From Podarcis vaucheri (lineage: Eukaryota): a stretch of DNA of 64,000 nt. Positions within the stretch are counted from its first letter, which is position 1. Every line of letters begins with the position of its first letter. A program made the position numbers and the translations under genes. The stretch lies in the NCBI GenBank assembly GCA_965113315.1, contig OZ220369.1. One strand, given 5' to 3'. Positions 1-64,000 of this stretch are shown here, one piece after another. The notes beneath the pieces were generated by a model. The model did no database searches and had not been told where the DNA came from. It worked only from the letters and a program-made list of their open reading frames with translations.

Positions 1-493
1 ACATAGAAGATAGAACAAACTTTGTTTTCTGCTGCCTTGGAGGGTAGGACCTGAACCAATGGATTCAAATGACAAGAAAGGAGATTCTGACTAAACATCA
101 GGAAGATCATTCTGATGGTAAGAGCTGTTCAATAGTGGAATGGATTCCCTCAGAAAGTGGTGGGCTCTCCTTCCTTGGATGTTTTTAAACAGAGGTTGGA
201 TAGCAATCTGTCTGGGATTCTTTAGCTGCTATTCCTGCATTGCAAGGAATTGGACTAGATCATTTGGCTAACTCCTAGGGGCCAAGGGGTATTTGCTCTC
301 TCAATAAAATATTTGGGGGGCCACCCCTCCAAGTTGATGGGCATTACCATTCAAATGGTGTGCGTGCAACGCATCATATGATCAATTATGTGAGGCGGAG
401 ATTACTTGCCCTCCTATATTTTATTCAAGTAGGCACTCCAGGACTAGATGACTCTTGTGGTCCCTTCCAACTTGACAATTCTATGATTCTATG
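1..493 (+). mobile_element. CR1 LINE 3' fragment (decayed ORF2 C-terminus plus 3'UTR), interrupted by a hAT MITE
   Basis: Degenerate frame ...RF*LNIRKIILMVRAVQ*WNGFPQKVVGSPSLDVFKQRLD is typical of the CR1 ORF2 end; terminates ggtcccttccaac...attctatgattctatg, the CR1 8-bp tail. Confidence 0.9.
261..441. mobile_element. hAT-type MITE nested in the CR1 3'UTR
   Basis: 8-bp TSD gactagat at 253-260 and 442-449; degenerate short TIRs. Confidence 0.75.
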
Positions 494-1280
494 AAAGCAA
501 GTCCTGTTCATTTCAATGGGTCTACTCTAAATCTTGATCCAAACCAAAGTTCCCATACATTGAATGAGGCATGCCCTGGAGAACTTTGTGGTAGATTGTG
601 TACCTCATGTTGATCAGCATGGAGGTGGTGAATTTTTGCTTTTCTGGGTCAAGTACCAGCCTAATTACTTGTTTGTTTTTCTGGCCCTGGCTATTAGCCA
701 TGGTGACAATCTGAATCCTCCCTATTTAAAATTAATATATCATTGGGCATCAGCTGCTATGGAACCACAGTGGAAGAGGTACATTGTACTCATATTCATG
801 GACTCTTTGAAGGCATCATCTGGTTGGCCACTTTGGACTGATCCAGCAATTTTCTCCTTATATTCTTAGCGGGCTCTTTTTCCCTGGCATAAGTCATTGT
901 AATTCCTTCCAAAATGCTAACTGCCGATGTCTCCAGCTTCTTTCAGAAAGATGCCACATGCTCTTGTCTCTTGCTCATGCAAAACAACTTGTTCTGGCCA
1001 CAATTTTCCCCAAACTATTTCAAAACGCCAGGAGCCAAGAGAATGTAGCCTTCAGCCTCCAAACACCCTGGTTCCTTTGAGACAAACAGTTTGTTGGAAT
1101 CACTCTCAGCACTTATGGGGAAAATATCAAGCTTGTTGCCAGTTATTTCTGGAATGGTTGGCTTGCCTCAGTGACCTACAATGGGGACGGATATAGTTCC
1201 TTTCCAGGGAAGTTGCTTTCGTTTATGTTTTCATGAGTGAGCAATTGCAAAGCACTTTGCTATGGTTTTTTATTGAGCCC

Positions 1281-1580
1281 ATAAGAACATAATAGATTTC
1301 TGCTGGATCAGGCCAATGGCCCATCTAGTCTAATGACTTGTTCTCAGAGTGGCCAACCATATGCTTGTGGAATGCTAACAAGCAGGATTTGAACACAAGA
1401 GCACTCTTCCCTCCTGTGGGTTCCAGCAAGTGGTATTCAGAACCGTTGCTGCTCCATCCATGGAGGCAGAGCACAGTCATCATGGCTAGGAGCCATCAAT
1501 CACCCTCTCCATGAATTTGTCTAATCTTCTTTCAAAGCTGTCGAGGTTGGTGGCCACCACTGCCTCCTGTGGGAGTGAGA
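1281..1580 (-). mobile_element. CR1 subfamily with (ttcttatg)n tail, 3' fragment
   Basis: cataagaacat...ctgctggatcaggccaatggcccatctagtc...atgaatttgtctaatc; the same sequence recurs many times and is joined to CR1 ORF2 coding sequence at 57641-57826. Confidence 0.8.
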
Positions 1581-2274
1581 ACTTGTGAATATGGTCAGGA
1601 CAGTATGTAATACAACATTTTACAAAATTAAACCATACCATCTGGAAGTCTGATCTGTCACGTTTGTCCTAACAGATTCACAGTTTTGCATTTTGATTTC
1701 TCAAAGCTGCTTTAAATATAAGCAAGTCCAGATATTTAATTCGTTGATCTCATCCTGTTGAACATCTTTTCAGTCACCCTTTTTCCTGAGGCTTATATTA
1801 CAATGCTAATAGACACACAAATGGAGAGTCATCTTAAAACAAAATGCTAGGAAGTTCTATCAGATGCTTCATTGCCATCTACAAACATACATGTCAAGAC
1901 ATTTGGATAGGGGGTGCCCATATTATACTGGACTATGGACCAATCAAATGGAGCCTAGAAGAAAATAGGAGTTTCAGCCCACTAGATCAGGGACAAGGTC
2001 AGTAGAAATATCCCAGTGGTGCCCTCCCAGTGGCCTTTGTAGTGTGCAATGAGTCATGCAAAACCACTAGGGAGTGCAGATGGGGGCCTGTATTTCCACC
2101 CTCATTAAAAGCTTGGTTCAGTGGGGCACAAATGAGCACTGCCACATGGATGGGGGTGCTTGACATTGACCTCTGCAGCAGCTAATCCTGTGCAAGACCT
2201 GCTTCTTTGCACAGCTTCCCCTTAGTCAAGCAGGGCAGATGTCTCAATGGTGCATGAAACTGTCATATAATAAT

Positions 2275-2400
2275 AAAATCACAGAATTGTAGAGGTGGAA
2301 GAGACCATGAGGGTCACCTAGTCCAACCCCCTGCAATGCAGGGAACTTTTGCCAACATGGGGCTCAAACCCACAACCCTGAGATTAAGAGTCTCAAGTGA
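2275..2400 (-). mobile_element. tRNA-Lys-derived SINE with CR1 3' tail (P.s.1/SINE-like)
   Basis: Reverse complement reads gagactcttaatctcagggttgtgggtttgagcccc (tRNA-like) followed by a CR1-type tail; homologous to 63715-63878. Confidence 0.75.
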
Positions 2401-2772
2401 GTCGTCTCAGTTTCGATTTCTTATATTTTCTCATTCCCCCCCCCAAATGGGAGAGACCTGCTTCTTCATGTGTAAGCAACTGCTTACATCAACCCCATAC
2501 TCCTGATCTGCATGCCAAATCCTACAATCACACTTTTTAAATAAAACAAACCCAGACTCAGGAACAGGAGAGTGTGATTTGCAAGGAGGCAAGATGTGCT
2601 TGTGGGGTGGGACTCTTCCAAAGCTTTAAAACAACAACAGCACTAAAATCGGACATGAGATAATATTGGCTATGTAGCCCAAAGGCTAGGTAACCAGGAA
2701 CTGGAATCAAGTTGTTTACTGCATGGTATGTGTACACATAAGAGAGATCAAGAATGGTTTGGCAATCATGAA

Positions 2773-3190
2773 TAGGGATGGGCAAATATTTCCATTTTGG
2801 TTTCTCCGCCCCCCTCCCCCCACTTTTTCCAAGCTTAATTTCAATTCTCCACATTTCCACACTAGTTAGATATTTTTTTAAGCGTGCATGGAAATTTATC
2901 AGCATTTTAGTGCAATTTTTTCGATGCCATTTTGCCTACTATACACATTTTTAAGTAACTTTTTCTAATACAATGAAAATTTTAGTGTTATTTTCATTAA
3001 TATATGTGTTTTTTTCTGCACATTTTTCTCTAGCAGATGTATTTCTGTACACACAACATGGATGGAGAATGGCACTGCAAAATTCAGAGGCATGCAAATT
3101 GTGAAGGATGGCTGTGTTTCACTTTGCAGATTGCTTTGGAAAGTGCGAATTAGGGTTAAATGCAAACTGAATTAAACCTCTCTACCCAAA
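2773..3190. mobile_element. Old AT-rich non-autonomous hAT (tagggatgg terminus)
   Basis: Starts tagggatgggc; related pieces at about 15498-15930, 31470-31700 and 42020-42560. Confidence 0.55.
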
Positions 3191-3656
3191 CAGCACTCAT
3201 GATATATAAAGCTTGTCTATTTGCGCCACCTGTGCAACCTTGTTTTGCAAATTAGAAGTGTGTTCTGCAGTCAGGGGCTACATAGAACACTGGAACAAAC
3301 TGCCCAGGAGTGTTATGGAAACAATTGGTTGGACAAGTTTAGCTTGATGTAGGTATGAGCCGAGCAGCTAATTCCATCCCGTTCCATCCCTTGTTATCCT
3401 ACTGCAACCATTCCTTCCTGTTTTGTGCATTTTGTTTGCACTTTCAACAAAAAGCACATACTTTTTAATGTAAAATGCATACTCTACAATGTTTTTCAAG
3501 GCATTCATTAGTAAGATTTTTAAAATGTGTCTTTTATGTAAAATAATATTTTTGTGTGCACTCTTCCTGCATTGGGGTGTATGGGGTGTTAGGGGAGGGG
3601 TAGTACCTCTGGTGGGGGAGACTGCTACCACTGAGAAGGTCCACTTCCATCTCCAA

Positions 3657-4121
3657 CATACCCTATAATATTTCTCCAATGAAAATAGGGATATTTCATT
3701 TCACAATGATAATTTTGCTATTTATACCCCACATATCAGTGGTGGCCAAACTCAGCCCTCCAGATGTTTTGGGACTACAATTCCCATCATCCCTGACCAC
3801 TGGTTCTGTTAGCTAGGGATGATGGGAGTTATAGTCTCAAAACATCTGGAGGGCTGAGTTTGGCCCTCTCTGCCACACATCTTACTGGGTTGCCCAGCTA
3901 CTCTGAGCAGCTTCCAACATATATAAAAACATAAGAAAACATGAAACATTAAAAACACTTTTCTATACAGGATTGCCTTCAGATGGCTCGGGGGTCAGAT
4001 AACTCCATACCCTCCAACATGAGAATAGGGACGTCCTAAGGAAAAGTAGGACATTCTGGGATCAAATCAGAAACTGGGACGGCTTCTCTAAATCAGGGAC
4101 ATCCCTGGAAAATAGGGTCTG
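3657..4121 (+). mobile_element. hAT (Blackjack-like) non-autonomous element with duplicated left end and internal L2-tail cargo
   Basis: cataccct...gaaaataggga at 3657 and again cataccctccaacat...gaatagggac at 4006; gggac-rich right subterminus similar to 31711-31807; an antisense L2-like 3' tail lies between the two left ends. No TSD found. Confidence 0.6.
3737..3872 (+). mobile_element. hAT-Charlie-like hairpin MITE
   Basis: Fold-back structure ccctccagatgtttt...aaaacatctggaggg; TSD ccacatat/ccacacat (1 mismatch). Confidence 0.85.
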
Positions 4122-5007
4122 ACATAATCACCAGGTAACAATCCACTGACCATAGAGGAACCAGCAGGATCTCCTTGAAAACTCTCAAAAGATTAGCTTG
4201 GTCTGTACTAGGGGAAAGGAGGTATTCTGGTCCCAAGTCATTTAGGGCTTCAAATGTCAATGATGAAACCTTGAATTTGGCTCAGTAGCCAGCACAGGTG
4301 CTTCAACATTGGTATAATATATATGTAAAGCCCATTAAATAATCCAGCAGCTTCATTTTACACTAGCTGCAGCTTCTCAACCAGGAGCAAAAGTAGACCC
4401 ACATAAAGAGCATTACAGTAGTCTAATCAGAAGGTTTCTTCTTTGCTAAGATACTTGTCTTGTTCCCATTGAAGATACTTCCCTGTAAATCAAAGTCCCA
4501 GTGAATATGCTCTACACATCTGACATTAATTTCAATTTGGGCTAGATATCTAAAGGAGAAGTTTCTTCCCCTATTTCTGTTTACTTTTTCCCAGGCCTCC
4601 AAAGTCCATTGACAAAGACGCTTCATTTACTACCAGGCAAACAGGGGGGTTTGCGACAAGGGGATCAAGCTGTTGCGTAAACAACAGTATGCAAAGCCAC
4701 AGATGGAGACAAGAGAGAAAACAAACAGAGGACACAAAGTTTGAATTTGGTGGTATTTCCAAATTGTCAAAACAGGAGGCAGGCACAGGGACCTATGAGA
4801 CACAACCCTGACCTTCCAGAAACAAAGAAACATGCTTCAGCATTCTACAGTTTATTCATCACATACAATTTTATTACTTGGAGGCAAATGATTTTCACCT
4901 GTCGAATCCCAAAGGCTGTGAGAACTCAGGGCAGACTAAAAGGAAGTCCTTTTTCACACAGTAATGGAATTCATTCCCACAAGATGCAGTGAGGGCTCCT
5001 AACATTA

Positions 5008-5357
5008 AAAGGTAAAAGTAAAGATAAGGGACCCCTGACCATTAGGTCCAGTCGTGACCGTCTCTGGGGTTGCGGCGCTTATCTCGCTTTATTGGCCGAG
5101 GGAACCGGCATACAGCTTCTGGGTCGTGTGGCCAGCATGACTAAGCCACTTCTGGCGAACCAGAGCAGCGCACGGAAATGCCGTTTGCCTTCCCGCTGAA
5201 GCAATACCTATTTATCTACTTGCACTTTGATGTGCTTTTGAACTGCTAGGTGGGCAGGAGCAGGGACCGAGCAATGGGAGCTCACCCTGTTGCGGGGATT
5301 TGAACCGCCGACCTTCTGATCGGCAAGTCCTAGGCAAGTTGTGGCCACCCGCGTCCC
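5008..5357 (-). mobile_element. Sauria SINE
   Basis: Reverse complement of the copy at 62797-63153; (accttt)-type tail; flanked by aacattaaaag-like direct repeats. Confidence 0.92.
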
Positions 5358-5445
5358 AGCCCAACATTAAAAGAGGATTAGACAAATTCACGGAGGAGAA
5401 GGCTATCAAAGGCTATTAGCCACAATGGCTAGAGTATGTTCTACC

Positions 5446-5647
5446 CAGTGGTGGAGCTTCATGTTCTGGCACCAGGGGGCAGAGAGCAGATGGGGGCATG
5501 GCTGGTGCATGTCCGGGGGGCATGACGCACTGTCTGCAGGGGCATGGTGCCCAGTGTGTGTGGGAGGGGCAGCCGTGATGGCACCACACTGGGATCATGC
5601 TGCTGGGAGCAGCGCACTCGCCCCACGCCCCTCTTCCTCCGCCAGTG
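5446..5647. mobile_element. hAT (Tip100-like) GC-rich MITE
   Basis: Termini cagtggtggag / ctccgccagtg; TSD gttctacc/gttcttcc (1 mismatch). Confidence 0.75.
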
Positions 5648-6237
5648 GTTCTTCCTCCACTGCTGGAGGGAGGATGCCTCTGAATGCCAGCTGCTGGGAA
5701 TCACAAGTGGGGAGTGAGTGCCACTGCCCTCAGGTCCTGCTTCTGGATTTCCCCATAGAGGTGTCTGGTTGGCCACTGTGAGCTGGATTAGATGGGCTTT
5801 TGGCTTGACCCAGCAGGGCTGTCCTTATGTTCTAAACTAAGGAAATATCTAAAACATACCAAATGCTGCTCCTCACCTCCAAACAAGCTGAATCCCTACA
5901 ATTCTAACCCTAATGAGGACCTTGGGAGCCATCGCCTGTTGAGCCATCCCCAGGTTAAAAGAATCAAGGTCAATAAATGGAAAGTGAGCTACTCAGTCAA
6001 TTAATTTGGCATAATCAGGGATTCATCAATAAAAATCTGCATATGCCTGTATAGGATTTGGAGGGATGCATTTTAAAAAGTGATTCACATATTAATAAAG
6101 CAGGGGCCATCTTAGAAGAGACATTTACATACTGTGTCTGAAAGAGGAAATGTCACCTCTCTCTCTCATTTATAAATCACTTTAAAAAACAAACAAACAA
6201 CTGTCTTGTTTTTTGGTTTCTTAGATAATTTTATAGT

Positions 6238-6632
6238 CAAAGTGTTGGTGCTGACCTTTAAAGCCCTAAACGGCCTTGGCCCAGTATACCTAAAGGAACG
6301 TCTCCACCCCATTGCTCAGACCGGACATTGAGGTCCTCCTCCGAGGGTTTTCTGGAGGTTCCCTCACTGCAAGAAGTGAGGTTACAGGGAAGCAGGCAGA
6401 GGGCCTTTTCAGCAGTGGCACCCTCCCTGTGAAACACTCTCCCATCAGATGTCAAGGAAATAAACAACTACACAACATCCCGAAGACATCCGAAGGCAGC
6501 CCTGTATCAAGAAGGATTAATGTTTGATGTTTACTATGTTTTTTTATGTGCTGTAAGCCACCCAGAGTGGCTAGGGAAACCTAGCCAGATGGGCGGAGTA
6601 TAAATGAAATTGTTGTTGTTGTTGTTGTTGTT
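6238..6632 (+). mobile_element. L2 LINE 3' fragment
   Basis: Homologous to 7091-7505; ends in (gtt)n. Confidence 0.85.
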
Positions 6633-6814
6633 CCGCCTTTCTCCCAATGCAGGACCCAAAGTGGTTGACAGCACAAATTAAAACAAATTCAACTAAAACA
6701 TGCACAATAAATATTTTAAAAACCAATAAATAATCCTATAAAACAGTACCAAAAACACTCAAAACTTTTTACAAGCACACAAAAATGTTCTCCATTGATT
6801 TGAGAATGAAATGC

Positions 6815-7466
6815 TGTGTCCAGGGCAGCTGTCTACCAGCTCCACCTGGTACGCAGGCTAAGACCCTACCTGCCCGCAGACTGTCTTGCCAGAGTGGTGC
6901 ATGCTCTAGTTATCTCCCGCTTGGACTACTGCAACGCGCTCTACGTGGGGCTACCTTTGAAGGTGACCCGGAAACTGCAATTAATCCAGAATGTGGCAGC
7001 TAGACTGGTGACTGGGAGTGGCCGCTGGGACCACATAACACCGGTTCTGAGAGATCTGCATTGGCTCCCAGTACGTTTCTGAGCACAATTCAAAGTGTTG
7101 GTGCTGACCTTTAAAGCCCTAAATGGCCTCGGTCCTGTATACCTGAAGGAGCGTCTCCACCCCCATCGTTCAGCCCGGACACTGAGATCCAGCACCGAGG
7201 GCCTTCTGGCGGTTCCCTCATTGCGAGAAGTAAGGTTACAGGGAACCAGGCAGAGGGCCTTCTCAGTAGCGGCGCCTGCCCTGTGGAACGCCCTCCCAGC
7301 AGATGTCAAAGCAATAAACAACTATTTTACTTTTAAAAGACAACTGAAGGCAGCCCTCTTTAGGGAAGTTTTTAATGTCTGATGCTGTACTGTTTTTAAT
7401 ATTCAGTTGGAAGCCGCCCAGAGTGGCTGGGGAAACCCAGCCAGATGGGCAGGGTATAAATAATAA

Positions 7467-7505
<39 letters not shown>
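6815..7505 (+). mobile_element. L2 LINE, 5'-truncated (ORF2 C-terminus, 3'UTR, (tta)n tail)
   Basis: ORFs 6816-7082 (VHALVISRLDYCNALYVGLP...LQLIQNVAARLV...HITPVLRDLHWLPV) and 7095-7382 (RAFSVAAPALWNALP) are hallmark L2 ORF2 motifs, separated by one in-frame stop. Confidence 0.95.
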
Positions 7506-7506
<1 letters not shown>

Positions 7507-8699
7507 TGTACATATGCAGCCTGTTTGCTTTAGAAGGGGTCGATGATTAGCATTACATCTGCACCAGCATTTTCACTAACCCTAGGGTCTATGTTTAATA
7601 AAGCATAGAGGAGACAGAGCAGAGGGATGTATTCTGGATAGTGAACCAGGGACTCTCAGCATGCAAAGCAGAGGCTCTCCCACTGAGCTATGGTCTTTTC
7701 TACAAATGTGCACTGGGGAATTCAGGTGAGAAATGGGCTGTTGCTATTCTTATCTAGGAAAAGTTAAAGGGTATGGGGGTGGGGGAAGGAGTTTGAAGAG
7801 TCAGCAAATTGGCTGTGTTGATAAAACAATTTTAATGGGAGGCTTCTTTTCTGCAGCATTTCTGGATCCACATCAGAGAGGCAATAAAGCACCGCAGACA
7901 CCACAGCAATTGTATTGCTCAGGAAATCTGGGACGTGAGCCACGGTGTGTGACAAACACCGGCAGTGGAAGGCTGCTCTGCCAAATACGGTTGCCATGCA
8001 CGGACCTGTTGCCATCCCATCAGGGCCTTCCCCCGCTCCCTGAACTATCCACAAAGCGCTTTATCGGTCCATCCCATGCTTTGAATGTAAACAACATTTG
8101 GCTCGTACCTGAGAGGAGAGAGGCCCCAGGAGAACTCTGCACAGGATATTCCCAGCCTTTTTAATACTTCCTTTCTCGGCGCATTATGAAGTCTGACTGA
8201 CAAGTCATAGGAAAATGGCTTTGGGTTTCCCCCCCAGGAGCCGGACAGCCATAAAAACGCAAAAACATAACAACAGAGCTGTTAATCCTGACCCTGTTGT
8301 ACTGTATGCGTCGAATAACAGCTCCCCAGCTGTGAAATGCATGGCCTGCTTAGGTGAAGATGGCAGACGTCAGGAGGACGAGGTTAAAGGTCGCGTCATA
8401 TTTTGTCACTTTGAAAGGCCCTGGGGTGGGGGCTGCGTGATGACCAACACTCTGCCAAAAACTTGGTGTGATGATGAGACGGACACCCAACAACATTTTC
8501 CATCTGTTTACAATTTTTTAACTGACTTTTCAGTAAACTGTGAGTGCTTGCAGGAGAAAAAGAATTCAGTGATTGCGAGTGAGTGTGAGAGACTAACTCT
8601 GGGAAACAGGTGTAAGTAGCCTCACCTAAAAGGTAATAGTCAGAGGATGGCATGAAAGTCAGAGGATGGCATGGCATTGGAAGGGGTTTTATGGATGAA

Positions 8700-8820
8700 C
8701 TTCTCTGGACATCTGTCACAGGTGCTTTAGTTGAGATTACTGCATCTGCAGGAGGTTGGACCAGATGATCCTCAGGTTTCCTTCCAACCATACAATTGTA
8801 TGATTCTAGGATTCTATGAG
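8700..8820 (+). mobile_element. CR1 3' tail
   Basis: ggttggaccagatgatcctcagg...ccttccaacc...attctaggattctatg. Confidence 0.75.
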
Positions 8821-9081
8821 CTCCTGTCCTTAGTGAGGGGACATATAATCATATGATGTACGGGTGACCCTCCAGAAATTTATGGACTACAGCTCCCATC
8901 ATCCCTGACCATTGGCCGTGCTGACTGTTGTTGATGGGTGTCAGAGTCCAACAACAATGGGAGGGCGACAGATTCCTCACCTCTGATGTAAATAGTATAT
9001 TCAGCATTGCCTTGTCAATCTTCAAAGAGGATAAGTGATGCCGTGGAATGCAAATCCCCCTGCTGGATTTTGAGCGTTGCT

Positions 9082-9722
9082 TAAACATAAAAATGTAAGA
9101 AGGGCCTGCTGGATCAGGCCAACAGCCCATCTAACCCAGCATCTTGTTCTCACTGTGGTTACCCAGATGACTGTGGGAAACCTCAAGCAGCACCCAAGGA
9201 CAAGAACACTCTCCCACCCCTGTGGCTTCCAGAGGCAGAACATAGCCATTGTGACTAGTAGACGTTGAAAGCCTTATACTACATGAATTTGTCTAATATC
9301 CTCTTTTAAAACCATCCAAATTGGTGTCCATCATTGCTTACTGTGGGAGTGAGTTCCATAGTTTAACTACGCACAGCACAAATAATTACCGTATTTTTCG
9401 CTCTATAACACGCACCCAACCATAACACGCACGTAGTTTTTAGAGGAGGAAAATCTGTAGGCATGCCACCCGTAGGCATTCCCTCCATAACACGCACAGA
9501 CATTTCCACTTACTTTTTAGGAGGAAAAAAGTGAGTGTTATGGTGCAAAAAATATGGTACTTCTTTCTATCTGTCCTGAATTTTACAGCATTCAGCTTCT
9601 TTGGGTGTCTACAAGTTCTAGCGCTGTGAGAAAGGGCTCTGTCCACTTTCTTCATGTCATGCATAACTTTACTAACTTCCATAATGTCACCTCTTACTTG
9701 CCTTTTCTCTAAACTAAGAAGT
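9082..9722 (-). mobile_element. CR1 (ttcttatg-tail subfamily) fragment interrupted by a Tc2-type MITE
   Basis: Minus ORF 9440-9745 contains LGLLSLEKRQVRGDIMEVSKVMH...TCRHPKKL...FRTDRKKY, a CR1 ORF2 C-terminus. Confidence 0.85.
9389..9557. mobile_element. TcMar-Tc2-like MITE, short form (169 bp)
   Basis: TA|ccgtatttttcgctctataacacgcac ... gtgagtgttatggtgcaaaaaatatgg|TA; TA duplication. Confidence 0.85.
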
Positions 9723-10849
9723 CCCAAGAGGATGAGTCCCATCATCCTTGACCATTGGCCCCGCCGGCTGTTTCTGATGGGAGCTGGACTCCAAGAACAT
9801 CAGGAGGGCAACAGTTCCCCCATCCCTGTGAAAGCAGTAAGTAGTACCATGGAATGCAAATCCTCCTGACAGATTTTGCACATTACCTAGTCAAGATGTG
9901 TAGTGATGATTCTGCATACAAAGCTGGCAGTATATAAAAGGCCATATTTACATGGGCAAGTTACACACCAGCAGCACTTGGAGACTTGGATGGATAATGC
10001 ACAAAATCCTTGGATGAAAACGTGCATTCTTAGCAGCTCATGCCGTTAAGAACATAGGAATGTAAGATGAGCCCTGTTGGATCACAGCAAAGGTCCATCT
10101 AATCCAGCATCCTCTTTTCAACAACGGCTGACCAGATGTCTCTAGGAAGTCCTCAAGCTTGTTATGAATGCATTGACCTTTCAGCATTGCATGTTCCCTT
10201 CATCTGGTATTCAGAGGTAGCCTGCTATTTTCCACTGTCGTTATTTATTACGTGTTGACAGCACTACCCTCCATGGATTCACTGATACCCATTTTTTTGT
10301 CTTCAAGTGACAATGTAAAATCATCTGTCTATGGCATGGTGGTCCTCTCCATTTTGTTGGGCTTCATCTCCCATCAGCTCCAGTCAGTATGGACGATGGT
10401 CAGAGTTGATGGGAGCTGCAGTCCAACATCCTCTGGAGGGCCACAAGTTCCCTACATGAAATGGACCTTTGATAGCTCCTTTTATGTTTGCAACTCTTAA
10501 AAGGCACAACTGACCTGTATTGTTGTGCTCCTACATGTCCACTCTTGCTTAAGAGCATAAGAAGTGCCTTGCTTGGCTCAGACAAGGCCCACTTAATCCA
10601 ACATTCTTTGCAAAAATCTCAACAATCTGAAGACAGACCGTGGTCATCAGAAATTGACTAGTGATCCCTGCCCTTGCTTCCCAACCCTGTTGCCCTCCCA
10701 CTTCATGTCTCTCCAAGAGGTACAACTGAACTTTGCATCCTCTTATTGTATCAAAATGGATCCTTTATACACCCAGTAGATTGCTTTGGTCTGCAGGAAA
10801 GTTTCTCTAGCAAGTTCCAAACATCTCAGAATCTTGTTCCCTGGTAACT

Positions 10850-11135
10850 CAGAGCAGGGGTTTTTTTTTAGTGTGGCTGCCCCCATTTTGTGGAATAGCC
10901 TTCCTATTAAGATACAACAAGCTTTTTCTGTCCTTTCTGGAAACCAATTGAACACATTTTTGTTCTGACAGGCTTTCCCATCTGGATGAATGGATCTTTA
11001 CCACAATTGTCTAATTTGTATGGGTTTTAGTCTTGTCTTAAAGGTATTTGCTGGTTTTGTGTTTTTAACTATTGTTAATGACCTTTAGCATGCATCATCC
11101 TGAGAAGGTTGTTTTGAAGGTGATCAATAAATCAG
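10850..11135 (+). mobile_element. Old L2 3' fragment
   Basis: ORF 10786-10968 contains FSVAAPILWNSLP. Confidence 0.7.
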
Positions 11136-11681
11136 TAATGATGATGATAATTTATAGCCTGATACAATCTCCTTTAATGCTTTCTCTCCCCCCCCCACCT
11201 GTCTACATGTGTTATTTAGATAATAATGGTGTTCTGGATGCCCACAATAATCTAAAACGCCATTGCAGTGAAAACACCATGACGTTATTACTCTGAAATA
11301 TGTGGCTCAATATTTCATTGGCCTTTTTTTGGCCGCCACGTTGCAGAACTAATGATTTGGTTGCTGTCTGTCCCCCTCCTGAGGGGCTCGTTTAAACATC
11401 ACTGTTTCCAGGTACTTCTCCTTTCTACTCCATATCTGGGTTTTCGATTAGCCTTGTCCAGATGTATCAGATGCCTTCATTTTAGTTCCAAGTTCAATTT
11501 AATTTTATTATTTTTCTCCCCACTTTCCAATTTTGTTAAACCAGCTGTTGGGTGAAAATGGGTTAGGTTTCATTGGTGTCCTCCCTGTCACCCACAGGCA
11601 TCTCCTTCGGCCTCTTGGCTGAATCCCACCACTCACTGCATCAATGTCTAGCCTCTAGCCTTTACTTCTAAGATTTGAAGA

Positions 11682-11808
11682 AGAGTTGTAGCTCATTATT
11701 AGAGCATCTGCGTCGCATACCAAAGGTTCCAGGTTCAATCCCCAACATCTCCAAGTCAGCCTGGGAAAGTTCCTATCTGGTAAGCTGCTGCAGATCAGTG
11801 TAGACTAG
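11682..11808 (+). mobile_element. Squam3-like tRNA-derived SINE (5' part)
   Basis: gttgtagctcattattagagc (A box) ... ccaggttcaatccc (B box). Confidence 0.7.
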
Positions 11809-11924
11809 GGTGAGGAACCTCAGGCTGTCCGCCTGCAGTCTGTGGCCTGCAAGTAGCCACACTTGATACAATCAAGGCCAAGAGGGAGCCATGGCCACGA
11901 GGAACCAAACTCAGATGCAGGATT

Positions 11925-12098
11925 ATAGGAAGCTGGCTTATACAAAGCCAGGCCATTGCTCTGTCTAGCTCAGTGTTGTCTACACAGACTAGCAGAAACT
12001 CTCCAGGGTTTCAGGCAGAAGTATTTCTCCATGCTACCTGAGGGTGCCAGGGATCTTCTGGGTGAAAGCAGATGCAATACTCCTGAGCTATGACCCTT
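11925..12098 (-). mobile_element. Squam3-like SINE
   Basis: Homologous to other copies (ctagctcagt.ttgtctacac.gact.gcag..actctccagggtttcagg). Confidence 0.7.
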
Positions 12099-13249
12099 CC
12101 ACATACATCCAGACCTGGAGAGAGAGAGAGATGTCTGGTTTGGGGGCAACACGATGGGCTAGATGGCCAAAAATAGATAGATGGCCTGCTATAAGGCAGC
12201 TGCCCCAGCTCTATTTCCTACGTGTCCTTGAGACAAAGACACCCCCACACCCTGCAGCCAGTTTGCTTTTCTTCCTGGGAAGGAAGGGGAATATCTTTGA
12301 CCAATTTGGAGTGGCACCTGCTGGGACCTGTCAAGGCAGGCTGTGGAAATCTGAAGGGAGCCACATGGCTGGATCATCCTTGTTGCCTTTCAAGCTACGG
12401 TGTTTGATTGACAAGGTCTTATCAGTCCAGGGTGATTTCCAGAGGAGCTTCAGGAAGGCAAATGAGTCAGCAGACTTAGCAGATGAAAATTCCCAAAGTT
12501 GGTGATAATTAACTTGCGCCTTGTGTTGCTGCCTTCCCAGCCATCAAGTCACATGCAAGAGCTCCTTTGTGTGAAATGATGTTTTTGTTTAAAGAGCTAA
12601 CTGAGAGAAAACACTCCTCGTGACATCTCACTGTCTACGTTCCTCTAGTTTCCCAGTCACCAACCAGATAAACTTCTGATGAATCTAAATAAGGCCAAAC
12701 CCCAGTTGGAAAATGTGGATTTTCTACCAGTTATTTCCTCACATTTCCCATCACAGCTATCGGTCTCATACTTGTAAAGGTGCAGTGACAGGAAATTAGA
12801 GATGTAGTTTATGTCAATTCTACTCCACCTTTTTGCCAAGAAGTTCAACGTGTTCATGGTCGCAACCCATCATTTTGACTTCCCAACAAATCTCTGAGGT
12901 ATTTTTGGCTGAGAGGCAGTAACTGGCCTTCTGAGTGGGGTTTTGAATTCTGGTCCTCCCTGTCTTAATCTGATACTCTGACCACTATGCTGTTCTGGCT
13001 TAGAGATGGATTGTTAAAGCACTCAGGGAATTAATATCCACATTTCCCCAAGCTAATTTCCCAAAAATAATGCATTTGTGTGTGCTATTTTCACTAACAC
13101 ACATTTTTGTTCCTACACGTTCTGTACACTTCATCTAGATGGACATTGCAAAGGACATTGCAAAATTTAGCGTGAAGTTGGGAGCTTTGCATTAAAATGT
13201 GAACCAAACTTTACTTCTCCCCCATTCCACACACATACACACTGCTTGG

Positions 13250-13475
13250 TTTATTAAAACGTTAAAATTCTTGATTAAAAAACCCAGTTAAAACAGGTAT
13301 TTGAAAGCACTTTAAAATGATCAAAATCAGCAGTAGCTGATGTCTCTGAAATTTCTGTTTGTCTGGATAGGCCTGCCTACACAAAAACGTTTTAAGCAGG
13401 TGCCGATAAGTATACAGTGAAGACGCTTGCCTGATGTCAACAGGCAGGTAATTCAAAAGTGTAGGTGCTGCCACG
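13250..13475 (-). mobile_element. Old L2 3' fragment
   Basis: Minus ORF AAPTLLNYLPVDIRQASSLYTYRHLLKTFLCRQAY. Confidence 0.7.
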
Positions 13476-13526
13476 TTACAATATCAGTTCGTCCAAGTGA
13501 ATGGACTGGTATTATGTGGCACCTAC

Positions 13527-13563
13527 ATCTATCTATCATCTATCTATCTATCTATCATCTATC

Positions 13564-13598
<35 letters not shown>
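13527..13598. repeat. (TATC)n microsatellite
   Basis: Directly visible. Confidence 0.95.
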
Positions 13599-14683
13599 CC
13601 CATGTCACTGAAAGTATTGGTTTATTTGGAAACACCCCAAGCAGAGCTGTATGGCATTAAGGCTCTGTTACTGTGATGTGTGTGCCAGTTCAATCTCGGC
13701 AATCCCCGTCTGCTCCCACTTATTACATCATGAAGGGCAGAGACAAATGGGGCAAGACGGACGAATTTATTAGCCCTCCTGATATGTTAAAAGCATTCTG
13801 TCAAAGAATTTGAAAAATGCTTCTCATATTTAAGCATCCAGAGACAGCAAATTCCCCTCTTGAGGGAGGAGAGGCATGCAAAACCCATCAGGACCTCAGT
13901 GTGGAAATCCAGAAACTGGCTCGTGGTATCCACTTACTGACGAATTGGTATTATTTAAAAGCCACGTGAGGGTCTCACTGTCGGCAGTTCAGGAGAAACG
14001 CAGGTCTCATCTCTATAAGGGAGTTGGGAGAACGGGGGGTGGGGGACTCTGAGCTGGTAAAATGGTGAGATTAATGGGACCGAGAGAAGCTGTTGACAGA
14101 AGATCTAGAGGGGAACAAAATTGGAAAAGTGATCCTCATTTGGCTGCAGCCCTTGACAATTAACAAAAGTCTCAAAGCTTTCTGCAGATGCAGCCTGTGG
14201 CAATAAAAGGGCTGCCTGGAAAGAAATAAGTATTTGATGCACACATCAGAGAGTCTATAATTCCACCATGCACATTCGCTTCAGTAAATGAACTCCCAGA
14301 TCACAGAAGGTGGGACTCAGCGTGAATGAAGGTCATGCAATTGACTATAGTAAAATGGGGCTTCTCCCTCCCACCACCATTAAGGACAATCCTGGCTGGC
14401 CTTTTTATTTTATGTATTTAGATGTATTTTTAAACAGCTTAATATTTTCTTTAGAAATTCTAAGTGGTGTACAACAGTGCAAAATGTAAGAACACTCAAA
14501 CAATGTAATAAAACAGAACAAAAAATAAGCAAGTTTAGTCCAATGTCTTAAATATATATATTCAGTTTATGACATATATTTTCAGGCCAGTGGGCACATC
14601 TGGATTTTTTAGCAGATGCTATGGACACCACCCTCTCTGGTCCCTTTTCTTCTCCCTCCTCCAAATAAGCCTGGAAGTCGTCA

Positions 14684-14848
14684 TAGGAAGTCAGTCCATT
14701 GGTCCATCTCACTCAGTATTGCCTGCACTGACTGGAAGTGGATCGCCAGGGTTTCAGACCAAGGTTTCTTCCTAACTGGAGATACCAGGGATTGAACCTG
14801 GGGCCTTCTGTGTACAAAGCAGCTGCTATACCACTGAGCTATACCCCT
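14684..14848 (-). mobile_element. Squam3-like SINE
   Basis: gggattgaacctggggccttctg...ctataccactgagctataccc is an antisense tRNA-like head. Confidence 0.75.
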
Positions 14849-15239
14849 TTTCCACCCCCCCATCCCCATGAAAGAGACATGTACTGGAAGGAGTGACTGG
14901 TTGGCTCCCCTTATGTGTTGGCACTGTGCTCCTTGCCACCACGTTGCCCCTCCCACTCTCTCTCCCAGTAGGTCCCAGTGATAATGGTGACAGCAGATCA
15001 GGTTTGTGCTGTTGGCCTGACCCTCTGGCCACTACTGGTGAAGGTGGATTTCATTGCTCGAGACTTGATAATTCTAAACAATTATGAACTTTATCCATTA
15101 AAAAGTCTTGCATTTGAGCTGGTGTTGGAGGATATGAAATTCTGTTTATGATAGTTCATCTGTGATAGCTCTTTCAACATGCAAAATGAGTTGCCCCTTG
15201 AGGAGTCTTTCCTTGATTTTTAAAAATATTATATTATTA

Positions 15240-15462
15240 TTGTTACATTTGTATCACACTTTTCCTTTAAGGAGCTCAGAGTGGCACACATAATTCTCCT
15301 CCCTCTCCCCATTTTATCCTCACAACAACCCTGTAGGCTGGTTAGGCTGAGAGGTAGTGACTGGTGTGAAGTCACCCAGTGAGCTTCATGGTTAAGTGGG
15401 GATTTGAACCCTAGTCTCCCACGTCCTAGCTCAGCACTCTAACCAATACACCATACTAGCTC
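15240..15462 (-). mobile_element. Squam2/MIR-like (CORE) SINE
   Basis: ccccattttatcctcacaacaaccctg...aggctgagag...gtcacccagtgagc...gatttgaaccc; related copies at about 12825-12980 and 41410-41560. Confidence 0.75.
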
Positions 15463-16679
15463 TGCTCCAGATCCAAATACTTGTATGAACCTAATGCCTG
15501 GGGATGTGGAGAGATATTCAATACAGTTTGCATTTAGAGGCAAACCTTCCTAATCTGAGCTTTCCGAAGCAATCTGAGAACTTAAACTGCCATCCTTCAA
15601 AATTCGCATATCTACGAATTTTGCACTGCAAATCTCCAATCAAGTAATTTGTACAATAATTCATATTGCACATAAAGGGTGCATCAAAAGGCACATATTA
15701 GTGAAAGTAACATAAAATGCATTATAACAGGGAAAACTGCTTCAGGGAAATGTGTATATTAGGCAGAATCGCATACAAATATATAAGTTAGAAGAAATGC
15801 AACTGAAATGCTGATCCATTTTCATGAGAACCGTCTTTTAAAAAAGAAAACAAACTTAATGCAGATAACTGAATTTAAGGCTAGAAAAAAAATGGAAGGA
15901 AACTGAAAATGATAGATTTTTCCATCACCACACACAATATCCATCTTCACTTGATGATTAAATGTATTTGTGAATGTCACAGTGACATTAGGTGCTTTCT
16001 TTTCTTTGCAACCAAATCGGGGTCATAGGCATAAAGAGCCTTGCGACTGTGTAACTGGGTTCCCTGAGGGAAAGAGGAAGCCATGAATATCACACTCATG
16101 GAAAGCTAGCCTCAACAAAATAGAAGAAGGTCGATCAGTAGCAACAGTTGGTGGATCATTCTGAATAAGGGTTATGGCAAATCTTCTGGATTTCATCAGA
16201 AAGAAATCTGCACTTCATCTTAACTCCTCAGGTTTTTCTGCCATAGACTGAAGGAATGCAACATTGGCTTACATCCTGGCAACTCCCACAAATGAGCCAT
16301 TACCAAGTTAGACTGCAGTTCGCAAACACAGCAGTTAGTAACTAGCATTAAAGGAAAAGCAGCTCCCGTTAAGTGAAGCAGAGGATGGGCAGACAATTGA
16401 GGAGAGTGATATGGGGTAGGGGTGGCATAGTGAATCACAGTTATTGGACAGCACATATGTTTTACAACCAGAACTTGCCAGGTTCGGTCTCTGGTTCCAG
16501 CAGGGCTGAGAAGACCTCCACCAAAGACCCTGAAGAACTTACAGCAACATATCTGAAGTAGGTGGACCAGTGGTATGATAGAACTTAAGAACATAAGTAG
16601 AACTTAAGAACATAAGAAAAGCTTATGGTCCAACATCCTGTTGTCACAGTGGCAAGCAGGATTCAGGCCAAAGAACATA

Positions 16680-17160
16680 AGATTCAGGACACTTAAAAAG
16701 ATGTACTTATGTAGCACATAGTTCAGGCACCCCAACCTGTGGCCCTCCAGATGTTTTGGCCTACAGCTCCCATGATACCTAGCTAACAGGACCAGTGGTC
16801 AGGGATGATGGGAATTGTAGTCCAAAACATCTGGAGGGCCGAAAGTTGGGAATGCCTGACATAGTTAAACTACGAAACTTGCTCCCACAGGGGGCAGAGA
16901 TGGCTACTAACTTGGGTGTCTGTAAAAGATGATTAGACAAATTCATTGAAAAGTTTATTGATGGCTACTAGCCAAGTTGGCTATGCTCTGACTCCACAGC
17001 TGGAGGCAGTCATTTTTCTGAATATCACTTTCTGGAATACCACTTGCTGGGTCCTGCTTATAGGCTTCCTACAGGCACCTGGTTGGCCATTGTGAGGACA
17101 GGTTATTGGACTAGATTGGTCCTTGGCCTGATACAGCAGGCTTTTCTTATGTTCTTATCT
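16680..17160 (+). mobile_element. CR1 (ttcttatg-tail subfamily) 3' fragment
   Basis: Ends cttttcttatgttcttat. Confidence 0.8.
16724..16858 (-). mobile_element. hAT-Charlie-like hairpin MITE nested in CR1
   Basis: Termini caggcacccc / gggaatgcctg; perfect TSD acatagtt (16716-16723, 16859-16866). Confidence 0.9.
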
Positions 17161-20100
17161 CCTCTAGATAAGACCTTCATTTGACAACTGCTATCAATCC
17201 AGCTTTCAGCTGAGCCTCCCTCCCTCCCTCCGCCGAGTTTTGTTGTGAAGATCATCACCACTGAAAAGGTGGTGTTTATGCGGGAAAGGATGAACCACTG
17301 TAGTTATGTCCCTTGGGACCGGACATTGGTGCTTTCCACTGATAAGCGCTCTTGGAAATAAGAATGGAAGGCTGCGAGAGGCAACAGGGATGAAAAGCAA
17401 ACAGATAAGGGAAGACAAATGGGGCGTGCTTATCAATTGTGGCACAACATCAAAAGGCTTTGCCCAGATGAGCTGGTTGAGATGTCCAGTGAAACAGCTG
17501 CCCAAGTATAGATGAGGCTGAGAATGCTCTAGCCATCAAAACATCAGAATCTCTCTCCGGTTGCTGTGTTCAGCTGGAGTTAGACATAAAATAATTACGA
17601 ATCTCTTGTTAAGAACAGCTGGCATAAGAGGAACCTTTGTCTAGATCAGGGGTCAGGAACCTCAACTGGAAGCCCATCATCATGTCAGGTCTGGTTCTGC
17701 CCCATGTGGCCACAGTTTGGCATGTAGGTTTGACACTACTTAAGGTACAAATTTTTGGCACAAATGTTGTTTGAAAGAGGTAGACAAATTCAGAGCAGAT
17801 AAAGCATGATACCTAAATAAAACCTTCAGGTTCAGAGGCAATATACCTTTAGCTAGTCGTTGGGGGGCGGGGCAGGAATGTTGTGGAGAGCAGTCGCTTT
17901 CTTGCTCTATTCATGGGCTTTCCAGAATCATCTCAGGTCAGCCCCTGCTAGTAGCCACTGCTGGATGTCCCTGCTGGTTTCTACGGACTTTACCGTTGTA
18001 TGTCTTTATCAACAGCTCCATTCTTTAGGAGTGAAAAGGGCAAAAGAGTCAATTAGAAATAAGGAGGGGGGGAGTGTGTTTCTCTTCTGCCCAAGCGGTC
18101 TTGGTATTTCTTTAAAGGCTATTCTGGGTGGTTTCTTCAGAACTCCCAGCTGATCCATCCTTTACAAGCCCAGTTTGAAGACCCTCTTTCAATTAATGGA
18201 TGCATTTGGCACAGTTGACACCTCCGTGTGAAGCATTTCTCTGCGGCAGCTCTGAGCCGCCAAGGCCCACGGGTCCAAGCTCTTCAACAGCTGCTTTATC
18301 TCCGCTTCCCACCCACCCCAACCCCCGAGTTTTAAGATGAGCCTCCATCCCCTCTCTCACCCACCCCTGCCATAATATCTCACTCCAAGGTCCTGTCAAA
18401 GCCATAAGTAAAAGCCATAAATTTCCTGGCTGGGTCACAGTTCACCCGATTCATTTACCGAAGCATTATAAATGTTGTCCAGGCTCCAAATGTAACCAAA
18501 TCCCGACATTCCTCGCAGCCTATAAGCGACAGGGAAGGTCATCTGGAGCTGCCATCATATGATCTGATTGGGAATTGGTCCTCTCAGTACTTCAGAACTA
18601 AGGACCAGGAGAGTGTGGGGAGAGAGCTTGTAAAATAAAGCTACTTGTTGCACTGTTGCCGTTGTTACTGTTTTCACTCTAGGGGATGTGGAGATTATTG
18701 TGCTCATTTTTCTGAGGCCGATACAAGCACTTCTGTTCTGTTTCCTAATGTTTCTTTCATGCTGCAGGACCTGTTGTGTTACAGGCTGCAGCTTTTTAAT
18801 TGATCTACCAGCAGGGCATCCTAAATATTCACACCACTGGCTCTGGTGTGACACAGTAACAAATGACATTGGTCAATGTCACTGTTCCTCTACCCTTTCC
18901 GCACATGCATGCTTCTGCTCCTCCATGAAAGCAGCAGGGGGAAAAATTGGAGGCCCAAATTTTATCACTTCACTCCCTCCCAGGATATTCTGGGTTAAGC
19001 AGGCTGCAAAAAATCCCCCCCCCCCAATGAGATAACATAGGTAAATGTTACCTTTTTATGGTAGGCTAGTTTCCACACACAACCTCACACACCCCTCTCC
19101 ATCCTGCATCCAGATAAGCAAGGAGCCATATAGAAGTTCAAGGACACATCCTGGCCAAGCAAAAACACTCAGTGAAGCAGGGCCAGTGAGAGGTGTGGCC
19201 TAGAGAGAGGGTGTGTGGCTGGGAGAGAGTTACAAGGGCCAGATAGAGAAGCCTCAAGGGCCACATTCAACCTATCCCTAGGCCCAAGGCTCCCTTTCAC
19301 TTTGATAGAGCCCTGAAACAAAAACCGCTGCAGAATCCGAGCTAAAGATTCCTTGCCAGTCGGAGGCCTGGATGCAGGTGCAGAAGAAGATTTTAAAACA
19401 ATTGCCTCTTACAACGAGATTACTTTCTGCCCCCACCTTCCTTGCCTGTGCTCTGTGCTGCTTCTATTCTTAAATGTGAAACAGCAATGCCCAAAAGCTA
19501 TATGCTGAGGAAAGCAAAGAGAATCCGGGAAAAAGCAAAAAACAAACCCCAAACAAACCCCAAACCTGCAGCCTTTTTGCCTCACAGCCAACATTCCGTC
19601 TCTTTCGCCAACCATTCATTCCTGCAATGTTTCGCGGTTTGCAAAGACATTTTGTATTTCCTGTCAAACTTTCCTTCCTTCAGGTTTTGTGAGGGTGGCT
19701 TGGAGATTGGTCCATGCTAGTACTGAAGTTTAGTTTGTGTGTATCTCAGGAAAACAAGACATTTCACGAAGGTGGCCACCTGTTCATATTTTTTATGGAT
19801 TGTCCCGAAGAAGGAGAGAGCTTGTTATCGATGGAGCTTGTCCATATACATTTTGGGTTTTTTTGTGGCCATCTGTTATTTGTATGAAGAAATGAGATCC
19901 CAGATGGATAGTGGGCAAGGCTGCATGAAGAATGAAACTCAAAGTGTTCCATTGCTATTTGATAGACTCAATTAATCTATAGCCTGCTACTGACACAGTA
20001 TTGCAAGATAGTTTCCTGTTGGTTGCCAATCCTTTTTTTAGGTTAGTGGGCACATTTGAGAAAGTACCATTGGTGTCCATCACAAAATGGCTGCTTTAAT

Positions 20101-20194
20101 GGCATGGCATAACTCAAAATGACTGCCACATCTCATACAGTAGAAAAAGAGAGAGAACAAGAAAATGGTGCAATCATCCATCCCATCATCACAA

Positions 20195-20375
20195 AGCAGG
20201 AACATGGGAAGTCAGGCCATTGATCCATCTAACTCAGTAATGTCTACACTGACTGGCAGCAGCTCTCCAGGATTACAGGCAGGGTTCTCTCCCAGCACTG
20301 CCTGGAGATGCCACGATTGGAGCCTGGAACTTTCTGCATGCAAAACAGATGTTCTACCACTAAGCTATGGCCCTT
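20195..20375 (-). mobile_element. Squam3-like SINE
   Basis: Homologous to other copies. Confidence 0.7.
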
Positions 20376-21245
20376 GAACTTGTTCCGGTAGCAAATTGCC
20401 AGGTGGGCAAAACCGATAAACAATGTGTCATCAGTTGTATCTTACTCCAACACTGATGATGTGAGTGTCCTTCAAAACACCTGAGGCAACTGGCCAGATT
20501 AGGGAACCCATAGGTGAGGGGGGGCTGGGGAATGGAGGGTGGCTCAAGAGGAACAGCTGTGAACTGCTGCTGCTACCCACCTGCATCTGCTGCCTGAGGC
20601 AATTGCCTCATTTTGTCTAGTGGTCGGGCCAGCTCTGAATACCTGCTCTCATATCCTCAACACAGTCATGCTACTTCCAAATACTGCAAATATCTGTCTG
20701 ATGTTTCTCTGAAAGGAAAGTCTCCTAAGGGGGCTTCCACGCTCCCTTAAATACGGGAATGTTTAGTTACATGCACAGGTGCTCTCAGGAAAGGGTATTC
20801 TTAACCATATTCATATTGACTTCGGTTCCACTCCTTCCAGGCACCATGCCATCCATTCAGCTTCCAGTTTTCCTAGCTCAATGGAAAAGGTGAAAGCAAA
20901 CCATGTGGAATAAGTTTCCACCATCCGCCTTAGGCAGGGATTGGAAGGTGATCCCTGGAGTCTACTAATGCAGTGCCAATGTGCCCACCAGTGCCTCCTG
21001 TGGCATCTCCAAATATCCTCTTTTAAAAATACACCAAAGCCTGAGAGACTGTTTACACTTCCTACTCAGTTCCTGTATGCTCCAGCTCAGCCTTTCCTAC
21101 ACTGTCTTCCAGCAGATATTTTATATTATGCCAGTGCCCCAACCAGTGATTTTGTGACTGGTGCCCATAGGACTTTCCTCAAAATCCCAAACATCCCCAG
21201 TGGCCTAAAAAGTTGACATTTCATATCCCAGAGAAGCACTTATGG

Positions 21246-21407
21246 CAGGCTTCCTCAAACTTGGCCCTCCAGATGTTTTGAGACTACAATTCCCATCATC
21301 CCTACACTTGATCTTAGCCAAAAGGCAGAGAAGCCTGGTCCTGCTAGCTAGAGATCATGGGAGTTGTAGGCCAAAAACATCTGGAAGGCCAAGTTTGAGG
21401 AAGCCTG
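21246..21407 (+). mobile_element. hAT-Charlie-like hairpin MITE carrying a U2 snRNA fragment
   Basis: TIR caggcttcctcaaactt / aagtttgaggaagcctg; perfect TSD acttatgg (21238-21245, 21408-21415). Confidence 0.92.
21302..21334 (-). pseudogene. RNU2: U2 snRNA 5' fragment (about nt 4-36), tailless retrocopy
   Basis: Reverse complement gcttctctgccttttggctaagatcaagtgtag versus U2 GCTTCTCGGCCTTTTGGCTAAGATCAAGTGTAG: 32/33 match. Confidence 0.9.
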
Positions 21408-21589
21408 ACTTATGGTGTTCTTCGCCATTTACACAGTTCCTTTCTCCCAAACCCACTTTAGCTTGTGGTGTATGCAGAGGGCAGAAATCTAGCTCACTCT
21501 TTCCCTCTGTCTTGTAGCTGGTACTGGCTGATCTTCAGGATTGGTTCAAGATTGGGGGGGACGGACCTAAGCAGACTTCCCTAGGTCCC

Positions 21590-21980
21590 ACCCAATGATA
21601 TCCAACGAAGCTGAATGTTTGAAGATTCAAAACAGATAAAACAAAGTACTTCTTCATGCATGCATGCATAGTTAAACTACAGAACTCACTCCCACAGGAG
21701 ACAGTGATGGCAACCAACCTAGATGAAAGCCATCTAGAAAGAGGATTAGACAAATTCATGGAGGAAAGGGCTATCAGCAGCTACTAGGCATGATGTCTAT
21801 GCTTTGCCTCCACAGTTGGAAGCAGTTGGGAGCAGCTTGTGAAAACCAGTTGCTGGAAACCACAGGAAGCGAGAGAGTTCTACTTGAAGGTTTTCTACAG
21901 GCATCCAGTTGGCCACTTGGAGAACAGGATGCTGGACTAGATGGGTCATTGGCCTGATCCTGCAGGCTCTTCTTATGTTT
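21590..21980 (+). mobile_element. CR1 (ttcttatg-tail subfamily) 3' fragment
   Basis: gaagctgaatgtttgaagattc...gaggattagacaaattcatggagg...ggctcttcttatgtt. Confidence 0.8.
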
Positions 21981-24069
21981 ACCACCACCATTATTGCCCT
22001 CTATCACTTGGAGCCCCAGCAGTGGTGCTGCTGCAGCTGCCAACCTCCCAACCATGCTTGCTCCTGGGCTTAGCCAGCTGCAGTGGGAAGGTGGAATACT
22101 TCCCTAATACCTGTGTAACCTCACTTTCCCCTATCACAAGAACACAGAAAGTGGCCTTAGATCAAGTCAGTCTGTTGGCTCCCCTAGCTCAGTTTTGTCT
22201 ACACTGATTGGCAGCGGCCTTCCAGAGTTTCAGGCAGGGGTCTCTCCAAGCCTTACCCAGATATGCCAGGACTCAACCCTTCTAAATGCAAAGCATTGTG
22301 TTACTGAGTTTAAATTTGTTGGAAGTCACCCAGAGTGGCTGGGGCATCCCAGTCAGATGGGTGACATATAAATAATAATATATTACTACAATGATGATGA
22401 TGTCACTGGGCCATTCCCATTAAATATTAAGAACACACAAAGTTCTCTTATACTTAGTCAAACCATCTAGCTCAGTATTGTTGGCACTGATGGGCAGAGG
22501 CTCTCTGGGATCAGCCAGCCTTGGTGCTCTCTGCCCGTCCCCAGCAGAACTGTGGTTTAGTGGGAGGGAGAGGGGAAGGGGATGAGGCAATGGGAAGGAG
22601 GCTGTCCAGAGCCAATCCAACACTCCCACTGGTGTGTCCACACAGCATCGTTTCATGCTGCTTTAACCCTCTTCCTTCCAGGAAGCCACAACAATGTCAG
22701 TGATAGGGTTCCATGTCCCTCTCAGCCAGTCCCATCTGTGGCTCTCTAGGGTTTTAGAGAGGGGGAGGTCTTCCCCAACGTTACCCAGAGATGCCTGGGA
22801 TTCTGCATGCAAAACCTTCCTCAACTCTATAATTCTTTGATTCTATGAAAACCCACTTTCCCCATGATGCTGTTTTCTCAACCCGTAGTTCCCACATCGT
22901 ACCAGGAGTCTAAGCACATGCCACTGAAAGCACCAGATTGCTTCCTTGTTTGTGCCCTACCTCCACTTCCCTCTCCTCCCTTCCTCAGCTGTTCCTGTGT
23001 TGAATTTAAGGCAAAGAGACCTGCTCTCTCTTATATTCTGTAAAGTGGCCAGCAGACTGATTAAGCTACATAAGCCAACAAACAACCACTTCAAAAGCAG
23101 GTCATTAGTCCAGTTTCAACATTGTGTCCCTGTTGCACTTCACTCATTTAAGTGCTGTAGTAAACAGGCAACATTTTTCGAGTGTTATGTTTAGAAACGT
23201 TTGACTGGCAAGCAAATGGGCAAAATTTATAGCTGGAACTGAAGGCAGATTATGAAGTATTTGAAGTTCAAGGGTGCACAAACCCGCTGCTTTCCACTTG
23301 CCAAAAAAGCAAAGGACGTTTGCAAACTGGAGAGTCATATTTCAGCTGCCACTCTTTGTATCTGGGATTTTTTCCCTTTACATCTGGCATTTGATGTCAT
23401 TAGTCTCATCAGTATCAACAGATGCTCTACGATTGTGAGAAAGGATCACATTATTGGTTCTTCTCCTCTTGAGTAAAGTATGAAGAAAGTGTTAAGCTGT
23501 GAGAATACCAACATGACAGCATGGTATAAAAATGGGTTTAGAAAAGTAACAGTCAACTGAGGCTGCATAAACACAACATTATATTGTATGTTTTATGCAC
23601 ACTGAGATCTTGTTTATTTCTACCTAGTCCACAAACAATCCGGACCAATTGCTTATTTTTTATGCCTGAAAAGTGTCTTTTCACAAAATAGTTTCATTCA
23701 AAAACAAAAGCTCCATTCAGATTGATTCTGCATTACTCCTCAGTGTGTCCAACTGAAAACAGATGTAGGCAGTCTGAGCAATGGGGGTGTATCCACACCT
23801 GCCCAATGACGTTGTGGGTGGGCATATGCCAAGTTCAGAATTACAACTTCCTTCTTCATTCAACTAGGGCATATGCAGAGGGTAAAAGTTGTGGATAACC
23901 TGCTCAAGGAGAGTGTTTTCAATCACATATGCAGTATCTATGCCCTCCTAACAACTCTTTAAACCCTTAACAAACTACACCCCCCCCCATATGGTTTGGA
24001 GGAAACCATGCCTCTTTAAAGTGGTATGATACTGCTTTAAATTTATAGTATAGATGGGGGTGTGTGTCA

Positions 24070-24115
<46 letters not shown>
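24070..24115. repeat. (AAT)n microsatellite
   Basis: Directly visible. Confidence 0.95.
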
Positions 24116-24118
<3 letters not shown>

Positions 24119-27100
24119 CAAGTAAATAAATAAATCAATAAATCAATGAAGCAAAACTGAAGTCAACCCACCCCCACCCTTGGCTTAAGAGCAATGTTGG
24201 CATTCGATGCCAACTTTTCTTCCATGATTCCCTTTTTGGAATTAGATTCCTCTTCTCCAACATCTCCTGCCTTAAAGAACATTACAAATCATGTTGGATA
24301 GCATAGAGGAAGGCTTGAACGGTTAACTATTTATAGTATGATCCATACAGATGGAACCAATTCAGACATGAGTCATGCTGTGTCAAAGGCTGATACCTAT
24401 TTGTTAATTCCTCAGTCTTGACTTGGCCTGAAATGTAAAAAGTGGTGACTGATAGCTCCTTGAGATAAACACCTCAAGTCCGCATTTCAATTTAGCACCG
24501 ATAAGGCTGCTTTAATGTCACTAGCCTGGTGCAAAGCAGCTAATTAAGTTTCATTATTATGCAATGGGACTTGGCAATTGCGTGCAAATTGCTAATCTAA
24601 TATATTGCAGATGTGCAGGGGTCAACTCTGACAAGAATGGGATTGTGTGCTTCAAAAGCTGAATGCCTAAACTGGGTGTTATGCTAAATTTGGAAAATGT
24701 GGTAGTCTGGGGTATTTTGTGGCTCCTTAAATCATTCTTTATAGGATAAAAATCTTTTTGTCTTCTGAAAAGCCATGTTTTGAAGCTCAGTGGTGGTGAA
24801 TGCACCTATGCTTTAGCGAAATTTGTGTGAACTGCTTGTTCTAAAGGGTCTTTATTCACAACCCCCTTCCCCACAAAAATTTCTAGCTAGCCTACATTTG
24901 GCAGGGGGTATCTCTGGTCTGTTTGCTCAGAAATGAGCCAGTTTTTTTTATCCCTTCCCCAATCTAAATTTCAGGCTTTCTTCCTGGCGGCAACACTATC
25001 CTGGTTCTCATTTTATAGAGAACCAAACTGCAACATTTCTGTTTTAAAGTAACCCACTTTATTTTACCTTATTTGTGAGAATTTTCAGAGGTGTGGTAAT
25101 ATTGGTTTGGTGCAGCAAAAACTTACCACAGGTCTTTTTGCATCCTAAAGGCTAGCTAACATAATATGCAATAAGCAACCAATGATGTGGACCCCCAAAA
25201 AAGTTGATGCCACAATACGTTTGCTAGTTTTAAAGAAATCTCAAAACTCGTTCATGTTTGCAAGAGGATTGTGACAATTTATAAAAACACACACTAATGA
25301 ATTTCAGTTGAAGAATCTATTGCAAAGTAAATTTTGTATACTATAAAGTGGCTAAATAGTTTTGAAATTTTCTTCTGTGGTCTAAAATAGTCATTCATAG
25401 AGACCATAAAAGGGAGGACATTCAAGGTTAATTGATTTTACCAAAGGTCACACATGCAGTTTACAGTCTAATGAGCAATGGAACCCAGATTTTTCCCCAA
25501 ATTCCAGCCGGGTGTCAAGACCACCCTTTTTGCTATTGTTTTCTCATATTTGTGCTATGAAAAACATCTGGGAACAAAACATGATTCTAAAGAATCTTAA
25601 GTGGCTCTGTGTCAGTCATGTTTACTTTGTGCTAGAGGCATATTTTAAATTTAAAAGGAAGTACATTGGGCTGGATAAAACTAGAGCAATGCAGGCTTTA
25701 TGACTTTAAGATCCCAACTGCGCTATACATTTACAGTGGTCTCATACCATTTTAAAAAAATTGTGGCTTTCCCCAAGGACTCCTGGGAGCTGCAGTTGCT
25801 TAAGGGTGCTGAGAGTTGTTCTCAGGCCCCTATTCCCCTCAAACAGCTACAATTCCAAGAGTCCCCTGGGGTTGGTTTCTGAACCACTCTGCGAGTTGTT
25901 CTTACACCAAGAACTCTTCTTTATTCCCTCCCTCTCCTGTCATGACGCTTTGCTTTATATCCAACCTGATGAATGGTTCTGGAGGAATTTTCCAGTGGAT
26001 TTCCCATTACAAGGAGTTGCGTGTTCACTTGCTTTTAAATGAATAGTTAGATAACCACTGTTAGTTCTTGTGATGAGTTTTATAGCTGGATACTAATTTT
26101 GAGCACAGTTTCTGTCCCCGTTGCATTAGCTGGCCTTCTCTAATGGACTCGGTGGAAAGAAACCACTTGGGCTAACACTCTTGTTATCAGGATTAATCTA
26201 CTGCCTGGAAGTCATTGGAACCCTCTCATCTTGGCTCCAGAGTCCTTCCTGCTTTACCTCTATCTCCGTGGCCACCTTGTTGACATGAGCCTAACACTTA
26301 ATCCACTGGAGGAAATCTAGCCTGCGGCCTAGGCAGAGACGTCCCTAAGAGAGGGTAACCAGAGGGCAGCTGGGCTAGAGGTGAACCCTACTAGAACTTT
26401 TTTTTAAAAAAAGAAGTGACCCTCTGAACAGATCACTTGACGAAGAACCCTCAGGGTGATTTGTGCAATCGGACAATGTAACTGAAGGCAAGTAGCACCA
26501 GCAAGATGCTAATTTAATGGGAAGTTTGATTACAGTGTGATAGCAGCCAGCTAATTGTTTCCACCTCTTTATGTTCTTGGTATTCATTACACTCTACATA
26601 TTCGAAGGCATAAAGATCTGCTTCTGTACAGCCTTTTGGCCAAACAGTGAGACATCATGTTTCTTTTTATAGCTCTATAAACACTGCTCCCATAAACTCG
26701 CTTGCTCTCCCTAACTATCCAACTCAGCTTTCCAGGAGGCTTTTAAGTCTTTCTTTAACAGAGTAACCTTAGAGCCCTGGAATTAGACCGGAGGAGGGAG
26801 AAAGGGATGAAGCCTGGGAGAGGGGGGGGATATTTGTCCCCAAATGATTTCACTAAATCCCCGGTACCTTCTATGAACTGACTTATACTGAGTCAAGCCA
26901 ATGGCCCATTTAGCTCAGCATTGGTTATAATGACTGGAGTTGAGGGCTGGTCCATTAGCATGAATATGGCACTGCCCTACCAATCACAGTCTGCCCTCAG
27001 CCAGCCCCCACCTCCCTCCCTCCCTCCTCACAACCAGTCCAGGAGGTGGCACTGGCTGTCAGCCTCCGTCTCCATGTTGCCTTTGTAGGACTCAGCAAGG

Positions 27101-27204
27101 GAGGAGGATGGGAATAAACCAGACTAGTTGGGTCCACTTTCACTCTGGCTACTGTTGGCCTCCTTGCCTTCTTGCCCAATGGGCATCAGCTTCCATTGAC
27201 TAAC

Positions 27205-27370
27205 TGGCAGCTGCCTTACATGGACTATGGGTCCATCTAGCACGATATTGTCTACACTGACTGGCAGCAGCAGTCTGTGGTTTCAGGCAGGAAGTCTCTC
27301 CCCGCCCTGCCTGAAGATACCAGAGATTAAACTAACAACCTTCTGCCTGCAAAGCATATGCTCCACGGAA
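27205..27370 (-). mobile_element. Squam3-like SINE
   Basis: Homologous to other copies. Confidence 0.7.
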
Positions 27371-28743
27371 CTGGTTTTCAGCGGTACACCATCATTCAAC
27401 ATGGAGGATCAATATACAGTAGTCGTTATGACCAATAGACATTGACAAACTGATTGGTACTCTTCATCATCTTAATATGGGCAACTTCAAGGCCCACCAA
27501 CTCCCCTTTTCTTGGGGTTCTATCCAATGTTAGTTCTACTTAAAGAAATTCCATTGAAATTAAAGGTCTTGTGCAACAAACCCACTTTCTCCCAAAAAAA
27601 CCCATACTTTTTGTCATAAGGAAAATGCACTAGAAAATATGGGATAATACTTGTTGTGATGCAACATCATCTAACCTCCGTGCAGACAAATCAATGAATG
27701 CTAATTAAGTCACCAACTTCCCCTAATTTCCCTGAAAACAAATCAGGACAAATACTCAATAAACAAGTCACCTGGAAGATTCTGTCAGTTTCAGTTTCTC
27801 TCAGTTTCTCATTTTCCCACTCTTAAAATTCAGTTATCCACAATTCCAAATGAGTTCGCAATTTTAGATAAAAGATGGGGACAGTAAGTGTGTAAAATGT
27901 TACATTCAAGCAACCAGTGTAACCGTTAGAGGTCTTCCAGTGATTTACTGGAGAATTGTGTCATTAGCCTGTATTGTGTTTCTAAATGAATTTGGCCAAG
28001 CCAAGTAAAAACAAAACAAAACAAGAAAGCCATTAAGGCCTCACTATAAACCTGTAGCAGTCCTCGGGCAAAACAGAGTGCAGCAAATTATATGAAACAT
28101 ATCTCCCTTAACCACAGCTCTATTGAAACAATTTACTGGATGCCTGAATTGTCCTGCAGTGGCTCTGGATGACTGATTGAGGGGAGAAAGTCAACCCCTG
28201 ACAAGCAAACACACTTAATATTTTCCAAGCAGGTGAACCATGGAAAAATCAACATTCCCGCCAGGTAAAGATGGGGTGTCAAATTCTGGTGAGTTTTTGT
28301 TTTTCTTGGTTTTATCCCATTGGCTGGCGTGAGAGGAAATCCAGACCCCCAGACCCTTCTATTGGGTGTGCCATTTGAAACGATCACAGCAGGTTATTTT
28401 GGGGGAAGTTCAGAGATCAGCCAACATCTGGGGAGAGGAGAGCAATAGAATTTCCCAGGACAAACAAACACAATTGTTAAGCTGTGGGTCTGTCTGAAGG
28501 TTTGAGAGAGCTGGTAGAATTCAGCCTCATCATTCCAGACTACCTGAAACACATGTTTAATGCATTCCTATCTCCAACATTTGTACCTAATTAATACAGT
28601 GGGCATTATTTTCTCCTCCGAGCAACATTAGAATTGATTTGTGGGCCAGATCAAGAAGCCAGTAGAATAGGCTATATGTCTCAAGCAGTGATCAGTGAGA
28701 TGCTTTCCAGCTCTGGAAGGCAGCAGACATTCTTGATGAAGCT

Positions 28744-29269
28744 TGTTGACAACATCATCTGGTAATCCGAAGCACACTGGAATGATGGACAGAGTGGTTA
28801 GAGGGAGAAGAGGGAGCAGACTGGGAGGAGGTGGTGTTGGAAGCTGAAGAGGCAACAGGGTTTAGCGAGCAGGAAGAGGCTGTGGCAGAGAGCAGTCCAG
28901 AAGCAGAGGCAGAAGCAGAGGCTAGAGAGGAGTGGGACGAAGAGGCAGAGATCAGGCAGGCTGCTGAAGAAGCCAGGGAATTCCTCCTCCTCCTGTGACC
29001 AGCTCCCATCCTCCTGGTTTCCCAGAACCTGAAGAGGCAAAGACAGACAAGGCAGAGAAGTCTCAGGTTGCTTGGGAAGGACCCAAGGGAGGAGGAGACT
29101 TAGAGAGTTGTGCGACCACAGGGTCCCTGGACGTTTAACGGTCTATTGATCCCTGTGCCACCACTGTGCTCGCTTCCCCGCTGAGCTGTTTTGCTTCTTT
29201 GAATAAAGAGTTAACTTCGCCGACACCTTGTGAGTTATTGCTGATTTGATCCCAACTCCTGCCTTGACA
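28744..29269 (+). mobile_element. Probable solo LTR (Gypsy-like, purine-rich)
   Basis: GA-rich U3-like body, aataaa about 65 bp before a ...ttgaca end; 5' boundary and TSD uncertain. Confidence 0.6.
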
Positions 29270-32200
29270 ACTCCCATCAGCTGCATTTATAACATTTAGT
29301 GAGCATCAGGTTGGGGAAGGCAGCTCTAGAGCTATCCTACATTGTTGTTCCTGTTACCTGGTATTCAGAGGTACAGTGTCTCTGTACCTGTGATGGATGG
29401 CAGCCATTTGTAGACCTTGTACCTGCCGTACTGCTCTAAAACTATGTGGAAAAGAAAGGAAATACTTGCTGTCTACAAATTTATCAACTGGTGGCTTGAA
29501 AGACTTGAAAGGAATTTCTGTAAAAACAACACAGTGGCATGCCGATCCAACTATTTTCAATGAGGTGGAAAGAAAAGTCAGAAACATGAAAAGATGTTTC
29601 TTCAGAGTTGTTTCTTTTATCATGGCGGTATTTTGATTTCATAAATTATAACTGAAATTAGGCATATCCTGGTGTGTGTGTGTGTGTGGAATAAGCATGC
29701 TTTCTCTTCATTTCGAAGTTCCTCATTTCCAGAGTTGGGAGTTCAACCACACTGGGAGAACCCTCCCCATCCGCTCCAGCTTCCTAACAAGTTGGTTTCT
29801 CTTGCCTTGATCCGAGCTGTCAGTGGAGTGGGAATGAAAATCACCATATTGCCCCTTCTGCTTCTCTCTCCTCACAGACTCCAGAAACTCTGCTCAGATC
29901 CTCCATTTCAAACAAACCCGAAAATGTTCCAACCTGCAAAATAATCTTGGGCCAACTGTCATAACACCACGTTTGCCATGTACAGCTAATAAATCATCCT
30001 AAATGGCTGGTTTAATGGTCCAGGACTTGACTGTGCCAGGATTAAAAGGGCATACCCAAACAAAGAGTTTCTGTGGCAGTAAGGCATGGTGTGGCATGGC
30101 GATCCCATGAGGATGCAGTGTATCCTCTGTGATATTCTGGTAAACTTCAGCTCTGTCGATTGCCAGCCAGGAAGTCAAATAGAATTCCCATCTCATGACC
30201 CTCATCCGTCCATCTCCTGTGATGGTGTGCTCATACTGGAAATGTAAAAATGTGCTCAATCCGAGAAATGATCGTGTTGGCTCAGTGTTACTTCTACTTT
30301 GAGTGGAAATTGTGTGGAAAGTTGAATCCAGGGCTGGCCTAAGATTTTTTGCCACCCAAAGTGGAAGAGTCAATGTTACCTTCCTTCCCACTAACCAACC
30401 CAGGGCTAATTCCATTGGGAAATTGTCTTGTGAAAGCCCCATTGAAATCAACAGCTGTGGGTGGGTGTGAGTGCCCAAAAGCAAAAACAATAAACCAATT
30501 TCTTTTCTTCATCTGAATTTCCAAAGAAGGTGTTTCCATCATTCCTGACATTTGGCCATGCTTTTTGGGCTGATGGAGTCAAACAGCATCTGGAGGGCAT
30601 CCCATTGGCTACCCCTGATGTGAGTGATCCAATGAAATTCCCCTACTTAAACCTGCTAGGACACAGGTGGGTTAGAAGGCATTCAATCAAAGACCAAAAA
30701 GCAGATATCACCAGTTATTATTCCAAAGACCAATCAGGGCAGAGTGGGTCAGAGCAGTGTAGAGAAGGTACCTTCTTATCCTGTATTAAGGCACTGCAGG
30801 CTTTATCCTGAAGTCTGCATTAAGAGTCACATTGACTCTGTTGTCTGTCTCATGTTGGATTTTTGGTACTTACTGCACTCCATAAAAGCTGCAACACCTT
30901 GAAAAATGGTAGGAGCCCCCATTTTGGTGGGACCACACAACTTCACAAGCCCCTTCCTCAGCTTGGCTTCCATACGTCTAACATAAACGCCCGTTGCTTG
31001 AGAAGTTTCTGTGGAACGTCACACACAAGTAAGCTGTCTCTCAGCAGGAAGCCATGCGAGTCTTCATGCTCCCTTTTCCTTCATCAGATGATGTTTATGA
31101 TGTTGCAAGCACATGCTCCATTAATGCTCCAATGACTCCTTCATTTGCTGACAATTTCTCAAACAAATGTGAAGAAGGGGTGGGTGGGTTTTTCATATAT
31201 ACCTTTGGCTCTTCCCCAGCTAAAATGAGACTGAGGGAAAGATAGGAGAATGCATTTGTTTGATTTCACTGCTGTGACAGATGCCTTTAGATGTGTTTCA
31301 CTTCAGTGTATTATTTGGGGAGGACTCCAAGCCGAAAGGCAGAACATGGGCCAAAGCTCAATCATAGGGTTGGAAAAGTCCCCTGTATGAAAATCTGAAG
31401 AGTAACTGTAGACCTATAATAGCCAACACAATCTCTTTCAGATAGCATTATAATCTTTCATATTTTAATACTAAACTCCCCAATTAGCACTTCCTGAAAC
31501 AATAAGTAAATTGAAACAGTTATCCTTCAGAATTTACACTTCTCCAAATTTTGCAATGCAGGTTTCCAACCAAATAATGTGCAGAAAAATGTGTATATTA
31601 GGGGGAGGTGCATGAAAAAGAGTATATTAGTGAAAACAGCATACACAAATGCATTATGTCAGGGAAGATTCCTTGGGAAATTTGTGTACTGAGGAAATTG
31701 CAGCACTAGCTAGGGAAATAGGGATGTTCCAGGATCAAATCAAAAGCTGGGCTGGGTTTTGTAATTTCTGGACAGTATCTGGAAAATCAGGACACTTGGA
31801 GTGTATGGGTCCATGGTGCAGAAATTGCTTACCACTGTCATAAACTCAATCCAATGTCCTTCCTCTCAGCCCAACTTCTGCAATATTAGGACAATGTATT
31901 ACTATTAAATATCCTGTAATATCTCAGGTATTGAGTGCTGCTCGTGAGGATCAAATTGGAGGACCATCCACACCACCTTGAGTTCTTTAGAAAATAGGAA
32001 GACCCTGGTTCACTTAGCTCAGAATTGCTGACACTGACTGGCAGCAGCTGTCTTGTGTTTCAGGAGAGGCGATATTCCTGGCCTTACCTGAAGATGCCAT
32101 GGAGTGAACCTGGGATGTTCTGCACACAAAGCAGAGTGGTTTAACAATCAACCCCTCTTCAAGGGGAACTCTGGGAATTGTAGCTCTTGGATGGGAATAG

Positions 32201-33072
32201 GGGGTTTCCTAACAACTCTCAGCACCCTTAACAAACCACAGGTCCCAGGATTCTTTGGTGGAAGTCGTGAAGGTTGAAAGTGGTATCATAGTGCTTTAAA
32301 TGTATGGTGTGAATGTGGCCTCAGTATCATTCTCTCCCTGCTCACTCTTGCACACACATAAACATGCCCTCCCACTGCCACCAATTTCTTTTAAGGAGTG
32401 GGGGGTAGGGTGGGGAATGAAGGTTGTCCTTGTAAACAGGGGCCATAGTTTAATTTCAGATACGGTTACTCCACCTTGTGCAAGTGATTTGGTTTGACAC
32501 CACCCCAGCCTAGCCACACACAAAAAGCTCTTTATTAGTCTCTCGCCGAGGAGCCTGAAGGATTTCTTGCTTCTCCGAAAATGACATTTCTCCTCCCTTC
32601 AACACACATGCACTTTTCCCCCCTTCCCCTCAAATCACCTGAACACTGGCTGGAAAGCCACATCACGCAAAGGTCCCATGTGAAGTGGGGGCCAAAGCAT
32701 TTCAGCATCTGCTAATAACCCCCAAACTGAAGCACCAGTGTGCCTGAAAAAAAAAGTTGTATTTAAAAGACTGCAGCTGCAGCAGCTCATATTTCAGCCA
32801 GCCACCAATTTCCTTTTCCCCCTGACAAACAGGCCTCAGAAAAGCACACAGGCCAGAAATTCTCCACGTTAGCGAAACATTTCCTCTTTCTCATTCTCCT
32901 CTCCATTAGCATTATTACATTGCTCCTGGGGAGAGAGAGAGAGACCTGATTTTTCCAGCCTGTTCTGAGTATTTTACTCTTTTATTTTCAGGACTGGTGT
33001 TCAAAGAGGCTCAGGAGACATTGCCGGGAACAGGAAAAGGAGAAAAAATTCTCAGAGATGGAGGCGACATGA

Positions 33073-33370
33073 GCCACATTCACACCATACTTTAAAAAAG
33101 CACTATTATACCACTTGAAACCAGCATAGCTAACCCCAAAGAATTATGGGAGCTGTAGTTTGTGAAGGGTACTGAGAGTTGTTAGGACACCCCTATTGCC
33201 CCTCAGAAACTGACAATTCCTAGAATCGCATGTGAAGAAAAATTAATTGTTAAATCGCTCTAGAAATTCCAGCTTTGCTAACGACTCTCAGCACTTGTAA
33301 CAAACTATGACTCCCATAATTCTTTGGGGTGTTTTTATCATAGTGCTTTAAATGTAGTGTGAATGGGACC
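33073..33370. mobile_element. PIF/Harbinger-like fold-back MITE
   Basis: Termini gccacattcacac / gtgtgaatgggacc with long internal inverted arms; related pieces at about 25710-25900, 32150-32325, 38000-38160 and 62375-62530. Confidence 0.65.
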
Positions 33371-33959
33371 ATGAGCTACAACACTGTTGTTGTTGTTTTA
33401 ATGAATATCATCTTCCTTTTAAAACCATCTCTGTTGGGTTGGTTGTTTTTTTTAAGTACTAGTAGTTCCAAATTAGTGTGAATTTATGAATGCAAAGAAG
33501 GATGTGCTTGCAACTAAAAGTGGTTCATTGGGTGGGGCAGAGTTACTGCACTAATTTCCCAGCAGGTGTGGAGCTGCACCTTACCAAGAGGCAGAGTAGC
33601 AAGGCAGCACAGTGCAAACACACCAATGGAGCCAATTCAGTGTTCCTGCCAATGTGTTTGCACCACACCCACTCAGAGAGAGTGGTGTTATGCCTCTGAA
33701 AGTGTTGGGAGAACATAGCCTTATCCTCTATGAATTTGTCTCAATCTCTACGCTAGCTGATGACCATCACTACATTTTGCAGGAGCGAATTTTACAGTTT
33801 ACCTATGTGAATAAGTGCTTCCTTTTGAGCAGTATGATTCTGAAAGCTAGTTACTAGAAACCACAAATGTGGAGAGTGATGTTCCACTCAGGTCCTGCTT
33901 GTGGGCTTCCCATGGGCATGTAGTTAGCCACTGTGAGAATAGGTCCCAGCTTCAGTCTC

Positions 33960-34092
33960 TTACATCTATGGTTAAGGGTGGGAAGGTCTCCTGTCCGAAA
34001 CCCTGGAGAGCCACTGCCAGTCAGAGCAGACAGTATCAAACTAGATGGACCCATGGTCTGACGATATAAGGTAGCTCCCAACCTTTCCTAAT
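33960..34092 (+). mobile_element. Squam3-like SINE (3' part)
   Basis: gaaaccctggagagccactgccagtcagagcagacagtatc...ctagatggacccatggtctgac. Confidence 0.7.
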
Positions 34093-35714
34093 GTTGACGT
34101 TCTTCAGTGTCCTCCTTCTCCCCAAGGATCTCTAGAAGATAAATATCTTGGTGAGTGGGTGGGTCTTGTCTCTAAACAATTGTGGATGAACATTAAGGGT
34201 AGTAGAGCACCTACTCTGACATGTGTGGCACCTCTGTGAGATTTGTGACATTTCACACCTTGGTGAGATTAATGCGCATAAGGGATGCCCCTCCACGTGG
34301 CAAAGAAGCTTTGTACTGTACTTGCTTCCTAGCCCACACTGGAAGTTCAGTAAATGTTCACTGAAAATACACGTGCAAATAAAATAAATAAATCCAGAAG
34401 CAGCTAAAGTTCCTGAGACAGATATCGTTCCCTTAGACAATTTGGTTAATTCTTTGATTATATCAGGGAAACATAAGCCGTTCACTTGCTGATTGAATCC
34501 AGGCAAAGCTCTCTCCACAAAACCCTTGACTCATTTTTAAATTGCCATTAAGCTTACATTTAAGCACATGCCGCAGAACTCAATACTCATCCCTCCCCCT
34601 TGACAGCTTTCCACCCCCAGTGACATGGCCAGTGACAAGGCCTTTCTTCAGGAAAGAGTGTCTATTCCCAGGCATATGTACCATATTTAGCAACCCCTCA
34701 TCATCCATTTAGTCGGCACCGGATCCATCATTTCTGCCAAGTTTGGGTTCCCTCGCCCTCTCCATTGCATGCAGTTCACAGGGCAAGTGTGCCTCCTGAT
34801 ATTCATGATGATGACCAGATCCGTTCTTATAAGCTGAGAATCATGTCATTGTGGTTAGTGGTTCCACCGTCAGTGGCAGCATTGAATATGCCAGCTTTTC
34901 TCAACAGAACCTTTGTGTCAGAGCTGTCTGCAGCAACTAATGGTGACTCTGAAGTTTTGGTACTTCTGGTTCGGGACTGAAGACTGCATTGGACCTCAGA
35001 TCATTAATTGGGGACCATAGTTTGTTTCTAGAGGGGGAGCATGCAGTGATCTGTTGCAGTGAAAGCAACAAATAGTACCATTTATAGAACAGAGGTAGAG
35101 AACCTACTTCAGCCTAACGGTCAAATTCCCTTCTGAGTAATTTTCAGAGGTCCACATGCAAGTGGTATGTGTGGCCAAGGCCGAAGTGGACAGAATAACT
35201 GAGGTGGAAATGGGGCGCACTGAATTTTAGATAGAATAAGTGAGAACCTAAAAGCAACCAAAATACTCAATCATCCATCCGTATCCCAGAGTGGCCCCTG
35301 ACCAACGTTAAGTGAAGGAGCATTTAAGGTCTCAAACATAGGGCAAAGGATGCTGAGAAACCATAACGTAAACTCACCAAACAGAATCTCAACAAGTCCC
35401 TTGTTGGGGGGAAAGGGAACGAAATAGTGGTCACCTCCAAACATTTATTTCTGAGAAGCAGGGGATTCCAGTGCCTACCAGGAAATTTAGGTTTCTGCAG
35501 TAGTGGTCAGCTGCTGTAGCACATTAGTATCATTTTTTTAAAAAGGAATGGACTAGCAAAGTGATGGGGACATGCACTGGAAAATGTGTGGAACGAACAA
35601 ATGATTTATGGGAACATGTCTAAATACCCTGCAAGCAAATCCTGTAATCCCTCTGAAAACAAATAAGAAGAAACACTCAGTAGAAAATGGACACAATATA
35701 ACCTCCACGTAAAC

Positions 35715-36065
35715 TCTTGAGGGTCCCATGGACTGCAAGAAGATCAAACCTATCCATGCTTAAGGAAATCAGCCCTGAGTGCTCACTGGAAGGACAGATC
35801 CTGAAGCTGAGGCTCCAATACTTTGGCCAACTCATGAGAAGAGAAGACTCCCTTGAAAAGACCATGATGTTGGGAAAGATGGAGGGCACAAGGAGAAGGG
35901 GTTGACAGGGGATCAGATGGTTGGACAGTGTTCTCGAAGCTACCAGCATGAGTTTGACTAAACTGCGGAAGGCGGTGGAAGACAGAAGTGCCTGGCGTGC
36001 TCTGGTCCATGGGGTCAAGAAGAGTCAGACACGACTAAACGACTAAACAACAACAACAACAACAA
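35715..36065 (+). mobile_element. RTE-BovB LINE, 5'-truncated
   Basis: ORF RVPWTARRSNLSMLKEISPECSLEGQILKLRLQYFGQLMRREDSLEKTMMLGKMEG is the BovB C-terminus; ends cgactaaacgactaaac(aac)n. Confidence 0.95.
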
Positions 36066-38364
36066 ACTTAATGCAAGAAATTCAGGATGAATGCCCGATA
36101 AATAGGAGCCCAGAATCTTGCCTATAAAGTGGAGCACAATCCTTACTGAAATCAGGCACGCCGTTTTCACTGCCATTTGCCTTTGTTCAGGGAAATGCAG
36201 CTGAGGGGAGGTAGAGTTAAGGGGACTCACACAGAACACTTCTCCCTAGAGCTCTCCTCCCTCCTGAAATGAGAGCGGCAGATGGATTAAAGGTGAGGGG
36301 TGCTCATTGCTGGATGTGTTCCTAATGATACAGGACATAGCGGCGGCAGCCAGAGGGAGCATTAAGGGCTGAACGGCTGAAAGCCTCCGTTGCTGAGGTT
36401 AATTTGGTTGACATTCTCCAGAACCTGCCATCTCCAGGAGTAATGGGATGCATAGCAGTAGCGCTGGCTATTAACTTCAAATTTAGAGGTTTCACCTTTT
36501 CTTCTTCTTCTTCATTCTGCCCGATGACAAATCCTACATCTACAGAAGGGATTGAAAGGGCTGTTTGTTTTTTCAGCTGACTTGTTGGAACTGAGCACGT
36601 CTGTTGGATGCACCATAAATGGCTGAGGTTTATGAACTGCAAAATACTGAGGAAGTTTTCCAGGAAACCATGTTAAAAAAATAATAATAATCCGTAGGCT
36701 TGACAATCTACCTGAAAAATAAAATATTACTATTTGGAGGGAGATAGCTACATGCAAGATTTGCGCTACATTCTGTAACTGGTAACCAAAGAACTGGCTA
36801 TTGGATTCAAACTGATATGTGAAATTAAATGCACCCTTCACCACACACGTACATTGCCCCCTCATTGCCTCTTGTTGAAATCTTTAACAGCAGCCTGATA
36901 CAGGTGTAGTATTTCCAGGCATAGAGATATATGTTAGGAAAAGCTTCAGGTGCATAACTGATCTTCATCGATCAACTCCGGCTGCTGTTTCTCAGCCTAC
37001 TCCACATGTACCCCGTTTCATCCAAAACCTCACATGCTACCTGTGGTCTCCCTTTCATATCTTACTTTCCTTACTGCTGGAAGTTTCACTTCCAGCCAAA
37101 CTGACAACTTTCCCATGCTTCATTCAAACGGAGCTGTGCATTTTCTGGTCCTGTAAGCTTTGTTCCCTAAGCTGATGACATCACAGCAGCACAGCCAATC
37201 AGAGATTTTGCTGCCAGAAGCACAATTATTTACAGGCAACTTCCTACTATCTGAATGCCTTGTTTAATTTTTTCTTAGATCCAAAAGAAATTAATTTCAC
37301 TAATTCATCCTTAGCAGGGGGAAGCCCTCTGCACTAAAGTGTCTTGCGTAGGCTGGGACAAAGATGTAGTTGAGCACTAGGACTCAATCAGAATAATGCA
37401 GGTGCATTGCATAGGAGTGCAGTGGCCTTTTAAGCTTCATATGAAGCATCCATTCTGGGTGGGCAACTTTCTTTTCCTTTTGGCCCCCAGGGATGGGAAA
37501 ATAAGCCCAGGATGGTTCTCCCTAAGGGTTTGTCTTTAACTGCACACATCTGGCTTTCATAGCTGGAGAAATAAATATCAGACCTAATTAATCCTCCGTG
37601 GCTCCCTAGCCCTTGAACAAAGCAGCTTCTAATTACAGTTTCAACCAGGCATGGTGACAGAACAAGCTTGCTATGGCCGTACTCTTGATTTTGAAGTAGT
37701 ATATTTCATGCCTGGAAACATAAAGGGGGAAAAGAAAAGAAGAGGAAGCTCTGAAGGTGGGATGGAACTGGGCAGAAGAACATGGAATAAAATGTCAAAC
37801 TAAATGACTAAAGACAATCAACCAAATACTGAAAAATTCTGATCAGGTATTTTAAAGGGAAGGAAATATTTTGGAGTGGCAGGACAATGTCAAGGGTTGC
37901 TCCCAACTAAGTACTACTCAAAGCAGACCCACTGAAATTAATGGACATGTCTAACTCGTATCCATTCATGTCAATGGGTTTCCTCCAAGTAGCACTAAGG
38001 TCATGTGCACACCATATATTTAAACCGCTATGATACCACTTTAATCAGCCATGGCTTCCCCCAAAGAATTCTGGGAGCTGTAGTTTAAGATTCCCTCACA
38101 CAACTACAGTTCTCAAAGTGGTTAAATAGTCCATTCCTCTTCTAACAGAACCCTGTGACTTTCTTTGTAAATACATGCCACTTCACAATAATTAGTCATG
38201 ATCAGGGTTGTCACCCAATTACAGGAATTCTGTTTGATGAGTTTTGGTCGATTAAATATGCTTACCTTTGCATATAGGTAAACTCAATAGTTCTGAAGCA
38301 AGACGTGTGCTGCCTTTGTCTTCAGATAGCGCCTTGTTGCAGGCATCATCTTGGCAGTGTGTTG

Positions 38365-38615
38365 GAAGATAAAAGAAAGGACTTCTTCATGCAGTGCGTA
38401 GCTGAACTATGGAACTTGCTCCCACAGGAGGCAGTGGTGGCGACCCAATTGCCTTAAAAGGAGGATTAGACAAATTCATGGAGAATAAGGATATCAAGGG
38501 CTACTAGTCATGATGGCTCTGCTCTGCCTCCATAGTCAGAGACAGTAGTGCTTCTGAATACCTCTTGCTGGAAGCCACAGGAGGAAAGGGTACTCCTGTG
38601 CTTGGGTCCTGCTGG
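38365..38615 (+). mobile_element. CR1 fragment
   Basis: Homologous to 57660-57930. Confidence 0.75.
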
Positions 38616-39149
38616 ATAGTTTCAACTCAACTCAACTCTTCTTGTGTACTGCATGCTTCTTGCCTACATGGAGGTCTATGCTACACCTAGGGAAAGAATA
38701 ATAAGAGACACACGTTCCATTTTTAATGTTCTAAATTTCCTTTGCCTTTGCTACTCTTAACAGGGATTTTTGTGGTTTGGTTTTATTCCTTTGCTGGATT
38801 TTTTTTATGGTACCAATAAAGCACCAGGGGAAAAAAAAGTTCATTGGAAATGCCTGAAATGTTTCTCCACTGGAAAAATAATATCCTGTAATATATGGAG
38901 AGCCGTGTAAATGCTCTTTTGCCTAACACAACAGAGCCCTTGTCCGCAATGATGGATGGGATGGCGGGGGAGGGGAGGGAGAGGGGAACTGACTTCATGT
39001 TCCATATATATACACACACACACGCACACACATCTTGCCTTTGGAGGCCCTTCCCAAAGACCTCCTTTTGGATCCGAGGGACAAGATCTCTTGGATGCAA
39101 GAAGGTTCAGGAAGGGTAGCCGTGTGCCTGACTTTGTAGAAGACAGGCA

Positions 39150-39482
39150 TCAGGACATAAGAAGAGGCTGTTGCATCAGGCCAAGGGCCCATCTAGGCCA
39201 GCATATGAGTGACCCCCCAAATACCTGTGGGAAACCCTTGACAGAACATAAGAGCACTCTCCCCTCCCATGTTTTCCAGCAACTAGTAATCAGAAGCATG
39301 TGGAAGTGGCATGTAACCATCATAGCTAGTAGCCATTGATAGGCTTCTCCTCCACAAATTCTTCCAATGTTCCTTCAAAGCCATCCAAGCTGCTGGTCAT
39401 CATTGCCCCCTGTGGGAGCCAGTGCTTAGCCACGCACTGTGTGAAGAAGTACTTTCTATCATCTGTCCTGAATATTCCAACC
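39150..39482 (-). mobile_element. CR1 (ttcttatg-tail subfamily) 3' fragment
   Basis: acataagaagaggctg...catcaggccaagggcccatctag...gaagaagtactttc. Confidence 0.75.
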
Positions 39483-40505
39483 AGGTGATTCCTTTGTAAT
39501 TTTTTTTTACTGACGTTTCATATTCTTTTGTACTTGTAAATGTCCTTGTGCACTGCCCTGATATTTTATATAAAGGGTGGTCTATAAATACGTGTTATAC
39601 ATGAATAAATAAAATGCGCAAAACACCCACCTTGCAGACGTTCATTCATTCATTTAACAAACTTTAACAAAATGTAAACATCTAAGTGGTCTATTAAAAT
39701 ATAAAAAAACCCATTAAAATGCCTGATTTAAAAAAACAATTAAAAAGAAGTCTTTAGAAATATGCAAAATATGATTCAGATCAGTAACAATCTGAAACAA
39801 GATTAAAGCACATGTAACTTGTACATGTCTGGATAGGCTTGCCTCAACAAAAAATGTTTTAAGCAGGTGATTTCTTACAAGTGCAGAACGAGTATTATAT
39901 GACACCTGTAGCTACTCTGGTTCCTCAGACTGAAGCTGTTGCGTGGGCATATATGGGTAAGGCGATGCCATAAGTAAACTGATCCATCTCAGCAAGCAAG
40001 AGAGATTATTCTAGGTAAAGGATATATTCCAGCCAGCAAAAAAGCACTCAAGGAAGCAGAGCATGTGGAGAGTGCTAGTGGTTTGGGTTGGCCTGCATAG
40101 AGCGGCAAGGGCCAGAAAGCAATTCCTGAAGGGCCAACATTCAGCTCCCAGACCTGAAGCCTCCATCTCCTGATCTGCACACTCTTTATGTTTAGCAATG
40201 TGCTCCCATTTCCCCCACAAAGAAGATCATTGACTCAAACCTTTGTATGATGACACAATCTCACTGAAGCATCAAATCACAGAATTTGATTCCAGTGGAA
40301 GTTAGTCAGGCCTCAACCATTTCAGCAGACCTCGATGCATGACCTCTTCCCTAAGGCCTTGATTCACGGAGAGGGTTATCAGTTAGGGCTGTTATGCTGA
40401 GGTCTCACTGAGTGTTGCTCTATTATGTTTTATTTTACTTCTGTCTGAGCTGCTAGGCTTTTAGCAGTGCCATGAAATGGATCTTTCAATGGTTAAGAAA
40501 TTGAC

Positions 40506-40510
<5 letters not shown>

Positions 40511-40547
<37 letters not shown>
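40511..40547. repeat. (AC)n microsatellite
   Basis: Directly visible. Confidence 0.95.
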
Positions 40548-40548
<1 letters not shown>

Positions 40549-42280
40549 TATTGTAACTGGACTTCGGTTTTATATACAGTATTGTCGCAAGTCCCTTTTG
40601 TGCAGCCTGCTTATCAAAAAACGATTATAAACCCTTGAAATAAAATAAACAAACATTTCCCTATAGAAGATAGTAGAGTCTGTTGAATCTTAGCTACTGG
40701 ATTCAGATGCTGCACAGATGTAGAGTGTGGGACAAAGTTATATATACAAATCCCTGAGAGGGCCCAAAGACAGGCCTGCCTAGAGTTAGTCCTAGACAAT
40801 GGCCAGCCCCAGAAGCACTTCTACAAGATCAGTGCCATTCTATCCTGGAGATATTGCATTGCCATCCTCTGACTCAGAAGCCATCGAAGAAACCTGAACG
40901 CAACTAGGCTCTTGCCTCGCCTCAACTCAGAGCCTGACACTCAGAGAGAGCTTTTAAAATTGTAATTTAAGAGAAAGTTACAGTAGAAAAGCACCTCTGA
41001 AATGGTTGGTCCCCACCCACTCTGGTGTTGAAACGGGGAGGGTACAACTGTGTACAACTGTGAGTGAAATGCTTATACTGTACACAAAAATGTCAGATCC
41101 ATGCATGGGAATGGCTGGGGCCTTTAATATTACTAGAATGGCAGGATAAACTGAACTAGTTTGAAATTTTAATCAGGAACCGGAGGTTCCTATGGCAACC
41201 AGTTCTTCAGGTTGGATAAACATAAAATTCAATAAGGGAATTTCTCCAGCGATTCTCATACATGCTCAGAGTGCATCTTTTCATAGAGTTCCATCAATTC
41301 CCACTCTCAACAGCTTAAATAATTAGGTCACAAGGGTCTTTAGGAGAATGCATTGGGGTCACAATTTCAATTCATTTGTGGTATCTTTCAGCATTCAGGA
41401 ATGAGAGATCCTCCAAGGAGCTCAAGGTGGTGTATATGATTCTCACCAGGTTGTGACTGGTGCAAGGTCACCCAGTGAGCTTTCCTAGCTGAGTGTGGAC
41501 TTGAACCCTGGTCTCCTGTGTCCTAGTCTGACACTCCAGCCACTACATCACACTGGCTCTCAATACAAGGCAGATTTTAGAGCTCACCCTCTGTATCTGA
41601 AAATATACATAATTGTTGCTTATGCTAGGAGTTGCATATGGTGGCGAAAATCTCTTGGGGCTTAGGCCATCCTCTTTAACAGCTTCCTCACTTGAGACGT
41701 GCAAACAGAAAGCTCAGCCACAAAAGGCTACTGCAGAAAAGGTCATTGGCAGGAAATCCATAAAACACCATTAGTTTTCCTTGGGCAATCCTTCTCAGCT
41801 GATAAGACTCCTATTAGATCCTTAAGTCAAGTTATGTTTACACTGCTAGCTCTAAGTGGCCACTTAGACACTTTGCTGCTTGTATTTTTTTTTTTCTTCT
41901 TTCTTTCTTTCTATTTCTTTTTTTAAAAAAATCCTGTTCCTCTCTAATTTGGCAAGCAGTGTCTGGCCTGATATTGTAGTGATAGGAAAGCTGGTGGAGA
42001 GAATCTATGCGCAGGAGAGAAACACAATTCAGTTCGCGAACCTGCCTAAGTCACACATTGCACGACGATGCGCAAGCGGAAGAACAGCTGTCCTGCAAAA
42101 TTTGCACTTTCCCGAATTTTGCCATGCCTTTCTTCAGTCAAGTAATGCACATAGGAGGGTTAAACGTGCATAAAATGTGTGTGTTGGTAGAAAAATACAC
42201 AAGGGTATAATATTAAGGGACATTGCTTTGCAGAAATGTGTGTGTTGGGCAAACTACAAGTAATGCAGAATACAAATAAT

Positions 42281-42414
42281 CAGTGCTCTTTTTTTCTAGA
42301 AACAGAGGTGCCGGTACTCACCATGAAGTTGTTACAGTATATGCCACACTTTTAAGAAAGAGAGGGGGTGCCGGTACTACGTGCCCTTGAGTACCCCTGG
42401 GGGGAAAGGCACTG
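42281..42414. mobile_element. hAT MITE nested in an older hAT
   Basis: Termini cagtgctctttt / gaaaggcactg; perfect TSD caaataat (42273-42280, 42415-42422); internal direct repeat ggtgccggtact. Confidence 0.85.
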
Positions 42415-43029
42415 CAAATAATACAAACTACACAGACATGTGTACATACTGGGAGAAATTGGTACTAAAATGCTGCTGAATTTTCAAGAAGGCTTTTTTT
42501 AAAATAAAAAGGCAAACCAAACTTATGTGAAAATGTGAAGAACTGATTTTAAAAATGAGGTTGTGCAGTGCAGTGAATGTTTTGATTCTGTAGTTGGGAG
42601 TAAGTGGGTGGAAGTAGTCCTATACCCTGCAAGATGAGAGCCTGCTCTGGTACAGATCTGGGCCCCTCTCAGGTGAGAGATAGGAGAGGCCAGATGGTCC
42701 AGTGGGTAAAGGGGCAGGAGTCTATTAGTGCAAGGATATTAGCAGTGTATCTTAGATGTGCATGCTTGGCAGTGACCCTTTGTATGTGGGGTGCAATCAC
42801 AAAATCATTAGATCAACTGCAATACAGGAATCACAGCTAAAGAATCCTTAGCATATGGCCACTTAACCTCTGTTGAAAAATCTCCCATGAAGGAGACTCC
42901 ACCTGAAGGAGCAGGCTTGCAGTTGGGAGGTGCTTCTAGATCCAGCTCTCTGATTGGCATCTCAGGTAGCCTGAGTGGCTGGAAGTGCTTTTTACCATCT
43001 GCGATTGGTTTGACAGCTGCAGCTATTCC

Positions 43030-43665
43030 TGAACTGAGGCAGCCTTGCCACAGAAGTTCACGCTCTGTGTTGCTTCAAGACTGCATTACTGCAACGTGTG
43101 CTCTATGTGGGGCTTTCCTCATGCTTGATCTGGAAGCTGCAGTTACGGCAGAATGCTGCAGAACAATTGCTGACAGGAGAGATACCTTGGCAGCATAGAA
43201 CACCTGTGTGAAGAGATCTGCCCTGGTTGTCAATTTGCTACCAGGTCAAGCTCAAGGTGCTACTATTAGTATATAATCACTTGGGACCAGTTTAACCACT
43301 TTGATTGGTGGAATTGTTATTATCACAGGGGCCACATAATACTGTATTTGTAATAATTCAATTGTTTAGTGTGGCAGTGCATATACTTTTGAACTCATTG
43401 CTGATTGAGATGAAGCAAGTGCCCTCATTGTAGTCTTTTCAGCATCTGCTAAAACCATTCTTGTTTAGACAAGCCTACCCGGATGCTTAGAAAACTGAGG
43501 CAATTTTAATCTGCTTCAGTATTTCAACTTTTGTATGTTTTAAAGTATGCTTGTGAATTTTTCTTGATTTTCTTGTGTTATCTTTTGCAAACTGAGAGTT
43601 TTGGTGTGTGTGTTTTTTTACATTTAAGCAGTATATCTACATTTTATGAAATAGATACATAAAAT
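43030..43665 (+). mobile_element. Old, degenerate L2 3' fragment
   Basis: Decayed equivalents of the SRLDYCN..LY.GL / KLQL.QNA and FSVAV..LLNSL motifs; AT-rich tail. Confidence 0.65.
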
Positions 43666-44765
43666 AACTGTACAGCCAGTAATGTGCAGCCTCCCTGCCT
43701 GCCTTTGCTTTATGATCTGGGGGTATAGGAGGAACCATGATGTCTTCCCCTGTGCTTTAATTCAAGTGCAGACACCTAGGTAGGCTGTAATGTGCATAAC
43801 CGCTGCTGAGTCTATTTGCAGAATGAAAGGAAGGACCTTCACAGACACCCCTTGACGCTCTCAAAATTAAGGTAAGATGGACAAACCTTGCCCTCCACCC
43901 ACAATTTTTTAAAATCAAAATCCCCCCTCCCCTTTGATTATTTTCAAATGCAACTGATGAGAAATGGTCAGGGGGGAAATGCAGGTGAATTTTTTGGCAA
44001 AGCACTACTCTCAAGTAAGCATGTATAACATGGCAGCTGTAGGGTTCACTCTAGGGTTGCCACCCGTCCCTAGAAAAACGTGATTGTCTTTTCTGGGGGT
44101 GTGTGTGTGTGTGTGGAAAGTGTAACCTATTTGGACTTCAAACGGGATGCCTTTTTCCGTGTATTCAAGCTCCTCCTCCTCAAAGCTGTGAGGGCAGAGG
44201 GTGGATCTAGTGGGGGGAGCAGGAGAGCAAGAGCTTGAGCAGGAGTTTCTGTGGGCAGAGGGTGGGACCATGAGGAAGGGAGCCAAGAGAGAAAGAGGTA
44301 TTGCAGGACACAGGCAAAAAAGGATGGGCTGGGGTTGGGAGGAAGAGTCTGAGAGAGAGAGCTTTTGCGCAGGCAGAGGGTGGGTCACGGAGAGTGAGAG
44401 AGGGAGTTTACACAGGCCTGGTCCATCCGGTGGAGAGTGGGGGCGGGGGGAGAGCTTTTGTGAGAGCAGAGGTGTATGTATGTGTGTTGAAGAGTATGGG
44501 GGGGTACACTTTGCACAGTCTGGTGCAGAGTTTGCACAGGCAGCAAAAAGGGAAGAACAAGATCGGAAGAAAAAGAAAAGAAAAGAAAAGAAAAGAAAAA
44601 GTGCAAGGGCACTTGATCCCAAAACTCCTTTATTGTGAAGGTGGTGGTGAAGGTGATAAAGGTCAAATTTTTGCTCTCTGATTGTATTTATGTTATTTCT
44701 TTTGGAAAATGAGATTTCTGTAGGGCATAATAGTTTCATTTCCAGTGTGGCAATGCTTTTAAATA

Positions 44766-45859
44766 CCGTATTTTTCGCCCTATAGGACGCACCGGCCCAT
44801 AGGACGCACCTAGTTTTTTGGGGGGGAAATCAAGGGAAATTTTTTTATTTCCCCCCCCCCAGGTTTGCGCAGCCATCCCCAAGCTAGAAGAGGGAGACGG
44901 AGCCTTCAGGGACAGCCTCCCTAGCCTCTGTGGGGCAGCGCACTGCGCTACCCTGCAGAGGCTTTGCGCAACCATCCCAAGCTAGAAGAGGGAGACGGAG
45001 TGCTCCGTCTCCCTCTTCTGCCTTCAGGGACAGCTTGGCCGCTATCCCGCGAGCTTGTGGGGCTGGCGGGGGGAGAAGCAGGCTTGCTTCTCCCCCCGCC
45101 AGCCTCCAGATCAGGTCGGGGAATAGCGGGATGGCGGCGCTTCGCCATCCCCCTATCCCCCGAGCTTGTGGGGCTGGCGGGGGGGAGAAGCAGGATTCTC
45201 CCCCCCCCCGCCAGCCTCCAGATCAGGTCAGGGAGTAGCAGGGTGGCAGCACTCCGCCACCCCCCTATCCCCCGAGCTTGTGGGGCTGGCGGGGGGGAGA
45301 AGCAAGCTTGCTTCTCCCCCCCCCGCCAGCCTCCAGATCAGGTCAGGGAGTAGCAGGGTGGCAGCGCTCCGCCACCCCCCTATCCCCCGAGCTTGTGGGG
45401 CTGGCGGGGGGGAGAAGCAAGCTTGCTTCTCCCCCCCCCCGCCAGCCTCCAGATCAGGTCGGGGAGTAGCAGGGTGGCAGCGCTCCGCCATCCCCCTATC
45501 CCCCGAGCTTGTGGGGCTGGCGGGGGGGGCAGAAGCAAGCTTGCTTCTCCCCCCCGCCAGCCTCCAGATCAGGTCGGGGAATAGCGGGGTGGCAGCGCTC
45601 CGCCATCCCGCTATCCCCCGAGCTTGTGGGGCTGCAGGCTGCTGCCCACAAGCCTTGCGAGCCCGCGGGACATCCCTCCGGGCTTGCAAGACTTGCAGAT
45701 AGCTTCCTGAAGCCTGGAGAGCGAGAGGGGTCGGTGCGCACCGACCCCTCTCGCTCTCCAGGCTTCAGCGAAAGCCTGCATTCGCCCCATAAGATGCACA
45801 CACATTTCCCCTTCATTTTTGGAGGGGGAAAAGTGCGTCTTATAGGGCGAAAAATACGG
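44766..45859. mobile_element. TcMar-Tc2-like MITE, long form with internal tandem array
   Basis: TA|ccgtatttttcgccctataggacgcac ... gtgcgtcttatagggcgaaaaatacgg|TA; near-perfect 27-bp TIR and TA duplication. Confidence 0.93.
45045..45635. repeat. GC-rich tandem repeat, about 5 units of 111-116 bp, each unit palindromic
   Basis: gagcttgtggggctg recurs at 45051, 45162, 45274, 45389, 45505 and 45620. Confidence 0.95.
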
Positions 45860-47647
45860 TACACTCTCAGACCTGTCCCATATTTTGCCCCAACTGTCCT
45901 TTATTTTCCCTAACCAAAGGTGGCAACCCTAGATGACCGACCATACAGAAGGTTCCTGGTGGTGAAATACAAGTCCTACCACGATTTCGTCCTACCCTGC
46001 AGTATCCTGATTCTCCTTGGGCATCACTTCCAAAAGATTTGAGGCCCATCCAACATGGAGAATTCCATCGAAAGCTCCAGCTTGAAATGCATCCATTCCA
46101 CAGGTCTTCTGGTCCTTGGCAATATTTCCCCCTTAACCTTTTGGCTGCGCTCAAGGACTCAGCAGAGGTGTGCGGCACGCAGCATTTCACAGACTGTGTC
46201 CTTTGGCACCAAGGAGCGATTGCTTCAGCAGTCAAAAAAAGACTTCCAAGATCCTCTCTGGCTTTGCTTTCTGGGCCATGTAACATTCAAGTGTGGCTTT
46301 TGGATCTCTCTTACCCCGTCCGCCCCCCCCCCTCCACCGCACCTCTGCATGCAGACCAAACTGAGAGCTGCCGCCGTCTTTTATGACTGGCAGAAAATTG
46401 ATTGTTAAGCTCCAGGGAGTTTCCAGCACAGCTGTAAACTTTCAGAAATACTCGGTGACGGCTGAGAAACCTATAGAGTGCTGTTTCAATTCACAATACC
46501 CCCTTTTCATTCCTCAGTGCTAAGGAGAGGGAAGGATGTGAGGAGGTGGGGGGAGAAATCCCACCAGAATTTCTGCTGTGGTATTAGCCAGGTTTCAGAA
46601 AGAAATATGTTGCTCTGTGTTGTGTGTGCTCCCAGAAAGAGATGGCATGTTCTTCCAGGCCTATTAAGAGTGGGACTATGAGAAGACGATGCGTGCCTCA
46701 GGAACAGGTGTTTGGAAGCCCTCCTTCTGATGTCCCAAATGGGACAACTGTTGTGTCTCCAGATGACTCTCATGTGGTTGGCCAGTAGTTGGCTCTGTTT
46801 CCATGGCTAGGGCTTCTGCCAAAGCTGCCTGCCCCATCAGGTCTCTGGCACACCTGGTTGGAACATCAGCCCAAGTGACATTCCAACCTCGCAGATCAGC
46901 ATCGGCTAATCGGCCAAACTGTAATCCTACCCCAAGACTCGGGGCAAACAACCCCCCCCTTGCCTCAGTGGACTGTGTTTTTTTTTAAAAAAACCAAACC
47001 CACACAGGCTTGTCCTTCCAAAGTTTGGCTAGACATTCTCGATTTGAAAATAGGCACGGAAATGTTCGAGTGAGGGCCGTCTGTCTAGGTCTTATGATTG
47101 TCTATTTGGAAGCAACAAATAGTAGTTTAAATACACATACACACAGAAAGAGAGAGAGAGGGAGAGAGGGAGAGGGAGAGAGGGGGAGGTCTTGTACCTA
47201 GCCTCTTTTGCTCACTATTTTCTTGGGCTTCCTTTATTCACTGCTACAAGGGCATCTACATGTTAGGAATGAGGCACTGCTTGCTAGGTAGAGCACATGC
47301 TACATAGCTGCCAACATAAACCTTGTTCACACGTTACGCTGAACAAGACATCTCTACACACACACACACAAGTCTTTGTGGGAAAGACTGTGCAGCTCAC
47401 TTATTATGTACACAGGGCACACGGACTATACATTTGTGAGTTGTTGCACATGAATGACCATGCAAGTGTGCAACTCAACAATTTGAGTGCACAGGGACAC
47501 ATATTGTACACCCTGTGGATACAATGGGTGAGCATCCCATTTGTGCTCACGTAAATGGTACATCCTTCCTTCCTTCCTTCCTTCCTTCCTTGGCACTCTT
47601 GCTTTGCTTATGCTCTAAGAATGTTCTTAGTCTGCCTAATGGGAATG

Positions 47648-47915
47648 CAGCAGTGTGATGTAGTGGTTAAGAGCAGTGACTCATAATATGGTGAACTGGG
47701 TTCGATTCTCTGCTCCTCCACATGCAGCTGCTGGGTGACCTTGGGCTAGTTACACTTCTCTGAAGTCTCTCAGCCTCACTCACCTCACAGAGTGTTTATT
47801 GTGGGGGAGGAAGGGAAAGGAGAATGTTAGCCGCTTTGAGACTCCTTAGGGCATTGATAAAGTGGGATATCAAACCAAACTCCTCCTCCTCCTCTTCCTC
47901 TTCTTCTTCTTCTTC
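47648..47915 (+). mobile_element. MIR/Squam2-like tRNA SINE with (ctt)n tail
   Basis: gtgatgtagtggttaagagc (A box), gggttcgattctc (B box), ctgggtgaccttgggctagt CORE-like segment. Confidence 0.75.
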
Positions 47916-48067
47916 GTGGCACATGGATTAGCAGCAGCACCTGACGCCATTGGATAGAGGCTAGAACCCCAGCACACATCCCATCCAGTGGCGTTGACAT
48001 CTGCCCTGCTCAGTCTGCAAGACACTTTTTAGGTTTCCCTCCTAGTCTCCAGTCACTGCCACCAGGC

Positions 48068-48140
48068 TAAAGGTAAAGGTAAAGTTGCGGACGACTCTGG
48101 GGTTGCACGCTCATCTCGCTCTATAGGCCGAGGGAGCCGG
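48068..48140 (-). mobile_element. Sauria SINE, short 3' fragment
   Basis: aaaggtaaaggtaaag...gactctggggttgcacgctcatctcgc...ggccgagggagccgg. Confidence 0.8.
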
Positions 48141-48368
48141 GCTAGCCCTCAGGAAAAGCAGGCTAAATTGGATTTCTTGGTGTCAATATATTGCTTGCTT
48201 GCCTTCCTCTGTATGATCGGTGGCGGCAGCATCAACAATGCAAAAAAAGAAAATGTACTGAATTTGAATAAGTCATATGGGTGGCAGGAGGCAAGTGTAC
48301 TTACCTAACAGGGCTAGTTTAGGGCAGTTTCTTGGAGTAAGTGAAGTAACTCACAATATCATCTAAAG

Positions 48369-49316
48369 CAGTGGTCTTCAACTGGTGGGTCAGAACCCAC
48401 AAGTGAGTCATGGCCTGATTCAAAGTGGGTCACAACAGGAGCACTACCACCAGGAAAATTATCTGGTAAAAGATTAATAAATTGGGTCCTCACTTAAAGA
48501 GGGCACATATTGCAGTGAGACCTGGACAACCGACACCCTGTGTTGTGGTTGGTACGATTGGTCAGCCACAACACCCAATTGGTAGGTCCCTCAAACCTGG
48601 GTGCAATCTGGCCAATGGGACACAGTCCAAACAGTTCAAGGGACTTATTTATGCACATGCACATGACCCAGAACTTCCTCTTTCAGCACGTGCATTCGGA
48701 ACACCCACCCACCTCTCCCTTCTTTTAGGGCTTGCGCTTGACCTTGCTATGCCGTTGTGTGTCGTCTGTTGTTGGGACACGGCAGGAATTTCCCCCACTT
48801 GGCTGATTGGCTGTTGCCATTTGGGTTTTGCCTGCTGCGTAGCAAATCATCACAACTTGTAAGGTTGAAAATAGGCTCTGGTTCAGGTGATAGGGATGGA
48901 AGAATGCTCTCCCCATCCCTATATGAAGGGTATTCCGTTAAAGGAATCCAGGGACTCGATGGTTTGGTCAACCTGTGAGAGGGGGTTGTGCCCGTGCCTG
49001 AGTCCAGGGGGACATTTGGGTGGCGGAGTTAGACTGATCCCAGCTTTCTGCTTATCCAGATGTTCACCCTTGGCTGACCTATGCTGACACTATGGGTCAG
49101 TGCTTACCTGTATGGCAGGGAGCTAGTCGAACCAGAGCCTATGCAACCAGTCACTTTCTGTAATCAATAAAGTTATGGCCTAAATTCTGCCAAAAACCAA
49201 ACCAAAATTTGGGTCATGTGTGAATTTCTTTAGGGGGGAGGGTTCTGGGTCTGAACACGCAAATGCATGTTTGGATTAAAAGTGGGTTCTGGGGCTGGAA
49301 AGGTTGAAGACTGCTG
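48369..49316. mobile_element. hAT-Charlie-like MITE split by an LTR-like insertion
   Basis: Termini cagtggtcttcaac / gttgaagactgctg; perfect TSD atctaaag (48361-48368, 49317-49324). Confidence 0.85.
48511..49261 (+). mobile_element. Probable solo LTR (ERV-like)
   Basis: tg...ca termini with weak inverted similarity; several CCAAT/ATTGG boxes; TATA-like ctatatgaag near 48920; aataaa near 49165. TSD not resolved. Confidence 0.6.
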
Positions 49317-52058
49317 ATCTAAAGAGCTCCACACACCTTAAGACCACAAAAACCAGAAGAGGCAGAAGACCAGCAAATCCAGAGTCTAAATGCCACCCCA
49401 AGTGTCCCACTGTGAGTCTGAGTTCGGTTGCAAATTCAGAGGGAGGCCTACAAGTCTTGGCATTCCTTAAAACACATACACACACACCAGTTAGCCAGCA
49501 AGTCTCTGTAACTCAAGATACTGCCATCCGCCCACGTGCAAAATTCCTGAAACTGTGCACATTTTCATACTTGGATAGTTGAGCGTGGCTTTTGCTCTGC
49601 CTGAGCTGAAACCAGCTTGGCCGCCACTGAATCCCAGATCATCCAAGTGGAGTGAATTTTGACTCTTTGCCCAGGCACCATATTTGAAACATTTCTCAAT
49701 TAATCACCCAAAGTAACTAACATTGTTGCCTTCCCAACAAAAACCACTAGTTTAAAGTATTGCGCATGTTGCATCTTATGAAAGAGCAATTATATAGCCA
49801 TCTCTTTCCGGCAGGTGGAGAATATGGTAAAGGACGGGTCAGCTGCAGGTTAATATTATACTTTTTTTTGTTAAGTATATTCATTCTTCTTTTCCTGAGA
49901 GAGAATTAATATATTTAACAAAAAGGTATAAAGGGAAAGGAGAAACCTCTCCAACCTTTCAAGTCCCCCGCTTTAAGGCACATGGTAGAAGATGGAGGTG
50001 GGAAACCATTAGGATACAATTTCAAATATTAAATTCAAATGTAGGATTAAATGAGATTTATTTCAAAGCCCCAGCGATTGTCTGGAATTGAGACTTTCAA
50101 AATTTTGACATCAGGCACAACCAGATGCTGGGCACAATTTGGATCCATTCAGTACAAAAGTAGCACCTTGAAAGTGAAACATCCCAAGTCTGTTTTGTAG
50201 GGTGAACATTTCATCTTTTTCCAAAAAAAGAAAAAGAAAGAGAAGATTTTCTTTCCAAAAGCTGTTTCGTTGCCAGAGAAGCTGAAAGGGAATCATTGTA
50301 TAATAGAGCGGCTTTTGTTAATAGCAATGTCACGGGAATTCAACGCGCCTGAGTTCTGAAGAATAATAAAAAAATACCATGGTTTTTTCAAGGCAGCAGA
50401 AAGCCCACAAGTATTTCACCAGCAGCCCACTCAAACCCCCTTTGAATATCCATCTTGTTCCGTCAGATCTTGGCTTTTCTTGCTCTCTGAACAGTTTGGC
50501 TTATATTGTGCTGCTATGTAGGGCATGTAATTTCATATGAATATGAAAATCTGTGACACAGATTTGCATACCATATGCCTATGCTGATTTAGATATATCG
50601 TTTTATACATGCAAAATTGGTTTACTCATGAGATTTCTTACCCACCCTTCACCATAAGGCCCCAGCATGGGTTACAACAACATAATCATGCAATTAAGAA
50701 ACAAGTCCAATGGTTTATACAATTATAAAGAAGCAAGCAAAAGAGCTCTGAACAAAGATGACAGGGCAGATGACAGAAGAAATAGGTCTCACTAAAATAT
50801 CTTAGCTGTCAAAGGCCAGGGCAACGGTGGTGTGTGGCACATCATTGTGGGGAATGAATTCTTCATTTTAAGGCAAGGAAGGGGAACCTGTGGCCCTCCA
50901 GATGTTGCTGCACTACAACTCCCATCATCCCTGGCCATTGGCTATGCTTTCTTTCCTAGAGGTAGAAAAGATAAGGTGGACCCTGCTGAATCAGTTCAAT
51001 GTCTCATCTGGTCCAACATCCTGTTCTCACAGTGGCCAATCAGAGAACAATGTGAAACCCGCAAGCAGGACCTAAACACAACAATCCTCTCCTGAGGTTT
51101 CCAGCAACTGATATTCAGAAGCATTACTGCCTCCGACAATGGAGATACAACAAAGTCACTGTTAACCATGAATCCATCAATATTTCTCCTACTGTGATGC
51201 TGCTTTTCCTCAGCTGCCCAGCTACACCCGTTCACTGAATACTCTTAGAATAGCACAAACAGGGCTATAGTGTGATGGTGAACGACCAACAGCAGCCTTC
51301 ACCCGTCTTTCTTTTTGTGGCAATCAGCATAAACGGGATCCTGGGTTTTTGGGTTTTTTTCCTGAAAGGAGTTAAGACAGAAGACCTTCAGATAATCTAC
51401 CGAAACCTGCAATCTCAATTTGAAAGATTCCAAGCATAGCTAGGAAATTAAAGGGTGGAGGGGGAAGAGAAACCTGACTTTTTAATTCTCCCGATTTCTG
51501 GCTTCCATCAAATAGACCCACCAGCATCCATAAATGGAATGAAAACTTGTGGAATTGCCTTGTTAAATAGCTTGATTGCTTCAACGTTCACATCACCTAC
51601 ATAGACCATTAGCTGAAACCTGAAGAGGGCAATCAGGAGAGTGGGTGACGGGGCAGACCTCAAAAGGTTTGGACATGTGTCTCCATCTCTCACTTAAAAA
51701 AGAAAGAGAGAATTTAAAGCTTTCATTGGGCAGAAAATCTTGCAAGAAAAGCAAGTGTTTCTCCTCAGAGAGATTTATGTTCTCTTCCAAAACAATTAAA
51801 TGTCACAGAAATTGCCTCTCTCTGATATAGTTTCTACTTCTGTTGCTGGCTGTAAGCTTAAGCAGAACATTTCAGGAGTCAACATCAACATTTTCAAAAG
51901 TACATTTAAAAAAGTCAAGTCTCATCTGAGCATCCTGGAGGCAAGAGCATCCATAGATAAGCTGCATTGTCAAACTATTGTGATTTTGAAGAGTTTCAGG
52001 TGTTGTCCAGCTATGCTCCTTTGAGGTTAAGAAATCTGGAGGGGGCTTTAAAGGATCC

Positions 52059-52059
<1 letters not shown>

Positions 52060-52125
<66 letters not shown>

Positions 52126-52127
52126 AC
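52060..52127. repeat. (TC)n(AC)n compound microsatellite
   Basis: Directly visible. Confidence 0.95.
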
Positions 52128-52363
52128 TATTAGTTTCTCACAGCTAGTTATATGTTGAGATACCACTGCATGGAAATCTTAATATCTAAGATAAGCTCCT
52201 GTTCTCACACTGGCACCTGGAATAAGGAGTACTGGTTAGTCTTAAAAGTTATCTGTGTGGGTTGCCTGCCAAGCATGAAGAAGTCTTTCACTTAAATTGG
52301 AAGATACATGCCACCCAGCACTCAATATGGCTTATGCAACCCCAACAACATCTAAGCTTCGAG

Positions 52364-53205
52364 CAGTGGTGTAGCGTGGGTTGTCAGCACCCGGGGCAAG
52401 GCAAGTAATTTGCGCCCCCTAACCCGTGGATTTTAGCACTCGAGTGTGAGCGCGCCCCCCCCCAGATGTTGCGCCCGGCCCCCTGCACCCCCCACGCTAC
52501 GCCACTGGGGCTGGGGGCGAGCGAAGGAGCCAAGAACCCCCCCCCAAAGGCTCAGCAGGAATTTATTAAATTTATTATTTGTGGAGCCCCCGCGGGCCGA
52601 GGCAGCCAAAGCCCCCTCCCCTCGGGCACCTCCCCGCCCCCTCCTCTCCTTGGGCTGTAGGTGGAGCTCCAGATCCGGGCTTGGCGAGCGCCTCTCCTCC
52701 CTGTCGGGTCCGGGGGCTTCCAGCCGTGCTCCGTCCTGCCCCCCCCCACGGCTGAGACTTGCGCTGAGAGGCGGAGCCAGCGGCACCCCCTTCTGCCGGG
52801 AGACCCTTGCCCGCCCGCCGGCTTCCTCTTGGAGGGTTTTGGGGAGCGCAGGGTGCAGCGAGGCCCCTCGGAGCTCTCCTCCCTCCCAGTCGGCAGAAGC
52901 AGCCGCCGCCTGTGGCTGGGCCGAGGGGATGGCGGCGGCGGCGGGGTGCGGAGGCTGCCCGTGCCCGGCCAGGTGTCGGTGGCGGTGTCGGCGCTGCTGC
53001 AGCGGCTGCTCCTCCTGCGAGCAGTGAGTGGAGTGCAGTCGCAGCGGCGGCCAAGGGCGCGCGCGCGCTAGAGCGCAAGGCTGGCGGTGGCGGCGGGGAG
53101 CCCGGCGGAGGAAGGAACGTGTCCCTTCCCTCTGGACTCGCCCCCCCCCCAGATGTTGCGCCCGGTGCGGCCGGCACCCCTGGCACCCCCCACGCTACGC
53201 CACTG
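52364..53205 (+). mobile_element. Non-autonomous hAT (Tip100-like termini) with doubled 3' end and about 630 bp CpG-rich cargo
   Basis: TIR cagtggtgtagcgtggg / cccacgctacgccactg; perfect TSD gcttcgag (52356-52363, 53206-53213); extra internal 3' terminus ending at 52507. Confidence 0.93.
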
Positions 53206-56064
53206 GCTTCGAGATCAGCTCTGCTAGACAGGACCTCAATGTACACCCTAGACTGCAGAAAATGCTGCACACCAGCCAAGCTCTCCCTGAAGCTTTAGGA
53301 GTCATGTCTGTTGCTGATGGGGTCCCCTGAGACCACAGGGATATAAGCATAAGTGTACTGCTTTGTAGTTTTCTTTTAGTCCACTTAATAGAATCTTTAG
53401 CCTGCACCCCATTTCTGTGTTCATTGTGTTCTGAATCCAAAGAGAATATTGGCTCCAAGGCAGAACACAAGCATCAATTTGCCACCATATGAGGGGACAG
53501 AACAGAAGAAGGTTTAGCCAGAAGGAGCTACAGCACTTTTATAATATTCATTTATACACTAAGATAATATTGGGGTTTTTTGGCACATCATTGTTTACTT
53601 ATCTAAAAACAATTTTTAAATCATGCTTTTCAGCCAAAAACAGAAGGCTCCCAGAGTGACTAACGAATCATAGAAACATAAAAGCCCCTGGCCTTAGCTT
53701 TACAATCTAAAAAGACCCAACACGAAAGGAAAATGGATTGTGAAGGAGGAAAAAACAAGCAAACTTAGATTCAAGTTCTTAGTTGCAAGTTGTTCTAATG
53801 ACCAGCTGGGAAGGGAAAAGATCATAAAATTGCCTCAACCCTTATAGGCCCTGTTCTCCACAGCAGAGAGCATGTTGTTATTATCTGTGTGGAGTTTGGT
53901 TTATTGGAGTTAAGCCAGACTTTTGACAAGGGTGAAAGTGAGGGTTTGAAGGAGGAAAGAGGGGCATAGCTTGGGAAAAGTCCTGAGGACCAAACTAATG
54001 GCTACATTCAACTTCCAGGCCTGAGGTTCCCTATGCCCACTCTGAACCAATCCAATCCCAGTGATACCCACAAACCAGTTTGGTTGCATAGTGTTATGAC
54101 ATCATCGCATCCAGTATTTGATTTTGAGTGGGTTGGATGAAAACAATAATCACCAAAGAAGCCCTGAAGGGAGAAAAGGTACTGTGAACAGAAGGATTTT
54201 GTGGTGGTTTTTTGGGAGTAGGTGTGTGTCTTCCAAACACGGCTTCCTTGCTGAAAAGAAAACTCAGATAACCTTCTGTTAACCCCTAGAACAAACAGTC
54301 CCTATACATGTCTGTTTTCTTGCCCACCAATTGTTCTATCCCCACACAATCTCACCCATGACATCAACTCATTTTACTAGGGTTCTGTCAGTCATGTAAG
54401 GCCTTCACCATAACTATACATTGCAAAAGAGCTGTTTTATTATCCTAGGAGGAGCTGACCTGGAAATATCATTGGCACAAATACAGCACACTCTATAGCC
54501 TGCCCAAGAGGTAATTGGGTATTGATGTGTTTGTTCAAGGAGGTCTCATGGTAGCGGAGCCACCATCCATATTCCATAGCTCAATCCACCGGGTCCATCG
54601 GAAGCTGAGCAGAGTAGCAATTGTTGTGTTGACAGTTTTATGGCCTCCCTACCTCAGCTATTCAAAGAACCACATTATGTCTATGACGTTACCAAATCTT
54701 CCCATTTGGAAGTCATGTCATTGTTATTTGGAAAGGGCTAGGCAGCCTCACTGGAAATGCCTTTTGTTGGGGGCTGGAGAGATTTTTATTTTTGCATTGT
54801 CAAATAATCTGTTAGGAGTCAGCATTATGTGCAGAGGAGTAAATTGAAAAGGAAATGCTTCTCGGACTTTCAGCATGTGAGGTGAGGAGGAAAGGAGAAG
54901 TTATTTAGCTCAACATACCGAAGGGGGAAATCATTTGCTCTTGAGCTCAATTGTGGTTTTCAAAGGTCAGCAGGGAAGACCTTTGCCTGGTGACCTTCCC
55001 ATTCCAGCTCATCTCTCACTAGGGACACAACAAACCCAGAGTGCTGCATCCCAGGGGTTTCCAGCCTTTTCAGACCCAGGGACACATTTTGAATTCTGTT
55101 GTGGGCACCACTACAAAATGGCTCAATGATAAGCCTCTTTTCCAGTTGGTTTAAAACAATGGTTTGAATTATATTTATTTAAATCAATCCAGGCTGCCCG
55201 ACGCAAAGTTAAAAGAAAAACAACAACACCCAGATGTACTTCTTTAAAAATGGGAAGGACAAGGGGCCTCAATTTGCATGGTGCCCACAATCTTCATTTT
55301 GAGGACCCCAACGCTAGACCATACAAGCACCATTTTTACCTCTTCTCCCAAGGCACTGTGATTGGAGTGCCCTGGGAAAACAATTAACTCTGTTTAAAAG
55401 CTAGACCTGCCCATCAAAACAAAAGATCCCCTCCCCTCTCAGGCTCTGAGTGTTTCCCCAGACAGGTTGATTTCAGTTCTTATGGTGAGGATCTAACAAA
55501 TCTGCTTTGTTTGGAGAGCTGAAGTCGCAGCACTACTTGGAAGCCTAAGGTCCCTGAGATGCCTTGAAGCACCTTGTAGATAATGCCTGATCTGGAAAGG
55601 TGAAAACCTTTCCTGAATCATCCTTATTCATCTAATTCATCTCATAATTTGGGGTACACCCGCCCCAATATTAGTCCACAACCAATGCTCACCCCTAATA
55701 ATAAATGAATGTTGTTATTTTAAAACTGAGCTGTTATTTTAAAACAGACCCAGAAAAGTCTTCAAGTAACTTACAATATATTTTAAAAATAAACGTTAAG
55801 TAAAAGCGCATAATAATGTAAGCACTCACAACAACACAGGCAATCCATTAAAAAAAAGCCACAAAGCAACTCAGCCCATTACAGCAGCAGAAAGTTTTGG
55901 TGCACCCAATATAGCAGCAAAAGAACATTATCATAGTTCATCTAAAGCCTGTGGGGAAAGGTAAGCTTTTACCTGGTGCCCAGAGAATGCTGGATGAGGC
56001 ACCAGGCAGAGCTCATGAAATTCTCCTCCGTTCCTTGCTGGAGCTAAACAAGACATAGCTATAC

Positions 56065-56605
56065 AAATTAGGAGGCTTTGCTGCCTTGTACTGAAAGAAC
56101 ATTGGTCCATTTAGCTCAGTAGGGACCGGCAATGGCTCTCTGGGGTGTCAGGCAGGCATCCCTCCCAGCCCTACCTGGAGATGTTGAGGATTGAATCGGG
56201 CAGTGGCGTAGCGTGGGGGGTGCCAGGGGTGCCGGCCGCACCGGGCGCAACATTTGGGGGGGGCGCGTTTGGCCGGCCCTCCTCGAGGAAGCAGGAACCC
56301 CACTGTCCTCGGACCTCCTCCGAAGGCTGGCGGTGGGGCGGAGAGACCTCCTCCCGCCGCCAGGCTTCGGATGGCTGTCCTGAAGACTTGTGGTGGGAGC
56401 AGTGGCGTAGTGTGGGGGTCAGGGGGGCCTGCCGCACCTGGCGCAACATCTGGGGGGCGCAGAAGAGACTTGAGTGCTAAAATCCACGGGTTAGGGGGCA
56501 CAAATTACTTGCCTTGCCCCGGGTGCTGAGAACCCACGCTACGCCACTGGAATCGGGTGCCTTCTGCATGCAAAGGAGATGCTCTGCTGCTGAGCTATGG
56601 TCCTT
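56065..56605 (-). mobile_element. Squam3-like SINE interrupted by the hAT element
   Basis: SINE sequence ...ggattgaatcggg resumes as gaatcgggtgccttctgcatgcaaa after the insertion. Confidence 0.75.
56201..56549 (-). mobile_element. Second copy of the same hAT family, doubled 3' end, about 133 bp of different cargo
   Basis: Perfect TSD gaatcggg (56193-56200, 56550-56557); internal terminus cagtggcgtag at 56400; ends nearly identical to those of 52364-53205. Confidence 0.93.
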
Positions 56606-57097
56606 CCCCACATGAGCCTATGCAAACAGAGTTGTCTCCTTTGCATTTATGGTAAGCAGCCAAAGTACATAACAAAGGTTAGCTGCACTAACTATAAGCA
56701 ATGGGTTAACTTGCTGGACAGAGGCTTGCTGAGCAGAGATCCGAGTGCCGTTTTGCTCCCAGGAGCAGAATGCATCAGAGAAGTCTGGTCCATCACCCCC
56801 CCCCCCACACACACACAATACACCCAGTCAACTAGCACTGAGCTGATTAGCTAAGGGGCAGAGCATGTCACAGTCAGACTGCAATTTGCCATGCTAATCT
56901 TGCCATTCGCTCCTGTCTCTCCTCTTAGCCCCAGGACATAAGTGGGTCATTCCCTAATTCTGAGCAGATGAGCATAGGATTCCATGGTGATCTTTGCTGC
57001 AACAGGGGTGCTACAGGCATGCTCCTATTGTTATCTATGGCATGTGGAAGGGGATGCAAAGTGTACTTGCCCAGCCATTAGGCTGCTCCCCTTAGGT

Positions 57098-57345
57098 CAT
57101 GGGTAGGCAAACTAAGGCCTGGGGGCCGGATACGACCCAATCGCCTTCTAAATCTGGCCCACGGACGGTCCGGGAATCAGTATGTTTTTACTTGAGTAGA
57201 ATGTGTCCTTTTATTTAAAATGCATCTCTGGGTTATTTGTGGGGCATAGGAATTTCTTTTTCTTTCTTCCAAAATATAGTCTGGGCCCACAAGGTCTGAG
57301 AGACAGTGGACTGGCCTCCTGGTAAAAAAAGTTTGCTGACCCCTG
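57098..57345 (+). mobile_element. hAT-Charlie MITE resembling the OposCharlie1 (OC1) family
   Basis: Perfect TSD ccttaggt (57090-57097, 57346-57353); 3' end tatagtc.gg.ccc...aaggtctgag.gacagtg.actggcc.cctg..aaaaagtttg..gacccctg as recalled for OC1-type MITEs. Confidence 0.8.
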
Positions 57346-57464
57346 CCTTAGGTGGTGCTTCTCCCTGACACTAGAGCTAGTATTGATCACGGGATCCAAC
57401 AGATCCTGGAGCTGGGCCCGGTCTCAAATGAAAACCTGGTTTCAGAAAGGTTTCACAAAAGGAC

Positions 57465-58025
57465 AGGGCAAATGACAGAGGATGGAGAGACTCCCCTATG
57501 AGGAAAACGCTGCAGTGTTTGGGAGTTTCTAGTTTAAAGAAAAGGCAAGTAAGAGATGAGATGATAGAAGTTTATAAAATTATGCATGGCATGGGAAGAG
57601 TGGCTAGAGAATAGTTTTCTCCCCCGCTCCTAACATTAGAGTGGGCAACCAAAAGAAGCTGAATGTTGGCAGATTCGGAGAAGATAAAAGAAAGAATTTC
57701 TTCACGCAGCTCATAGTTAAGCTATGGAACTCACTCCCACAGGAGGTCATGATGGACTTCAACTGGGGTGACTTCAAAAGAGGATGGGACAAATACATGG
57801 AAGAGGAGACTATCAGTGACTACTAGCCATGATGGCAATGCTCTGTCTCCGCTCTCAGAGGCATTATGCCTCTGATTACCAGTTGCTGGAAATCATGGGT
57901 GGTCAGACTGCTGTTGTACTTGGGTCCTGCTTAAGGGCTCCCCACAGACAACTGGGTGGCCACTGTGAGAACAGGAGGGTGGATTAGAGGGTCATTGGTC
58001 TGATCCAGAAGGCTCTTCTTATGTT
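57465..58025 (+). mobile_element. CR1 LINE 3' part (ORF2 C-terminus plus 3'UTR)
   Basis: ORF 57641-57826 KLNVGRFGEDKRKNFFTQLIVKLWNSLPQEV...FKRGWDKYME; ends ctcttcttatgttct. Confidence 0.9.
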
Positions 58026-59729
58026 CTGACCTGGAGCCCCCTTCCCCTTCCATCTCTCCCTCTCTCTTTTTCCAAATTTGGCTTAGCTGGCTTCTCAAGC
58101 CAGCCGTGGGTGGGACTTGGAGAAAGGAAAAGAGGTTGCTGTGAATGGGAAATGAATTTTCCATAAGAATCCACTTCAACTTCTCAGTAATAAGATATTT
58201 GATTCACTCATTGTGTCGCTGCTTGTTTTCGTTTCACAAGTTTTCGCTGCCTAGCCATGAAGCTAAGATTGAAAGCCAGGGCGTTTGGTAATTAAAGACG
58301 GGCCCAGCAATCCAAAAGTTGCACTCCTTCCCAATGCCAAGTAGTAAATCCTTTAATGCTTCTGGATTTTACACTCCAGTTTGGAATTTCCCAATGGTAT
58401 TTAGTAATATGCTTATTGTATTGGTTTTAATTCCAGGGTCAATGGAGTTTTCACCAAAAACGCTAACTCCATACAGTAGCTGACACTGATTGGAAAGAAT
58501 GCTGGGTTGTATTTACAAAACCTTTCTTTTTCTAGCAGAAGTTCCATGTAGAAGCTGATGGCCCCAGCTTCAGATGACCCCATATATATGTTGACTATAA
58601 ATGAGTGTCACCCAGAAGAAGGCAAAGTCTTGTCCCCTACTGCCCTAGTAGATTTAGGCTGAGCATTTAGGCGCCTTCACTGTATTTCCCCCCGGTACCT
58701 GCTAAAAGCATTCTTGTGAAGACAAGTCTACACAGATGCTTAGAAAGTTTAGGTAATTTCAATCTGTTTTCTTATTTTAACTTTTATATGTTTTAAAGTA
58801 AGGTTGTGGTTTCCCCCCTTGGTTTTAATGTTTTATCTTTTGTAAACCACTTTGAGGTGTGTGTGTGTGTTTTTTTTAAAAAAACATCTAGTGGTGTATA
58901 AATTTTATGAAATAAATAAACAAAAATAATTTAACAGTAAGAGCACTTTGACTGCCCAGACTCAACTCAACAACCTCGGTGAGAACTACTGCACTGAAAT
59001 GACATGCTCATGTTTAATATCTCACATGATGGCATAGATGCCTTGTGACTCTGTAAGAATGTTAGCCATTCCCCCCCCCCAATGAGCAGCAAGTTTTCTT
59101 GTTTATTGGGGTAGCAAAAGTTCAAAATTCAAATTTCAATTTGAGATTTGTATAGTGGCAAATTCCTTACTGGTCCATTAAAGAAAGATGGCAAGATGTA
59201 CCCAAAAGTTTAGCTGTGGGAGTATGCACACTGGTTTCTAGCTTTCACAAGTGAACTGAAACATCAGCAGATAGAAACTATAGCCCTCTGGATCATGTTC
59301 CATGCATATGGACCACTTGAAGCTGCTGTCTACGCGGTCAGGCAATTGGTCCATCGAGCTCAACATTGTATACACCAGTCATCCCTAAACTGGTGCTCTA
59401 CAGATGTTGTTGGACAGCATCTCCCAACCATTTAGCTCATGACTTGCTTGCAGGCTTCCAATTGGGGTAACTGGTTCAACACAATGAGACCAGGATTCTG
59501 GATGATGCTGGGCTCTCCTTAAGAAGGGAGCTCACACCTATGACTGTATTACACTGATGTTAGTACCATTTGGTTCTCATGAAGTGGCATGCACCCTAAT
59601 GAGACCATTTGGCCTTTGGGGGGGGGAGGCAGTCAAGGCAGCAACGGTGCAATACTTGTGAAAAGCAACACCCAGAGGTGTTCCATCCCTTAAGCATTTT
59701 GAGCTTTTTTTGGTAGTTTCTTTCAGGGG

Positions 59730-59734
<5 letters not shown>

Positions 59735-59773
<39 letters not shown>
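59735..59773. repeat. (GT)n microsatellite
   Basis: Directly visible. Confidence 0.95.
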
Positions 59774-59775
<2 letters not shown>

Positions 59776-62536
59776 TCCTTCTGAAAGGTTTAACAAGTCA
59801 GGCTATTGCAGCCCCCAAGCACTTGTTGTCCCTTAGACAAATTGGCAGAAAAGGAGGCAAGCAAAGAGGGGTTTTTTGCAAGTGACATTCCATCAAAGCA
59901 ATATGGAAGTGTTTAAAGGGAAAGGGCTGGCACATGGGGGTGGGGGGAGTCGAGATCTGAACCTTTAAATTACAGCCATTCCGGCCTAATGATAAGTAAA
60001 TAAACAGTTCACAGCTGCACGGGGACCAAACAGAGAAACACATCGATCTCTTGGAGGCGTGATTGGCGAGCAAGTAATTAAGTGTGAAATGTGAGCCCTC
60101 CATCATGTCAGCAGGAGATGCTGGAGGTCTCCAGTTGGACAACCCCCTAGGATTAACCCTTCGAGCACCCTTGGGTGAACTGCAGAACACTGATCCAAAA
60201 GAAAAGAAAGACACTTGGAGCCGCAGAAACCTCCCTCTGAATAAGGGAGGGAGTTGCTTGTATGAGACCATTGGGCATGATGTCTGTTTTTAGCTGTAGC
60301 TTTTCAAAGATTGTGAGGGCTGGAGAAGGTGGAGTGGTTAAGGCAGAGGGAGTCAACCTGGTGCCCTGCAGATACTGCTGGACTCCAACTCCCATCAGCC
60401 CCAGCGAGTGGTCAGTGGTCAGGGATGATGGGATCTGGAGTCCAGCGACATCTGGCGAGTTACCATATTGGATATCTATGGGCTAAGTGGTGTCCAGATT
60501 TGATGAAGTGAAGGGCGATGAGGTTGTTGAGCTGTTTTTATGATTTTACTCCAAAGTTGTTGAGCTTTGTTTAGGATTGAAGTTATTGAGCTCCCCCCCC
60601 CCCGGATTTTACCCCAGGAATTAAACTGCCACAGGGGCCAGATTAAACCAACTGGTGGGCCAGATTATGCCCCCAAAATGGACTTTGGACATGTCTGGAG
60701 GGATGAGCTACAAATAAGAAAGGCCCAGATTCAAATATTGCCTTTGCTGTGCACTCTCTGGGCGGCCTTAGTCAAATCTGTGTTAGCAACGTCTACAGTA
60801 TATAAATAATAATAGTGGCCTGCCTTACAGGGCTCTTGTAAGAGTGCAACTCTATAATGTATATGAAGCTTCAAAAGCATTATATTATTATTATTATCAT
60901 TATGTCCAGACCGGCTTTTAGAGTCAGTTATTACTGAGCTCCCTCACATCAAATGTATGGTGTGGCAATTAACCTCTGACATGCTCCCCCACAGCCAAAG
61001 TGTGGCATGCATCTTAAGCATCCACAAATGGGCACGTTCCTTTTGTTCATGGTCAGGAAGACTGATGTCCAGTGGAGGATTCTGCCAGCAGAAAGAGGGG
61101 AGGCAATTTTCACTAATTTCCCCTGCAGCCCCTTGCATAGTTTTTCAAGCTGCTCCACGGGGTCCCCCAGTCCTCAGAACAGATTGGTTGTGGGGTTGTT
61201 GTTGGGTTTTTTTTGGGGGGGGGTACAAGAGACTGCAGAGGGAAGGGGAAATTGATGGGGGAAAACATACCCCCTTTCCACTCTAGTGAACGTCCTGTGT
61301 GGAACCCTGTTTAGAGGGTGCTTCCATAAGCAGAGACCTAGTTAAAATCTATGGCCCTGTGCGTAGAAATCTAGTGTATCAAGGAGCAAACTTGGCTGTT
61401 GCCCTTCTCCATAATATTCACTTTTTTTTTTAACCTGGAGGGTTTGTTTAAAAAAAATATGTAGGAACATTTAATTGAACACCCTCTATTTGATTCTGCA
61501 ATCCTAGCATTAATTTGCCATGTGACATTTCTGATTGGGTAGTTTGTCTATCTAGTGGCTGTATGGGAACTGCTGCAGAGATCACAAAATGATCGCCATG
61601 ATTGTTCAGTTCACACATTATATTTGACCAGGTGTACACCTTTAATCCCCTTCCACCCCCACCCACTCGTCTCTCTTAAATGCAGCTGCCTCTGGGGTGA
61701 GATCCATCAGCTACTTAAGAGCTCGCAGCATTACACCCCTGCAGGTCAGGCTCTCACGGAAAATGTCATTGCCAGCTGTAGCTGTCAGGGAAATCAGATC
61801 AGTCCAATTAAATTACCCAGATTCCTGGAATTTGGTTGGGAGACAAGATTAACACCAATCCCCTTTCAAATTGGGGTATGACCTCGAAATAGCACTGAGC
61901 TACTCAATCTGACGTTCAGCATTCACTCTGCATTTATGATTGTGTTGGCAAGGCATGAGTGAGAATGTGTTTAAACAAAAACATTGCGAGATGAAACATT
62001 TCAGATCATAGCATCGAAGAGGGATTTGCATTAACAAGCCAGGAATATTAAAGGATATATATATAAAAGCACACACACGTAGGACAAGGCATAAATAACG
62101 TCCAAGCTAAAACTGTGCTCTGTTGCAAGCAAGATGGATTTTTATTTTACTTTATTTGCAGGAAAAGGATGGAAGCAGGGTTGGGAAGGAGGTGGAACTA
62201 ACTGGCTGAGAGGAACTGCCAGTTTTAGTATCTGGTGAGGAGAAAAGAAAGCAATTACCACAAGTGAAGAATTCCCAAGGCAAGAAGTGCTGACTTTTGG
62301 AAAGAAACTCATATCCTCCACAATGTCTTGGTCTTTGCGGGTAAGTTTTGTCCACTCACTCTGTTCTATTTTGGGTTGCATACACACCATACCTGTAAAG
62401 CACATTCAAAACACACACCTTTCCCCAGAGAATCCAGGGAACTGCAGTTTGAAGAGCTACAATTCTGAGCATCCTTAACAATTTACAGTTCCTAGGATTC
62501 TTTGGGGGAGGGGAAATGTGTGTTAAAGGTTTGGTA

Positions 62537-62620
62537 TCTATTCTATTCTATTCTATTCTATTCTATTCTATTCTATTCTATTCTATTCTATTCTATTCTA
62601 TTCTATTCTATTCTATTCCA
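62537..62620. repeat. (TTCTA)n microsatellite
   Basis: Directly visible. Confidence 0.95.
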
Positions 62621-62796
62621 TTCTGCTGAGAAATGCTTTTAACAAGCAACAGGTGAAACAAATCTGAACATAGAACATAGTCTTGCAGCTGAAATGATCC
62701 AGTGTTAGAGTCATGCTGTATCGGACCAAAGGTACAATATAGCTGAGCATTCTGCCCCCAATTGCTATGATTTATTGCATCTCTATGCCACTTTTC

Positions 62797-63153
62797 GGGA
62801 TGCAGGTGGTGCTGTGGGTTAAACCACAGAGCCTAGGACTTGCCGATCAGAAGGTCGGCAGTTCGAATCCCCATGACGGGGTGAGCTTCTGTTCCTCGGT
62901 CCCTGCTCCTGCCAACCTAGCAGTTCAAAAGCACGTCAAAGTGCAAGGAGATAAATAGGTACCGCTCTGGCGGGAAGGTAAACGGCGTTTCCGTGCACTG
63001 CTCTGGTTCACCAGAAGCGGCTTAGTCATGCTGGCCACATGACCCGGAAGCTGTACACCGGCTCCCTTGGCCAATAAAGCGAGATGAGCGTCGCAGCCCC
63101 AGAGTCGGTCATGACTGGACCTAATGGTCAGGGGTCCCTTTACCTTTTACCTT
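62797..63153 (+). mobile_element. Sauria SINE, full length
   Basis: gggatgcaggtggtgctgtgggttaaacc head, B box gttcgaatccc, tail ggtccctttaccttttacctt; 13-bp TSD tatgccacttttc (62784-62796, 63154-63166). Confidence 0.95.
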
Positions 63154-63714
63154 TATGCCACTTTTCATTCAAACGAACCTCAAAGCAGCTTGCAAACAAG
63201 AAATAGCAACAACATAACAAAGCATAACAGAACATTGCAGCTACAGCATAAATCACAGAAAATAATTACCAAATCATCAGTAAGACAACCGCAATCTATA
63301 AAACACTATTAACAAAACAGTGACTAACAAATGAGCTAAACATTACAATTACAGCAAAAGTCATATTATGTGATTAACAAACGGACACAGAATCTATGAA
63401 ATAATATTAACAACATTAACAAAACACCAGATAAAAAAAATAAATGGCCAGCCGGAAGCTACCGAGAAGCCCACAGAGCAGGGCATGAAGACAGCAGTCC
63501 CTCCGCCCCCCCACTCTGCTGCTGTTATTCAGAAGCAGGCCACTGCCTCTTAACGTGGAGGTCTGTTTGGCCACCATTCCTTCCAGCACTCAGGTCCAGA
63601 GGTGTGTGCTGGTGCTTGCTTAGCCAAAATGTCATCACTTGCACTTAATACATACGCATAGCAACAGGCTTGGGAGGACCTCAACATTTTAATAAGTTAT
63701 TTAAAAAAAACACC

Positions 63715-63878
63715 TCACTCATTAGTCCAGTTAGTAGAGCATGTGACTCTTAATCTCAGGGTTGTGGGTTCAAGCCCCACATTAGACAAAATAAAAAATA
63801 CAAATAAATTCTCCATTGCAGGGACTTGGACTAGACACCCTTGGGGTCCCTTCCAACTCTACATTTCTATGATTCTAT
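63715..63878 (+). mobile_element. tRNA-Lys-derived SINE with CR1 3' tail (P.s.1/SINE-like)
   Basis: cagttagtagagcatgtgactcttaatctcagggttgtgggttcaagcccc (CTT anticodon-like loop) joined to ggactaga...ggtcccttccaactct...ttctatgattctat. Confidence 0.85.
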
Positions 63879-64000
63879 TATCTTTAAATGGGGGGAATAC
63901 CTAACTGGGGCTTGCAATGGGGTCAGGGACTCCCTAAACACTCCAGTGAGGATGTTTGGTGGCCAAGGACTGCTGCCTACCTGTCGCATGGCTGGTGGAC

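Follow-up and report, generated by a model that had tools for sequence, protein, structure and literature searches.

Positions 52508–53138 of the analysed Podarcis vaucheri DNA (64,000 nucleotides, hereafter the window) quite probably represent non-coding cargo of a multicopy hAT-type element; the cargo matches a single-copy host island, likely the promoter region of an ADGRL3-like gene, and was likely captured via a mini-element and a second right end. The features concerned are:

52364–53205 (+, 842 bp), whole non-autonomous hAT-type element of subfamily "A", with TIRs and TSD; 30 of 30 fetched copies are full length
52356–52363 (no strand), left 8-bp TSD, same letters as 53206–53213
53206–53213 (no strand), right 8-bp TSD, perfect match to the left one
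52364–52507 (+, ~144 bp), inner complete mini-element (MITE) with left end and inner right end
52491–52507, inner TIR, right terminus of the inner mini-element
52508–53138 (+, 631 bp), cargo 1, host CpG-island fragment; source G000:C39:41142917–41143572 (L144:1290–1945)
52560–52581 (no strand), AT-rich run with two minus-strand AATAAA, not in the present host island
52805–53138 (+), 3' part of cargo 1, re-used, with an internal deletion, by subfamilies A' and A'' and by a Buster-type element
52890–53023 (+), exon-like 134-nt segment, likely no real exon (weak donor; host 18 nt shorter)
53139–53205 (+, 67 bp), outer right end with TIR 53189–53205 and intact subterminal motif
56201–56549 (−), another element of this family, built alike, with a different GC-rich cargo (56267–56400); 1312 candidates

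The 842-bp element comprises, in this order, a complete mini-element, the cargo and a second right end. Its TIRs are 17 bp long, and the inner right end lacks 9 nt of the subterminal motif. The TIR motif occurred six times in the window versus 0.04 expected. An 8-bp TSD together with short TIRs is the mark of hAT transposons, and on this TIR/TSD structure the element is classified as a non-autonomous member of the hAT superfamily. All 30 fetched A copies were whole elements with both ends and differing 8-bp TSDs (26 perfect, three with one mismatch and one with two), and 19 of the 19 A' copies examined also had 8-bp TSDs. A central TA in the TSD characterizes the Buster/Charlie subgroup of hAT elements; it was found in only 2 of 129 TSDs of the A-element family, which places the family outside that subgroup, and in 53 of 53 TSDs of a second hAT family. 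This second family (L079–L107, L186–L215) contains at least two GC-rich interiors with more than 1000 candidates each, one of which, by its motifs, looks like the promoter of a housekeeping gene together with a first exon and a splice donor.

The source of the 134-bp, GC-rich cargo at 56267–56400 was also sought. Outer ends and TSDs were present in 29 of 30 fetched copies, and no parent locus was found among the 1312 candidates. In 574 kb of contiguous sequence, a small sample of which 490 kb surround the source locus of cargo 1 and which takes in the window itself, five family elements with TIRs and TSD were found, four of them with GC-rich interiors. Another non-autonomous DNA element, GC-rich (0.65) with inverted ends and a tandem array of five 115-bp units (45042–45634), lies at 44764–45862 of the window.

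Cargo 1 as a query returned 449 candidates; here and throughout, copy counts are of candidates, not of verified copies. Forty were scored, all full length, and 39 were other copies with 92–94% identity over the whole cargo. DNA contigs of four public runs bearing four organism labels covered the whole of cargo 1. The carrier is multicopy, with likely hundreds of copies. The 30 aligned A copies differed from their consensus by 1.7–3.8%, with the window copy the most diverged (3.8%); being the best-ranked 30 of 449, they are biased downward in age and give a lower bound for it. CpG sites were changed in 391 of 5443 cases (7.2%) and other sites in 223 of 19727 (1.1%), an approximately sixfold faster change at CpG, whereas the consensus retains a CpG o/e of 0.8. 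Judged from the copies' sequences, this pattern suggests methylated copies decaying after a young burst, for which it is expected.

A sequence-only reading had described 52508–53138 as a recently captured host CpG island with an exon-like segment that could supply an ectopic promoter or exon. The motifs listed there all lie where it placed them, its frames read as given, and its segment coincides exactly with the cargo: the inner TIR ends at 52507 and the outer right end starts at 53139. The high GC and CpG density was confirmed (GC 0.716, 57 CpG and o/e 0.70, versus 0.448 and 0.25 for GC and o/e in the window). By CpG island thresholds (>200 bp, GC >50%, o/e >0.6), both the window copy (0.716/0.70) and the corresponding host segment (0.805/0.85) qualify. 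That the segment is a transplanted host island was borne out by a TIR-free, single-copy source (L144); the contrary outcomes named in advance, no TIR-free paralogue or a donor outside any CpG island or exon, were looked for and the claim survived. The orientation, which had been left unfixed, is likely that of the ADGRL3-like gene, whose strand corresponds to the + strand of the cargo. "Recently captured" fared worse: the segment at 52508–53138 is one of hundreds of candidate copies, and recency is unsupported because the subfamily consensus already differs from the host island by 8% and by about ten indels.

The individual signals were compared with 300 dinucleotide shuffles of cargo 1, using rough splice matrices. 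A pyrimidine tract and AG acceptor end at 52889, and a gca|gtgagt donor stands at 53023/53024, with 134 nt between them; an equally good pair occurred in 25 of 300 shuffles. A GC box was present in 38 shuffles and an ATG in good context, like that at 52929, in 178, but two AATAAA in none. Composition and the AT-rich run therefore exceed chance, the ATG and the GC box do not, and the exon-like pair is borderline. The host island shares the pyrimidine tract and the ATG with cargo 1; it has a C-rich tract in place of the AATAAA run, and gtgagc at the donor site. Two element copies retain the host's C there, indicating that the T arose by CpG transition in the main master. The exon-like character claimed for the segment was weakened further: the donor scored 1.56 versus 3.8–6.2 for the sites that the host island itself has further 3', and the host has gtgagc and 18 nt less. 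None of six long cargo frames gave a Pfam match above the cut-off. The 134-nt segment is probably not a real exon.

The source of cargo 1 (L144, G000:C39:41.143 Mb) has 429 identities in 565 aligned positions, with 98 gap columns, and sits in a 1.16-kb island with 77% GC and a CpG o/e of 0.83. Homology starts with the first base after the element's inner TIR and is clear to about 53117. The last ~22 nt of the cargo align poorly and are of uncertain origin; 12 of them also precede the right end in an unrelated fragment. With L144 as the query, the locus matched itself once and the next matches had 71–76% identity, 14 of 14 fetched being TIR elements; the host's indel set was retained in none of eight aligned TIR-element loci. 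Searches with junction patterns lacking the TIR gave element copies and chance matches and no source, because the source is too diverged. It was found by a spacing pattern taken from one diverged DNA contig with shorter spacing, which gave seven matches (one source, five deletion copies and one chance match). Loci L041 and L042, considered as a continuation of the source, were rejected; their continuation is a second transposon family.

The large distance between island and element would also be expected if the direction were reversed and the C39 segment were an old element copy that had lost its TIRs, and a family MITE does lie 155 bp upstream of the segment. That MITE (L144:991–1135), however, is an independent 145-bp insertion of another subtype; it has a separate TSD, and its right TIR is damaged. 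Moreover, the 3' part of the C39 island has no repeat matches, with more than 500 bp of unique GC-rich DNA continuing the island beyond the segment, and the parallel source of a second cargo (L134, described below) adjoins an exon whose conservation extends to turtles and birds. We therefore regard the reversed direction as extremely improbable. No excision footprint was visible at either source.

Three splice-donor-like sites were found on the + strand of the L144 island and none on the − strand, all 3' of the captured part. A signal-peptide-like first coding exon lies 200 kb downstream on the + strand, and a lectin exon, with 68 of 70 residues identical to ADGRL3 in the PDB, lies 230 kb downstream on the same strand. 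Rough scans of the listed frames revealed no recognisable coding exon, either in the window or in the 220 kb that precede the island upstream. Two further GC islands, lying between the C39 island and the first coding exon, are TIR/TSD-bounded or partly repeat. By strand, distance and the lack of other recognisable exons, the C39 island likely serves an ADGRL3 (latrophilin-3)-like gene as distal promoter and non-coding first exon. Counting against this link, a minus-strand ORF with a Fez1 domain and an ERV-like stretch separate the island from the coding exons of the ADGRL3-like gene; the literature search returned nothing on the ADGRL3 promoter. The Fez1-domain (LZTS/N4BP3-like) ORFs, at G000:C39:41199520–41201492 on the strand opposite to the ADGRL3-like gene, possibly represent a nested gene, and the frames at about 41162000–41168000 of the same contig are retrovirus-like, with integrase- and env-like parts recognised by eye. 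An element of a third hAT-type family occupies G000:C39:41189122–41190176, with a different TIR and a perfect 8-bp TSD. Its CpG-island-like interior mimics a promoter island within the likely ADGRL3 5' region.

Cargo 1 is also found in part in sister subfamilies. A' (about 960 bp) begins with a mini-element, continues with cargo X, which is new and 480 bp long, and with the 3' part of cargo 1, and closes with the same outer end as A; it shares 274 nt with A at three mismatches. Cargo X matches a locus on contig C1 (L134; 414 of 492 identities). This locus lies in the first intron of a SOUL/HEBP-like gene, next to exon 1, and the closest named proteins for that gene come from Podarcis. Cargo X directly adjoins the inner TIR at its start, and its junction with cargo 1 is at the 5-nt microhomology GCCGG. 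A'' carries a third cargo, Y, ahead of the last 377 nt of A' (two mismatches, 99.2%). A'' had 46 candidates; all 40 that were scored were TIR-flanked, so that no source of Y was found among them, with six unscored, and a pattern search gave four chance matches. For cargo 2 and for the Buster-type cargos, sources were masked by more than 1000 candidates (1120 for one Buster-type cargo). Locus L040 has yet another 5' part joined to cargo 1, and two loci of the Buster-type family contain an A' element that is largely complete but lacks its right end. Since sister subfamilies combine new 5' cargo with the 3' part of cargo 1, capture was serial. GC-rich cargo is present in most subfamilies seen; of the later cargos, X is CpG-rich only in part and Y is AT-rich. 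In the SOUL/HEBP-like gene, exon 1 (L134:1916–2176) is itself GC-rich and shows several substitutions and indels among congeneric lizard proteins, the rest of which is nearly invariant.

In both sources found, the cargo starts at the first base after the inner TIR. The inner right end is damaged, in the subterminal motif or at the terminal base, and the outer right end intact in four of four subfamily consensuses. Free MITEs away from the source had an intact motif in three of four cases, the fourth having one CpG change. The sequences show this junction geometry; we infer in which order the steps took place and that the outer end is preferred. A ~150-bp mini-element would have inserted at the edge of the host island. 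The second right end would have come from a neighbouring family member with its left part deleted, or through template switching, the left part of that second member being stripped by a deletion or a template switch at microhomology. The hAT transposase would then have skipped the damaged inner end and cut at the intact outer one, and the composite may have amplified, its copies later becoming methylated and now decaying.

The cargo could instead have been copied in by template switching (gap-filling/FoSTeST), with no second insertion near the source. The far junction in A', with 5 nt of microhomology and a 4-nt loss, would suit such a process, as would the location of sources and elements on different contigs and the Buster-type element that contains much the greater part of an A' element but not the right end; template switching is also what the consulted part of PMC8277862 proposes for multicopy animal Pack-TIRs. 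On the other hand, in two of two sources the near junction lies flush against a complete inner TIR, as for an insertion, and a pure switch from inside an element should not leave a whole extra right end. We consider this route a possibility of some weight, but the less probable one, and retain the account in which a mini-element and a second right end flank the captured DNA.

The distance between cargo and source was unexpectedly large for such an account in its simplest form. Outside the gap regions, 35 substitutions in 427 positions separate cargo 1 from its source and 39 in 408 (9.6%) separate cargo X from its own, and CpG transitions relative to the source amount to 4 of 118 and 1 of 46, respectively. 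This distance of 8–10% is far above that between copies and consensus, and in the parts that they share, A, A' and A'' diverge by about 1%. No intermediates between source and element were found among the copies scored. Such a distance, with hardly any CpG decay and no intermediates, is at odds with a simple recent capture. Change in the consensus of cargo 1 relative to the source was not significantly higher at CpG than elsewhere (12/118 versus 23/309, p = 0.43), positions with host G/C and element A/T outnumbered the reverse (35:16, p = 0.011), and both sources lie 1.8–1.9 Mb from a contig end. Our first choice for the divergence is fast GC-biased evolution of the host islands combined with a somewhat older capture.

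Two other explanations were weighed. The elements may have formed in another lizard lineage and entered horizontally, the cargo then being another species' orthologue. This would account for 8–10% substitutions and many indels against either host locus, with CpG decay nearly absent, for star-like young copies with no intermediates, and for A, A' and A'' being nearly identical where shared while X is 9.6% from its source. It would, however, require several non-autonomous subfamilies all to have been transferred, and the 35:16 lean towards host G/C, the position of the sources near contig ends and the variability within Podarcis of the exon beside X suggest that fast islands can explain part of the distance; we find horizontal entry rather unlikely. 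Alternatively, an old vertical capture may have been followed by late amplification from a founder that the captured island kept unmethylated and still mobilisable. The consensus CpG o/e of 0.8, the lack of a significant excess of change at CpG relative to the source and the GC-rich cargo in most subfamilies seen are consistent with this, but not the compositions of X and Y; moreover, no relic copies were found, and present copies do decay at CpGs. We hold the unmethylated founder to be somewhat unlikely, and fast-evolving islands with an older capture remain our preferred reading.

Whether the window copy supplies an ectopic promoter or a spliced exon, as had been proposed, was examined in the same sequences and in RNA data. 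In its favour, the acceptor is strong and pyrimidine-rich (6.5) and present also in the host, the signals are kept in 28–29 of 30 copies, cargo 1 is likely promoter DNA, and a low RNA depth was recorded across parts of the cargo. Such retention is, however, expected at 2–4% divergence, the donor is weak, and the copy concerned is the most diverged of the 30. RNA-type contigs bridge 52889 and 53023 unspliced, and none of the 12 listed joints uses these positions, in runs of low depth and possibly of another species. Four RNA or presumed-RNA runs, again possibly from another species, had low depth on cargo 1; the flanks of the window copy had zero depth in four of four runs, which may derive from another species without the insertion. 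No coding exon was recognised in the window, family copies are CpG-decayed, and none of the public runs listed with cargo 1 was recorded as RNA. The proposed function is thus very unlikely, and the window copy is likely a silent passenger. Twenty-one single-cell reads piled at 52983–53019 were rejected because they continue into sequence unlike the source and belong to another gene's CTG repeat. The end modules of the family (window 52364–52445 and 53143–53205) drew tens to hundreds of RNA reads that originate from cargo-less MITEs, with one mate orientation favoured; unlike these modules, the cargo drew few.

By its sequence, the 842-bp element is a Pack-TIR, an element of a known kind. Like the animal Pack-TIRs described in the consulted part of Tan et al. 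(2021, PMC8277862), it is a non-autonomous TIR element that carries host sequence and has a TIR-free parent and several TSDs: TIR-free parent copies were found in L144 for cargo 1 and in L134 for cargo X, and distinct TSDs in A, A' and A'' record recurrent transposition. Cargo of a Pack-TIR should moreover stem from an annotated gene; cargo X adjoins exon 1 of the SOUL/HEBP-like gene, and cargo 1 is assigned to the ADGRL3-like gene by strand and distance. According to the same part of that source, hAT elements are the commonest carriers, the multicopy cases are GC-rich, and a frog case took a 5' UTR. It reports four multicopy cases across 100 reference genomes of animals and no Pack-TIRs in anoCar2, its single lizard; Pack-hAT-N8_XT of Xenopus has three copies, and another multicopy case is given as five. 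The copy number here, in candidate counts, is far above these reported vertebrate figures (449 for cargo 1 and more than 1000 for other cargos), and the duplicated right end and serial re-capture are further differences from the animal Pack-TIRs as described in those sections (PMC8277862). P-element end-bypass 3' transduction, as outlined there, resembles our case in that the element carries DNA adjoining one end; it uses a chance TIR-like host sequence, whereas our element has as its outer end a genuine 67-bp end of the family.

The mechanism that we prefer is the neighbouring-insertion model of plant Pack-TYPE elements, in which two insertions and the DNA between them move together after deletion or mutation of the inner TIR (Gisby and Catoni 2022, PMC8903248, in the part consulted). 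The elements treated there are from plants and carry coding fragments, and maize Pack-hAT clusters comprise over a hundred elements; ours are from a vertebrate and carry promoter or intron-1 DNA. In the lizard elements, unlike in the plant model as given in that part of the source, the inner right TIR is kept and the subterminal motif damaged. Redistribution of GC-rich host sequence is shared with rice Pack-MULEs (PMC5861414, as excerpted), which belong to the MULE superfamily and of which about 40% are transcribed, whereas the copies here are CpG-decayed and the window copy gave no evidence of expression. The literature search found no description of the A-element family or of lizard Pack-hATs; Repbase and Dfam may hold an unannotated consensus.

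Multicopy gene capture by TIR transposons has been held to be rare in vertebrates, according to the consulted part of PMC8277862; here, hundreds of candidate copies were found together with an identified source. The three-step lineage from A through A' to A'' records the addition of cargo, so that both models, neighbouring insertion and template switching, can be put to the test in a vertebrate. Host islands that evolve fast may survive in an older state within the young elements. Tentatively, and with the odds against so broad a picture, wall-lizard genomes may harbour a large undescribed Pack-hAT population of at least three hAT families that has serially captured promoter islands and seeded thousands of island fragments, the islands having kept founders unmethylated and mobile (or the elements having originated in another lineage), hence the old-looking cargo without CpG decay. 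Many apparent CpG islands in the Podarcis vaucheri genome appear to be transposon-borne, which bears on promoter annotation and on methylation studies. Two loci on different contigs, L033 and L038, share a near-identical GC-rich stretch with differing downstream DNA, possibly another mobile CpG-island fragment.

What the first reader, a model, noticed from the sequence alone, without database searches (positions are those of the whole stretch)
52364..56549. Candidate vertebrate 'Pack-hAT' system: mini-MITE + swappable CpG-rich cargo + second 3' end
Seen in sequence: two elements 3 kb apart (52364-53205 on +, 56201-56549 on -), each bounded by a perfect 8-bp TSD (gcttcgag; gaatcggg), so each moved as one unit. 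Both have the same layout: a ~78-bp 5' end (3 differences between copies), a first complete 3' end (at 52507; at 56400), cargo, then a second ~65-bp 3' end that is nearly identical between copies. The cargos (~630 bp and ~133 bp) show no similarity I can see, and both are GC/CpG-rich in a CpG-poor window. Established: 8-bp TSDs and CAG...CTG termini define hATs; Pack-type DNA transposons that capture GC-rich gene fragments are well known in plants (Pack-MULE, Pack-CACTA) but are less documented in vertebrates. Inference: this family repeatedly captures host DNA next to its 3' end and gains a new 3' end, for example by template switching during gap repair or by alternative transposition, and so disperses CpG-island fragments.
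Basis: partly seen in the sequence, partly recalled or inferred. Interest (0 to 1): 0.88.

Follow-up and report, generated by a model that had tools for sequence, protein, structure and literature searches.

The report
Mobile composite hAT transposons in lizard
Two young cut-and-paste (hAT) transposons in a lizard genome each consist of a complete mini-element, extra DNA and a second right-hand end, and each jumped as one piece; but both belong to repeat subfamilies already present in tens to over a hundred copies, so they are not fresh captures of host gene DNA.

Summary
E1 (52364-53205, +) and E2 (56201-56549, -) share a 17-bp terminal inverted repeat (TIR). [quoted passage not shown] Each is built as 5' half, complete inner 3' half, cargo, outer 3' half. 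A contig from a related species passes both sites precisely empty with one TSD copy, so each composite inserted as a unit and recently.

The "swappable host CpG-island cargo" reading is only partly supported.
- Raw reads of another related species put the mini-element (MITE) ends at thousands of copies.
- Cargo 1 stands at about 50-180 copies, with a family consensus and internal-deletion variants.
- E2's inner end stands at tens of copies.
- Cargo 2 is a ~95-nt foldback related to a hairpin repeat elsewhere in the window, not CpG-island DNA.
- Cargo 1 has a start-codon/splice-donor-like segment, but no donor or protein match was found.
- CpG richness is shared by other young repeats in the window.

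The inner 3' halves are degenerate and the outer ones nearly identical, which fits bypass of the inner end. The architecture matches maize Ac/fAc composite insertions. Animal Pack-hATs are already documented, though multicopy ones are rare.

This scan has already found such composites elsewhere in this genome (POLR2H, PKD2 and SIK2 cases; one case judged ordinary).

The parts
52356..52363 (.). E1 left target-site duplication GCTTCGAG
   Evidence: Only one copy is present at the empty site in run X1.
52364..52441 (+). E1 5' half of the hAT MITE. It has the 17-bp TIR, one 22-bp GCGCCCCCTAACCCGTGGATTT unit and the start of the TAGCACTCRAGT linker shared with E2.
   Evidence: Thousands of reads end at 52363/52364.
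52442..52507 (+). E1 inner 3' half, complete to the TIR tip but lacking 11 bp (TGCGGCCGGCA) relative to the outer half.
   Evidence: Read depth on this deleted variant is about 200-450, so it is a subfamily trait.
52508..53139 (+). Cargo 1: 632 bp, 72% GC, CpG observed/expected 0.70. It is multicopy (about 50-180 copies in a related species).
   Evidence: depth 61/115/201 per bin against 1.14 for single-copy DNA; 7-44 distinct contigs per position; internal-deletion joints. No match elsewhere in the window.
52929..53029 (+). Exon-like piece in cargo 1: an ATG in good context, 32 codons, then GTGAGT (53024-53029).
   Evidence: No protein match, so it is unverified as an exon.
53140..53205 (+). 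E1 outer 3' half, the end actually used. It differs from E2's outer half at 1 base.
   Evidence: 2955 reads end at 53205/53206.
53206..53213 (.). E1 right target-site duplication GCTTCGAG
56193..56200 (.). E2 target-site duplication GAATCGGG (3' side of the element)
56201..56266 (-). E2 outer 3' half
56267..56399 (-). Cargo 2: 133 bp, mostly a ~95-nt foldback. It is related to the hairpin unit of the tandem array at 45042-45634.
   Evidence: DNA fold -35.5 kcal/mol, z -3.5. (52-bp local match, 77% identity, z 8.7; GC-rich controls score 19-25 against 43).
56400..56471 (-). E2 inner 3' half, complete to the tip. It has three CG-to-CA changes, one of them inside the TIR.
   Evidence: Read depth 28 at 56419.
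56472..56549 (-). E2 5' half
56550..56557 (.). E2 target-site duplication GAATCGGG (5' side of the element)
56100..56640 (-). tRNA-derived SINE copy that E2 interrupts
   Evidence: sequence; about 100-150 contigs per run continue as an uninterrupted SINE at 56195/56560, with joints 56183/56195->56560.

Best explanation
E1 and E2 are recent insertions of two amplified chimeric subfamilies of one very abundant hAT MITE. Each subfamily is a composite. It has a complete MITE whose own 3' half has degenerated, then a stretch of unrelated DNA that begins exactly at that MITE's 3' tip, then an intact 3' half. A hAT transposase supplied in trans pairs the 5' end with the outer 3' end and skips the crippled inner one. 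The whole composite therefore cuts and pastes as a unit and makes an 8-bp TSD. This part is shown. Inferred: each composite arose once, by an aberrant event on the 3' side of a MITE. The event could have been alternative transposition with re-replication, as in maize Ac/fAc composite insertions. It could also have been repair synthesis that ran off an ectopic MITE copy into its flank and rejoined at the GCGCCCCC/poly-C microhomology that opens the 3' half. The composite then multiplied to tens or hundreds of copies. Cargo 1 may descend from a gene's CpG-island 5' region (roughly even odds). Cargo 2 descends from a foldback repeat.
For: hAT hallmarks and unit mobility: the TIR occurs only at the predicted ends, the 8-bp TSDs are perfect, and both sites are precisely empty in one contig of a related species (X1 record 2). 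Family size: about 3400 and 2950 reads of a ~1.14x sample end at the outer tips. The canonical short MITE joint 52433+GCCCTAA+53147 has about 1100-1200 reads. Cargo 1 as a family body: depth is 61, 115 and 201 per bin. At ten listed positions nearly all reads disagree with this copy, five of them at consensus CpGs. Some reads carry 0-2 other differences. Deletion joints lie inside the cargo. Each position is covered by 7-44 distinct short contigs in three species. The inner 3' half with E1's 11-bp deletion has depth 200-450, matching the cargo rather than the thousands seen on the arms. Inner ends are decayed and outer ends intact: outer versus outer is 97% identical, inner versus outer 81-88%, and E2's inner half carries three CG-to-CA changes. 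E1 and E2 share the linker TAGCACTCRAGT, whereas most family reads leave the sequence at 52433. Published precedent for the architecture: maize composite insertions (PMC4270019).
Against: No second full copy of either composite could be fetched. That the whole subfamily has the layout inner end plus cargo rests on matching depths, not on assembled copies. The read depths come from a sister species at about 1x, and GC bias is uncontrolled. The origin event is inferred from two examples only. No autonomous element was found. If a simple macrotransposon were the origin, a second 5' half should be present, and it is not.
Confidence: 0.7

Rival explanations
1. The family repeatedly picks up single-copy host CpG-island or first-exon DNA next to its 3' end, and E1 and E2 are two such independent host captures.
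For: Two elements with the same arms carry unrelated interiors. Cargo 1 has a well-placed ATG, 32 open codons and a GTGAGT donor. Other follow-up reports on this genome describe the same kind of element carrying POLR2H and PKD2 first exons (not tested here). Animal Pack-hATs exist (PMC8277862).
Against: Cargo 1 stands at about 50-180 copies with its own consensus. Cargo 2 is a foldback related to another repeat. No donor or protein match was found. CpG richness is shared by the arms and by unrelated TEs. The shared rare linker suggests a common composite ancestor rather than independent captures. Another follow-up judged a similar 'promoter plus exon' body to be an ordinary family interior.
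Confidence: 0.3
2. The cargos are interior pieces of longer members of the same hAT family, autonomous or not. A MITE inserted inside such an element in direct orientation. The sub-element running from the MITE's 5' end to the host element's 3' end then transposed. Different deletions give the different 'cargos'.
For: Read depth in cargo 1 rises towards the 3' end (41 at 52702 to 224 at 53072), and the 5' edge (81 at 52535) stands above the dip at 52702. This is as expected for subterminal regions shared by many deletion derivatives. Deletion joints lie inside the cargo. The outer 3' half starts at the same GCGCCCCC/poly-C point in both elements. This route needs no extra deletion step.
Against: The two cargos differ right up to the outer 3' half. 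No transposase similarity appears in any frame. The 72% GC exon-like interior and the foldback look foreign to a transposase gene.
Confidence: 0.25
3. Chance juxtaposition or an assembly artefact: separate MITE fragments and GC-rich DNA that never moved together.
For: None beyond the abundance of the MITE.
Against: The outer 8-bp TSDs are perfect. Both sites are precisely empty in a related species, and independent contigs of the same species cross the junctions.
Confidence: 0.02

Closest known systems
Maize Ac/fAc composite insertions from alternative (reversed-ends) transposition with re-replication (Zhang et al. 2014, eLife, PMC4270019)
   Same: Same hAT superfamily. The product is bounded by one 5' and one 3' terminus with an 8-bp TSD. 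Inside it lie a complete element, DNA that flanked it, and a 3'-only element fragment. This is the layout of E1 and E2.
   Different: The maize cases are single laboratory-observed events of kilobases. Here the composites are 0.35-0.84 kb, natural, in a vertebrate, and have themselves multiplied to tens or hundreds of copies. The precursor arrangement was not observed.
Animal Pack-TIRs, e.g. Pack-hAT-N8_XT of Xenopus tropicalis (Tan et al. 2021, PMC8277862)
   Same: A hAT non-autonomous element carries non-transposon DNA and is moved to new sites with distinct TSDs.
   Different: In that survey the parental copy was identified. Only 4 of 370 cases were multicopy, and the one described in detail, Pack-hAT-N8_XT, had three copies (the other three were not checked here). 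Here no parent was found, copy numbers are far higher, and an internal second 3' end is present.
Plant Pack-MULE / Pack-CACTA / Pack-TYPE elements (PMC8903248; own knowledge)
   Same: Shared arms with varied, GC-rich interiors, and amplification of some chimeras.
   Different: Different superfamilies. The cargo lies between one 5' and one 3' arm with no redundant internal end, and host donors are demonstrable.
End-bypass transduction by Helitrons and by bacterial ISEcp1/IS91-type elements (own knowledge, not checked here)
   Same: It works alike. The element's own 3' end is skipped, a downstream end is used, the DNA in between is carried along, and the old end stays inside.
   Different: Those are rolling-circle or one-ended mechanisms. 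A hAT needs a true second 3' end for cut-and-paste.
Ordinary 'hAT-N' non-autonomous families of vertebrate repeat libraries (own knowledge)
   Same: Short TIRs, an 8-bp TSD, an interior unrelated to transposase, and tens to thousands of copies.
   Different: Such entries do not usually contain a complete MITE plus a duplicated 3' end.

Membership tests
hAT superfamily (non-autonomous) | 8-bp target-site duplication created on insertion | tested here: met
   Perfect 8-bp repeats flank both elements. The empty sites in run X1 keep a single copy.
hAT superfamily (non-autonomous) | Short terminal inverted repeats starting CAG...CTG | tested here: met
   A 17-bp TIR CAGTGGCGTAGCGTGGG lies at all ends, six hits against 0.04 expected.
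hAT superfamily (non-autonomous) | A matching autonomous element encoding a hAT transposase | not testable with these tools
   None was seen in the element interiors (Pfam blank on the five longest ORFs across E1); the rest of the window was not screened for a transposase. The source genome cannot be searched. The TIR pattern is absent from the metagenome and viral collections.
Pack-TIR / Pack-hAT (host-sequence-carrying transposon) | The interior is derived from an identifiable non-transposon parental locus | tested here: inconclusive
   No protein match for the exon-like ORF or for longer ORFs. No nucleotide search of the genome is possible. Cargo 2 resembles another repeat.
Pack-TIR / Pack-hAT (host-sequence-carrying transposon) | The cargo is bounded by genuine transposon ends and mobilised with them | tested here: met
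   TSDs and precise empty sites.
Composite insertion / macrotransposon type hAT product | A complete element, then flanking DNA, then a second end fragment, inside one TSD | tested here: met
   Alignment of the inner and outer ends and the TSDs.
Composite insertion / macrotransposon type hAT product | Origin from two nearby ends at a donor locus | not testable with these tools
   This needs the donor locus. Only a first-reader note describes two MITEs bracketing a promoter elsewhere.

The most novel reading that the evidence does not exclude
This lizard MITE family is a serial flank transducer. Because composites keep an internal 3' half homologous to thousands of genomic copies, repair or alternative transposition repeatedly replaces what lies between the inner tip and the outer 3' half. 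That would create many mobile, amplifying cassettes of promoter, first exon and splice donor, on a scale and by a route not described for any vertebrate.
Probability: 0.25. Interest if true: 0.75.

Novelty: new variant of a known kind. Interest (0 to 1): 0.42.

Why it matters
Cut-and-paste transposons that carry foreign DNA are a known source of exon and promoter shuffling in plants. In animals the published cases are almost all single-copy. Here a vertebrate hAT family shows composite elements that carry an internal redundant end, were active recently enough to differ between sister species, and have multiplied to tens or hundreds of copies. If the cargos prove to be host 5' gene regions, this lineage would be a natural system for two questions. 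One is how hAT elements pick up flanking DNA. The other is whether dispersed start-exon and splice-donor cassettes create new transcripts. If they are only family interiors, this is an ordinary non-autonomous repeat with an unusual internal duplication.

Tried and rejected
- Donor search by protein. The 193-aa ORF spanning the inner end and cargo 1 gave no hit at E<=0.01 (only proteins of 106-338 aa were candidates). The 32-aa exon-like ORF gave no hit among 1.84 billion representatives. This is weak evidence, because the query is short and cysteine/alanine-rich. Pfam on five ORFs gave nothing meaningful.
- rDNA or structured-RNA origin of cargo 1. Rfam found nothing inside either element. The many short heterogeneous contigs argue against a homogeneous array.
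- Fetching more copies. The 26-nt TIR pattern is absent from the metagenome and viral contig collections. Search of earlier findings by sequence was blank.
- Literature search for the TIR string, and for squamate hAT MITEs carrying CpG islands, found nothing relevant.
- Similarity between the two cargos. The only match is a 27-bp GC-rich stretch, so I do not treat them as related.
- E2's cargo copy number could not be separated from its arms in the 171-bp depth bins. Only the depth of 28 at 56419 and multi-contig variants are usable.
- The sequencing-run and read-laying tools were each used once (their cap), so presence or absence in further species was not tested.
- Species names are coded. 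I did not try to name the lizard.
Full report
**1. What is in the sequence**

- E1 (52364-53205, + strand) starts CAGTGGTGTAGCGTGGG and ends CCCACGCTACGCCACTG.
- E2 (56201-56549, - strand) has the same ends.
- The 17-bp TIR, searched with up to three mismatches, occurs six times in the 64-kb window. All six are at the predicted positions: two outer and one inner end per element. Shuffles give 0.04 expected.
- The 8-bp flanks are perfect direct repeats: GCTTCGAG for E1 and GAATCGGG for E2.

Alignment and BLASTN give the internal layout.
- The ~78-bp 5' halves differ at three positions.
- The outer ~66-bp 3' halves match over 65 of 67 aligned bases (1 difference inside the 66-bp half).
- The inner 3' halves are complete to the tip but degenerate. 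E1's lacks 11 bp (TGCGGCCGGCA). E2's has three CG-to-CA changes, one of them inside the TIR.
- The cargos are 632 and 133 bp and share only a 27-bp GC-rich match.
- GC is 0.71 and 0.67 and CpG observed/expected 0.70 and 0.65, against 0.45 and 0.25 for the window.

**2. Did they move as units?**

Yes. Contigs and reads of four public runs were laid on 51900-57000.
- One 3509-bp contig of a related species (run X1, organism A, record 2) aligns 52137-52355, then 53206-56192, then 56550-56788.
- It therefore lacks exactly E1 plus one TSD copy (850 bp) and exactly E2 plus one TSD copy (357 bp).
- Contigs of the run that best holds the window (X15) cross both E1 junctions with no differences.
- Both composites are therefore true single insertion events, younger than the split of these species. 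The outer ends are the ones that were used.
- E2 sits inside a tRNA-derived SINE. More than a hundred contigs per run continue as an uninterrupted SINE across the insertion point (loose ends at 56195 and 56560).

**3. What family is this?**

Raw whole-genome reads of another related species (X24) were sampled at about 1.14x, estimated from sixteen unique bins.
- About 3400 reads break off at the 5' tip and about 2950 at the outer 3' tip. The MITE is therefore present in thousands of copies.
- The dominant form is a short MITE: 5' half to 52433, then GCCCTAA, then the 3' half from 53147. This joint has about 1100-1200 reads.
- A 22-bp unit, GCGCCCCCTAACCCGTGGATTT, is often repeated in tandem (about 1340 reads 'go back 22').
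- E1 and E2 instead share a linker, TAGCACTCRAGT, after GGATTT. Depth there is about 250, while about 2000 reads leave the sequence at 52433. The inner MITE module of both composites therefore belongs to the same minority lineage, roughly a tenth of the family.

**4. Are the cargos single-copy host DNA?**

They are not single-copy.

Cargo 1:
- Depth is 61, 115 and 201 in three successive 171-bp bins, about 50-180 copies.
- At ten listed positions essentially all reads, and all contigs in three species, carry a base different from this copy. Five of the ten are consensus CpG sites that read TpG or CpA here.
- Some reads differ from the window at nothing else.
- Each position is covered by 7-44 distinct short contigs per species.
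- Internal-deletion joints occur (52615->52694, 52631->52743, 52866->52938).
- Depth by position is 81 at 52535, 41 at 52702, and rises to 224 at 53072. This is the profile of a transposon family with internal-deletion derivatives.
- The 11-bp-deleted inner 3' half has depth 200-450. That matches the cargo, not the thousands seen on the arms, so the crippled inner end is a subfamily trait.

Cargo 2:
- E2's inner end has depth 28 at 56419, which means tens of copies.
- Cargo 2 folds as a ~95-nt near-perfect hairpin (-35.5 kcal/mol, z -3.5).
- It has a 52-bp, 77% local match to the hairpin unit of the 115-bp tandem array at 45042-45634. The score is 43, against 19-25 for GC-matched controls (z 8.7).
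- It is repeat-derived, not a CpG-island fragment.

CpG richness does not indicate a host origin in this window. The MITE arms are CpG-rich, and the other CpG-island-like stretches I inspected are SINE copies and the hairpin MITE.

**5. Is cargo 1 ultimately host-derived?**

This remains open.
- It contains an ATG in a good context at 52929, 32 open codons and a GTGAGT at 53024.
- Other follow-up reports on this genome describe the same promoter, first exon and donor pattern for POLR2H and PKD2 cargos. Those reports are leads that I could not test.
- The ORF found no protein among 1.84 billion representatives. A longer ORF found none either, and Pfam and Rfam were blank.
- A short, low-complexity N-terminus could easily escape these searches, so the blank is weak evidence.
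- Another follow-up judged a similar interior to be the standard body of a high-copy family.
- I put the odds of an ancient host origin for cargo 1 at about even, and treat cargo 2 as coming from another repeat.

**6. Mechanism**

Shown:
- A transposase acting in trans paired the 5' end with the outer 3' end.
- The inner 3' end was not used.

The inner ends carry a deletion or CpG-decay changes while the outer ends stay near the consensus. This is expected if only the outer end is under selection for mobility along the master lineage.

Inferred:
- In both elements the cargo starts exactly at the inner tip, so it was once DNA flanking a complete MITE.
- In both elements the outer half begins at the GCGCCCCC/poly-C tract. 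The same motif opens each 22-bp unit of the 5' half, which suggests microhomology-guided joining.

Three routes would give this architecture.
- Route 1: alternative transposition with re-replication, as demonstrated for maize Ac/fAc. It yields composite insertions made of transposon termini around duplicated flanking DNA, with an 8-bp TSD (PMC4270019).
- Route 2: repair synthesis that switches to an ectopic MITE, runs off into its flank and rejoins the 3' half copied from the other side of the break. This is related to the gap-filling and FoSTeST models for animal Pack-TIRs (PMC8277862).
- Route 3: a MITE nested in a longer family member, followed by transposition of the sub-element.

I cannot choose among these three routes with two copies. 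A plain macrotransposon of two whole MITEs is disfavoured, because no second 5' half is present.

**7. Comparison with what is known, and verdict**

- Membership in the hAT superfamily is met on the TSD and the TIR. The transposase could not be tested.
- Pack-hAT membership fails to be established on its defining point, an identified host parent.
- Pack-hATs in animals are published: 208 of 370 Pack-TIRs, with only four multicopy (PMC8277862).
- What stands out here is a natural, recently active vertebrate composite of the maize composite-insertion type that has itself become a repeat family.
- This is a new variant of a known kind and is moderately interesting.
- The same phenomenon has already been flagged many times in this genome by this scan: 30 notes hold the words, with several followed up.

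Noticed in passing
window 56100-56200 and 56550-56640: E2 is nested in the tRNA-like head of a SINE copy. Other copies of that SINE (about 100-150 contigs per run) run straight through the insertion point, which gives a second, internal 'empty site' control.
   Followed up: partly
window 45042-45634: A tandem array of 5.2 copies of a 115-bp GC-rich double-hairpin unit lies inside a larger MITE-like element (first-reader note s1-850281). Its hairpin module resembles E2's cargo, so this foldback unit may be a mobile or recombinogenic module shared between transposon families.
   Followed up: partly
window 52408-52429 (and family reads): The MITE's 5' half carries a 22-bp unit, GCGCCCCCTAACCCGTGGATTT, that is tandemly repeated in most genomic copies. 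The motif TTGCGCC recurs in both subterminal regions. It is a candidate transposase-binding repeat and a likely hot spot for the deletions and joins seen.
   Followed up: no
window 5050-5350 (-) and 62800-63150 (+): Two copies of another tRNA-derived SINE family, both CpG-rich. The second is flanked by a ~13-bp direct repeat, TATGCCACTTTTC. This shows that CpG richness marks young repeats generally in this genome.
   Followed up: no
window 52031-52187: Weak sub-threshold Rfam matches (snoZ178 at 25 bits, SCARNA7 at 18 bits) lie just upstream of E1, in a stretch that the read tool also skipped as repetitive (52051-52136). This is probably another repeat rather than an snoRNA.
   Followed up: no
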